Source: Anthoceros angustus
Taxonomy: Eukaryota > Plantae > Anthocerotophyta
Length of the DNA: 64,000 nt
Direction of reading: 5' to 3'
Assembly (NCBI GenBank): GCA_010909165.1
Contig: MU008150.1
Coordinates: 589,116-653,115 of the forward strand
A program made the translations under genes and the position numbers. The notes under the pieces are model-generated. The model saw only the letters and a list, made by a program, of their open reading frames with translations. It was not told the DNA's origin and ran no database searches. Positions 1 through 64,000 of this stretch are shown in pieces; positions within the stretch are counted from its first letter, which is position 1; each line of letters starts with the position of its first letter.

Positions 1-3000
1 GGTGGAAGACCGAGAGCATCAAGGAGGTGAAGTGGAGGCTCTTCGCAAAGATTGTCTGGGGTTGGTAAATTACCAACACTTCTTATTTCACCAACTTCCT
101 CCAATTTTGTGGAAGATTTCCATAGAAAGCCGGATTGGGGACTATCATGTATGAAGCGTACATCCACCATCGAGAAGCTCCTCAAGCCAAATTCGGTGGA
201 TGAGGAAGGGACCATGCCTACCTATTTGGTGCATTTATGGGAAAGCAGAGGGACTCCTCACAAGCAAGGAGCTTGAAGATGCATGGCATCCTTTGAGGTC
301 ATCCATCTCCGGCCGAGTTGGAAAGGCCTTTGCCTTTTGCATTGCGGAAGGCGGTGGGAGGTCGGACCTCCACAAGCATGCTAGAAGCAAGAGGAGAAGG
401 TCGGAGGCAACAAAGTTGCGGAGTGGGAATCCTTTCCAGGAGCAAGCAAGAAGAGGGAAGGCCGAGGAAGGCCGAATGGTGGTCTATGAGAGAAGGACTA
501 CGGGAGGGTGGCCAAGGGTGGGGAGTCCCCACCATCTCCTTTGTGCCTCAGGGAGGCACCAGACTACCGGTGAGGCGGTCTACAGGGGTGGGGCTACCGT
601 GGTAGGCGATCGACCATGGTAGGTAGGCGGACTACCAGTGAGGCGACCTACCGCGGTGGAGGCACCCTCGCCGCAAGCGACCCTCGGTGGCGGGGAAGGA
701 GAAGCAAGCGAGGCGCGGCGCGCCGAAACCACCATCTCCGCGGGTGGGAGGCGGATGGAGCGGCAGTGAAGGGACCCGCATGGTCGAGAGAGGCTGGAAA
801 TTTCCAGCAGAAGGCGGAGGTGGAATTAGGACCCCTAGGAGAATTCTTTGGGTGCTTGTGAAGCACTCAGCGTGTTGAAGGGGCTAGGGACCTAGCAGCC
901 TCCTTGTGGGCATGCCAAGAGGAGTGAAAGCCCAAGACATGGCGGGAGGCGGGGACCAAGTGGCAATTGGAGGCCATGGAGTCCGATGAAAAGGCAGCCA
1001 AGTTGGAAAAGGCTGTGGAAGCTCCAGCGACCTCATGGAAAGGTCTGGAGGGAAGTTGTCCAAGAGAAGAAAGAGCCATTCGGGCAACCACCCAAAAGGA
1101 CTCATGGAGGCAAAGGCGGAGGAGCATTTTGCCCAATTAGAGCAAACGAAAGGGCAAAAGCAGGCTCTAGGAAGGAGAAGCGGCGACTCGGCCGGTGAGC
1201 GGTGATGGCTACTCAAGCCATCAAAATCCGGGACATGGGAAGAGTTGAGAAGGAGACAATTTGGTTTGGAAGAAGCACAAGACCAGCCTGAGGCTGAGCG
1301 AAAAGATGCTTGGCAAGAGAGGAGCTTGCCATTGAGACTTGGAAGGAAGGAGGTTCCGGAGGAGACAAGAAGGTGGTGCAGAATCTTGGTAGTGAGCGAT
1401 TTTGGGCGGACTATGCCCTTGAGCAAATTGGCCAGCCGGCTAAAGGCAAGGGAGGAGAATGTGACCCTCCATGTCAAGGTGGGGAATTGACCACCTCAGA
1501 CGCCTACAAGGTAGGTGTGAAGATGGAGTGGCCACGGAGTTGATGATCTCCAAATGCAATATCATACTTGGGGCTCACCTCACAATAGAATTTTGAAGGC
1601 CAACAATGAGATCTTACGTTTGGCCAAGAGGAGGACATTGGGTCCTCATGATGATGACGAAGGAGGAATAAAGCCTGCAGAGGCCCCGGGATTTTGATGA
1701 GGCCACCAAATGGCGACATGGACCCCGAGGAACTGGGAAGTCAAGATGGAGGAGAGATGCGCCAAGAGAGGGAGAGGGCGCGGAGAGTAAGGAGGGGGAC
1801 ACCACCACAGGGGTCACCACCACAGGACCACTATACCATGGTAGTCCGCCAGACTACCAGGGATGACCATTTCACGCCGGTAGTCTGCCAGACTACCGGG
1901 GTAGGGCAGGCCGGGCGAGAGCCTGAGGGGAGCCAGTCCCCGAGGCCCTGGTTGAGGATGGAGCCGGGGTCCGCAACACATCCCCGGAAGAAGGAGACCG
2001 AGGGGAGGGACAAGCTCCACCGGAGGAGAGCAAGGACGGGGTCCAACCCGTCGGAGGACAGGAAAGGGTGAGAAATTCCCTCACCCCGCGAATAAGGGAG
2101 GAATCGGGACCTGGGGAGGAGTCCAGCACGAAAAAGGCCCGGAGGAATTAGTAAGGACCAACATGGTTCGGTGAATGGGGATGAAGACTCTTTGAAGATG
2201 CTCTATGGTAGGTATGGACAAATCAAACAGAAGGCAAAGAGCAATGGAGATCTTGACCCAGGAAGCCCTCACCAATGCGAAGAGGGAAGAAGATGGAGGA
2301 GAAGAAAGCGAGATGGGGCCGACTAGAGGGTGGTCGATCACCTTTAGGACCCCGTAGTCCGCCGACTACCGGGTAGATCGATGAAAGCGCCGTGGAGGCC
2401 GGAAAGAAGGGCGTGAGCGCTGAAGGCGCAAGGAGTAGGTCAAGAGACTAGGTATGGTCAAAGACCATAAATGTTGAGTAGAAGAATAGGAAGGATAGGT
2501 GAGATAGACTGACATCCTTCAAGGATGATCTTAGGTGAAGTTGTTAGAATAGAATTTACCCAGAATCAGACAGTAGGCTAGATGCCAGGCCTTAAATACT
2601 GGCGGTAGAAAATAATAAAATATTGGAAAAGGTGACCTGCAGTAGGGTGACCCAAGGGAGGTTGTATGTGGAAGGCCTCCTATAAGAGGAGGAGGATTTC
2701 ACAAAGTAAAGTATCATGTCTTGCCCATACTCAATTCCATATTCGCGAGCCAACGCAGATCCGTAGAGAGGAAGTCAGGCGGAGTGCTTGGTGGAGGACT
2801 TGCTCCTTGCAAGGGCCTAAACAAGTTGCTTGTGAATGGTTGCTGAACTTGCTTTACCGTGTGTGGCAATGCCTGGAACCCTGGCCGAGAACAAGATGAC
2901 CGGACTCCCCGGAGATACCGATTGTCAAGCTCATAGCAACCGACCCAAGGAAGAACTTGCTGGTGGAGGACGTCCCCAGGCAGTTGTGCCGTAAGGGTGA

Positions 3001-3380
3001 GCCAAAACCAGTAGGCCTAAACTGAGGTTAGGAGGAGGAAAGGATGAGGAGAGTGGCAGGATTAGAAGTGGTGTTAGTGAAGGCCACAAAAGCCTAAGGG
3101 ATGAATCCCAAATGCAAGTAAAGAGGATGCTCCCCAGTGGAGAAGAGTGGTCTTAGAAGTAGGGACGAAATTGCGGCGCTGATCGGGGTCCCTGGCGCCT
3201 GGAGATAGCTCCTCTCATAAGGTGCGAACTGTGACGCAGTAGCTGTAGGCTCCAGATTGAGGTCTTTCTGAGTGCTGGCAAGCGTGCAATAAGAGGGTGA
3301 GCAGAGGCGATTTTGCTCGTTTAGAAGGCTGAGAAGTTGTGTCTCTGCAGGTAGCGATCGGTTATCACAAGACTTCGAAT
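1..3380. mobile_element. Degenerate transposon-derived region, probably LTR-retrotransposon accessory ORF plus LTR-like sequence; type unresolved
   Basis: Purine-rich, stop-riddled, charged coiled-coil-like frames on + (e.g. KKVVQNLGSERFWADYALEQIG near 1370-1430); recurring GGTAGTC-loop-GACTACC motifs; no intron structure or host-gene motif seen. Confidence 0.4.
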
Positions 3381-4310
3381 TTTCACACGAGTCTCATGGG
3401 ACGAAACCCAACATACGAAGCGACAGTGGGATAAGTGTGGCCGCTAGGGGGGGAAAGCTTCGGAAGCCCCGGGGTTTTCGCCACCACACTGTGTCTTCTC
3501 TTCGCTAGCAGATGACTCTCACATTTTCGGGCCGAGGAACAAGGTCAAAGAGGCCTTCGAACTCTCCTCTCATGGGCTTTCTTTGGTGGGCTTGAAGGTC
3601 AAGCTGCAAATGCTGTATCTGGTCTCCATTGGGGATCCCCTTACTTTGTGATTCCCAACAGGGGGGATTGCTTCGACACCGGCTTGCGGACTTTGAGGGT
3701 TCCCTTCAGTTCCCCTGACTTCATAAGGAGCTTCCTCGACCATGCTCTTGTGGAACACCTCTCCCACATCGAGGACCTCCCTTTGATGGGGGAAGCATAG
3801 GTGGCCTTTAGTATACTTTCCTCTTGTTGTGCTAGGCGCCCTAGTTACCTCATCCGTACATTGCCCCCATCTCCAGTTCTTCTATCCCTGCTGCAGGGGT
3901 TTAATAGGAAGATCATAGACACTCTTAGTAACATCATGGGCCCCAGGGCTTTTGAGTGCCCTGCAAGCGATCTTGCCCGCTGGCAAGCATCCATGCTAGT
4001 GCAATTTGGAGGAGTAGGTCTACTGTCGCTGGAGGTATCTTCCCGGTAGCATTCTTGGGTAGCTGGGCTCTCTCCGCCGTTGCTTTGGCCTACCGCTTCA
4101 ACCTCCAAGACAGGCCCTTTCTAGAGGATTTTGTATCAGGATTGGATGAGGGAACTTTCCCTCTCTAAAAATCCCTGAGGCTGGCCAGGATATGTTATCG
4201 GCTGATGCGCAGTTTGACTTCCTTCCCTTCAAGACATTCATCACCGATGGTTTTAAGTTCTGCATCCGTGCTTAAGAAGTAGCAGTTAGGCCTTCCACCG
4301 TCTCAAGGAC
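3380..4310 (+). mobile_element. CRE-clade-like non-LTR retrotransposon reverse transcriptase fragment (decayed)
   Basis: Across frameshifts reads PLGG, HCVFSSLADDSHIFGP (catalytic ADD), ARRPSYLIRTLPP, LARWQASMLVQFGGVGLLSLE and AFLGSWALSAVALAYRF, the RT and post-RT signature I recall for CRE/SLACS-type elements; truncated at the N at 4311. Confidence 0.72.
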
Positions 4311-4311
4311 N
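4311..4311. other. Single N, probable assembly join
   Basis: Only ambiguous base noticed; the RT-like coding signal stops here and the sequence becomes abruptly AT-rich. Confidence 0.9.
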
Positions 4312-7050
4312 ATACTTGTGCAATCATTTCCATAGTTTTGTTTGAAGCGTAACTTGTAGTTTCGTTGTTTCTAGCTCAATGCAATTGTGATTCAAGCGAT
4401 CTTTTAGATCAAAAACACTTTTATTTATTTTACTATTTTTATTTGCTAGTGACGAAATCTTTGGTTCACGCCTTAGCAATTGTGTAAAAGGAGTTATTAT
4501 CGTTATGCTATTTCCATTAGTGATGTTGTACACTCTATTTTGTACGATCGTAGATGTTTTAAGTTGACTAACCAAAGTTCAGGTCAGTTTGTTGTGTAGT
4601 TAGGTTGATGTTTTCTCTCAATGTCTAGTGTGTGTTAAAAAGATCTTTGCAGAGTCGGATAAGTTCTCTGCTAGACAAATTAAAGAAAGCGGGAAGGAAG
4701 ACATTGACAATGTATAGGTTAAGCTAACTTGTCGCCGACTCTCCTTACCCCTTCCCGGATTTTTTGATCCTCAACTTTCATATCTTCTAACAGGTTTAGA
4801 ATGGCTTTCTTCATTTTCTTGTAAGTTCTTTCATTTGCATTTTCTTTTGTTGTAAGTGCAATACTTTCGTGTACTATACCTCATTCTTATTGATTTTTTA
4901 TATTTGCAAATGGTCCCGAAAAGCCCTGGGCCTATTGAACCCGGGAAGAAGAGAATTCATATTTCTGAGGTGATGGTGAACCCCTTTACAAGGCAACGCG
5001 TGAAGTCAGTTTTTCTTCACGGTGACACACTTTTTTGATGACAACATTGATCGTATTTTTATCATAGTAAAGAAATATCATTGGCATTTTGGTACCAAAG
5101 AAGATGCATGCAAAGCCATCGAGGCATTTCTCATCCAAGCGGTGCACGGCATGATGAGTTTGTCATGAGGAGGAAGAGGAAAATACCCGGCCTGCGCCTT
5201 TGGTTGAAGACCCTTTGACTACCATCACTAATTATAATTATGTCCCTGCTTTTTTAGAGGGTTGATATTGTAGTTCAAAAGAAGTATCAAATCACTAATG
5301 ATCCTATGGTTCTTAATGCTACAAAGACCTGCCTCTAGACTAAAAATGTTTGTGGGTGGTTGCTTGCGGTGCTATAAGATCATTGTGCACACGTTCCTCA
5401 TGTTTTACATGGTGAGTTTTTTTTTTTTTTTTTTTTTCTGCCTAATCTCAAGTCACACTTAATCGAATGCTTGGATATGTTAAAGAGGGAGGTATGTGGA
5501 TCCTCATGACGATTTTGCATGGGTATGGAGGAAATCAAGATGAGACCCAATTTGAGGAGGAGGGATTAGATCCCTTTGTCCCTACGTGCTATGGATGATA
5601 CTATGGCATTAAGGTTAAGTCTAAGCGTGTAAAAACTGGTGTCTTAGTTGTCTCTAAACTTTTATGAAAGTCGGTGATGTAAGGAATTGGGATAGAAATA
5701 TTGAGGATATCGCGAATATGACTAGAGTTATTCGATATTTTCGCCGTTATTAAACAATCAACCTCATTCTCTATTTTTGTACAAAGTGCGAAGCTTGAAT
5801 GACAACTTGAGGTTTTCCCCTCGTAAGTGGTTTTCTTCTGAACCTTTAGCCATAATTTCCTTCTTGATTTCAATTTTGAACTTTTACGAGGTTGATATAC
5901 TTACTGTCTAGCATCCTACAAGCGTCTAAGGTATGTTTTGGAGCAAAGCCGTCTTGGGATTGATGTACCGGTCACCAATATGTTCCACAAGATGTTCCAT
6001 GGGGCTCAATACCTTGGTTGCTTCTATGGTAGCAAGGATCCATAGGATAACAAGTGTTTAGGATAAGTGCGAGAAACAATTTCCTTCAAATTATATTACC
6101 GAGTTAAAAGTCAAAAGTCTAATTTCTCGCTACTCGAAATGCATATATGGCAATATAAACTTATGAACCCATGAAAGCATTTCAATATATGCATCCTCGT
6201 GAATGTGGATACAGGAGTTGCAAAAGAAAAGGTTTTGCAGCGTACCTAATAAAGGTATGAAGAAGGTTTTGCAACATACCTAATAAAAAGTTTTGAAGCA
6301 TACCTAATAAAGAAATTGAATGTGATTTAAGGACCCTGTGTTGAGGTTTAGTATGCCAGCCCATGAAAAACTGAAGTAAAGGAAGTTTAGTTTCCTAAAC
6401 ACTCGTACCACCAGACATAATAGTATTCCAACCAATGTTAACTTAATTTCGTGGTAATTATAAGTTTTTCTTTTTAAATTCCATTTTGCATCTAAGCAAG
6501 GAGTAACCCAGATGTCTTAGTTGAGATCACAGACCTCCTTGATTTCTATCTCCACTTGTGCATGTCTCATCTATCTTTGGGTTCCATGTAACTCGAACCC
6601 AGTGCGATATTCTCAGAGCCTTTCTTCCGGGTTACATATTAACGTTTCAGCATCCGCACCCATAACGCCCGTAATATTTGACACTTGCGAATAGAAAATC
6701 GGCTCCTACCAGTTGACTAAAAACGGGGTGGCCAAGGCCTGTTCGCGCTCACCACACAGTGGCACGCATTCATGACCACTCATGTTGGACTTCTCTGAAA
6801 ACTTTTGTCAGATCACTTACGCAGGTCACGATAAAAGAAGTAGTAACTAAACTCGACTTTAAAGTTATCTCGCACCATCGAAAGAAAAAATGGCCTACAT
6901 GATGCATCACCTATGAGAAAGATTGCCACTTGCCCTTTGGAGGGCAATGGATGCCAGCTTGGTAGTAGTGGTTGTTCGGTGTTGTTCCTAATCCGATATT
7001 GATTATTATAAAATATATAAAAGTATAATATTAATACATATTGTAAGAAG
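4312..7050. other. AT-rich intergenic, probably transposon-derived
   Basis: No recognisable protein; short local repeats (TACCTAATAAA x3 at about 6243-6311) and a long T-run near 5415-5437. Confidence 0.3.
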
Positions 7051-7539
7051 TGATGGCAAACGCATCCTTCCTCCTTGTAGTGGTATCAATTGTTCCTCAC
7101 GAATACATCTGGTCATTTTGTGTTATCCACGGCGGCCGTAGCGGCCCCTTTCCGGAACTATCCCAACAGTTCATTGCTAAGGATTTCGCTTTTATTGCAT
7201 TATTTCCCGTTTGGCTATCTTGGATAGGAAGAAGACGCGAAGACGGAAGACCTTTATGTAACACACGCGAGTCCGGAAGTATTCACAAAGCGCATAGCGC
7301 GGGGTCGGGTTAGATGCCATCCCAGGGGCATGCGGTTTGGAGCTGGAAGATGCTTGAGGCTGAGGCTCAGGCATGGGCATATACCCGACCTCTTGCACAC
7401 CATCGAGGTTACCGTCCACCCAAAACCAGGAATTGGAAGGCCGCAGTCGCAGTCTCCTTGCAGGCTGCGGCAGGGGTGGCGAACTCCACGGCCGGCCCCC
7501 AGACACAACGCAACGTCCATGAGCTTGGCAGGAACAGCA

Positions 7540-8640
7540 TCATATGCGGTACTCGAAAAGCAGCTCAGACTGGGAGTCGCCAGGAGGTGAGAAATCTTGC
7601 ACACTTCTGAATGCAGCCTGCAGGTAGGCCTCGTAGTCGAAGTCGGACGGGAAACCAACCACTGCGCCCGAGTTACCAACACCCATGGCGGAGGAGGAGC
7701 CGTCGTTGATCGGGCAGACCGGGAGGCCGCTGTCCCAGAGGCTCCCGCACGGGTTCACGCTCTGGTCGATGAAGAAGGGCTCCTGCAGCTGCGCTGCAGC
7801 AGCACAACAGCTGTCCTGCAAAAAACCCTCCCACGGAAACTGCAGATCAGACATCGTCGTGCATGTCCGACACGTACATGTACAAGAGTGGATCGACCAA
7901 GATGAAAACCTGGTCCAGGCCCCCACCTGCAGGGAACGAGCAGGCGGGAGGAGCCCAAAGAAACGGCGTCTGCCCAGGACGGCACCGCTGGAGCAGCGCT
8001 GGTACGCAGCTGCCGGCAGCCCACGTCCAGCCCGCCATTGGCACTGCGGAAGTCTTGCGGCATCGGCCGCACGGCGCCTGCGGCGTCAGGCACCGGCCCG
8101 CCTGCAGCACGCTGTCCGGGCTCCGCAGCGTGGGCGGCGCCAGCTGCTTGCACTCTGCCCCGAACCCACAAGGAACGTCCGAACTTCCTCGACGATGGTG
8201 ACGGTCATGACTCTCCTCCCGATCATCCGCCATCTTCAACAATGGAGTCGTAGCAGGCAGTGATGCCACATCCGTCTCCATCTTCACTCCCACGGTCGGG
8301 CTCAAGCCCGAGCTCCTCCGCAACCTCTGCTTCGGGGCCTGCTCCTGGGCTGCAGGTGCCTCGTCTTCCGCAACCCCGTCAGCCGCTGCACCACCTCCCT
8401 GAAATTCTCCGGCTCCGTCTCTACCACTCTCGGAGAATCGCTCCGGATCACCAGATTCACCGCCCCGGGAACCCGGTACCTCGGCTTGCAGTCCGCCATG
8501 TGCAGAGTCACGCAGTTTTGAGTCGCAAGAATCGCTGGATTCGTTTGAGTCGCTCGAGTCGCGTGAGACGCACGAGTCGCGAAACTCGCACGCCTCGGCT
8601 CCCGCGCCATCCTCACATCTTGGCCTTCTTCCCAATCCAT
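7540..8640 (-). CDS. VQ-motif protein (frameshifted in this assembly; 3' end may extend to about 7190)
   Basis: PRVVETEPENFREVVQRLTG = FxxxVQxLTG motif near 8385-8445; ATG at 8640 (or 8499); low-complexity C-terminal region continues across frames. Confidence 0.75.
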
Positions 8641-9360
8641 CGACGGGCGCCCTGCTTCCCGACGCCGTCTTCCTCCGTCTCGGGACGGCCTCAGCTTCGG
8701 CTGCGAGGAGGAGGGAAGAGAGGACCATCCTCTGCTGTGTGCAGACCTCCTTCCCGCATTGCGGGCGTGCACAGGCGGCGCTTCCTGTTAAGACCTTGGC
8801 AGCTTCTGTCGGGAACCGACGGATGCCAGTGACGTCAACACAGGGCCCGCAGGCAGAGTCCGGATCGTGAGTGTCGGGATCGTTGCAGCGTGGACGTGGC
8901 AATTTCTGCTCAGATCTGTGAGGGACAAGACTCTGCCTGGGGAAGCTTGCATCCTGGGCGGGGGGAGAGATTTCAGGGCCGGGAGTGGGATCTGGGGATG
9001 TTTGAGCCGGGGGCGTCGGATCTGACCTCCAGAGCGGGCTTGTCGTCGCGTCTCAGAGCCCGCGGGAGCTCCGGGAGCCTGCTGTGGCCAGTCTCAAAGT
9101 CCTCGTGGGCTGACAGACATAGTAAGTCTATCGGGTCCGTCTTGCACACGACGCACGAGCACCGCCCTGACGACATGTCCCCGGGCTGAGTAGGGCTGAG
9201 CAGAGCTTGTTCACTGGGTGTACCGCCCCTGGGTTGCGGGATGAGATCTCGCACATGGGGCTTGAAAGCACGAAATTCCAGGTACGGGGAGCAGGAATTC
9301 GGCTCGTGCCGAGAACAATGGCCGTTTCTGCTACGTGGAGGCCTGTCGACACTCTGCTTT

Positions 9361-12040
9361 TCAGATGGAACTGGTAGAGCACAGTACACCGCTGAGGCTC
9401 ACTGCCCGAGCTTCAAGGATTTTCACATCCACTATGCTGCCTATCAGATCCGGTCCTCCCTCTAGGAACACCAGGCGGTTGGCGTTTGTTCGACCCATCA
9501 CCTGCAGGCGTGGCAGTATACAGGTTCAGTACTCTTGTGGTCTTGGTTTCGAGCTTTCTTGCATTTTTGATGTGATGTGGAATGTGAGGAGGGAAGGGAA
9601 ATGGTGGTAAACCTGGTGATCGTGTCCTGGTTTGGTGTTGGGTCCTTCTACGAGCACTTTCTCCAGTCGACCGATGTATCTTCGGCTTCGTTCCAGGGAG
9701 TGCTCCAGTTGAAGGCTGCACGTGAATAGTGGTGGTGAGAGAGGCACATGGAGGAGCAGCAGAAATGAGATGTTGGGTGAGGAGGAAGACCTGTTGATGC
9801 GGTGGAGCCGATCCATCTTGATGAGCTCAGCTACCTGAGAGGGAATCGTGGGCAATGCTGTCATGCGGGAGACTTGGAATGGAAGATATATTGGGTGATG
9901 TGTGAAATGTGGAAGAGAAGCTTCAACCTGATTGTCCCAGAGAGCTGCTGGGGTCCCAGGTCGTGGAGAGTACGCTGCAGTGTTTACTTGGTCGAACCTG
10001 ACCTCTGCAGATGTGAGGCATCATGTGTGAGGGAAGAAGTGGACATGGGTGTTTGGAGTACAGGATGGAGGCAGTCTCTACCCACCGTTCATGACCTTGA
10101 GTGTGTTGAGAAACTGCTCCTCTGTTTCACCTGTTGCCACATGGTTTTTTCTGTTCAGAAAAGATGAGCTTTGAAGCTTCAAACCAGTGGCATCCTTTCT
10201 TGTGGCAGAAAGGAATCCTTACCAGGGAAGCCTACGATGACATCCGCGCTGATGGAGCAATCGGGCATGTATTCCCGCACTTTCCTGATGATGTCTAGGT
10301 ATCTCTCTGCAGTGTATCCTCGCCGCATAGCCTGTGCCGAGGCCGATGCCACTGATGGTTCAGGTCAGAAGAGGGAAGCGAACACACTTCAGAATGAGAA
10401 GCTATGAAGGAATACCTTGAGAATGTCATTATCCCCTGATTGATATGGAATGTGGAAATACTTGCAGACCTTGGGCAGCTCGGCACAGACCTTGATGAGT
10501 CGTTCTGTGAAGTACCGTGGCTGCAGGGGACCAGACGAAGGGATTGTGAGCGTAAGAAGCAGGCATTTCCAGAAAGCCAGCCAGCCTGCTCAGATGCTTT
10601 CTGCTTACATGCGATGTTGCAAATCGAATCCTCTCTATGCCAGGGACGTCATGGACGTACTTCAATAGGTCAGCCAGAGTCCACAGCCTACGGCCAGATC
10701 CATCAGCTGCAAACCCAGGAAGATCGCGCCCATAAGCATCTATATTCTGTCCCAAAGAGTCACCTCTTTATACCTGGCATGTTGAGCCAACAAGTGCTTG
10801 TATCAGCAGCATCCAAATCGTCACAAGTTCTGGATGAAGTTGCTCTGTTGTCTACACTTACCCAGCAGCTCCGAGGGCAACCATCTCCTTCCTAATTGCT
10901 TCAGGCTCCCGAGACTGCTCCTTGCCACGAACTCCAGGAACGACACAATATGTACAGTGCTCATTACAGCCTGTTGCATGCAACATCAAACAATTGATGT
11001 CCAGATGTTCAGAAGATGAATAAGATGACCACACATGCAATGCATCACACAGTGAAAAGAGACTCACAGAAACTGACCATAAATCACGTTCACCCATGCA
11101 GTTATAGTTGAGCTCCTGCGCACAGATCAGACCCTTCCACATGTCAGAAAACTGAGACATATACAACAGCTTTGCTGCAAAGAAAAGGAAGAAGCTGGAC
11201 CTGCGAGGCTTTGTGATATCTTCCATGATATACATAGGCTCAGTTGCACAAACTTGACTCCCTGATCCACCTGCTCCACCATTCTCACATAACAACCATC
11301 ACACATCCTCCCACATCTCAACACTGCACCAGAAGCAAAGACGACCCTCACCTGATCCAGCAGCTCCTGAAGCCGGCCTACATGCTGCGGGCCCATCACC
11401 AAATCCACTTCAGGCACTCTCCGCAGCAATGCTTCACCTTCCTGCTGGGCCACATCCAGCAACCACAATCTTCATGCTGGGGTTGGCCTCTTCCTCGCCT
11501 TCTGGACACCAAGAGCAGAATACACCTGACACACCAACCTGGCCCCAGTCAGTGCCAGCATTGCCACATTCCCACCATCGCCATTCCTGCCGACAAAATG
11601 CCCTCCTATCACCCAACAATTCCCATCCAGCCATCGTCCCTTGCAGCTCATACCACACATTCCCTGACGATCCTACTGTACCTTCTGCTCGGACCTGTCC
11701 CGAATGCTGCAGGTATTGAGGATGAAGAGCGAGGCGTCCTCGGGGCTGGCAGCAGGCGCATACCCATTTGCACAAAGCACTCCTCCATCCGCTCCGAGTC
11801 CGCCACGTTCATCTGGCACCCCATAGTCGCAATGTGGTAGAGCCGAGGCCCAGCCTGCTCCACCGCATCGCCATCTCGCCGGCTCGGCTCCGCCGCCACC
11901 GAGCCCGCAAGAGCGCAGGATTGAACACAGCTCTGCTGCTGCCTCTTCCGCTGCCCCAGGGGAAGGGAGGCGAGCCTGTTTCTCCCGCCATGCAGAAATG
12001 CGCGTTCCTGCAACGCCGGGGCCGCCATCGCTGCCATCAT
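9361..12040 (-). CDS. miaB: tRNA-2-methylthio-N6-dimethylallyladenosine synthase, cyanobacterial/plastid type, multi-exon
   Basis: Transit-like N-terminus, [18 protein letters not shown] (UPF0004), [23 protein letters not shown], radical-SAM [22 protein letters not shown]...[19 protein letters not shown] domain [10 protein letters not shown]...[13 protein letters not shown], stop at 9361. Confidence 0.93.
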
Positions 12041-12194
12041 CGTTCTACCCTCCCCTGTCGTTTTCCCTGACGGTTCCCGCCCGACAGAACTAGTCACAAC
12101 AGATTCGGAGAAGCTAGCGATCCTCGATTCTTCGCAAGTCGGATTGGGCTATGTAGATTGTGTGTCCGATTTGTGCCCCGATTTGCTCGCACCC

Positions 12195-14012
12195 ATGACA
12201 TTGGCAGCTGTGCACGCCGCTTCAGCGGCTTCCGCGAACGGGGCGTCTGGAGATGGAGCGGAGAGGGATATGGAGCTCGAGCTCGGCCGGCTGTTGTGTC
12301 CGGTGTTGGGCAGCTGCAGATGCCGGGGAGGCTGCCCTCGAGGGCCTCAGGTCTGCTCTGCCGGGCAGCTGTTCCTGCTGCGGGGACGGCCCCGGCTTCG
12401 CTCACGATCCAGCACGTGATCGAGCTTCTGCTGAGCAAGACGGATCTGACGGACGCCCAGGCGGAGGCAGTGATGGAGGCCTGCTGGACGGAGCGGAAGC
12501 GGCTCAGATCAGCGCATTCCTGGTGCTGCGGGCCAAGGGGAGACGTATGAGGAGATCACAGGGCTGGCTCAAGCGATGTTGAAGAGGAGCGTCCGTGTTT
12601 CTGGGCTGTCAGGGACGCTGGACATTGTGGGGACTGGAGGGACGGTGCCAATACCGTGAACATTTCGACTGGAGCTTGCATCTTGGCAGCTGCTTGTGGG
12701 GCTAAGGTTGCCAAAGTTGGGAACCGGTCGTCGTCTTCGGCTTGTGGGAGTGCTGATGTCCTGGAGGCTTTGGGTGTGGCTGTGGATCTTGGGCCAGCGG
12801 GGATCAGGAGGTGCGTGGAGGAGGTAAAGGTGGGGTTTATGATGGGGCCCAGGTACCATCCTGCTGAAGCTTGTGAGTCCTGTAAGGAAATCGTTGAAGG
12901 TGAAGACCGTGTTCAACATCTTGGGGCCCATGCTGAATCCTGCCAGGTCCCCTTTGCCATTGTTGGTGTCTACTCCGAGCCTTGTAAGTCCTTGGCTTTT
13001 CTTCATGAGTTATATGGTTTCCTGCCCGTTGCCGTATGGTGTCGAGAGTCTTCCTTTTGGATCATCTGTGCATGTTTTATGGATTTTGATGCAGCACGCG
13101 TTAAAGTTGTGAATGACAAGCTAGGGTACTTCCTGTTTCACAGTCACCTGTGCTTCAGGCGGAATGACAACCATACATTAGAGAGATGGATGCGTCTTGA
13201 CTTGTATAGGTGGAGAAGATGGCGAAGGGCTGCAGCTTTTCGGGATGCAGAGGGCGCTTGTTGTTAATTCTGTTGGCTTGGATGAGATATCTCCCTCGGT
13301 ATGTGGCAGATTATGGTGGGAGTTTGTGGTTCTTGCAGTCATGTGATAGTGATGTGAGATTGTTGTATACTGGGCAGGCCCTGGGTTTGTGCTGGAAGTC
13401 TACCTGACAGCATTCGACGATTCAACTTCGACCCATGTAGGTCGCCTTAGCTGACCCATGTGTAGCTCTAATTTTATAGCCATTCTCATCTTGCCTCTCG
13501 TTGTACTCATCTCCGTATCTCTCTGTTTAGTGGACTTTGGAATACCTCGCTGGAGGATCTTCGAGGAGGAGCTCCAGATTACAATGCTCAAGTTCTACGA
13601 GATGTCCTTGCTGGAAAGAAGGGTCCAATTGCTGATTCCTTGGTATTTTTTTCCACTTGTCCTGACTGTTCTGATTGTCAATGGGTGCGGTACTTAAGCA
13701 GAGGCTTAGTCCTGGAATCATCTTCCTTCTGCTGACAGTTCGCTTGTTTCTGTCATGCAGATTCTGAATGCTGGAGCGGGACTCATGGCTGCTGGCGTCA
13801 CAAGAGACCTAGAAAGTGGGGTCACATTGGCTAGGGACGTTCACCAGTCTGGTGAAGGAAGAAAGTTCTTGATGCATGGATTGCTCTGTCTCAGGTTTCA
13901 AACGCTCTCTTTTGCATTTGTTTCTGCCTGCTTCCCCACAAGTTTCTGTCAACCGTGACATCTTCTTTCCTGTTCGCAGGAACTGAAGCTGGCGGAGAGT
14001 CTTGAAACCTGA
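12195..14012 (+). CDS. trpD: Anthranilate phosphoribosyltransferase, plastid
   Basis: DIVGTGGDGANTVNISTG, KVAKVGNRSSSSACGSADVLEALG, KTVFNILGPMLNPA, GLDEIS, ILNAGAGLMAAG; GT-AG introns in the 3' half; several indels. Confidence 0.93.
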
Positions 14013-14439
14013 GGAAGCTTCCTTTCGGACGGGTTACTTATCAGTTCACATCTATGCTTCATCCATTCCTTCGCAAACACGTCCTCAAAGGCAAATAGTA
14101 ACTCAGATAGCAAGCCCGAGGAAACAGACTTTGAGGGTGCCCATAATGGACTTAGTAGCTGAGATAGGACTCGCAGATGCTAGATTCAGACTCTGGATCG
14201 GTGTGCACACAGCTCTTTGGCTGCATTCGCGTTGCATGTTGATACCACCAGTCCACCAGCTACTTCAAAGTCCTCTCTACTAGAAATCAAATTGTGCATC
14301 TCGAAGACTGCACATCTAGGGTTTTAGAGTCAGCCAGCCTGGCGGTCTTGAAAGTTGTGGTTTTCACCTTCATGTCACGCCGTTCTCCTGCTAAGATGGC
14401 ATCAGAGGGCAAGTATTTTCGGTCGTTTGGACCTCACGT

Positions 14440-15654
14440 ATGCTGTCATTGAGACTGAGCATGGATGCATTGAGCCCCAGGGCCTGCTTGTGGAAACCAC
14501 CGCTGGGTGATTTGGATCCTTTCGGAATGAAGAGTGAGCAGAGCTCTGCCAACGGTGGGACAGAGTTCTCAGGCAGGTCCGCTAGCGTGTCAAGCGGGGC
14601 TGGACAAGAACAGTGTGTTGCACTCCCAGCATCTCCACAGTGGAAGAGAGAAAGGACGGAAGATTAGCCGAGGAATTAGGGAGGAGTCCAAATGGCGAGG
14701 ACATCCTTGTGGAAGAATCAGGAAGCGATGCTGCAGACGGTGTTGAGCTGAGCGAGAGCCAAGACCTAGGCGGCCCTTCTGTGTCATGTGCAGGAAGCCA
14801 GCATCTCTTTGCATATGTGGAAGGATCAAGTATGTGGTGAAGAACCAGGTTGGGGTGACCATCTTGCAGCACCCTGAGGAGAGGGACCATGCTCTGGGAT
14901 CCGCCAGGATAGCCATGCTGAGTCTTCAGAACGTTCAGCTCATCATCCTCCCGGAGGTTGATGAGCAGGTTTCTTTCAGGATCCGGTTCCTGGATCTAAG
15001 AGGAGCATTGCAGGAAGGGGAGGAAAGAAGCTGCAGGCGCAGCAGAAATATCAGGAGGTGAGCATGAAAAAGTCCGGGCGATCTAGGGTTTCTGCCTATG
15101 CTCGTTCTGCAGGCAGCTTGGATGATGGAGGAGCAGCAGGGGTCTCTGAGCGGGTGGGGAATAGTGGGGAGATGTCTGCAGTCCCATCTTGGATTAGGTT
15201 GCCGGAAGGGACAGGGCTGCTGTATCCCACTGACAATGCCGTGGAGCTGCTGCCTCATCTGCCACCCTCCATCGGAGGAGCTGAGGCATCATCCCCAGAG
15301 CTTGCTGGACTTGCAGAGATGGCAGGTAGCATCTCCCACCTCCCTGTAGTGAACCATCTCATCGTCTTGGACGGAACCTGGTCCAAGGCCCGCAGAATTT
15401 ACTGCGAGAATCCCTGGCTCCATTCTCTCCCGCACTTCAAGTTGTCATCAGCTGCACCGAGTATGTCACAGTGTGTCAGGCGGCAGCCCAAGCCTGGCTG
15501 CCTGTCCACAATCGAGAGCATTGTGTTTGCACTGCGAGTGCTGGAACCAGAAACCCAGGGCCTGGACAGCCTCCTGGACGTCTTCGACAGCATGATACAA
15601 GACCAGAAAAGATTCAAGGAGGCTAAACCCGGGTTCACAAGAATCCGATCATGA
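14440..15654 (+). CDS. DTW-domain protein (tRNA-uridine aminocarboxypropyltransferase family)
   Basis: CRKPASLCIC, ILQHPEERDHALGSARIA, LLYP, LIVLDGTWSKARRIY, RRQPKPGCLSTIESIVFAL; apparently intronless; start uncertain (14397 or 14440) and frameshifted. Confidence 0.88.
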
Positions 15655-15894
15655 GGACCGTCTGGTGCTGGCACAGAATTTGCATGCGATAGCCATCGCC
15701 AGTCCGATTTTGTAACATTAGGACGTGAGAATCCCGTGAAGGAAATGATGAACGAACGTGTGAACCGGAAGGCTTTGCCTCAAAACAACAACAACCTTGG
15801 GATCGTTGCCCGTTTCACTCCTCTGTGACCTTCGTTACTGTCCCTGTCCTGCGCGTAGACGCAATCTGTCATTGTGGGTTGAGGGTTGTGGAGG

Positions 15895-16977
15895 ATGGTG
15901 ATGGTCATGCAGATGGCGATAGCAGGCGCGGCTGCCGGTCACCAGACTGCGCCCAGGACACCAGTTACCCTCCAGGCTGTATGTCTTCCGTCCACCAGCA
16001 GAGCTTGGCTCCGAGGCAATGGCAACGGCACAGGCAAAGGCACAGGGTGTGGTAGCTTTGGAATCGTCCAGTGCCGATGTTGGCGTTTCCACAAGCTCTC
16101 CGGAGGGCACAGCCGAGCAGCCGCAAGGGCCGCCCATAATCGAGCTTCAATTTCTGTCGGTGAGCCTGGGCTTGTCTGCGCATCCAATCCAGCACATTTG
16201 CATTAGGGTTGGGCCGATTCTGTGATGCCCATTTGTGCAACATGCTGTAGCCTGATGCAGGTGGCGATGTGCAAACAGCTTCTGCAGTGAGTGGGGACAA
16301 ACTGCTGAGAACCATCATGAAGGACAGCAAGCTCGAGCTCTATGATACGTGGGTAAGCAACTTCCTGCAATCTGACACATGATCATTCCATCGCTGGTTT
16401 GATACATCCAATGGACGTGGGGAAAGTCATGAACTGTGGAGGAGGTGGGAGCTGCAGGCATTGTTCAGGTCTTTCTTCTTCAGCCTTACTGGGCTCGATC
16501 AAGTGAAGCCTCCTCTCAAGCTGACTGGAGCTCTCTAGACCCTTCTTTGACGCAGATTCTGGAGGGTCAGGAGCTTCTGAACGACAGGACGGATGCAGAG
16601 TACAAGTACTTGAAGAAGGTCAGTCCAATTTCCTAAAACGGATGTCCAAAGTATGCACCAACAACACCTGGGCTGATCATTCCGGTTGCTATTCCTTTCA
16701 CAGAAACCAGACAACTGGAGGCTTTCCTGCCAAACGATTGTTGGGGACAAGACCAACAGCGGCAAGGTGGGTGTCATGTCAATTCTGTCTTGCCGCAAGG
16801 TTTCCAGATTCCAACCCTGACCTGTTACCCCTATGGCTGCAGGTGGTCGTCCAACGACTTCCACAGAAGAAAAATGACACACTTCGTAACTGTGGTAAAT
16901 CAGGACAGCTAGAAACAAAATTTGATCGAACGAGGTGGATTCTGGAATCTCGATTCAAACCATACCATTTGTACTAA
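15895..16977 (+). CDS. Unidentified multi-exon protein with transit-peptide-like N-terminus
   Basis: Ala/Arg/Ser-rich start, then exons DKLLRTIMKDSKLELYDTW|gtaag, QILEGQELLNDRTDAEYKYLKK|gtcag and cag|VVVQRLPQKKND...FKPYHLY*; family not recognised. Confidence 0.6.
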
Positions 16978-17125
16978 TACGCATTCCTTGACGAATTCAT
17001 GGATAACTTGGAAACGTTGAAGTAGTCGAGGAGAGAAGCACGCAAGCAGAAGTAGGCACTGCAAACGCCAAGTGTGCCTGGCAGATTCATCGTCAGGAAT
17101 TTACCACGATTTCATCTGTCTTGGC

Positions 17126-20100
17126 ATGCCGGGTCTTTGGAAAGCCAAGGCTCGCTTACGCGAAGGGCTTCCCCTCGCCTTCTCCTGTGACGCAATCGCA
17201 TCGACTTCTGTTGTACAAGGCACGCCCCTGCCTTATCCTGGCTGCCGCGGCTTTTTGCAGCCTGCATTCTCAAATTGGGTGGATCTGTGAGACGTTCCAA
17301 GCGGAGTTTGTTCGAATTGCAGTCGGAATTGGAATTGGGTGCTGGAGGAAGGTTGTGTGGAATCGTGCGGGAAGCCGGCCTGGTAGGTCTGGCGGAGGCC
17401 GGGAATTGGGATGTCCTCGACAATCTGCAGCAGTTTGCGGCTGCGGGAAATGATCCGGGAGCGGGTGACGGATTTGTGACGTGAATGGAGGGAGACTCCT
17501 GGCAGGGATTGAGAGTGATCAGGGGTTTGTGGTGAAAGCTCGAGATGGCGCTGCTGAAAAGGGCAGGGTTTTCATGGAGTCTCATGGGAGACCAGTCGGT
17601 GAAGAGCGCATACAAGGACGACAGTCAGGGAGGCTAGGGCGGACTTCGTCGGGCCGGAAGTGGATCAAGGAACTTTCTTCGCTGGCAAACGTTGTCGTGG
17701 GAAAATGTGCACGGTGAGGGCTTTTTGGTTCTGCTGTTGGATGTCGGAGTGTGCTGCAGAGTAAGGAGGATTGGAGTTGGAGAGCTGATAGTTTGCTTGC
17801 AGGATTCTCGTGTTGGATACTGAGGACTTGCAGAGGGATTTTGATGAGGCACCTGCTTCGGCTAAGCAGCCAGCACGATATGCACGCAATCTTTTGAGTA
17901 CTGCTGCTTTAAGGCGCTTGCAATTGCCACGGTTACAGACCATTTGCATGACAGGGATTTTCGGCGCTTCACGTTCGACATGATGCTAGCCTGGGACGCC
18001 CTGGTGTTGCAAATAAGCCGGCTGTGAAGGTCAGAGACTAATGCTCGATGCTGACTCTCTGATTGCCTGCAAGCGTTTACTTCTAATGGTAGCACGCATT
18101 GCATACTAGCTGGTTTATATCAGTTACGGAATGTGATATTTAACAGGCTCAAAGAAGCTGCTCTGAGGACAAGGAACTTTAGGCAGAGCATGAACTGTTG
18201 CAGCTGAGTTGTATTAACAGCGAGGGGTGGGGAATATTGCTCAATCACATGGATTCGTTAATATCCGCACCCCTACATGTCATGACAGACTGATGATGAT
18301 TCCAGCAAATCCAATCAAGGCTCCTTGGAGGTTGATGAGGATGAGGATGATGATGATGAGGACCAGCCTTGTTCTATACTGATTTGATGCCAATGCTAGC
18401 AAAGGTAATTGGGACTTGGGAAGCTAGAACTAAAACCTTTATTGCATGTGGAGGGTGTCCCTGGCCCTGGTCAGAACTGTTGGAAGATACACTTGCAGGA
18501 TGAAGCTCAATGAACTACACGCAGTGAAGCATCTTGTAATTTTCGAGTTGTGTCGTTAAACAGCAACTTGGATGGTTGACCTTTGCAGGTAGACGTTGAG
18601 AGCACAGTGGGCTTGGAATCATTTGCAAGGCTGGCCCTGCCATACCTGTGGCTGCGGATACAATAAGTGTGCACTGCCAGTTTGAAGCTCTCACCTCATC
18701 TACTGGCAATCGGCTAGCATTCCCGGTTTGGGACAAATACCTGGGAGAGCTTGACAAGTGAGGCTATTGATGTTTTGCCATTCCAGTTTCATGCAACTGT
18801 ACGTTGCCGTGTTTTTGTTTTTCCTTGTACGCAGCTTCCATATTGCAGCCTGTAAGCTGGAATTCTTCCTGCCTTAGGTCAATAAAGGCGATCAAGAAGC
18901 ACAGCAAATCTGGTCGCAACTCTTAAACTTGCACCAGGAGAGACAGTTATAGACATTGATGGAACTGCCACAACTCAGCCAGTCTTGCAACATATTGGCC
19001 TCTCTACTTGGCCTGGTCTGGGTCTGTTTCTTTTGTTGGTCGAAACTGCACTTAGTTGTCTTTCCGCACTTCACTTTTCGCCTTCATTTCCTTTGACTAA
19101 TGTGTTGCATGCTGGTATTGCAGGGCGGCTAACATTGACAGATCAAGCACTTTACTTTGAAGCAGCGGGTGTTGTATCTTATGACAAAGCTAAGAAGTAT
19201 GATCTGTCTGCTGACCTTCGCCACACAGTCAAGCCGGTGTTAACTGGTCCTTGGGGTGCTCGCCTGTTTGACAAGGCTGTGTTGTACAAGTCTCCTTACG
19301 TAAGCTTTTTTTTGTATGTTATCCGGTTTCTCAACACTTTCCTAAGCTGAAAGCTTCTAAGACAGTGAAAACCTTTTTTGCAGCCCTGAGCCGGTTGTGT
19401 TGGAGTTTCCAGAACTGGTAGGAAGAACCAGGCGTGAATATTGGTTGTCCATCATTCGAGAAGTTATCTTTGTACATCAGTTCATTAGGGGCAATCAGCT
19501 TGAAAGCGTGGGTAGAGCAGAGGCCCTTGCAAAGGCTGTCCTTGGGATTGCTCGCCTACGAGCGACAAAAGAGGTCTTCGCACATTGCCTGTAAGACCAG
19601 AAAAACTCCTAACTTTCTCATTGGCAGAAGAGATACCAGGTGGGGATCTGGTGTTGAAAGCATTAGCTGACAGGCTTCATGCAGCTGAGATTGGTAGCAA
19701 TGATTACATGGACAATTACTTCACCCGGCAAGATGGCTATCCGATTTCCTCCACGTCAGCAGTGCATGCTGTTGACAGCTTAGCTGTGAAAAATCCGAAA
19801 AGGTCACAGAAGGAGCAGCCAGTATGTGTGGGAGAGGTCCTGATTGGCGAGCTGACACCTTTGGAGAAAGTGGTAATCCAATCACGGGACAGCCATCGGA
19901 AGGTGCAGCTGGCTAAAGCTAGTGTTGACGGATTAAAAGTCGATGCCAAGGGCATTGGTACAAATTTTGCCGTACTGCAGGTAAGCCATTAGAGATGTCT
20001 TCCCATTCCCGCTTGCTTGCCTGTCCGGGTATGCCCAGATCTGTCAAAATGCAACGTCAGCTGCACGAGAGTGTGATGTTTGTTGAGGGTGTTGCATAGC

Positions 20101-20854
20101 TTCTCATGTTTGGGCTAACTGATAACTGCTCTGTACAGGAGTTACTTCTACCTCTCGTCAGTGTACTAACATGGTTTCAAGAACTGCTCGCTTGGGAGGA
20201 ACCAAGCAAGACTTAGCTTTGTGGACTTGTTACATATGTTGTCTACAGGTATGAAATTTTGCAGCCGTTTCAAGAGTGTTTGTTTTCTGAATCGTATGCT
20301 GCTGTAGCAAGTGGACTCTAACTTGAATTTTGGTGCAGGGATTGGTTGGACTACTGTGTCCCTTTACTGTTGTTATCAGCTGTGGGTTTGATTGTTTGGC
20401 TTCAGTTGGGCCGTCATCATGGAAATGTGGAGCTCGTGGTATCAGAAGAGCAGTGCAGCAAGCTCGCAGCAGCAAGGACTACTCCAGAGTGCCAACATTT
20501 TGCTGTTGAAAGTACGGTCTATCGGCTTATCGGCGTACCCACAGGTATAAACCATGCTGATTTATGATTTTACTCTTGTAGGCATTACCTGTAATCTAGG
20601 ATGTCCCTAATTGCACCCTTCGAATTTTCTTCAGGCAACGAACACTGTGTCTGCTGTCCTGTTGGGCCTAGCTCTAGTCTTCGCCTTAGTCCCTTTAGAT
20701 TCATCTTCTTGGTGGCATTCTGGGACCTCTTCACCAGGCAGCTGCAACCTGAGAGGAAAACACGGAGCGACTGATTCGCAGGTTCAGGGAATGGTGGTAT
20801 AGCATACCAGCCGTGCCAGTGCGATTTGTCAAGCCTCAGGAGGAGGTCGATTAA
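17126..20854 (+). CDS. DUF639 plant protein, multi-exon
   Basis: ELSSLANVVVGKCAR, ARNLLEYCCFKAL, RFTFDMMLAWDAP, LQHIGLSTWPG, RLTLTDQALYFE, GPWGARLFDKAV, FPELVGRTRREYWLSIIREV, terminal EWWYSIPAVPV. Confidence 0.9.
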
Positions 20855-21347
20855 CCAAGAATGGCAGATTGAGTGTTGGTTGGGAAATCTTGTCTAATAT
20901 TTCCGTCGGGTTGGCCAAACGTTTTAAGCTCCAAGGTACCTGTATATTGTGCTTGTCACTCAGTTACTTGTTGGCACGTGAACATGTGTATTTCAAATTG
21001 TGCAAGAATTCTGAGTGAGGCAGTGGTTCATCCATCTATACATTGTATACTTGCTACCAATCAGCACTCAGTTTCTTGCTCTACAGAAGCTTGACATGGT
21101 AAACATTTTGCCCATACTTGCCTACTCCTTGTAACCTGTAGCTTTGTGCGGCAACCGCGTCAACAGGGTGAGAAAAATTTACGGACAGCATCACACTGGC
21201 TTATACATCTCCACGTCAACCTAAACGTGGGCTGACACCATCTATCCTCAAGAACAAGATGCTTGTGTCCACTCGCCCTGTCATCCCCTCCGCCATACTC
21301 AACGCACATTTTGCCCTCACTGGAATTGTCAATTTCCCTATTCCTCG

Positions 21348-22279
21348 CTACACATAGCTCACCCAAACCTTGATTCCAAGGATACCGTAAGGAAGCTGGG
21401 CTTGAGCCTGAGCGTAATCGACCTTGGCGCTGAAAGACTGCAAAGTAAGAGGACCATAACCTCGTCTTTCACTCCGAGCTATCAGCGCACCGTTAATCCT
21501 ACCTGAGCATATCACTCGGATTCCCTCCACATACGGTTCCCGTTTCAACTGCCTGAAAAGTGCTTGCGTGATGCTCCGAAACTGCTTCCTCTGCTCTAAC
21601 TGCAAACAGATGTCCTGCGCGATCAAGGAAGCACTCTGGTAGATCGACTGCATCTTCACAGCTCTCAAAACGACACTACAATTCGAAGCAGCCGACAACA
21701 CCGACGCCACTTGCTTCAAGGTTTGCGGCGCGACTTCATCCGAGGTGAAAACATGGACAGCCGTCTTCTGCGGGTAGTGATGAACAACAACCCTACCGGA
21801 CGTAACCCGGTGAAGTTTTTCCTTGGAGGCTGTACCGTGCTCAAATACTGCTTCAAGTTCACATCCTGATGCAGCAATCTGGAATAGCTCGCGCCGCCAG
21901 CAACATTGGCTTCTCTTCTCACCGCTGCAGCACCCGTGATTGCCGGGAAACACTCGGCGGATCGCCGCCATCCTTCACAAATTGGCTAACAGACTGTAGA
22001 ACAGAATCCGCGTTGAACCCCAGGTGGTTCTTACGGAAATAATGCAGCATGGCCAAGTACGTCAAGGACGGCGTGGACCTGCTTCCAGCATCTGCTTCCG
22101 GACCTGACTCTGCAGACGGCTTGGCCGCCAGCCAGCCGCTAGATCGAAGCAGGCTCTCGTGGGATCCGAAACGATTCTTCCTTGGCACCCTCGATACCGC
22201 TTTCACTACCTTCGACATCCCTCCCCAACGGAGGCCCCGAAGGCCGAGTCCAGTCTGCAAAGCGCTACGCAGACGCCAT
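21348..22279 (-). CDS. rps3: Nuclear-encoded mitochondrial-type ribosomal protein S3 with N-terminal extension, intronless
   Basis: YSRLLHQDVNLKQYL..PPRKNFTGLR, GRVVVHHYPQKTAVHVF, VKMQSIYQSASLIAQDI, GIRVICSGRINGALIARSE, YGILGIKVWVSY*; start at 22279 (needs an indel) or 22218. Confidence 0.88.
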
Positions 22280-22326
22280 CCTCCACCTCCTTCGCACTGC
22301 AAAGCGACAAACCGAAAGCCAGTCGA

Positions 22327-22335
22327 GGTTTAGGG
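22327..22335 (-). promoter_or_regulatory. Telo-box-like motif upstream of rps3
   Basis: CCCTAAACC on - strand about 50 bp upstream of the first ATG; telo-boxes are typical of plant ribosomal-protein promoters, but a 9-mer can be chance. Confidence 0.3.
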
Positions 22336-24364
22336 CTGTTCGAGTATGACGTTAGTTAATGAAGGTTAAGTCAGTTTACTTAATTTTCTACACGAATAAT
22401 TCTAATAAGGCTGGTTTCGCCAAGGCAGTCTGCCCATGGTGATCAGGGATCAGGGCACGGCGGCAGAAAACCGCTTTTTTTTTGAGAAGCGGGATTGCCC
22501 GCTCCTGTTTCCTTCAAGCCTCAGTGAGGTCGATTTCGTTGTGTAATGGGATTCCGGTGTGGATGGGAGTCTGGTTTTTGGTTCATGGGTTTGCGCACAG
22601 TCTGCCGGATCGTTTGTAGGGTAAGACAAAGGATGTGATTGAGAATTGATAACAAACCAGACTGAAATGCCTATTGTAAGAAGAATCGCAGTGAAAGAAC
22701 GGGAGCCGATCGTCGCGTCGGGTCGATGCTCATGCGAAAACACCGGCATAAATGCAGCTCTGCTTGTATGTAGAAATCTAATTAGAAAAACAAGCCGCAT
22801 GAGGGTCAGTCCCGCTAATGTGTTACGCGTTGATTCTCCATGTGCAGATATGAGACGGCCAAGCTTCCGCCCATTCGTAGAACTTAGCAAGAGCTAAGTG
22901 CTACGAAATCACGGAAGCTTGGTCGTCTTTGCAAGCATTCACTTTGAAATTCTACAGCTATCAAGCTTCCATCTGAACTCGCAGGGTTAAACCATGGAAG
23001 AGGATAAATTAAATCTATGATAAACAATACAACAAACTCACAAAACTTAAAAAGATACCACAACACACACAACTACTCCTAATAAGATATCTCAATACCT
23101 AGCTTTACTCGGCACCACAATTTGGTATGTAGGAACACTACATGTATAGTATAATATCGAGGATTATGCACTTAATATCGATGATATACAATATTCTACT
23201 AATACTAGTCTAGTATATTTGGTAATTAGTTCAAGGTATCAGGGCTCAAAGAACCTAAAAGTATGAGATTGAAAATTTATTTATTTATTTATAAAATTTT
23301 TAATATATTTTTAGGTAATTTATTCTTTTTACTAATTTTCTTTGAAGTTCAAGTGGCAACGCTATGTCATAAGGTTGGATCGACACTCTTACAGAACACA
23401 CGGGTGGCATGTGGAGTGTACAAAACTACCTTGGTATGTTCATGTATTAGAGCTTTGGTTAAGGCATGGATCACTGTTACCAACTCTTATCATCAATAAC
23501 TTCGTGATAAGCCAAAATAACTTCTTGTTTTTGTTTTTTTATATCACCTTTTTTTTTTCTCTTCTAGGATTTGACCTGTTCCACTATTTATGTACCTTCC
23601 TTTTGTTTCTTTCTTCGTCTATGTTTCCATATTTAGAGATCATTTGAGTACCATAAATTTCATGCTTGGTGTATTCGAGTTTAGACCAAAGCTTGAGAAA
23701 ATAAGAACTTTGTGAATATATGCTTAGGATGACTCAGTGCAATCTCTATCGCTTTTTGGGTCTTTTTGAGTCTTCCTTTGCTTAGGTTGTTGGCCGAGAG
23801 TTCCTTTTGTTTGCCTCCTGGAGGTTCATTTCACACATTTCATATACTTGTTCTGCTTTTATTACACTCCTTTGATGATGTTCTTCTTCATAAAGTGTGT
23901 ACAAACTTTTCCAGCAAGGAAAAACTAAGCTTGTTCTCCTTTTATTACACTCCCTTGATGAACTATATTGTAATATCTCTTTTTTATAAAGTGTGTACAA
24001 ATTTTTCATCAAGAAAAAAACTAAGTCGCAAGATAAAAAGCACCCTAGTAATGAGATTTCATTGACTTTGTGATTCTAGGGTAGGCAAGTCCCAATTAGG
24101 GTGCCACTTGATTACCTGAATTACTCACCGACCTTCCGGGTCCAGTGTCCCTATATCACTATCATCCATTTAGGTGAGCCCTTCACTATCACTAAGCCAC
24201 ATACTAGGCGGGCAAATCACCACTCATGCTTGAGTGAGAAACAATGTTGGCCTTTTGTTGGCTGGCTGGACTCTCTCAATGGAGTTATTCGGCGGACCAG
24301 CCATAAAGCCTCTAAAACAACCTCTACTCGTAGTACTTATCATAGAAATAGATGTACATATGAA

Positions 24365-24565
24365 CCTACTATGACACAAGTGATTTGGACTCTTTGAGAC
24401 TCAAAGCTAGATAAGAAAGATTTCTTTGAGATTATAAGGAATTTATATAGGTATTGATGACATTCCTACTATAACACAAGTGATTTGGACTCTTAGAGAC
24501 TCAAATCTAGATAAGAAAGATTTCTTTGAGCTTATAAGAAATTTATATAGGTATTGATGACATTC
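24365..24565. repeat. 100-bp tandem duplication in an AT-rich region
   Basis: CCTACTAT(G/A)ACACAAGTGATTTGGACTCT... begins at 24365 and again at 24465. Confidence 0.85.
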
Positions 24566-26379
24566 ACGTGGTGGTTTCTTCCGAACGAGCATCAATTGCT
24601 CAAAGGCTATTGCCAAAGCGCAATTTTCAAGACAACTTTTGAAGGTGATGAACATAACATCTTCACTCAGATGGTCAATAGGCCCTTCCTATTCTAAACT
24701 ATGACATCCTCGGGGTAGGTAAGTTCAAAGTAATCATTCGGTCTAGTCCCCTTAGCCCGGGACCCTCTAGAGGGTTCCCCATAGCCATAATGGGACTTCA
24801 TCTCTGCATATTTATAAAGTCTCCATGTATATTTATTTATATTTATATATGTCATAAAGTATCGCGAAAAAATTAAGAGATGAGATTAAAAACTCTATTG
24901 TTAAGTGGCTATAGTATATTCTGCAATGTTTATTTGAAATCAGCATGTACTCAAAATGTATGAAGAATTGGTACATCACCTCTCCGCATAAATCACGCAA
25001 ATACTGTAGAATGTGTTCACATTAAGGAAATATATGGAATGAAAGAATCTTAGGTTCCCTATTGTTTATATGGATTTCAATAACATCAAAGAAAGAATTT
25101 TTTTTATACATATCAAATAATTATGTTTTCTTCTTACATTGATAGTTCACTTGTATTATTATAGTACATGTAAATAGGTGTAGATAATATTTCTTCCTAA
25201 AAGTAGATGATACAAAGAGAATATTTATTGAATGATGAGAATAAATATGAATTGTCCGTCATCCTAAACATCCCAATTTATTTTCATAAAGCCTGTTTTT
25301 GCCATGGAAGCTTTGAAAACGGACTTGGATATTTACTGGATTTGAAGTCCAACATTTCTTATACACTTCACAAAGAAAGAATTTGGAGGTAGATTGGAAG
25401 GTCTTGGTGGTGCATCCTCGACAGAAAGATTTGGACCATCATTCTTCTATTGGAGCGACAAATTTCACATTGCCATTGCAAGATTTTAATTCATAAAAAC
25501 TAATGAGATTGAAGACTCAGCCTTATTATTATTTGAGCAGATGCTTTGGTGATTTCACTCCCAACATCATAACATGACCCACAAGAATTGCCACTATTTC
25601 CAAACAAGGATGCTGAAATCAAGGTACATTCTGCAAAAGCATAAAAGATGACTGCCCAATCCGATTCATCAGGCAGTTCATCAGGCACAAGTGCATCAAC
25701 GTGGTCTTGATCTGCAGAACGCCACAATAGTACCAAAACCAAAATAATGTACTGGAAAATGCGTTTCATCATCTCTCAGAAAATACGTTACAAACAAGCC
25801 TGTCTTACTAAAGAGCTCGTAAGTTCGAAAGGCTACTTAAACAGAGGTCCAAGAAGGTTAACATTTGGCATTTCTTGTGGAATGCGCACAAAATGGCACG
25901 GTATTTCAGACGAGATTCCTCATGGGTGTTGATGTTGGACAGATTCGGTGAGTCAGTCAAACAGGGTCAAACGGAATAAGGAAGCTTGGATATGGGCGGA
26001 AGAAGCCTGCCCGCTCAATGTAGCAGGCATTGCCCGGCAGTCCCGGTGGTATTGCTCCATAATTCCTTTATCAATCAAGCTTGAGTTGCATTCACATTGA
26101 GGCCTCCACTATCCTAGTTGGTCTATCCCATCCAGACCAGCTGCCGTTGTAGCATCCCAGCGCCTAAGCCACGAATTTTCCATCCATCCCAGTCCTCCGA
26201 CTCTTCCTCAAGCCTCAGCCCTCAGCTTGTGGCTTGAATATCCAAGGAGGACAAGGACCCTACGATGACACTTCAGTCCGCAAGTGCAGAGGAAGCAGAA
26301 CAAGGTGAGCCTCAACCACAGGTATCCTCAACTCAAGGATACAGCAGGGGTACTTGCAGGAATGAGCAAACACGAGTCA

Positions 26380-27403
26380 CTAATCCGCCCTCCCTCCTGC
26401 TCCCCGCAATTGCTTCCTTAGCTGCTCTAAAGCATCCCACCTGCCATCGTCCTTCTCCTTCAGCACGCACTTACAGGAAGACCTGTTGAGGTTGACCCCG
26501 CAGCTCAGGCACAGTCCTTTGCAAGCTTCCACACAGATCGATTTGGCTGGAATCTCCAAATGCACGGTGTCTCGGATGTACTTGGAGATGTCCAGTTGAG
26601 ACGCCTCCATGGAAAATGCATCTTGTCATCCAAATCCAGGTCCAGCATGCCGAGCGCCTCTTCATCCAGGTCCTGCCCCTGCCCCAGCGCTCCCAGCACC
26701 ACCCCAGCTTCTCCTGTGTCGGCTCCTCCACAGGCTTTCCGTCAGCAGAAGGGAGAACTCTCCAGAAATCCGCTCCGCCATCGGAGCCAAGCATCTGTTA
26801 CACACACACACAACACAAGAACGCACATTCACTGCACTTCCATCCTCCCTATCCGTCCTGCATTGCAAGGGCTTGCACAGCAACAACCGACACTCACCTG
26901 TTGCATATGGCGGAGATGGCGGTTCTGGCCTCCGTTGAGCCGCAGATCCCTGCCCTCCTTCCTCACGTTCCAGGAGATGGAGACGGGGTGGCAGTCATTC
27001 TGCCGCCTTCAGGCCCATTGAAATGGCGGCTGTTCTGGAGAGCTCCGAGGACAGAGCCAGCAACCCCAAGCTCTCCAGCGAGCTCTCCACCTCGTAGTGC
27101 TGCCGAGTTGCGCCGCGCTTGAACACCACGGCACCTTCCCCAATCCCCTCTGCATCCTCTGATTCCTCGCCATCGGCTGGACTGGCTCCCAATGGCAAGG
27201 CTGAAATGCGGCGACATCCGTCTTGCACGGATCTCCTGCCTCCACACCCCAGGTTCAGAGCACGGAAGATGCAACCTTGGCCTGCTCTCTCGATCACTCA
27301 CCGAGCAACGCACAGGAATCCAGTTGCCCTTTGTTTGGAATGCGTCTGCCCCTGGAAGGAAGGAAGACGGAGAGGAAGAGATGCACACTGAAGACATGGC
27401 CAT
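26380..27403 (-). CDS. DUF177/YceD plastid large-subunit rRNA accumulation protein
   Basis: EGAVVFKRGA..LESLGLLALSSELSRTAAISMGL, LDLDLDDKMHFP, DISKYIRDTVHLEIPAKSICVEACKGLCLSCGVNLNRSSCKC, RWDALEQLRKQL; one intron near 26800-26895. Confidence 0.9.
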
Positions 27404-27687
27404 GGATGAACCATCACAGCATTTCAGCAGGGATTTCATTCAAAATGCTCAACACCTTAGGGCTTTCAGAGCAGAGTCCCTTGGCGATAGCCGCAGCCCA
27501 GCCCTACACTACAGCAGTTTCTGCCTAATAATCCAGAAATCTAGGAGTAAGTGGTACAAGCCGCTCCCAAACAGCCAGGCTGTGAGAATGATCTTCACGG
27601 GCACAAGCTGAGGACCTGAGAGGAAAGAATTGTGGCTGCCTATATAAATACTGAGCTAAAGAACAAGACGGTTTGCCTCATTCTCTG

Positions 27688-30600
27688 CTACGTTGTATCA
27701 CTCCACCGGTCATCCTCGTCGTCTTCATCGTCACTTCCAGTGAAGGCCTGGCACGACTCCATGTCAGTCACCATGTATCTCCAACACGAGGAGAGTCACA
27801 AAAGTTTGCATTGGCAAGAACCCTTACCTGACGGATGGCATTGGCCTTCTCCAGTATGGCTGCTACGTTTATGTTTGTCACCGGACGCTGCAAGCTTTCT
27901 GGCTGCACCCTGGGGGAAGACTTCGTTTCCCGCAAACTGAATGACTGTGACAATGAAGGAGCAAGCTCGTAGCACGAACATGATTATGTAGCAACATGGG
28001 CAGACAGGAAAGTTCAGCAAGATGGGCAAACAGGAAAGTTCAGCTCACAACCTGCGACCTTATTTGCTGAAGAAGGCCTTCCCTATCTTGGGTTGGAGAG
28101 CTCCTGCTTGGGGAGGCCTGCAATGGGAGAGAAACCTTTCGTAGCTGCAGAGATCAACGACAGAAAACGGAAGTCAGCCAGTAGAGCTTGCATGGGAACA
28201 AGTGAAGTACTACTGCATCAAGCGTAAGATGGGGAGCCAGCATTTTAAAACGAGACATGAATGGATTGTATCTGCACTATTGGGCAGCATAGGAAGGTCA
28301 ATTGCGGAATGACACTGGTAGGTACAAACCGTTCACCGCCTCCTACCTGGCTTCTGTCATGTGCAGCAATAGCATCCATGAGTGCATCTTGTTCACCTGC
28401 AATTGGGGCTCGCCTCGTTGGCATAGGTGCAGGAGGTGGAGAGGGTTGTTTAGTCCGGGTCGAGGAATAGGAGGAGGAGGAGGAGGGTTTCTAGAAGGAG
28501 ATCTCCCGAACTCTAAAGGGATACTCAGTTTCCTCTCGTGCCACTGACCAGGATTCAAGGGGAACTGGCGGCATTATCTCCGGTAATGACTTCGCAGTTG
28601 GTGATCTTTGGAGTTCCGGTCTTGGACTATGGGTCGGGGATGTAGGATCTAAGACATCTGAGGCACGAAAGCTCCTGGCACTCCGAGACCCTGGTGAATC
28701 CAGTAACTTTCGACCATGGAGTGGGGGAGACATGGGTGAATGGAGGGCACTGAAAATAGAAGACTTGGGAGATGATCCATCACTTCCTCCAGGGGAAAGG
28801 TCAGGATCATTGGCTTCAGTGTCAGAAAGGGACAGTGGATCTAACACCGAGAATTTATGGGCTTTCGGACTTTGAGAACTGGGAGGACTTGGAGGAACGG
28901 GAGGACTAGGGGCACGAGGAGGAGGGGCACGAGGAGGAGACAGACGGCTAGATCTGGCAGCTTCAGCAAGCTCCTCATCCAGTTCCTCCTCAACTTCGTC
29001 TTCCGATGAGAGCAGATGGAGAAGGGGGTCAACAGCGGCGAGCTCTTCTTCATGGGTGACCTGTTCATCTGCTACACCAGCAGTCAGTTCCTCCGCCTTA
29101 GCTGATATTCCTTTTGTGATGTGCTGGTCCTGGTGACCTTCAAAGTCCTGGGACAATACTTCCTCAGCCAGCTGGTCACCTTCTGTGAGTTGTTCGGGTT
29201 TTTCTGCGTCTCCGTCCTTCACCTCCTGTTCTGCAACATCTGTACCGACAGCTTCTTTCAAGTCTCCACCACCTCCTTGGTCCTTGTTCAAACTTGCTGT
29301 CATATCATGGTACTCATCTGGCAGGGACGTCTCTGGAGTAGAGCTAACTGCAGGTAACTCTGTCACAACTTCAGCAGCTTCTTCTGACACAGTTGTGCTT
29401 GGAAGAAAGAGGAGGACCAATTCTAGAGGGACTCAACAACTCGCTGCCAAGGGCTTCAGAACCGTTGGCAGGTCCTCTGCAGCAACGCAATTTCAGCGGT
29501 TACATCAGGGCTCGTTAACTTGGGTGCAAGATCTTCTCCAGAGGCGTTAGATGCGGTGGGACTCAAAACTTCTCTAGCAGAACCCTCAAACCTCCGAGGA
29601 GACGAGAGGTCAGATGTAGACCCAGCTGGACTTACGAGATCCCAAGGAGAGCCCAAACATTAACAGGTGAAGGAAGCACTACGACTGTCCCAGAGGGACT
29701 TGGTGGGTCAACTGCGGGTAGATGAATCTTGTTGACAAGGGATCCAGTTGCATCTCTGGGAGGTCCTACAACCTCTCTGGGAGAGATGACTGGTTTACTA
29801 AAACTAGGTGGACTTGGCGGCTGTCTAGAAGGCATAGCAAACTGGGTACTAGAGGATGGAGGTCCTTGAGCTGTTCCACTCGAAATCAACGGTTCACTGA
29901 CTTTAGAGCCGGGCTGGACTTCACCTGGCAAGGCTGCTTCACTGGAACTAGGCAGCTCCTCTGCAACCCTTGCTAGACCCTGTCCTGTTGGAGTCAAGAC
30001 GGACTCTTCACCTTCGTCAACTAAATATGTCCCTTCACTAGACGGACTCATCAATTCAGAAGAATCCACAGTTAGTGAAGGTGATGGAAGGGCCTCATTA
30101 AAGGTAGTTGGTCTTGGAGATGCCAATGAGTCTGCCGGGCTGTTTGCTGATGCCTCTGTATCCAGGGCCAATTCCCTTAGGACTGTCGACAGCGTGTGTC
30201 TCTGAGTCCTCTTCATTTGTCAAGGTTTTATGAACCACAGTATCTTGGCTGCTGGGAGCAGAAGTAGCTTGAGCGTCCAGAGGTGGCTGTGCTCCAGAAG
30301 TCCTGGGTTCTGCATCTGTCTCCCGTCTGACTCCATGGTTGCAAGTGCATCCAAAAAGTGATCTGCATCACCTGTAAGATCTTCTGCTGCATCTGCTGGT
30401 GGAATCTGCTCTACTCCTTGGCTCTCAAAGCGGTTTGATAGGGGCTTGACAAGCAGTTCCTGCTCGTCATTAGTAGAAGTTTGGACCTGCTCATGCCCAG
30501 TCGGTCGATCCAATGGAGGTATCGACTGAGCTTTGTCGTCAACCTGATAAAATCTGCTGACCTGCCCCTTTGAGTTAGCCACATTTGTTTCTGAAATCAA

Positions 30601-32345
30601 ATCTAATTTTGGGTGGACCCTCACAAATCTACCAGACAGTGTTTCAGCTTCAATCTCCTTCGCATTGAGTTTGAGTGGCTCGTCCACCTGGACTGCGGAC
30701 ACTACACTCGGAGAACTTAAAGTATCAGATCCAGATGGTTGCCTTGTATGTCTTGATGGAGGCAACTTTGCAGATGTAACTTGGGAGTTGTCACCAGCTC
30801 CTCTTGCAATGGTTTCCCTTATCTGCAATGCTAACTGTTCTGGAATTGGAGAAATTTGACGTTTGGCCAGAGCATCTGTTCCCACCCCTTTAGTCACTGG
30901 GGGCACATCTTTTGATGTCTTACCCTGCTGCTCTGCTTTAGCAGATCCTTTTCCACCCCCAATTTCCATAGTTCGACCAGGAGGCAGACCTAACCGGGGC
31001 TGTTTTAAATATTCCGTCTTGGAAGCTGATTCTGTACCTCGGCGAGCTGGTGGAGCTACCCTTGTCTGCGTCTCTGCTTCTGGTCTTCGACTGGGGGTTG
31101 GGCTTCCCGTGACTGCTTTGATAAATATTCAGAATTTAAGGAGGCAGAAGGTCCTGGAGGCCATCTGTCTCAACACCTCGTGAAGAATAGCGCACTCTAC
31201 AGAATCAAGGACAGGCAGCGTGAGCCTAACCTTGTACATCAAAAATCTCAACCCACTGCATAAACGGGAATGGATGCATGAGGTGAACTAAATACCTCGA
31301 ATTTATCTGTGTGACAGGCATAGTGTCCACAGAGTTAGGATTGTCCTTCCGACGCCTACCCTTTTCTACAGCACAGTGACGAAGCAAGAAAATCAGGGAC
31401 GCCAAGCTGTTGAGGAACCTGCAGCTCTACTGGCATAAGTACGAGCTGAGAAAGTACCTTCTTTCTGGCCTTTTGTTCACGTTCTGCTTTCATGAGCTCA
31501 GAGGTAGCCCACTCTGTCTTGAAGTAAGATGGGTCGGTGTACCTCTTTAAACACGCTCCAGCACCGGCCACATCAAACCTGCTCTCGTAGGAGGCAAAGA
31601 ATTTAGAGATTGTTTGAATTGGGACAGACGGATTCCATAGCCCAGTATCCTTGAAGGACAATGGAGCCACAGCAGAACTTGAAGGAAGCTATTAAGACTG
31701 TGTTTGACACATTCAACATACTTGTCCAACAGGAAGAGCCTTGGAGGTCCTCTACATTCCTCGTACGAATTCCTTATAAACCGAGGTAGATCTCCTTGAG
31801 TGCAGTGATTTTGATCGGTTCGAATGCTCGCATGCCACTCGGTACCTGAAGAGCCCAAAGCATCATGCATGGAAGCTGACATGGACGGAGAAGCAAGACA
31901 AGCGTGAGAGCGAGCTATTTTACCTGCGTTGTATGCATACTTCAGCTGGTTCGTCTCAGACAGCAATGCCTTCTCAATTGACGGCATCTCCGCCTCGATC
32001 TGCTGCACTCGGATGGCCAAATCATGCCCTTTCGCAGAAACCGCCATGACTTCTTCATGAAGGTCACGGAAGATGTCCGCTGCAAATCTGCAACACCGGC
32101 AACAATACAATCACCAAACGCGATACCAAGCACGCAAAAGAGACCCTTCCTCAGCTCCATTTTGGGCTTCATTCCAGGGGGCAGTATGCATACTCTGCCA
32201 GATCACCAATTTGCCTGACTATTCCAACGAGGCCTGCCGTGGCAACACCTTCCAAAAGTCCCTCTGGCTCATCCTTCGTTGCCCGGTACAAGTCCGGATT
32301 TGCCAAGCTATGCTCGCTCCTAATCTCATACCTTACGAGAGGCAT
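27688..32345 (-). CDS. SCAR: SCAR/WAVE actin-nucleation promoting factor
   Basis: [81 protein letters not shown]; long Pro/Ser-rich middle; C-terminal [14 protein letters not shown] and acidic [12 protein letters not shown]. Confidence 0.93.
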
Positions 32346-33984
32346 GGTCTCAAGCTGATCTACCCCCACAACAAATCCCTGCACATTGCGAGAGCTTTCT
32401 AGTCACCCAATACGCACTTCACACACTACTTCACGACATGACGCCATCTCCCACCCACTTCACTGGCCCAGCCTTCAACACAAAGCTGCGATCCCGGACG
32501 CCCAACACAACCCAGTACAAAAATCATCCCAGTTGCAAGAGCAAGAATTTTTCTGCAGCTATTCCAGCCACGCATTTCCTCAGCTGCGAGTCCTACCTAG
32601 AAGAAGCGAACTCGGAGCTGCAGCCTTCTTCGCATTGCGGAGGCCCGCAAGACCACGCATTGGCGACCCAGGTGGGACCACTTTCGAGACAACTATTCCT
32701 ACACAGCACTCTGCTGCAGTACGAGCTCCGCCCGCCCACCCAAGCGCCTGATAGAAATAGCCCACAACATGAACAGCAAATTCTGGTCTCGGGAGAAGGC
32801 AGAGAGGCTGTACCAATTCCACGACTGGTCCCAGCAGCCTCCTACTACCAAAGCAAAAATACCAAGCTGCAGCTACAGGTACCAAGCACTGGTCACACAT
32901 ACAGCGTCGATGGAAAGCAGATGAGGAGAGACGGCAGGGAGATGGTGCGACGGCAGGGAGACTGGGAAGCAGGGGCAGAAGATCTGCTGTCGGGCAGTAG
33001 TGAGAACAGGGACTGATTCAAAAAGTTGGGAGAGAGAGTGTGGACGACAGAGGTGGCCGGAGGGGGTGAGTTGAATACGACAAAAGAATGCTGCAGTCCG
33101 ATGCAAGAAGGCAGGACCCACAAGGTCAGGTACTTCCGCCGAGGTGGACCAGCGACGGCACCACAGATGTGGCCGCTGCCAGTCAAGTCTGAAACCTCAC
33201 AAATTCATCGCAGCCCAGAAGATAGCAGGCCCAGCAGCAGCAGCTGGAACACGGAGCAGAGGACACTGTTGTAAGGCCAGATAAGCTCACACAAACCGAA
33301 GGAATTCGTTGCACTCTGGCGTGAAAAGCAAGGAGAACGAGAGAGAGAGACTAACGAGGCACCCCCCGGACTCCAGCCTGCAATGCTAGCCTGCCGTCCG
33401 GGAATTCTCCAGGCAGCTGCTGGAGTTGGGCAGAGTCACGGCAAGCCCGGGCATCACCACATTCCCCGTTGCCTGCTTTTCTGCGACGTACCTGCCCAAA
33501 GCTAAACTGATAGCAGATGTTCCGCACGCCGCTCACCAACTGAGTGACACACTGACCACTGACCAGCCCTAGACCAAATGCACGGGACCAGAAAACAGCA
33601 GCTCGCACCCAAAACCAAGCAGAGCAAGGACACCGCAGGACTGTCGCCAGCGTGCCAGATCACGCTCTCTTCCAGGCAGACAAAGTCAGAGAGGAATAGA
33701 CAAGGCAGCTAGCTAACTACAAATGTACACATGAAGCTCCACTGCTCCAAGGGAATGCGGCATGCGGACCAGCAAGGTCCCAACAGCTCCCAGCAAGGTT
33801 TGCACTTTACACCCTCCTGTCCTGACGTCTCTGTGACTCCTCCGCCATAGCCAGGCTTCTGCATTGCTACCCACCTTGAGAGGAAACGTCAAGGCGCAAA
33901 ACTCCATAGTAATCACGAGCCTGCCAAGCTGAGGACGCTCCGTGCGAGCGCATCCTGAGGGCGGACGGAAATCGCGAATCAAAG

Positions 33985-34164
33985 ATGGGGACAACATGGA
34001 TCGCCATTGCCATTGCCATCGCCATCGCTATCGCCCAACAAGCTGCGCATGCGGATGGCAGGCGTGTTAACGTTCACGACCGGAACGGGCGGAAATTGAA
34101 TGAACTGGAGGAGGATTGCACGAATGCTGACCGTCGAGTATTGGAAGTCGTTCGCCATGAATGA
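33985..34164 (+). CDS. Candidate 59-aa secreted peptide ORF
   Basis: MGTTWIAIAIAIAIAIAQQAAHA-DGRRVNVHDRNGRKLNELEEDCTNADRRVLEVVRHE*; hydrophobic core arises from a GCCAT(T/C) microsatellite; below the 60-aa ORF-track cutoff. Confidence 0.3.
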   Translation: MGTTWIAIAIAIAIAIAQQAAHADGRRVNVHDRNGRKLNELEEDCTNADRRVLEVVRHE

Positions 34165-34510
34165 CCTGCAGAAACGGTCGCCATCTTCGAATCCTATGCC
34201 TGCGACCACGGTTGGGCTAACCGCGGTCAGTTAACCGCGCGTTATACGAGCATTGAACTTAAACGAGTCTGAATTATGAAATAGTAAATACAGGGACGGG
34301 ATATGATGGCCCGGCGATGATGATGGCTGTGCAGCATAATCGATGACGACTCCCCGGGCCCATCGCCAATTCTCGCAGGATGTACTGCAGACTGGACTGG
34401 TTTCTGCTGGATGCACATGGACCCATCAATCTGGCCATCAGGCTCCAGCCTGGAGTCTGCCTGCCTGCCATTTGAGCCGTACATTCTCCCCTTGTGCAAC
34501 GGGTACGAGC

Positions 34511-36039
34511 TTACGAGAGCAGCTTGGAGCCAGGGAACGAGAAGAGACGGATGGCATTCTGGTAAGTGGCAGCACCGACTTCCTCTTCGCTTTTCCCCAG
34601 GTGAGAGGAAACGATGGAAAGAACCTGCAAAACAGGAGAAGAATGAGGGTTGTTTATGCCCTGTTGTGGGGACTGGCTGAGGAGGAAGAGTTGCTGGTCA
34701 GAAGGCTCACAGATCGGATGTTTGAAGGATGGTTCAGAGTCTTCACGACTGTGTTGCTGTCGGCAGGGGCTCTGGAATGGGTGACAAGGAGTTGGGGTCC
34801 ACGTTGGGCAGTGCGTCTGGAGAGTCTGTCTCTAGCAGGAGCCTGTCCCAGGGTACCTGCCAGGTGAGAGGAGTAAGTGAGTGTAAGTCATGAAGTGATG
34901 GAGTGATGTTCATACCGCTTTCAGGATGTTCTTGGCCTTGTTGGGTTTCATGCCAGTGATGAAGCCGGAGAAGGAGAAGTATGTGTTGTGATTGGAGAGC
35001 ACGGACCATCTCCGCGGAACCACTGTATGAATGGAGGATGAGTCCAGGAGGAAAGGGGCCCAAGTCTCTGCCAGTCATGGAAGTGATAGGATCAGTGGTG
35101 ACTGAAGGTGGAAGAGGATGAAATGTATGGATCGTGAGATGTGGAGCTTACCGAAGAAGCTCTTGAAGAGCGCCAAAAGCTCGGACGCAATGGATTGCAG
35201 CAGGTCGATGGAGCTCCTGGCTGGCTCAAGCTGCTGCCTTAGAATCTCTGCCTGTTGGGTATAGAAGCTCAGTTTGAGTACAGGTACAGACAGTTCAAAA
35301 TGCAACCTCAGGTTGCCTGGAAAGGGCAGCACAGAGTGGTGTAAACCAGACCTGTGTTGCTTCATCCGAAGCACTGCCACGAGGGCTCCTGTCAAGCCCC
35401 GCCTGCCATGCAAGCTCAAGTCAGACAGACCGGTGCGAAACACGATAGTAGCAGATCAAATTACCAAAGCACTGAAAGCTGGCAGAAGCAGGAAAACATA
35501 CTAGGCCAAAGCCCTGGCCAAAGTGAGCCTGTGTAGAAACGTACCTCTCCCAAGGCAGCCGTCGGGACAGCCTCAAGCATGGCTCTCAAACTGGACAACC
35601 AATCTGGAGAACGCTTCTCAAGGTACCTGCTCTTCCAGCAGGAAGATGATGAGAACGTCATAGTGGATATCCGAGCATCACATCGTGAACATCCGAACTT
35701 AATCCGTGACACAATTCGCATGTTCCTTCTTCAACACACACATACCAAGGATGGAGACCAAAGCATGGAATCACAGATGGGTGCTTCTCACCAAGCTGCT
35801 TCACGTCCTCCCAGTCCTCCTGCCCACAACCAAATCACCGTCACAACCTGCAGTTAGAGGAGCAGAATGACATGCGTCAGCATGGTAGGCTTGATGGGTC
35901 ACAAACCTGAGACGTTCCGTTGACAGCAAACCATTGCACCCCGCCTCCTTGGCAGACTGCAGCAGCCGGGGGTACAGTGGGCGATTCGGGCATCCTGAAG
36001 GTGGCAGTGCGCATCAAAGAGCGGTCCTCTGGCCTGCAT
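34511..36039 (-). CDS. tatD: TatD-family nuclease, multi-exon
   Basis: LFDAHCHLQD, WFAVNGTS, VIPCFGLHPW, LILHSYSGS, DRLLLETDSPDALP, TYQNAIRLFS. Confidence 0.9.
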
Positions 36040-36107
36040 CCTTGCCAACCCAAAAACTCTGCCGTCTTTCCAGTTTTCCGGCAGGGTTTTACACCATAGT
36101 CGTGGAA

Positions 36108-37222
36108 ATGGCGCTCGCGGTAGTGTCAGTACCGCCTTCGGCTATGGCGGTGCACCGTTCATGTTCCTCCACCTTCTCCGCTTCATTCAGTCCCTCAGGT
36201 AGGCTCACACTCTTGGCTGTCTCGCTGTCTGTCTTGCGTGCGTGGCGGGATGGATTGCAAGCTTCGGTCCTGACAAACGTGCATTCTTGCTGCAATCCGT
36301 TTCAGGATCTCTGGGAAGCCGAATCAATGCAAGTGGAAGTGCCAGACTGCTGCTCAACAACCATCTCTGTCATCGGAGTAAGGACATCACAAGTTGTGTG
36401 CCAGGCGTCAGACAAAGGTAAGGAAACTGTGAGCTCCTCCTTCTCTCAGCACCAAAATTCATGTCCAGAGCTGCTCTCCTGAGCCGGCTCGTCCTTGGCT
36501 CGCAGAAGGTCACCGAACTGAGGCAGCTCCAGCTGCACGCCACAGAGGTTTTGGCTGAACTCCTCAAAGCCGAGGACAAGGAGCAGGCAGCTCAAGTACG
36601 TGGAGTTCTTGACTGAGGATTTCTTCATGGTGGCCTCGACTTATCTGGAGCTGGTACTACGCATTCCCTTCTTTCTTTCTCTCTGTCCTCATCCAAGCAT
36701 GCTGTCTTCTTTCATGTTCCTCACCGCCTTACATCTGACCTAACACTTGCTGCATTGGTAGAAAGGCCAAGAAGGAAGGTAACCTCCAGGTGATGAACCA
36801 AATCGAAACAACCCTCCGAATAGCCATGTCAGAGAAGGAGAGGACCCTCCGGCCAGAGATCCGGCTTCTGAATCAGGTAAGCCTCTCCCAGACAAATCGA
36901 GAATCAAAAGTCTGCTTCTCTTCAAGAACCAAAACTTCATCAAACAAAGAATCTCCCGGTGCTTGTGCAGCTGATGAGAGACAAAACTCCCTCGGACCGA
37001 GTGGCAACGATGAAGAGCCAAGTCGATTACCTGGCTCCAGACAGCTACTTCTTCACCCTTCTAAACAGGATGATTCTAGACGTGGATCGGCAGAAGAACA
37101 ACCCACAGAGGCTCAAGCTCCTGACCCAACTCCGCATCATCAGCAGGGAGACGAAGGAGGCTGCCAAGGCCATCTCAAGCGCATGGCTGAAAGCGGGGCT
37201 TGATTCAATTTTAGCATTATAG
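36108..37222 (+). CDS. Unidentified probable plastid protein (helical), multi-exon
   Basis: Ser/Ala-rich transit-like start MALAVVSVPPS; exons FLTEDFFMVASTYLEL|gt, AKKEGNLQV...EKERTLRPEIRLLNQ|gtaag and cag|LMRDK...YFFTLLNRMILDV. Confidence 0.7.
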
Positions 37223-37307
37223 TAGATATTTAGTGAATAATTTTAGCTCTGTACCAACTTCTTCGTCTTCCATAGCCGAGCTCCAAGGAGCTGTCTTTGC
37301 GTGAGCG

Positions 37308-38192
37308 ATGGCGGACTCTGACAATCCTAGCGCGGTGGAGCTGGTGGTGCTCAGGTCGGGACAAGACGGGGCGCGCCGCAGGCAGGCCACGACGACGACC
37401 CAGCTTGGGCCGACCCAACCCTCCGCCGCACCGCGACATGCATCGGCGTGGTGGACAGGATCGCAGGGAAGCGATTTCTGCTGGAAGCAACACCGGATTT
37501 CCGCGACCAGCTGCACCGATTCTCCACCGTTTTCCGCACCACGGACCTTCCTCTGTCCGGAATCCTGCTCACCCACGCCCACATAGGGCACTACACCGGG
37601 CTCATGTTCCTGGGTCGGGAGGCCATGGGAACATCCTCTGTCCCGGTCCACGCCATGCCGCGCATGGGCAGCTTCCTGGCGACCAACGGGCCGTGGAGCC
37701 AGCTGGTGGCCTTGCGCAACATCGAGATCCGGGAGATGGCGGATAGGCAAACTGTGGAGCTCACCCCCCGGCTGCGGGTCACGCCGTTCCTGGTGCCCCA
37801 CCGGCAGGAGTTCTCGGAGGTGGTGGGTTTCCGGGTGGAAGGCCCCAGCCGACGGGCGCTCTTCATCCCGGACATCGACCGGTGGGAGGACTGGGACAAG
37901 GAAGGCGTGCGGATTGAAGATGAAATCCGGGAGGTGGATGTGGCGTACCTGGACGGGACGTTCTTCGACCAGGGCGAGCTCCGGGGCGGGATATGAGCGA
38001 TATCCCGCACCCCACCATCGCGTCTTCCATGGCCCGATTTGCCATCAGTCTGCCGGAAGAGGAACAGTCAAGGTGCGCTTCATCCATCTCAACTGGTCCA
38101 ATCCCGCCCGGTTTCCGTTCTCCCATGCCTCTTTTGCTGTCCGGGCAGCCGGCATGCGGGTTGCCGCGGAGATGGAGCGCGTTTTCTTGTAA
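37308..38192 (+). CDS. Bacterial-type PqqB/PhnP-like metallo-beta-lactamase-fold hydrolase, intronless
   Basis: Restoring one G in the run at about 37368 gives LVVLRSGQDGGAPQAGHDDDPAWADPTLRRTATCIGVVD; then LLEATPDF, LTHAHIGHYTGLMFLGREAM, MPRM..NGPWSQLV, VPHRQEFSEVVG, FIPDIDRW, LDGTFF, (R)DMSDIPHP, VRFIHLNWSNP; about 295 aa. Confidence 0.88.
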
Positions 38193-38196
38193 AGAT

Positions 38197-38268
38197 GGGC
38201 CCGGTGGTTTGTTGGTAGCATGATCTTTCCCTCCAGCGCTGATTCGGGTTCGACTCTCGGCCGATGCG
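38197..38268 (+). pseudogene. Decayed tRNA-Gly-like sequence
   Basis: CCGGTGGTTTGTTGGTAGCAT...GGGTTCGACTCTCGGCCGATGC parallels eukaryotic tRNA-Gly (A-box, B-box, 3' acceptor CCGATGC); 5' acceptor strand and anticodon arm are broken. Confidence 0.5.
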
Positions 38269-38460
38269 TAGCTCTACGCGATAAGCCTATACGAGGAAAG
38301 TTCGAACATACCGTATACGTGATTATGCACACGTAGAGAGCGGGAGTGCCGCGGAGGATGGAGTCCCAGCGATGTGCCCCCACGAGACGAGATTGCCCTC
38401 AAGGTAGGGAGCACGAATGCACGTCTAAAGCAGGAAAGTTAGTCCTGAAGCCAATGTCCG

Positions 38461-38817
38461 AGAAGGAACAGGAAGAAGTGCTTTGAGGGCATGCTGAGAA
38501 TCTAGAAGGAACAGGAAGAAGTGCTTTGAGGCATGAGGAAGAAGTGCTTTGAGGGCATCTTGAGAATCTAGAAGGAACAGAAGAAGTGCTTTGAGGGCAT
38601 GAAGAAGTGCTTTGAGGGCATGCTGAGAATCTAGCTCTAGCGTTTGGTCTCTTGAACACTCCTAATGGCATGGCGTTTGGTCTCTTCAACAGAACACTCC
38701 TAATGTCATGCTGAGAATCTAGAAGGAACAGGAAGAAGTGCTTTGAGAGGGCATGCTGAGAATCTAGCTCTAGCGTTTGGTCTCTTGAACACTCCTAATG
38801 GCACAACTCCTAATGGC
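38461..38817. repeat. 43-bp minisatellite interleaved with a second motif
   Basis: Unit AGAAGGAACAGGAAGAAGTGCTTTGAGGGCATGCTGAGAATCT plus GCGTTTGGTCTCTTGAACACTCCTAATGGCA; some copies truncated. Confidence 0.9.
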
Positions 38818-39020
38818 ACACCTCTGCGGTGAGATCGGCTGTCAACAGAGAGACATTGTAGTAAGGGCCATCATGGGTACTGTGTGCATTGATTCGCATG
38901 AGATTCGCAAAAGGTTGCTGCAGTTGAAAGGAGTGACCATGAGAAGTGCTTCTCCTTCTAAGGGGTATACAAATTTGCATACGAATTTGCTTAACGCTGT
39001 CCGTGTTCTAATCAATCGAT

Positions 39021-39592
39021 CCATTGCGCAGACCCGATGAGAAGCGTCAATCTTGGCTTCCAGGTCTAGGACCTCGCCAATTCACTCCACAAGAGACTTG
39101 CGATTCTCAACGCTCTCAACCTCACGACCACGGACTAGGCTCCAAGTAGCCCGCCGTCTCGGCGACTCGCGAGCCACCTCCTCGAGGTGCTGCTCTTTAT
39201 TACAAGAATACAACGATGGAATCGGCTATCTCATGGCCTCACGCCCTTGATTCCATGACAAGCTCACTAGCTAGCTCTCCAGCTCTCTCAACACAAGGCT
39301 TGCGCTTGCCTCTCTCAAAGAGTGAGTCCCCTTGTAACTTGTTCCTCAAAGCCCTTGCTCTAGCCCTTATATATCCTGACTGACCTTAACTAGGCATTTA
39401 TTAAATCTAGGGATTCTTACGGACCACTAATCACTAAGAGTCCTCTCTAGGCAGCTCTTCATTTGTGGTGCAATTCCTCTCTAACAAGAGATTGCATGAA
39501 GCATGCAACACATGCATCTTCTTAACAGACTACTAACTTAGCTTTTACCTTTTCAACTTTTCACCTTTCTACCTTGTTTCACGTGCGTTACT
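39021..39592. repeat. 3' LTR (left copy; outer ~10 bp diverged or missing)
   Basis: Direct repeat of 46757-47337; ends in GTTACT next to the polypurine tract. Confidence 0.88.
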
Positions 39593-41612
39593 CTCTCCCC
39601 CCAGGAAGATGTCATTGTCCTCAATGACCTCCGATTAAGACGAGATCATCCATGATCCTTGTTGCACATCTTCAAGTGAAACCAGACGGGATCTGCATAA
39701 CCACGAAGCCTTACGGATACTCGGTACATTACCACCAGACGGTGGGCACTTCTCTCTGCGAATTCAACAATCTCCCGCAGACCATGATTGTGTTGAACCA
39801 GGATGACATAATCTTTCATGTTCATATCTTTATTCTCTTTCGAAATCACTTGCAAAGAGACATGAAACACATTATGAGAGAAGATCCATTCAGACAGCTG
39901 TAGTTTGTAAGCCACATTTCCAATGCGCTTCAGAACTACGAAAGGTCCTCCATACTTAAGCCTAAACTTTGAGGTCAGCCCTTGTGGCAGTGGGAAATTC
40001 TTCAATTTCACCCACACCTTGTCTCCTACTTGAACTACGCCTCTTGCATGCTGTCGGCCAAAACTTCTTTTGCCACGAGCCTTGGCCAATATCTTCTTAG
40101 CAACTTCATGCACGGCCCTTAAGCCTCAATGAATTCACGTGGTTCTCTTGCTGCTGTCTCAAACACGCTAGCATTCAACATGGAAACTACGTCCATTGCT
40201 TACTGTCATCGAAAGGTGTGTAGCACTGGAGCTATATGATATTATTATAACAAAATTGCATCCTCAAGATGATTACTCCATCTCATTGGTCCATCCATAG
40301 TGTCGTAAGTATTCTTCTTGGATTCATTCACCCTCTCATTGATCCATCTGTATCGGGGTGGTACGTGCTCATACATAATTGCACTCCTAAGCTCTTCATA
40401 ATTGCCAAAACTCTGCGTAAATCGGGATCTCTGTCACTCACAATGCAATATGTATCCATATATCCATGCTTCTTGAACAATGAGCAACTTTGAGCTTTCA
40501 CTCGCTTCTTTGTAGGGATGAAGTGTGCTTGCTGAATCTATCAACCACTTGTCATGATAGTGTGTCCATTCTTGGTGGCAATGGCATAATGAAATCCATT
40601 GATATACTTTTCCAAGGCCCACTTGGAATAGGCGGGGTTGCAACAAACCTCGTGGATTTATGCTCCACCTTATCCTGACGTCTACACAAGACTTAACATA
40701 CTCAACGTATGCTTGTACATTCGAGCCGATGACTTTCTCAACTTCTCATAAGTTGGGTCAATTCCTCTATGACTGCACTTGGCACATCATGACACTCTGC
40801 AAGCAACTTCCTTCTCAACACATGAGAATCGGGAATCACAATCTGTTTTGCTTGAACATCAACAAGCCATTTCTAAGCTTAAACTTAGATCCCGGTTGCT
40901 CCACTTCATTGATCCAATCACATGCTAATGGATCTCGCGGATAAGCTTCCTTGATCTGCGTGTGAGTGTCCTTGGCTCAATCACCATCGTATTGCTAGCT
41001 TAGGCCTCTTGATAAGCGGTTATCAAACTTAAACTACGCTTGCGACTCAAAGCATACGCGCGAGATTCTCCTTCCACGGCTTGTACTTGATAGACACATC
41101 ATACATTGCTAGGAAATCTTGCCATCTTTGTCTTGCGCTTAGTCGCGGTGATTTGTAAAAAGCTCGTGCTTACATTATACGTATGCAACAAAAGATCTTC
41201 CTAGAAGATAATGTCTCCAAATCTTGAGACAATTGATGGCAGTCATCTCCTTTTCATAAGTGGGGTACTTCCTTTTCATGTTCATGCGGCTTCCTTGACT
41301 CGTAAGCCAAGCCTACCTTCTTGCATGAGCACTCCTCCAATTGCAATATCGATCGGTATATACTTCTATATCCTTCTTTGGATCATAGATTGCCAATCTT
41401 GGGGTAGTCTTTGAGTTTCAACTTGACTCGAATGCCCTCGACATTCATCATCCACTTCCAAGCCTTCGCCTTCTTCAAGAGATCGATTAATGGGGCGCAA
41501 TCTTGGCAAACATCGGTACAAATCTTACATGCAGCTAGCCAATCCAAAACATCGCACCTCGTGCACATTCGTTGGCGGACAACTCTGTATAGCCTTTACC
41601 TTATCGGGATCC

Positions 41613-44281
41613 AACACGATAATTTTTGAAGGGGTTAATAATCTCGAAGGGGTTTTCCATAAATAATCTCGAAGGGGTTTTGATGGGCCCTAAAGCAGCG
41701 TTTTGAAGGCATTCGGAAAAACGACTCGAAAAAAGGTGTCACCGGTAAAGTTACTACTTTCCATCCGGCAATGTTTGTGTCGAATGGTGGTGCAAACTCG
41801 AACCTAGGGAATGATGCAAAGTAGGAGCGGTGAGGCCGTTCTGCGAGACGGTTGTAAACTCGATTTTGGGATGGAAATGTGGTTTTGTTATGACACCACA
41901 AAAGCCACGGTATTTCCTAACACGAAACATCGACGGACTTACAACATTAACTGGGACCCGGGAAAAAGCGAGATTTCGTTTCACTCATCCCGAGTTCAAT
42001 CCATCGTCATCACTTGGTCCGACTTCTCCTCCATTGTCATCACTATCTTGACACTTTCATGAGTTGTATGAAGCCACGCTTGAGCTTATCCCTTATCGCT
42101 TTTTGTCCACATACGGATGTTTCCGTCGTTCAACACAAACCCATGTCTGGGATATGTTTCATTCACAAATACCTCACTGTATGTTTTTAGGTAATGGACC
42201 TTATTCCCTTTTTCCTCGGCATTGGACGGATGGGTTACCACTCTGGCGGACTATGTATTCTGCACATATCTCCTTCATACGCATCTATGTGCTCGGTCCG
42301 ATACGTGGATAAGAAAGTGAGGTCGTGGTGCGTTTAGCTTCACGTCAATGACCTCCCAATCCGAATGGCCTAGTATGCGTGTCCGTATTGCAGCCTTTGC
42401 GAAACATCCCTCTCGGTTCCGTTATGTCCCCATTCATCGTGCCATTTCCAGTTGCCTTCCGCATTTTGATATGCCCCAAGTACATATCACGTGGGAGGTC
42501 CCTCAATAATGCCTCATCTAGCAAAGCTTCATCGGCACTTGAAGTGGTCATCTTGTATGATCCACTTCTGCGTGTGAAAACCACTTCCAAGAATGACTAG
42601 CACTAGCCCAATGTTATTCTCCACAATGATAGCAATCTCCTTCCGGTCCACCCAAAGGCTTCCCACCACTCTTTCAACGATCCTATGGGCGCAAATCTTT
42701 TAACCCTTCACGCAAATGGGCCACACCTTCCATCGGTGATAGGATACGTTCCTTCTTGTCCCCCTAGCTTCACCCGCATGCACCGTAGGATGGTGCTAAG
42801 GAGGCGCCAGCCGGCGCCCTCCCCATGTCTCCACTCATGGGCGCCGGCCGGCGCCCTCCCCTAACACCACCCATGGGCGGCGCCCTCCCCTAACACACCA
42901 CCCATGGGCGCCGGCCGCCCTCCCCTAGCACACCACGCCCATGGGCGCCGCCCATGGGCGCCGCCCGGCCGGCGCCCTCCCCTAACACACCACCCATGGG
43001 CGCGGCCGGCGTCCTCCCCTAGCACACCGCCCATGGGCGCCGGCCGCGCCCTCCCCTAGCACCACCGCCCATGGGCGGCCGGCGCTCTCCCCTAGCACAC
43101 CCTTGCGGCCCGTGGCGCCACGCCCCCGCCCATGGGCGCCGGCCGGCGCCCTCCCCTAACACCTGCCCATGGCGCCGGCCGGCCGGCGCCCTCCCCTAAC
43201 ACCACGCCCATGGGCGTGGCCGGCCGCCCTCCCCTAACACACCACGCCCATGGGCGTGGCGTCCTCCCCTAGCACACCACCCATGGGCGCCCGGTGGCGC
43301 CTCCCCTAGCACACCACCTTGTGGGCCGGCCGGCCGCCCTCCCCAGCACACCATGGGCGCCCGTGGCCACGCCACCCATGGGCGTGGCGCCCTCCCCTAA
43401 CACCTGCCCCACCCATGGGCGCCGGCCGCCCCTCCTCATGCTGTCTTCAAGAAAATATATATTTAGCGCCTCAAGAGTTGCAACTTGGGATTGTTGGTCA
43501 AGTGTTTGGGAAATAAGTGTAGTAATGAATAGGTTGCGTGTTCAAACCCGTATCTTCCTAACAACTCAATTTTGTTGATTTTAAGGATGCTTGCATGGGC
43601 GCATGGGCAACTAACTTTGTTCATTTTAAGGACGCTAGCATTGCCTTAAAGCCCAAGTGGTTGCATTGAGTGCGGAAGGTTGAAGACCACATTGGCGACC
43701 TTTTGGATGAGGGTCGGATGCTAGATCTTGTGTGGCGATCGACACCGTCGGTGAGCCCAAGAATGGTACTATTGAAGGCGAGCAAGCAATGGAGGAGAGC
43801 GACAACTTGAGGCGGAGGATATGGACCGCCTCCGAATATGGCGGTGGTACTTGACTCGGTTTGGCAAGGCATGGATGAGTCGTCGGGCCGCACTCTTGAA
43901 TGACTATTGTCGATCTTGATGACCACTTCTTCCTTTAGCGATTGTTTGTTGCAATGTTCTCACGACCATTGAAATAAGACTCCGCTAGTACAAGATTGTT
44001 TTCATTGTGTTCCACCACTTGAAAGTAAAAGTTTTCGGTTGTAATAAACATATGAAAATGGCAGCCCTCTATGCATTCTACAAAAGCAGCGGGCCACACC
44101 CTATTGTGCTCCAGTTCTCGGGTGTAGACTTGAAAGTGCATCTTTTATCAAAGATATGACCTCGGAAAGGGTGTGTGCATTATCAAAGTAGGGCACATAT
44201 CTTTGTTCTAGGAAAGGTGTTCTTAAGTGAGGGTCTTGTCTCGGCGAAGGGTCGATATCCCCCTTCAAAAATTATCGTGTT
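41613..44281. mobile_element. 2.67-kb terminal-inverted-repeat element nested in the gypsy RT
   Basis: Perfect 22-bp TIR AACACGATAATTTTTGAAGGGG (41613-41634 and 44260-44281), flanked by ATCC on both sides; removing it rejoins RT as ..MDPDKVKAI; subterminal CGAAGGG repeats; no transposase recognised. Confidence 0.85.
42803..43435. repeat. GC-rich ~37-bp minisatellite inside the TIR element
   Basis: Roughly 16 variant copies of CCCATGGGCGCCGGCCGGCGCCCTCCCCTA(A/G)CACCAC. Confidence 0.95.
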
Positions 44282-46756
44282 ATCCATCCACGATACCATC
44301 CATGAGAGACAATGAATCCTAGGAAGTCAATCTCTTCCTTAACAAAGTCACACTTTGTTATAGCTAAGAACAAAGAATTTGCTCTTAACCTTTCTAACAC
44401 TTTCCCCAAGTGTTGGACATGCTCTTCCAAGGTAGAACTGTATATCATAATGTCATCCAAGTATATCACAACACACTCGTCCAACAGATCTCTGAATATA
44501 GTATTCATGAGAGTCTGAAACGTGGCTGGTGCATTAGTGAGTCCAAATGGCATGACAAGGAACTCAAAAGATCCATACCTTGTTCTACAAGCAGTCTTGT
44601 ATTCATGTCCTTCTGCGATGCGAATCGGTAATAGCCATTAGATCCGACTTGGTGAAATACTTAGCACCTCTCAATCATCAAACAAGTCATCCATCCTTGG
44701 CAAAGGATAAGAATTCTTCAACATTATCGATTGAGTGCTCGTAATCCAAGCATAATCTCAATCCTCCATTCTTCTTGCGTGAACAACACGGCGCGCAAAT
44801 GGGGACTTTGAGATTCTCACATAGCCCTTGGCTAGCGTTGAACATCATCTGTCTCTTGACTCTTGTAGCTCATCCTGCGATAATCTATATGGCGCTCTTG
44901 AAGGCGGTGTACTTCACGGCTTGAGATCAATCTCATGATCTACAATTCTTCTAGGAGGTAAAGGAGGCAACTCATCGGCATCAAGTCCTTGAACTCATTC
45001 AAGGCACTGCACTTCCTTGGAATCTTTGGGCGCTCCACGAGACTCCATCTCAAGACCATCTTCTAGTCCTTGCAGACAAGTAAAAGTTCCTCTCCATCCT
45101 TTACACAACATTTGAGCTTTCTTAGAGATGATATCATCAATGTTGTCTCCAAGCCTCGCTTGAGAACGCACAACTCACTTTGTGCTCTTCATCTCCTAAG
45201 ATCGTATGGTGCGTGAGTCCACGTTCACACATACCTTGTTGGCCTTCATCCATTCTAAGCCCAAGATGATTTCATGATCATCCATATCTACAATGTGAAG
45301 CTCACGCTCCATTCCAATTCCCTATCTGCAGCACTTCTTGCAATTCACCTTTGTGTTGCGGCATTCCTTTAGCTTGTTTCACTCTACATGGCTCGATGTA
45401 CTAGCCCATGTCAAACCAAGCTTGCTTGCCTTGCTAGGAGAAATGAAATTATGTGTTCTTTGCTAAGTCAAGCAACATCCTCGCTCGCTCCATTTATACA
45501 TCCATGTATGTACATGAGCTCTCCACCCGCCCTCCGAATAGTCTCCTCTCACGAGACTCACCACATGCAGCCTTCGCAACATGTGGCCGATCCCGTCATT
45601 TGGGATCCTCGGATCCGCCACTTGTAATCCACGAGTCTTGGTCATGGATCTCCTTCCTACGTTGAGAGTCTATTCAGCATTCGGGCATTCATTTGCATAA
45701 TGTCCCGGCTCTCCACATGAGTAGCATACTCCTTTTCGAGAACCCATACTGGCTCTTCTCTGAGCTCCGCGGCCTCTGCGCGCTTCTCGATTTCTTCATG
45801 AAATTTCCTCTTGAATTGCCTCTTGCAATTCCATTTCCGCCTGTCCTTAGCGGCTCCTCTGCTCACTACTAGAGCTTCCTCTAGTGGGCATACCGACCAC
45901 AGTCTCGAAATCTTGGAGGAGTTGGATGTACTAGAATGGAAAGTATGGATGGCATCTGCTGCATAATGGCCTCTGCCAATGTAGTTGGACTATGCAACTC
46001 TCAGTGCATTGCCCAATCCTTCAAACCCGACCATGAAGCGATGCGGTTTGTCATCTTCACTCATGGTAGTGCGATTGCACTTCAGAAGGTACTTACATAA
46101 TCTCGTGCACTGTTTGCTTGATATTGTCAAGTCTTGTCTCGAAGCATTCGAGTTGGGCTTCTTGAGGGCTTCTTTGAAGGATGCCCGATGCAGATGGTAT
46201 GTGCTCGGTTACCAGGCAACATTAGCACCATAACCATGGACCAAAGCATAGCCCTTTAAGAAATTGCCAGCGGTACCTAAGTAGTACTCTCAACACGGAT
46301 GAGGCGAGATAAGTCTCAATAGAATAGATCCAAGAATCAATGACTTGCGGATCTCTTTCTCCCTCATACTTATCTGGTAGGGCTAGCTTCATGCTCGATT
46401 TGGAGCCACTTTGAAGATGCTGCGAATTCAGGAAGATTTCTTGTTGTTCTTCGCATCTTCGCCTTGTTGAGATGGGCTCTGGATTCTTCTTTGTCTTCTT
46501 CCTTGAAGTCATTACATCGTCAAGACACGGAAGAACTTGATAAAGTACTTCCACCATCCGTTCTTCAGTCCTCGACTTCTCTCGGATGGGCCTGCTCTCG
46601 GCGCTCTCACTTCCTCTTGTTACGATGATGAATCTTGAGCGGTTGAGGCGGATGATCGGCGAGGCTGCGCTTCTTGACCTCTCCTTACGCTTCTCATTGA
46701 CCATCTTGTGCACTCTCTAGTCACTCGGAGGAATGGACTACGCTCGATACCACTCA

Positions 46757-47337
46757 AGTAACACCCCTCACTGCTGCCCATGAGGAAGCGTCAAGTCTTG
46801 GCTTCCAGCCGGTCTAGGACCTCGCCAATTCACTCCACAAGAGACTTGCGATTCTCGCTCTCAACCTCACACACGGACTAGGCTCCAAGTAGCCCGTCCA
46901 TCGACGACTCGCAGCCACCTCCTCGGTCTGCTCTTTATTACAAGAATACAACGATGGAATCGGCTATCTCGCCCAAGCTCACGCCCTTGATTCCATGACA
47001 AGCTCACTAGCTAGCTCTCCTGACTCTCTCAACACAAGGCTTGCAGGCGCTGCACTGCTCTCTCAAAGAGTGAGTCCCACTTGTAACTTGTTCCTCAAAG
47101 CCCTTGCTCTAGCCCTTATATATCCTGACCTTAACTAGGCATGTTAAATCTAGGGATTCTTACGGACCACTAATCACTAAGAGTCCTCTCTAGGCTCTTC
47201 ATTTGTGGTCAGAATTCCTCTCTAACAAGAGATTGCATGAAGCATGCAACACATGCATCTTCTTAAGGCAGCTACTAACTTAGCTTTTACCTTTTCAACT
47301 TTTCACCTTTCTACCTTGTTTCACTAGTGCCGTTACT
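46757..47337. repeat. 5' LTR (right copy)
   Basis: Starts AGTAACACCCC 4 nt from the PBS and ends GTTACT. Confidence 0.9.
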
Positions 47338-47493
47338 CGACTAATCAAATGGAAACATAAGCTTCTACAATCGATTTGACTAATCGAATCGAAACATGGT
47401 CGCTTCTATGTGTGTGCGGCGGCTTAGCGAGGCAATTCGACTAATATGCGAAAATATAAAAGCGATGAAAGTTAAAAGTTATTTTTTTGCTAG

Positions 47494-47586
47494 TTAGGGT
47501 TCATTAAGTGCATTAGGTTCATTAGGGTTCAATAGTTATCTTCATTAGGGTTTATCTTTTAATACATTTGGGTTCATTAGGGTTTG
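47494..47586. repeat. Degenerate telomere-like TTAGGGTT repeats
   Basis: About five spaced TTAGGGTT(C/T) copies, interstitial. Confidence 0.6.
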
Positions 47587-48511
47587 TCTTATGGTACATA
47601 TTGGTACATTAGGTAGATAGGGATTCGATCACCGTATCTCCATGTCCCGATTGATAGTCACTTGGATGCGGATCAAACTTGTTGACCAAGGGCTCTTTGT
47701 TATTGGACAACGAAAAGGAGAAGATAATCTTTATGTATAGAACCTTTTTTATCACTTCTTTATGTTCTCTATTTTGATAGAATTGATAATTCTACAGCCA
47801 ATTTTTAATTTGTGGCAAGCATTCAAGAGAAGAAGTCTATTAACAAGTGACTGTTAATCCTTACCTAACTCTTTGAAATAAATAGTGGTCTAGCCCAATG
47901 ATAGTTATTCAAGTTATTTTAAGAGTGTGGTCGAGGTGTAGCTCATGTTTTCATGGTTTATTTTTCATTATTTAAATATCTTCCTTGTTTTTATTTTTCT
48001 CATAATTATTATATAGTTCTTCTTATATTTTAGTATTAGTTAGAGTCAGTTAATAATAGAATCATTACTTTAGTATCTTGTGATATAAACTCATATTAAT
48101 AATCAATAACTAGTTAATGTGATATTAGATAGCGTTATTTTGTTTTCAAGAAGGGTAGTTCAGTACTCATCCTTTATCGTAAGAAATATAAATCATTATT
48201 TCTTTCTCAGGCTTCCTTCACTTAGGTACTTGGCACTCATGTACTTTATTAACAATCATTTAAATAATACTTCCTTTATTATTTTCTTTTACTTTATTAA
48301 CAATAATTTAAATAATGCTTCCTTCGTTTTTTCTTTCGCATCCGTGGTCAATACAACTTGGTAGTTAACAACTTGTACACTGGTGTGCCTTGGTGCAGTA
48401 ACCAAGAGCATCCACTCACCCCATCTAAGTACCGATGTGAGCGAAGGATGCTTAATAAACGGCGTTCTTATAAATGTGTATCCATTTGGCCTCGCACCCG
48501 GGTTCAATTTC

Positions 48512-50100
48512 AATAGTTTACTGGACATGCACTCGAAGTGCGGGAACATTAAGGATGCGCAACGTGTTTTGAACAATTTCCCTATCAAGGATGTGGTATC
48601 CTGGAATGCGATGATTGCTGGATATGCTCAGGAGGAGAAAATGGGTCAGGAAGCCCTCCGCCGTTATGAGGCTATGCAAGAAGAAGGTGAAGTTGCTCCT
48701 AACGCAGTAACATTTATCTGCATGTTGCAAGCATGTTCAAGTCTGGGTGTCTCAGGGTTACAGAAGGGAAGGCAGCGACACGTGCAACTTGTGGACCGTG
48801 GACTCAGAGCTGACGTTGTTTTGGGTGGCAGCTTGGTCAACATGTACGTTAAGTGTGAGAGCCTAAATGATGCGCAGTGGGTGTTTAACAGACTTCACGA
48901 AAAAAATGTCGTGACTTGGACTGCCATGATCACAGGGTATGCACAGCAAGAGGGTTTGGGCCTGGAAGCCCTTCACAGTACTATGTCGAAAGAGGTTATA
49001 CTTGCGACTGCTGTGACTTATGTTTGCCTCCTGCAGGCCTGTGCAACAGCGGGTGCCACAGCCATACGGAAGGGGAAACAGCTTCATGCACAGATTGAAG
49101 ATAGATACTGATGTAGCTGTTAGTGGCAGCCTGGTAAACATGTATACAAGGTGTGGGCAGTTGAAGGATGCACAGAGGGTATTTGACAGTCTTTGTGGCA
49201 AAGTGTGGCAACTTGGAATTCCCTGATTGCAGGATATTTTACAGCACGAGGGCTTGTGCCAGGAAGCCCTTTTTCTTTACACTAAAATGCTGGAAGGAGG
49301 CATTGCTGTTCCCGATTCTGTGACCTTTGTGTGCCTCTTTCAGGCATGTGCTATGGGGTGTGTGTCAGCTTTATACATGAAACAACTTCATGCAAAGATT
49401 GAAGAGCAGGGACTTCAGGCTGATATGGTGGTGGGTGGCAGCTTGGTAAACATGTACGCAAAGTGTGTGGGACACTTAGAAAAAATTTTATGGACTCATT
49501 GAGAAAAGTGTGATCACTTAGAATCATATGCACAGCAAGAAGGGAGGGCCACGGAAGCTCCTTGCCTGCACAACAAGATGCAGGAAGAAAGTGGTGTTGT
49601 TCCTGATGCAGTAACATTTGTTTGCATCCTGCAGGCATGTGCAACTGTAGGTGATTCAGCTGTAGAGAACGGATTGCAGGTACAGGCGCACATCAAAGAG
49701 AGGAACCTTGAAGCTTACTTGTGAAGTAAAAGTCTTTGCATAAGGGACGAACTGTTCATGCTGAAGCTTTTCGAAGGGGTTATGGATCAAATGTATTCGA
49801 GGGCAACTCTCTGATCCACATGTATGCCAGGTGTGGGAGCATGGAGGACGCTCAACAGGTGTCTGATGGCTTGCTGGAGCGGAATGTGATCTCCTGGAAC
49901 GCTATGATGGCAGGATATGCTCTGCAACGCCAGGTGAAGAAGTCTCTGCAACGCCAGGTGAAGAAGTCTCTGCAACTCTATGCCCAGATGCAGGAACAAG
50001 GGATCAGACCAGATGTGTGGACCTTTTCCACTGTGCTCACAGCATGTGGTGGCCCTGCGGAACTAGAAGAACTCAGTTCACGATGGGCAGCGGATTAAGG
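48512..50100 (+). pseudogene. PLS-class PPR gene relic
   Basis: Repeating P/L/S motifs (NSLLDMHSKCG, DVVSWNAMIAGYAQ, PNAVTFICMLQAC, GSLVNMYVKC); several stops and frameshifts; 24-bp in-frame duplication (LQRQVKKS x2); no start and no DYW domain seen. Confidence 0.85.
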
Positions 50101-51398
50101 CAATTGCTCGACAGGAGGGGAGGAAGGCTAATGATGCTGAAATCATGATTTGGAGGACCAATGCAAGCTCGACAGCTTGACATGGTCTTGGATACCTTAC
50201 ACTGCAAAGACCAGCACAGCGTGGAGAACAGTTATTTTCTTCTTCTGAAGACATGTATCAGAACTAAGTCCATTGCTGTATTTAGCTGTGATCAAGAGAA
50301 CTGAATGTGGCAAGGTATGTCCGCCCGCCAGCTTGCCAATGACCCGAATTGGTCAATTCAGAGAGGCCAAGTGAATATTCCAAAGCGAAGGCCTAATGAT
50401 CAAAAGCACTGGTCTAGTCTAAATCTGCAAACCCAACAACCGTACAAAATTCTCTTTCAAAGGAAAGAGGTCGAGTTCGAGCAAGGTGCAACACTTTCCG
50501 GTACATTGTCTGCAAAAGTGTCTTCCCCTGATGGTCAGCTTCATCTCTCCGACTTGTTTGATGTCGCTAAAATCCTGTATCTCAGACATTGAAGTATCCC
50601 TCTCCGCATGTGAAAGATCTTCAGCTTCACCTGCCCCGGTCGAGAGTGGGTGGGTTCACTTGCAGTGATGGCTACTCCTATGGCCAGACGGGCCAGGGTG
50701 CTCCCTTCCACCCATTCTGCAATCTCTCGTTTCCGTTCTCAGGCGACTCATTCTTGTGAGCCACTTCCAGAACCACAATTGGGCAACATCGCACGGCCTC
50801 TCGATCGGGCACCATACTGCGATCGGGCTCTTTTTTTTATCTTTTGCCCAACTTCATGTCTCAACTCCCCAATAAAAACTTCATCAATAACAGTAGGATC
50901 ACATTATAATCAGGCAAATGTGCTACCCTCTCATCATCTAGAGTAGGGCTGGGCTCCCATGTTAAGCGCCTGTCAGACCGTTGGCCTGTCAACCACTCCT
51001 CAAACAATGCCTCTGATACATCATCAGCAACCAAATATAGGCCCTTGTTCCATGTGCATCCGTGTGGGCTTGTGTATTATCTCGAATGGTTCTCGCCAAG
51101 CCTGTATCCAAGTCTATGTATCAAACATCAAACATATGTGATTGTGAAGCGAAAGTGACACAGCGCTCTAAAGGGCTCGGAGGAAAACGCAAGTACTTTA
51201 ACAGTTTCTTCTTCATAATCCCATCGCCGTATTGATCGCGAAAACCATGTCACAAGCATTGCACAAAGCTCACGACCCTTACAACCCAACAACCTACTAG
51301 TAGGGGCGCGGACATTCAAGGATCCACATACAAAGGCAGACAAAGCTCACATTGGCAATGGAACCCTACCACAGGACTTGATCAATACAAATATCGGC

Positions 51399-51520
51399 GA
51401 ACCATGAAGTGCGGTCAAGCGCGATGGAGCTACGAACCATGAAGTGCACCAACGCTTAGCGATGGAGCTATTGTACGAACCATGAAGTGCACCAACGCTT
51501 AGCGGTGGAGCTATTGTGCA
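51399..51520. repeat. 43-bp tandem repeat (about 2.7 copies, first one shortened)
   Basis: GAACCATGAAGTGC at 51399, 51434 and 51477. Confidence 0.85.
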
Positions 51521-51713
51521 AGTATTTAGGATTTGAAGTGATAAAGATTATCTTAAGCAAGTGTTGGAAGGAAGTGTTTAGGATTTATGGTTCATCAAAT
51601 ATGAAAAGTATAAAATAACAAGTACATACAGGTTTGTGTGCATGCTTTTTATTACTATATATAATTTTTTCTTTTACTGAATATAATTTTTTTATTGTAC
51701 GAATTGTTTTAGA

Positions 51714-51903
51714 GGCAAAACCTGCTCAAGGAAGTCAAATGGCCTACTATTTTACAGGCAAAACTTGCGCAAGGAGGTCAAATGGCCTACTATTTTACGG
51801 AAGGAGGTCAAATGGCCTGCTATTTTACAGGCAACCTGCACAAGGAGGTCAAATGGCCTACTGTTTTGCAGGCAAAACCTGCGCAAGGAGGTCAAATGGC
51901 CTG
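51714..51903. repeat. 43-bp tandem repeat (about 5 copies, some shortened)
   Basis: Unit GGCAAAACCTGC(G/T)CAAGGAGGTCAAATGGCCTACTATTTTACA, starts at 51714 and 51757. Confidence 0.9.
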
Positions 51904-52512
51904 GAACTATGTCCGCACCTTGTGCACACGAGTGACGTGTTTTGAGTTAGGGATAGAAGCATGGCGAGTTACAAGCAGCTGAAGTACGCAGTTAGGTCTG
52001 CTGTAACTGGGAAGCAACCTTTTGCAAGACAAGGTGCCTCTGCACATGCACTAGTCTCATGATAGGGTTCATATCTTTAGCAACGAGCTCAGAAGCTTGC
52101 GCTTATCAGCCAGCATCGATGTAGGGGTGTACATCAGCTTCTTTTGGTAGCATCAACACTTAGTTGTCGCGTGATCCTGTGACCCATGTTTGGTGGCAGT
52201 CTCATTGTGAAAGCTCTGGTTTCTGGTGTTTTCAAAGAGGGCAGTGGAGTCTGCCACATGAGAACAGGCAGAAGCATTTTGCGTCTCCGTCTGCGTCTGG
52301 GAGCAGAGCTCAACACAGCCTAGCCACAGAGGTCTTCGAGACGTATGCTGCATAGTCTGGGGAATCGGTGGAGCGGGAGGTTCCATATGCCAGACTAGGT
52401 ATAGAGCGGGGCACCGCGGAGGGTGGAGGTGTTATCGTCAGGGGCAGCGAGGAGCAGCACATGACGTGCAAAGTTTAATTTTTTTAAATTATGTGTCCAT
52501 GCGTAGCCGTGG

Positions 52513-52583
52513 GCACCGGTGGTCTAGTGGTAGAATAGTACCCTGCCACGGTACAGACCCGGGTTCGATTCCCGGCCGGTGCA
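52513..52583 (+). tRNA. trnG-GCC: tRNA-Gly(GCC)
   Basis: GCACCGG/CCGGTGC acceptor stem, anticodon arm GTACC-CTGCCAC-GGTAC, T-loop GTTCGATTC; matches the plant cytosolic tRNA-Gly consensus. Confidence 0.97.
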
Positions 52584-52611
52584 CCTCACTTGAGTGGACA
52601 AATATTGGCCC

Positions 52612-52617
52612 TTTTTT
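52612..52617 (+). terminator. Pol III T-run terminator of tRNA-Gly
   Basis: T6 starting 29 nt after the mature 3' end. Confidence 0.7.
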
Positions 52618-52623
52618 CGTACA

Positions 52624-52925
52624 AGGGTTTCCTGCTCAGTTGTAGCCAAGTGCAGGAGGTCGCGAGTTCGAATCTCGCAATGCGGAGGGATCCATTATTC
52701 CTACTCTTCTTTTCTACTTCTATCCATCCCATTACTCCTCTTTCATTTTTGTTTAGTCCTCCCACCTTTTTTCTCTAATCTTAATGTATTATTTTTTAAA
52801 CATTGGGGGGCCTAGTCCCCCCTGACCCGGGGCGTTCTAGAGGGTTGTTTCTGCCCATCGCCCCAGTGTAGATCGGACTTCCCATCTTTGTACATTTATA
52901 AAGTCGTCATGTTTATTTTATTTTT
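52624..52925 (+). mobile_element. tRNA-derived SINE-like element (tentative)
   Basis: A-box-like GCTCAGTTGTAGC, perfect T-arm GCGAG-TTCGAAT-CTCGC, then a tail shared with 24742-24845 ending in TTTA-rich sequence. Confidence 0.35.
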
Positions 52926-54108
52926 TACTAGGTTTGTTTTCTTTTACTTTTATCCTTATAACACTCGAAAGTTTTCTTCGTTTTTTTCTTGGAGCTCAAA
53001 CTACACCTTGGCCAATGGAGCCACTTGAAGTTCCACCTCCGTGATTTATCTTTGATTATGATCTTTGAACAAATCTCAAGTGTTTAGACTTGAATTGCAT
53101 GATACATTCAGGCTTGAATTGCCTAAAACGTTTAGACCTAAATCTAAGCTTGAAATGATTTACACATGCACATGAATCGATCAAGCTAACATTAAGTTGT
53201 GCTTAAAATGAATATAAGCTCCATCCATTCATCTCAGCCTCTGCTGATTCCTCCAATGCAATGAACCATATATGAACCTTCCTCCAATGCAATGAACCAT
53301 ATATGAACCAGTAGCACTCGATCACTGATGTCCTAAGGTGTGATTGGGGGTTTGAATTTAGAATGGGGAAGGAAGGAAGTAAGAGGAACATGACCCAGTT
53401 AGTGACTAGATCGTGAAGTCATGAGGCCACATTCGAAACAATGGTGTCATTGCAAGAATTGGCATGGCGGTATGACATCTTGCATACTGCCACCACAACT
53501 TGTAGAATCGGCATCGACTTCACACTGCTACAAATCCTCTCAAAACATGCACCATCTCCTCGATCTTGCAAGTGCTACCTCTTAGGCCCGAATTAGTTCA
53601 TATGCATATTGATTTAAGCTTGATTTAGATTGGCCTTAGGCAATTGAATCAATCAAGCCGATCGCAACGGATCGACCACGGCTTTCTTTGGGGCAAGGCT
53701 CGCTCTAGCTCCTCCATGCGCGGGCGGGCTCCACGGCGATAACTCAAAAATTGAGGTAGTGCAAAATCGCCATACTATCCTCTTACTCATCTACCATATC
53801 TATCAAATGTCATTGGTTTTCCTTTGTATAAATGTCATCAAACTTATTTGCATCGTTACACATAGTATGTAGCATACCAATCTAAATCACCAAAAGTTGG
53901 AGGAAAACATTTGTGTGGAGCAGAAAACTTTGTGGAGCTGGCCCACCACCTAGCTTGGGGCACCTAGGTGAAGGTCTAGCTTTGCCCTAGTTCGGTTTTC
54001 GTTTTAAGGAGCTCAAGTTGGGCCAGTCGACCGTTATTTTCTAATTTATTTGTTTTTTTTATTGCGGCTAGACCACTAACCAAACCTGATCGGAGGATTG
54101 CCATCGGA

Positions 54109-54201
54109 ATCATGGTTCATGATAAAAAAATAACGCCTAGATCATGGTTTATGATAAAAATAACGCCTTAGATCATAATTTACGATAAAAACAACGCCTA
54201 G
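54109..54201. repeat. 30-32-bp tandem repeat x3
   Basis: ATCATGGTT(C/T)ATGATAAAAA..AACGCCTAG repeated. Confidence 0.85.
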
Positions 54202-54648
54202 AAATAAGCGATCGATGCATTTGACCGAGGACGGCCCAACAACCGCGCATGGACTGATGAGCCTAGGTGAGATTTTAGCTAGCTTCAGGCACCAAGTTGG
54301 AGCTCTAAGCCAGGTGATGCGCCACCTCAGCACCCAAAAAAAGGGGTCCACAAGACGTTTTCCGCATAAAAGAAAAAAGGTTACAAGAAGTTTTCTCTGT
54401 ATGCCATAATAGTATTAGAATGAATTACTCAATAAATAATATAAACAAAAGTAAAAAATACTAATAATAGTGAGAGAATATTGAAAGAAGTCTAGCACTC
54501 AAAGGGAAACCGGTGTACCGGTGTACCCTGAGATTGAAACGGAACGGGGACTGACTCTGTTTAAAAGGTGCCCCGTGTGGAAACCTGGGCGGAATTCAGT
54601 GAATCTCGCAGAAGGAAGCCTGATCGGAGGGAGGAAGTGAAGGGAGAG

Positions 54649-55660
54649 ATGTGGAGGACGGCTTTGGTTGTGGCGGCCTTGCTGCTAGCGGCCCAGGCGT
54701 TTGCCGCGGCCGAGAGCAATGACGATCGCATTGCGGATCTGTTACTGCAGCAGGAGCAGGCGGCGGACGGCGTGATCCGGCTGGATGATGGCGGCCTGAG
54801 GAGGTTTGCGATGCAGCCTGAGGGCCGGCCGTACTCGCTCATCTTCTTCTTCGATGCGCTGCAGCTGCGGGAGAAGACGGAGCTGAAGCTGGAGGAGTTG
54901 AGGCGGGAGTTCGGTCTGGTCGCCACATCCTATGCCAAGCACAACCAGGACCAGCCGGCGGCTTCCAAGGTTTTCTTCGTGGACATGGAGTTCAAGCAGA
55001 GTCCCGGGAGCTTTGCCTTGTTCGGAGTGAACTCGCTGCCGAGCATCCGGCACCTGCCCCCGGGTAAGGTGGAGCTGAAGCAGAGCCATGCCGCGGAGCC
55101 AGGGGACATGTCCCGGGCTGCAGATAGCATCGCGGCGTTCGTGGAGGCGCGCACCGGGTTCAGGTAGGGCAAATTCAGCGGCCGCCGCTGGTGTCGCGGC
55201 AGATGATTGTTCTGGCGGGAGGATTGCTGGTGGCCGCTCCTTCGTGGCGAAGATGCTTATGGCGCCGAACTCGCCGCTGCATGAGCGGGAGGTGTGGTGC
55301 GGAGGGGCGCTCTTGATCTACTTCTTCAGCGTCTCCGGCGGCATGTTTAACATCATCCGCGGGATGCCGCTCTTCATGCCGGATCGGAGCAATCCCGGGA
55401 AGCTGCTGTTCTTCTACCAGCAGTCTGGCATGCAGCTCGGAGCTGAGGGCTTTGTGGTCGGATTCCTCTACACTCTTGTCGGGGTTACTGTGGCTGCCGT
55501 GAGCCATTTCGTCGTCCGGCTCAGGTCCAGGATGGTGCAGCGGACTGTCATGGTGGTCGGCATGACAGTCTGCTTCTGGGCCGTCCGGGCAGTCATGTTT
55601 TTGGACAATTGGAAGACAGGTTACCAGATTCATGCATATTGGCCCTCCCGTTGGACATAG
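54649..55660 (+). CDS. OST3B: Oligosaccharyltransferase subunit OST3/OST6 family, intronless
   Basis: Signal peptide MWRTALVVAALLLAAQAFA, thioredoxin-like lumenal part, SGGMFNIIRGMP, QSGMQLGAEGFVVGFLY, LDNWKTGYQIHAYWPSRW; frameshift near 55170-55190. Confidence 0.92.
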
Positions 55661-55881
55661 GCTGAAAGAAGGTATCGTCGTACATAATCGGTTCGTACTA
55701 GGTGGGTAGCATGGTAGGCAGAGAAACCATAAGATAACTATGGCTGAGGTCCGAAGTGCGTTCAGGTGAATACCCAAAGGAGGGCTCCGCTGGGTTAAAC
55801 TGATCTTAAGTTCATAGGTAGAAGGTACCCAATAACGGGAATTTGTTGTCTCAGAATTAAGGAGCTGGCCAAAGAATGTCC

Positions 55882-57675
55882 CTATTCGCTGATGACCCCC
55901 GATACCCAAGGCACGACAGTCGGAGCTTTTGGGTGGGATGAGCGGTACTCCTCGCTGTACGTACCTTTAAAATTCAGCTTTGGTTCCAACGCCTGCAGAG
56001 GACAACAGCCGTTTGCGTCAACGCAGAGTATTGGAATTCGTGTCGCCGGGAAATGGAAAGTAAGCTTGAACGACAGGACCAACCTGTTTCAACCAGCATT
56101 CATGATGTTTGTGTTCATATATATCTGGGGAAAAACAACCCTCCTCTGAAGGACAGTACACCCATATGTTGCATTTCAGTTCACCGTCCTTGGCATTTCT
56201 TGCCTGATCATGACATGCTTGACAGCAATCTGCTGCGGTATCTGTTGGATGTGTGAGACCCCATCTCACAGCCAACCCGTCATAATCTGTGTGGTATTCA
56301 GGATTACATCCTTTTGCAAAAGGCTTGCCGGTCTCAGTGGCCCCTCTGCATATGGCCAGGCCGCAGCTTCAGTCATGCCGGATATCACACCTAGCACAAA
56401 ATAGAAGGAGGTGCATGCGAGCTTACCCATCTCGACATCCTTCTGTTTGACTTGGGCACTTTCGTCCTCAGCGTCCTCCAGAACAGCTCCATGCACTGGA
56501 TCCCAGCCGACCTCCACTTTCTTCACAGCCTCTGCTCAGGTGATCCCCATTCACAGATTTGCAAACATGTAGCCCACAGCCCTTAAGTTGCTACTACTGC
56601 AACGCCAAAGTGTCTGCAGACAGTCCAAAGAATGAAGCTATGACTGAAAGCCTGCAATCCCAGGTGCACATCTTTCGATGCACTGCCAATCAGTCACACC
56701 GCAGCAAGTTCTGGGTCACACCTGAGCTGGCCCCTAGCTTTCTCTTCAGCCCGTTGCTGAGACTTTTCCGCCATTCTTCAAGCTACAGAGTGACACAGCA
56801 AAGGCGCTTAGGTTTCACGCAACGACCTTCCAATAAGTACAGGGCAGAGAACCTCAGGAGGGATTGAAGAAGACAGGGATGACAGACTGAAGGAACCAAC
56901 CTTGCTGGCTACTCTGGTTGTTCGAATTCTTTAGCTCTTTAACCCTTTCTGCAAGTTCAGCGGCGACCTTCTGTCTGGCGTAACCTGCCTCACTGTCGCG
57001 TGCAGCCTTGTCATCAGACTCAGCTTTTATCTCCTTAACCTAGTAGAGAACGGAAGAGGCAATCGTGAGGAGACCATGTGAAATGCACACCTCAAAGAGA
57101 CCACGTGAAATGCACCCCTCAAAATAATAAACTGGAGCCAGACAAGCAAAAGTCAGCCACATTGAAGTCATCGGCAGGCAGTACTATACCCTTTGTATAA
57201 GCGCATGCGGCACTGCTTTCAATCGCGCCGCATGAAGTTCTCTGATGTCTTTCTCTTCAGCTTCAGTTTGCAACACTGCATATCGAGAAGCAAACCTCCG
57301 TCAAATACAGAAAAACCCTACCAAATCGAATACAGCCGCCTTCCAACACACCAATCCAGCACAATCCAAACCTGAATCCAAAAACTGTACAACCAACCCT
57401 AGCCGCGCCAAGCATCACCAACACCAGCCAAGCATCCAAATTCCACCTCCACTTCCATCCTACCCGATCCTGCTCCCCCTGCATGCAGACGCATGCACCC
57501 ACATACCATCGCTCGATTCCTGCAACGTCCAGCTCTGCATAGACGGCCGATGGAAATAAACCGGACTGAGCAGAGAATGCAACATGACAAGCGCGGCCAC
57601 CACATTCCCTCCGCACACCACCATAGTCGCATGCTTGTACGAGCATCTCGCTCTGCCAAGAAACCCGTGCGCCAT
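55882..57675 (-). CDS. Conserved plant membrane-anchored protein with Cys-rich apple/PAN-like C-terminus (At4g33380-like)
   Basis: N-terminal CSYKHATMVVCGGNVVAALVML; AVRWGLTHPTDTAADCCQAC, KCNIWVYCPSEEGCFSPDIYEHKHHECWLKQ, HPKAPTVVPWVSGV. Confidence 0.85.
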
Positions 57676-58501
57676 GCCTCCTCCCAGCACCAGGAGCCGA
57701 CAGCTCCTCCCTTCCTATCTTTCCCGCCTAAAGCCTAACCATTCTCAGACGGCAGAATCACCATCGATCTGCAAAATCCCCGCCAATCCCCGAAGCCGTC
57801 TCCTCCAACCATGGACCCTCCAGGCCGCACCCGACCCTGAGATCTCGAGACGCAGCAGCAACAAGCGCCTCCGACATGAGGCAAGATCCGGCCTGTCTCC
57901 TCCTGTCAGGTCATGCCGGAACGGGGCACCGCAAGCCCGCGCACAGGCCGAGGGCGATCGCGCTTGGGTCCAGTCCCGACCGATCGACCGCGGGCCCTTC
58001 GCCCGCCACGCTCGAGATGGTGGCCGAACAAGGCCCTTTGGAGCCTCGACACTCCACGCATGACCAGAAACACAAGCACACAGCAACGCATTTTGCATCA
58101 GGCAAATCGGAATTAGACATTAGACTACAGTGGCGAACAAGCCCATCCGTGCAATATATTATTGTCGCGCGTGACAACCAATAGCATTTTTGTCGGACTC
58201 TGGCTCCTCCTAATGCTATCTATTTTTAGATGCCCGAAACTCACCCACGCGCCCCGACCTAGGTATTCATTCAATCATTTTTCAACTCCTTGGTGGAGTT
58301 TATCCAAGTTTGAGTTGTGTTATGTAAGTGGAATTCCTATATTTCAGTCTATCTGTATTTTTATTTATTTATTTATAAAGTATTTATGTCTTTTTTTCCT
58401 TCTCAATCAATATTTATCATGAGAATTGGAGAATATTAATTCTTTATATCTATATACATGAATAAACATGTTCAATTAAAAATTTTATTTTTATATGTAC
58501 C

Positions 58502-59200
58502 TAATCTATGTTGTGGATAGTTACAACATTTCCCCTACCTAATTTGTGTCGTAACCCTCATTCAAAATTTTAAATTTTCTATTTTCTGTTTAATCTAAGT
58601 TGTGGATAGTTACAACACTTCCACCCCTACCTAATTTGTGTGTAGCCCTCGTTCAAAATTTGCAGATGCAATTGAAATAGCTTAAACACGAAGATGCAAG
58701 ATGTAATTGAAATAACTTAAACAACGCATGATACAAGATGATACAAGATGCAATTGAAATAGCTTAAACGATTACATGATACTAGATGTAATTGAAATAG
58801 CTTACCGGGATCAAGATGCATTAGAATTAACCTAAGCACACCATGATACGAGATAAAACTAAAAGAGCTCAAGCACACCATGATACAGGTTGTCGGAGAC
58901 TAAGTCCATGAAGAAAAAGCCATCCTTGATGGACTGTAGCAAATTCTTCGTCTTACACTATTTATAGACTTGCTTGTCTATTGCTTGTTCAATGTAGTCC
59001 TATGTGGATCCAAATGAAATTCTTCTTCTTCTTTCTACACTGTGGACAAAGTCCATGCAAGAATCGTGAGAGAAAAAAGAGTCACTATTTAGAGACTTGC
59101 TTGTCCAAAGGGCCACTATTTAGAGACTTGCCTGGTCCAAAGGCTTTCTAGACTCTGGACAAGAGTCCATGAAACGAATCAGGAGAGAAAGAAGAGTCCA
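58502..59200. repeat. Compound repeat block (89-bp duplication, ~40-bp GATG(C/T)AATTGAAATAGCTTA repeats, ACTATTT(A)TAGACTTGC repeats); probably transposon-derived
   Basis: TAATCTA.GTTGTGGATAGTTACAAC at 58502 and 58591; further local repeats to about 59130. Confidence 0.7.
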
Positions 59201-59304
59201 TAAAACGTTAACTACAATCGCGACAAGGACAAACCGGGACCAGGCACCTGGAACAACGCAAGCGTGAAGGGCACATGGTCACTATGCCAACGCCGTTAAA
59301 CTGG

Positions 59305-60031
59305 TCACATCTTCTTTCTGGAAGGCTCCTGATGAGACCCTGCTTCCTAAGAGACTTGATGTACTCCTCATCAAAGAAAACTTGTGTTCGCCCATGAAGT
59401 GAAGAAAACTCCCAAGGGTAAATCCCGGTGTTGTGTAGATCATCGAAGGAAATCCTGCAAGCCATGCGCACGTAGTTCAGATGAAGCACAGTAGCATCTG
59501 GTGACCGATAGTTGTTGATAGAGATGTGTGTACCGAATCCCGTAGTTCCCAACAGCCTCCACGGAGACAATGCCGACGTGCTTCCTCCCAGATATAACCT
59601 GCGTTTTGTAGTTCGACTCCAGAGTTAACGTATCGCCCACCTCCATATCTGGTCAAGAGAGGGGATGATGGTGGGTTGTGTGGGGACGAAGCTACCTTCT
59701 GCTCTTTTCGTGCTCTGAGCCCTTTGCTGTCGGCAGCTGGGCTGTGCACTCGCAGGAACTCGGCTGTGAAGCGGAAGTGGTTACCGTCATCGAATTGCAC
59801 CTCGAGAGCCTGCATTTGTAGTCAGAGACCTTCGGAAGCAGGAAGGAAGTCCAAGAGGAAGAGCAGTTTGAAGCGTTTGGGGTTTGGGAGTCGTGGTGCT
59901 CACATTGAGGAAGGGATGGTCCGGGGAGACCTTCGCAGCGCAACTTGAACTGGGCGGGCCTTGGAAGCTGAGGAGATTGTGGCCAAGGTCCGTACAGCTG
60001 CTGCTGCTGCTGTCCAGGCTTGAAGACCCAT
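59305..60031 (-). CDS. DUF971 / GBBH-like N-terminal domain protein
   Basis: LEVQFDDGNHFRFTAEFLRVHSPAAD, VISGRKHVGIVSVEAVGNYGIR, ISFDDLHNTGIYPW; presequence-like MGLQAWTAAAAAVRTLATISS. Confidence 0.85.
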
Positions 60032-60083
60032 CTGCACCCTTGCCCGTGGATGTCAACCTGAGGTGGGCTTACGGAGCTTCGCA

Positions 60084-62061
60084 ATGTCCTGCACCTGGGC
60101 ACCCACAAGGGCTGTGGGCTGCAGCAGCTCGTATGGCGCTCCCGCATCCCCGACCCTAGAATGTGGGAGGGTTTTCACAATTGGGCGCCTGCGAGTTTCT
60201 CCTCTTGGGGACCAGGACTGCGTCATGCTGTTCCTGGGAGATGTGTTGTGGTTGTGGGGAGGTGAAGGCTCGCCGACGCTGCCTGGCCACACGCAGCACG
60301 TTCTCTGAAGCAGTCAGGTATGGCAGAGAGCCTGGTGTGAAGGTGGGAGAATCCTTTGTTCACTCACCGGTGCTGTCGAGGAGCAGGAAGCCCAAGGGGT
60401 TGATACATTTCCTGGGCGGTGCATTCATCGGCCGAGCCCTGAGCTAACCTACAGGTACCATCACATTTCCTTGGCAAGGTCGTGTTTCTGTTATGCATGA
60501 AATCTGTGTCATGGCTATCTGGATGCGGCAGTGCATTTTGATCCGTGACGTCGTTGCCCGCCCAGGCTTTTCATTGAACTCTTGGCAAAGGAGGGCTATC
60601 TGATCGTGGCAACTCCGTATAGCATAACGTTTGACCATTCAGCATGCGCTTTGGAGCTTCATCGGAAGTTCAATGATTCCCTCGATATCTTGTTGGATTC
60701 AGGATTTTGCCGGCTTGTCTGCTGAGGATGTTGCAAATCTGCCAATCTACAGCGTCGGGCACAGGTAAGCTCTTGTCTTCTTCCGTGCAAATACTCTCTC
60801 AAGGAACAGCAGACTGTGGAGTGTCGGGATGAGTTTTTCCATAACTACTTGGTTTATATTGCATTGCTTGTCTCCAGCAATGGGGCTCTCATGCAGGTTC
60901 TCATTGGATGCGTCTGCAAGGATCGAAAATTGCCCAAGGTAGAGTTTGAGTTGGGGTGGGACGTCTCTGCTCCTTGCTTTCTGTGTTTAGACTTTTCACG
61001 TCAGGCCATGCAAATTGAGGCTTCTCCTTCTTTTGTATGTCATTGTTCTTGGAACTTGAATGCACAGGCAAATGCCCTAGTTTCTTTCAACAACAAATCA
61101 GCATCGGAGGCTGTCCCCTACTTCGATCAGGTACAGCAAGACTGCCCAGCTCGAGCTTCTGCATCTTGGCCTATATCGCTGCATTCAATCCCATCTCTCA
61201 TTTTTGCCACACAGGTCGGACCAAGGATTGTTCAAATCGCTCCTTTGGCGTCAGCCTCTCCTGTAACTAGCTTCGTGCAATTTGTGGCAGGTATTGCTAC
61301 CATTTCGACCTCTGCTTCCAGGTTAACACCATCCCCACAAGAGCACTAACCAGCAGGTGTGGTATTCTGCAGATGAGGTTGTCCCAGCTGTCGGAAATTT
61401 CCTGGGCCCAAAAGTGGTTCCAAAGTCAGATGTTACATCCGTCAGCAACTTCTTGAGCCAGATCCCAGGAGTCCTGACTCAGGTATGGTTCCTGGGTACT
61501 AAACCTCATCCCCTCTAGATGCATCCAGCCATTGCTAAGCTGACTTCACCTCCAAGTGCAACAGGTAACAGAAGGCGTCTCAGAGTTCACGCCCCACCGC
61601 CGCCAACCAGAAACATAGCAGCATCGTACTCCATACCCAATACCCTTCTGGTGCCACTCTCCCCTCACTCCCTGCCCAGGCCCTTGCTCCCTCTGAGCAC
61701 TCCATCCCCTCGTCCTGCAGGTCAAGTACACGGTCGACACCATCGACGAAACTGACATCCTGGAGGAGCTCCTGCAACCTCGCATCCAGTCCCTTGGAGG
61801 CAAGCTCCAGAAGATCATCCTAGCAGGGACCCATGCAACTCCTCTTGCTCCAGTACGTCTACCTTCCCCTCAGGCTACCTGCTGCCACTGCCACCCGCTT
61901 CCTTAACCTGCTGTGTGCCTGCAAACCACCACAGGACCTGAGGTGGCGCACTGGAGACGTCTACACCCCATCGATGCCATCAGCCAGGTTCTCAGGAACG
62001 CTGCTCTGGCTGATCTGCGGGGACAGCAAGGAGCATTGTGGACTGGTTCGACCTTCTGTGA
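60084..62061 (+). CDS. DUF1350 alpha/beta-hydrolase-like plastid protein, multi-exon
   Basis: PKGLIHFLGGAFIG, GYLIVATPY, LPIYSVGHS|NGAL, NALVSFNNKSASEAVP, VKYTVDTIDET, GTHATP. Confidence 0.87.
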
Positions 62062-62247
62062 TGTCCTTTCTGCTTGTTCATTTTCATAGCAGAGATGGAC
62101 GATTCCATGGAAGGAAAGTAGGAAAGGGGAAATGGACAAGGTGATGAGCTGCACTGCACCTCCATGTACCCTTGGCTGGTATTGACCCAGCTTCCTGGGA
62201 TCCTGACCACGTACAACCATGGCCTACACACGTCTTGCATCACAGCC

Positions 62248-62368
62248 TTGAGAAGCCGTAGAAGTCGTCTCAGCCGAGGGAAGTCGTCTCAGCCGAGGGA
62301 AGTCGTCAAATCCTTGAGAAGTCGTATGGGCTTTGAAACGCCGTCTCATTCGAGAAGTCGTCTCAAAC
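62248..62368. repeat. Short GAAGTCGT-core repeats (19-bp unit x2 plus partials)
   Basis: GAAGTCGTCTCAGCCGAGG at 62261 and 62280, with partial copies on either side. Confidence 0.8.
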
Positions 62369-62499
62369 GCTTCCACTAAATTCGTATGTAGCACACATGC
62401 TTACAATCTCTACCTTCCCCTCGGCGAGGGACGAGACCTTGCAGGTGCGATCTTCGAGGTGTTCGTCGTTTGTGTGTTTTTGTGGTGGCACAGCTTGCA

Positions 62500-64000
62500 A
62501 GGAGTTCTGATGTCACAGCTTGCAAGCGAGCTGGTTGCTCCTAGCTCCCGGGTCTTCAGAGCGGCATTCCTGAATCTGGAGTGGTTTGTTCAGCAGGGTT
62601 GCGCAAGCTGGAGCTCGTATCTGCGCCTAGAATGCAGCAGGGAGGCCAAATTTCTGGCAACGGGTCGCCGTACAGGGCCCGCGTGCTGCAGCAGCCTCCA
62701 CGCCGCCTCCGGCTCCGGATGTGCGCGGTCGGCATCGGAAGCGCGCCGAGCTGAGCCGGCTTCACCAAGAGATACGGGCTCTTCAGGTGAGCCTGCCGGA
62801 GGACAATGAGCAGCTGCATTTTTTGCAAGACAGTCCGCGGGTTTGCTGAAACATGTGTGCCGGGCAGGAGGAGCTGAGGGAGCTGGAGCGGGTACCTCCG
62901 GCATCGCACGGCTGCAGAGAGTAAGCCTTGTGCCTGGTTTTGGTCTGATCCATGATGGCTTGTTGCGGAGAAGAGGTTTTGAGGCACAGCTGCGGGATGG
63001 ATGGCAGGTTGGTGAAATTCATCGACAGTTGTCCAGACCCGTTCATTCCCAGGTAACGGCGTGGTTCAGGAAGTTGAGTGTTCGGTTCTTTGTGCTTGTT
63101 TTAGGTGATATGCTGTGCGGCTCGGTGTCAGGATGCTAATGTTTGATTTCTGACGATGTTAAGTGGATGAGACTGATGTGTTCGTTTGCCTGCAGTGCCG
63201 TAGGTCCTGGGAGCAAGGACTGGCATAGATGGTTTGAGCCGACGACTGCGTCGCAGGGTTGCTGGGGTTGTTTGCAGGGATAGGGATTGCTTCAGGCTGG
63301 CTTCGTTGTTCTGTTGCTGATGGTATGAGTTGAGGGTTTCCTCGTTGTACCTGAGCTTTGTTTGTATTCTTAATGTATAACAGCAGACATTGTTTGCATA
63401 AAGTGGCAAAGTGGCTCCACATCCCTGACGGATGCTGCGGTCATGTTACGCATCATCCGTTGTAGTGTCTGTTTCCCAAGACTAGGAGCCAGGGCTGGTG
63501 CAGTGAAGAAACTGATTTTGGCTCAAAGTCATTCTGAATTCAGAGGAACGACTCGAATTGGGTACACAACTCGAATTTTCTGAACTCAGGTACGCTGCAA
63601 ATCGCTCGCTCGCATTTGCAGCGGTTGACTGAGACCGAACGGTTCTTGTGCTGCCTAGGATTCTGCACAGGCGTTTCGGGTCGGTGAGTGTGCGTAACAG
63701 AGCTGTGCAGCGTATTTTAGACACCTTTGACACATAGTTATCAAAGTAGTTTGTAAAAGGGCCACACAGACGAAAGAGTCCAGATAACATGTACCCCGTT
63801 TAAAACTTTTAAATAAGTGTGATTCTTGTATCTGTTGGGTTGAATTGTTGAACTAAAAAATGATGATGCTCAAAACATTCTATCAAGCTCTTTATTATTC
63901 ATGCTGGTATTTAATGCTTCTGCAAAAACACCTGGCTTGATGATAAAGGCAGAACACACTTTGATCAGCACCCGACCGTACAGGGTAATTCACTGATCCA
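62500..64000 (-). CDS. Possible 3' part of an unidentified gene running off the window
   Basis: Ser/Pro-rich overlapping open frames on - from about 63790 to 62560; no motif recognised and strand uncertain. Confidence 0.25.

Follow-up and report, generated by a model that had tools for sequence, protein, structure and literature searches.

Gene content of the locus

The window, the whole 64,000-nucleotide stretch of DNA analysed here, carries on its plus strand an intronless open reading frame (ORF) encoding an MBL-fold protein related to PqqB, between a spliced plant gene and an abundant repeat (Table 1). Read through, with X placed at each break of the frame, the ORF encodes 295 amino acids. 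A sequence-only reading had described an intronless MBL-fold gene of about this size from eight motifs, QDG/GAPQAG (across break 1), THAHIGHYTGL, NGPWSQLV, VPHRQE, IPDIDRW, DGTF, IPHP and IHLN, and each of them was recovered in its place. The longest single-frame piece, of 208 amino acids, matches the Pfam family Lactamase_B_2 (PF12706; 8.9e-23, 81.4 bits against a gathering cut-off of 27), and among NCBIfam models PqqB scores highest, with 63 bits, a long way under the curated 245. The ORF has a GC content of 0.64 and a GC3 of 0.80; in the neighbouring exon these values are 0.52 and 0.68. The window protein lacks a targeting peptide and is thus presumably located in the cytosol.

The run evidence below consists of assembled contigs, rather than raw reads, from four public runs, placed on positions 35800–39600: DNA and RNA of the plant of the window (organism A) and DNA and RNA of a related species (organism B). 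The upstream gene has a product whose N-terminus resembles a transit peptide, and no Pfam family was found for it when its exons were searched one by one. Head to head with it lies a spliced TatD-type DNase gene on the minus strand (34743–36048), whose first exon (35899–36048, FDAHCHL) overlaps the 5′ region of the RNA contig that covers the plus-strand gene. On the right-hand side, the DNA contigs of the MBL gene stop at about 38230 because of the right-flank repeat, and beyond the repeat lies a remnant of a Ty3-type integrase. Transferred genes of bryophytes are reported to tend to lie near LTR elements (PMC12513842), and the position of the integrase remnant downstream of the MBL gene fits that tendency.

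Table 1 Features of the MBL-fold locus and its surroundings (positions are those of the window)
Feature	Position	Strand	Remarks
Spliced plant gene upstream	35906–37222	+	No assigned family; GT..AG joints in the RNA contigs of organisms A and B
Exons of the upstream gene	about 35906–36194, 36302–36417, 36504–36652, 36765–36873, 36968–37222	+	Splice joints from RNA contig: 36194/36302, 36417/36504, 36652/36765, 36873/36968
Spacer	37223–37307	+	85 nt, from upstream stop codon to MBL ATG; AT-richer (GC 0.44)
PqqB-related MBL-fold ORF	37308–38192	+	About 295 aa, intronless; three reading frames in the present assembly
Frame segment 1	37308–37370	+	Reads MADSDNPSAVELVVLRSGQDG
Frame segment 2	37370–37993	+	Longest single-frame piece, 208 aa, GAPQAG to DQGEL
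Frame segment 3	about 37984–38070	+	GRDMSDIPHP...EEEQS
Frame segment 4	38073–38189	+	VRFIHLNWSNP...ERVFL, then stop
Base mismatch	37353	+	Window A, reads G; changes window Arg to the family-invariant Gly (G11) of LVVLGSGQDGG
Break 1	37368–37371	+	GGGG; an extra G gives QDGGAPQ as in all homologues; site inferred
Break 2	37979–37983	+	C missing in the CC run 37981–37982; with the C reads ELPGRDMSDIPHP
Break 3	38070–38073	+	AAGG; an extra A or G gives ...EEEQS-x-VRFIHLNW; site inferred
Right-flank repeat	38340–38850	.	Depth in thousands in both species
66-nt tandem array inside the repeat	38470–38634		2.6 copies, 91% matches
Ty3-type integrase remnant	39646–40113	-	Tf2-1-like SH3 domain, 2e-15; about 1.5 kb downstream

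Relatives of the protein and its bacterial affinity

A word-index search with the window protein returned more than 8000 relatives. Every named one among the best 120 is bacterial, at 59–66% identity, several of them from Caulobacteraceae or Maricaulis, and many carry the automatic name PqqB in JGI and some NCBI records; no named eukaryote occurs among these 120, in a database that seemingly holds no hornwort proteomes. Intact homologues are 291–295 amino acids long and reach up to 68% identity. A search of the ESM Atlas gave only generic MBL clusters and clusters named PqqB.

The top match, P0001, is an intact protein of 292 amino acids with 68% identity, recovered from two runs of 2025. It sits on a 4.3-kb contig on which genes are sparse, with one further gene 1.2 kb away that is closest to the tRNA 2′-phosphotransferases of land plants (59–62% identity; Riccia, Raphanus, Medicago and others). 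We found nothing closer for this neighbouring gene, so the contig belongs to a plant lineage with little coverage in protein databases; the host is plausibly another hornwort. When the P0001 contig (L001/L002) was compared with the whole window for synteny, nothing matched outside the ORF. The next-best matches, P0002 and P0003, are encoded in densely packed bacterial gene arrays. One further bacterial protein, P0070 (L004, 6001–6918), equals P0002 for its first approximately 200 residues and then runs into unrelated sequence; it has the look of a metagenome-assembled gene call that slipped out of frame and was left out of the trees.

Two maximum-likelihood trees, midpoint-rooted only, were built with the read-through protein, X standing at each break. 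The window protein has P0001 as its sister (SH-aLRT 98), and the pair is nested within bacterial clades (27 and 34 rows) with support of 95 and 99; the sole labelled member is a proteobacterial groundwater genome. The bacterial origin proposed from the sequence is thus supported by relatives that, where named among the best 120, are all bacterial, and by the position of the plant sequences inside a supported bacterial clade.

Vertical inheritance, for example from the mitochondrial ancestor or from an early streptophyte, followed by loss in most other eukaryotes, would likewise produce an affinity with proteobacteria-like sequences and a copy in a second, distant plant, and plant or algal homologues could rank below the best 120 of the more than 8000 relatives. 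However, the plant pair lies deep in one bacterial subclade, with 65–69% identity to the sequences that surround it and 47–60% to those of other bacterial phyla, the best 120 came without a named eukaryote from a database that includes the plant proteins of NCBI and UniRef, and the gene has no introns. We regard descent of this kind as quite improbable.

Frame breaks and the state of the gene

Two breaks had been counted in the ORF from sequence alone; we found three changes of frame, each of which amounts to a single missing base in a short homopolymer. At break 2, a C is inserted behind 37980 by all four runs at full depth, in DNA and RNA and in both species, and this base restores ELPGRDMSDIPHP, identical to the intact homologues. 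At the other two sites, the lengths of the contigs can be set against that of the window. The DNA contig of organism B over 37329–37827, which holds break 1, is one letter longer than the window, as is its DNA contig over 37984–38116, which holds break 3, and the RNA contig of organism B over 37329–38069 is longer by two letters. For organism A, the RNA contig over 36968–38206 is longer by four letters, with four gaps, and the DNA contigs show zero substitutions and 5 and 6 indels, so that the window departs from these short-read data by indels only. One count runs against an intact gene: the DNA contig of organism A over 37368–38230 has six gaps and falls short of the window by four letters.

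All four runs also insert AG behind 36593, within an exon of the upstream gene. Indels of the assembly are therefore found in neighbouring genes too, and gene models built on it will often be frameshifted. The published A. angustus assembly was made from Nanopore data with wtdbg and polished with Pilon (PMC7027989), and the error pattern of the window fits such an assembly. The three frameshifts are most likely homopolymer undercounts of a Nanopore-based assembly, and we take the gene to be, in all likelihood, intact; for breaks 1 and 3 we do so on the strength of the letter counts of contigs and window. The earlier proposal that the breaks are assembly indels in a gene that may be intact accordingly gains support, through the C behind 37980 in four of four runs and through a surplus of one letter that fits each of the other two sites.

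A decaying pseudogene, that is, a transferred bacterial gene with three real frameshifts in this species, is what the window would suggest if taken at face value, given its three frame changes and the replacement of an invariant Gly, and the bases at breaks 1 and 3 have no explicit read-out in the run comparison. Every run, however, contradicts both break 2 and the Gly replacement, the contig letter counts fit one added base at each of the other two breaks, and all three lesions are single-base homopolymer deficits of a type of error that is also seen in the neighbouring gene. Furthermore, the window protein keeps all residues that are invariant in a 51-member alignment of the family, the Gly of the 37353 codon aside, and the ratio dN/dS between the window gene and P0001 is approximately 0.22, at a dS above 1.1 that is near saturation and with a GC3 of 0.80 in both genes. 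We therefore consider decay very improbable.

Linkage to plant DNA and transcription

The sequence-only reading placed the ORF directly beside a spliced plant gene, and contigs of organism A bridge that junction in both DNA and RNA. DNA contig 1 (2340 nt) covers 35800–37352 with no substitutions, crossing the exons and introns of the spliced neighbour and reaching 45 nt into the ORF. RNA contig 14 (2855 nt) contains the four GT..AG joints of the upstream gene and then continues unbroken from 36968 to 38206, passing the upstream stop codon (37220–37222), the spacer and the whole MBL ORF. In organism B, RNA contig 12 covers 37072–37204 and 37329–38069, the latter with 45 differences in 741 nt, and its copy of the gene is approximately 94% identical, transcribed and in the same position. 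Across the joint between 37204 and 37329, the two species have sequences of equal length that have diverged, with conserved coding sequence on both sides; conserved, diverged and conserved in turn is the pattern expected from two separate ORFs with a seemingly non-coding gap between them.

The bridging contigs and the same arrangement in a second species exclude, for practical purposes, the contaminant or chimera against which the earlier reading had advised a check. Bacterial contamination or a chimeric join would agree with the missing introns, the GC content above that of the flanks and the bacterial best named relatives, but we consider it highly improbable in view of short-read DNA contigs and spliced RNA contigs across the plant-gene junction, a second species with the same arrangement, the agreement of four independent studies, a right-flank repeat that is abundant in both plants and a closest bacterial sequence that reaches only 66–67% identity among the relatives listed.

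RNA contigs cover the ORF in both species. The gene is transcribed, and it is under purifying selection, as the dN/dS value and the kept invariant residues show. The RNA contigs of both species are continuous from the last upstream exon across the spacer and the entire MBL ORF. They could represent overlapping transcripts or a transcript shared with the upstream gene (dicistronic); with only 85 nt between the ORFs and run-through contigs in two species, a shared transcript is possible. In organism B, a second form of the contig skips 163 nt over 37855–38019 and has 38 other letters instead, reading LFILERWEDWDG. This form, which loses the segment with the PDID metal motif and has a depth of 55 in DNA and 7.5 in RNA, may be a degenerate paralogue or an allele of that species.

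A bacterial family related to PqqB but distinct from it

In a scan of one genome per species, the family was found in at least 598 bacterial species of many phyla, among them Alphaproteobacteria, Planctomycetota, Bacteroidota, Rhodothermota, Acidobacteriota, Gemmatimonadota and Chloroflexota. A signal-like extension at the N-terminus is seen in roughly half of the bacterial members aligned, but not in the plant copies or in the bacterial sequences nearest to them. It is a large, uncharacterised family whose closest relative by both sequence and fold is PqqB, without being PqqB.

The fold was examined on an AlphaFold2 model of P0001, not of the window protein (pLDDT 93.3), and the top Foldseek matches of this model are all MBL-fold proteins with the alpha-beta/beta-alpha sandwich. 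PqqB (TIGR02108; PDB 4z7r, 4z67, 6e13 and 1xto) is the best of them, with TM scores of 0.79–0.81 over the full length, and it is also the only solved relative by sequence (E 3.5e-9). The two share a length of about 300 amino acids, GGxPQ at the N-terminus, DGT, a His before the C-terminal helix and H-x-N-x-x-NP. Their identity, however, is only 21–23%, and intact family members score 103–114 bits against a TIGR02108 cut-off of 245. Where PqqB follows the PQ with a Cys-rich segment, W-N-C-x-C-x-x-C, which we take to be a structural zinc site, the family has GHxxDPAW, and an alignment to the solved chains 4z7r and 4z5y shows L-G-H-D-E-D-P-G-W at this place. The x-x-D-x-D-H of PqqB stands against H-x-H-x-G-H in the family, and PqqB has nothing that corresponds to the His of VPHRQE or the Asp of PDID.

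The family members also lie outside a pqq operon context: no pqqA, C, D or E was found beside eight annotated bacterial loci or beside 80 genome loci, and no pqq genes lie beside the plant copies. The alignment to solved PqqB chains and the bit scores thus agree with the sequence-only reading, which had called the protein PqqB-like but not PqqB and had pointed out its HxHxGH and the absence of the Cys-rich PqqB start. That the gene encodes a true PqqB of pyrroloquinoline quinone biosynthesis, as the names given to its relatives and the best NCBIfam and fold matches might suggest, is highly improbable once the bit scores, the replaced Cys cluster, the change from D-x-D-H to H-x-G-H and the missing pqq genes beside the bacterial loci examined are considered.

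The second-best structural neighbours are the phosphodiesterases and diphosphatases of the PhnP family (PDB 3g1p and 6b9v; TM 0.65–0.67), which, like the proteins described here, are small, single-domain, stand-alone MBL hydrolases whose metal motif starts with H-x-H. Membership of PhnP itself (TIGR03307) is contradicted by scores of 19.5–21.3 bits against a cut-off of 272 and by identities of 18–20%; furthermore, the Asp of HxHxDH is a Gly in the window protein, and there is no phn operon context.

Predicted metal site and function

The canonical HxHxDH is absent from the window protein, which has H-A-H-I-G-H instead, and the Gly of this H-x-H-x-G-H is invariant in 51 family members. The other putative ligands are kept: a His each in VPHRQE, IPHP and IHLN, and the Asp of PDID. 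Judged by the classic arrangement of metallo-beta-lactamase ligands, the three-His metal site would be complete and the second site would lack only the usual Asp, and the site so predicted looks more hydrolase-like than PqqB-like. A putative phosphoesterase-like, metal-dependent hydrolase acting on a small phosphoester substrate, as opposed to an oxygenase of the PQQ pathway, is therefore our best guess, a possibility to take seriously that falls well short of a probable assignment.

Clustering of the genes around the 80 bacterial loci gave no conserved neighbourhood, with no neighbour common to more than six of them. In three closely related genomes of the bacterial clade nearest to the plants (as on L086 and L087, positions 1–7360), genes for Porin_O_P, a solute-binding protein, two permeases and an ABC ATPase are found together, with the MBL gene directly after the ABC ATPase, followed by an RPE65-type oxygenase. 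This porin and ABC-importer context, from one set of closely related genomes, is a weak hint of phosphorus scavenging.

Origin of the gene and its significance

We hold it to be likely, and with some confidence, that the locus carries a nuclear gene of a hornwort that is of bacterial descent, most likely intact, transcribed and under purifying selection, and that its product is related to PqqB but is not PqqB. The donor would have been a bacterium, probably a proteobacterium. The gene is carried by organism B and by a distant plant as well, so the transfer is older than the species: it preceded the split of Anthoceros angustus, the probable host, from its close relative and probably also the separation from a far more remote lineage of plants. 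A bolder version, in which the gene was acquired a single time early in hornwort evolution and has served a reaction that has nothing to do with PQQ over hundreds of millions of years, is tentative and, as a whole, rather unlikely.

Nineteen genes in 14 families have been reported as bacterial or fungal transfers into A. angustus (PMC7027989), and 1,809 transferred families are given for streptophytes (PMC12513842). The published hornwort transfers are intronless or intron-poor, GC-richer than average, located among plant genes and expressed, and the MBL gene is like them in each respect. The terms ‘lactamase’, ‘PF12706’ and ‘pyrroloquinoline’ are absent from the text and supplementary files searched for the A. 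angustus study (PMC7027989), possibly owing to a gene model that was broken by the frameshifts. We found no literature on the family as a plant transfer or on a ‘PqqB-like’ family; an earlier listing of the gene in the survey of PMC12513842 is conceivable.

Bacterium-to-plant transfer is a known kind of event, of which the MBL gene is a new and fairly ordinary instance. With it, the growing number of bacterial genes retained in bryophytes gains a well-supported case, and the locus shows that assembly frameshifts can hide transferred genes from screens that are based on annotation. The family itself occurs very widely among bacteria, where it is routinely misnamed PqqB, and no function is known for it. 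That a plant keeps the gene without a PQQ pathway is an argument for finding out what the family does, and the model hornwort Anthoceros agrestis offers a tractable system in which to do so.
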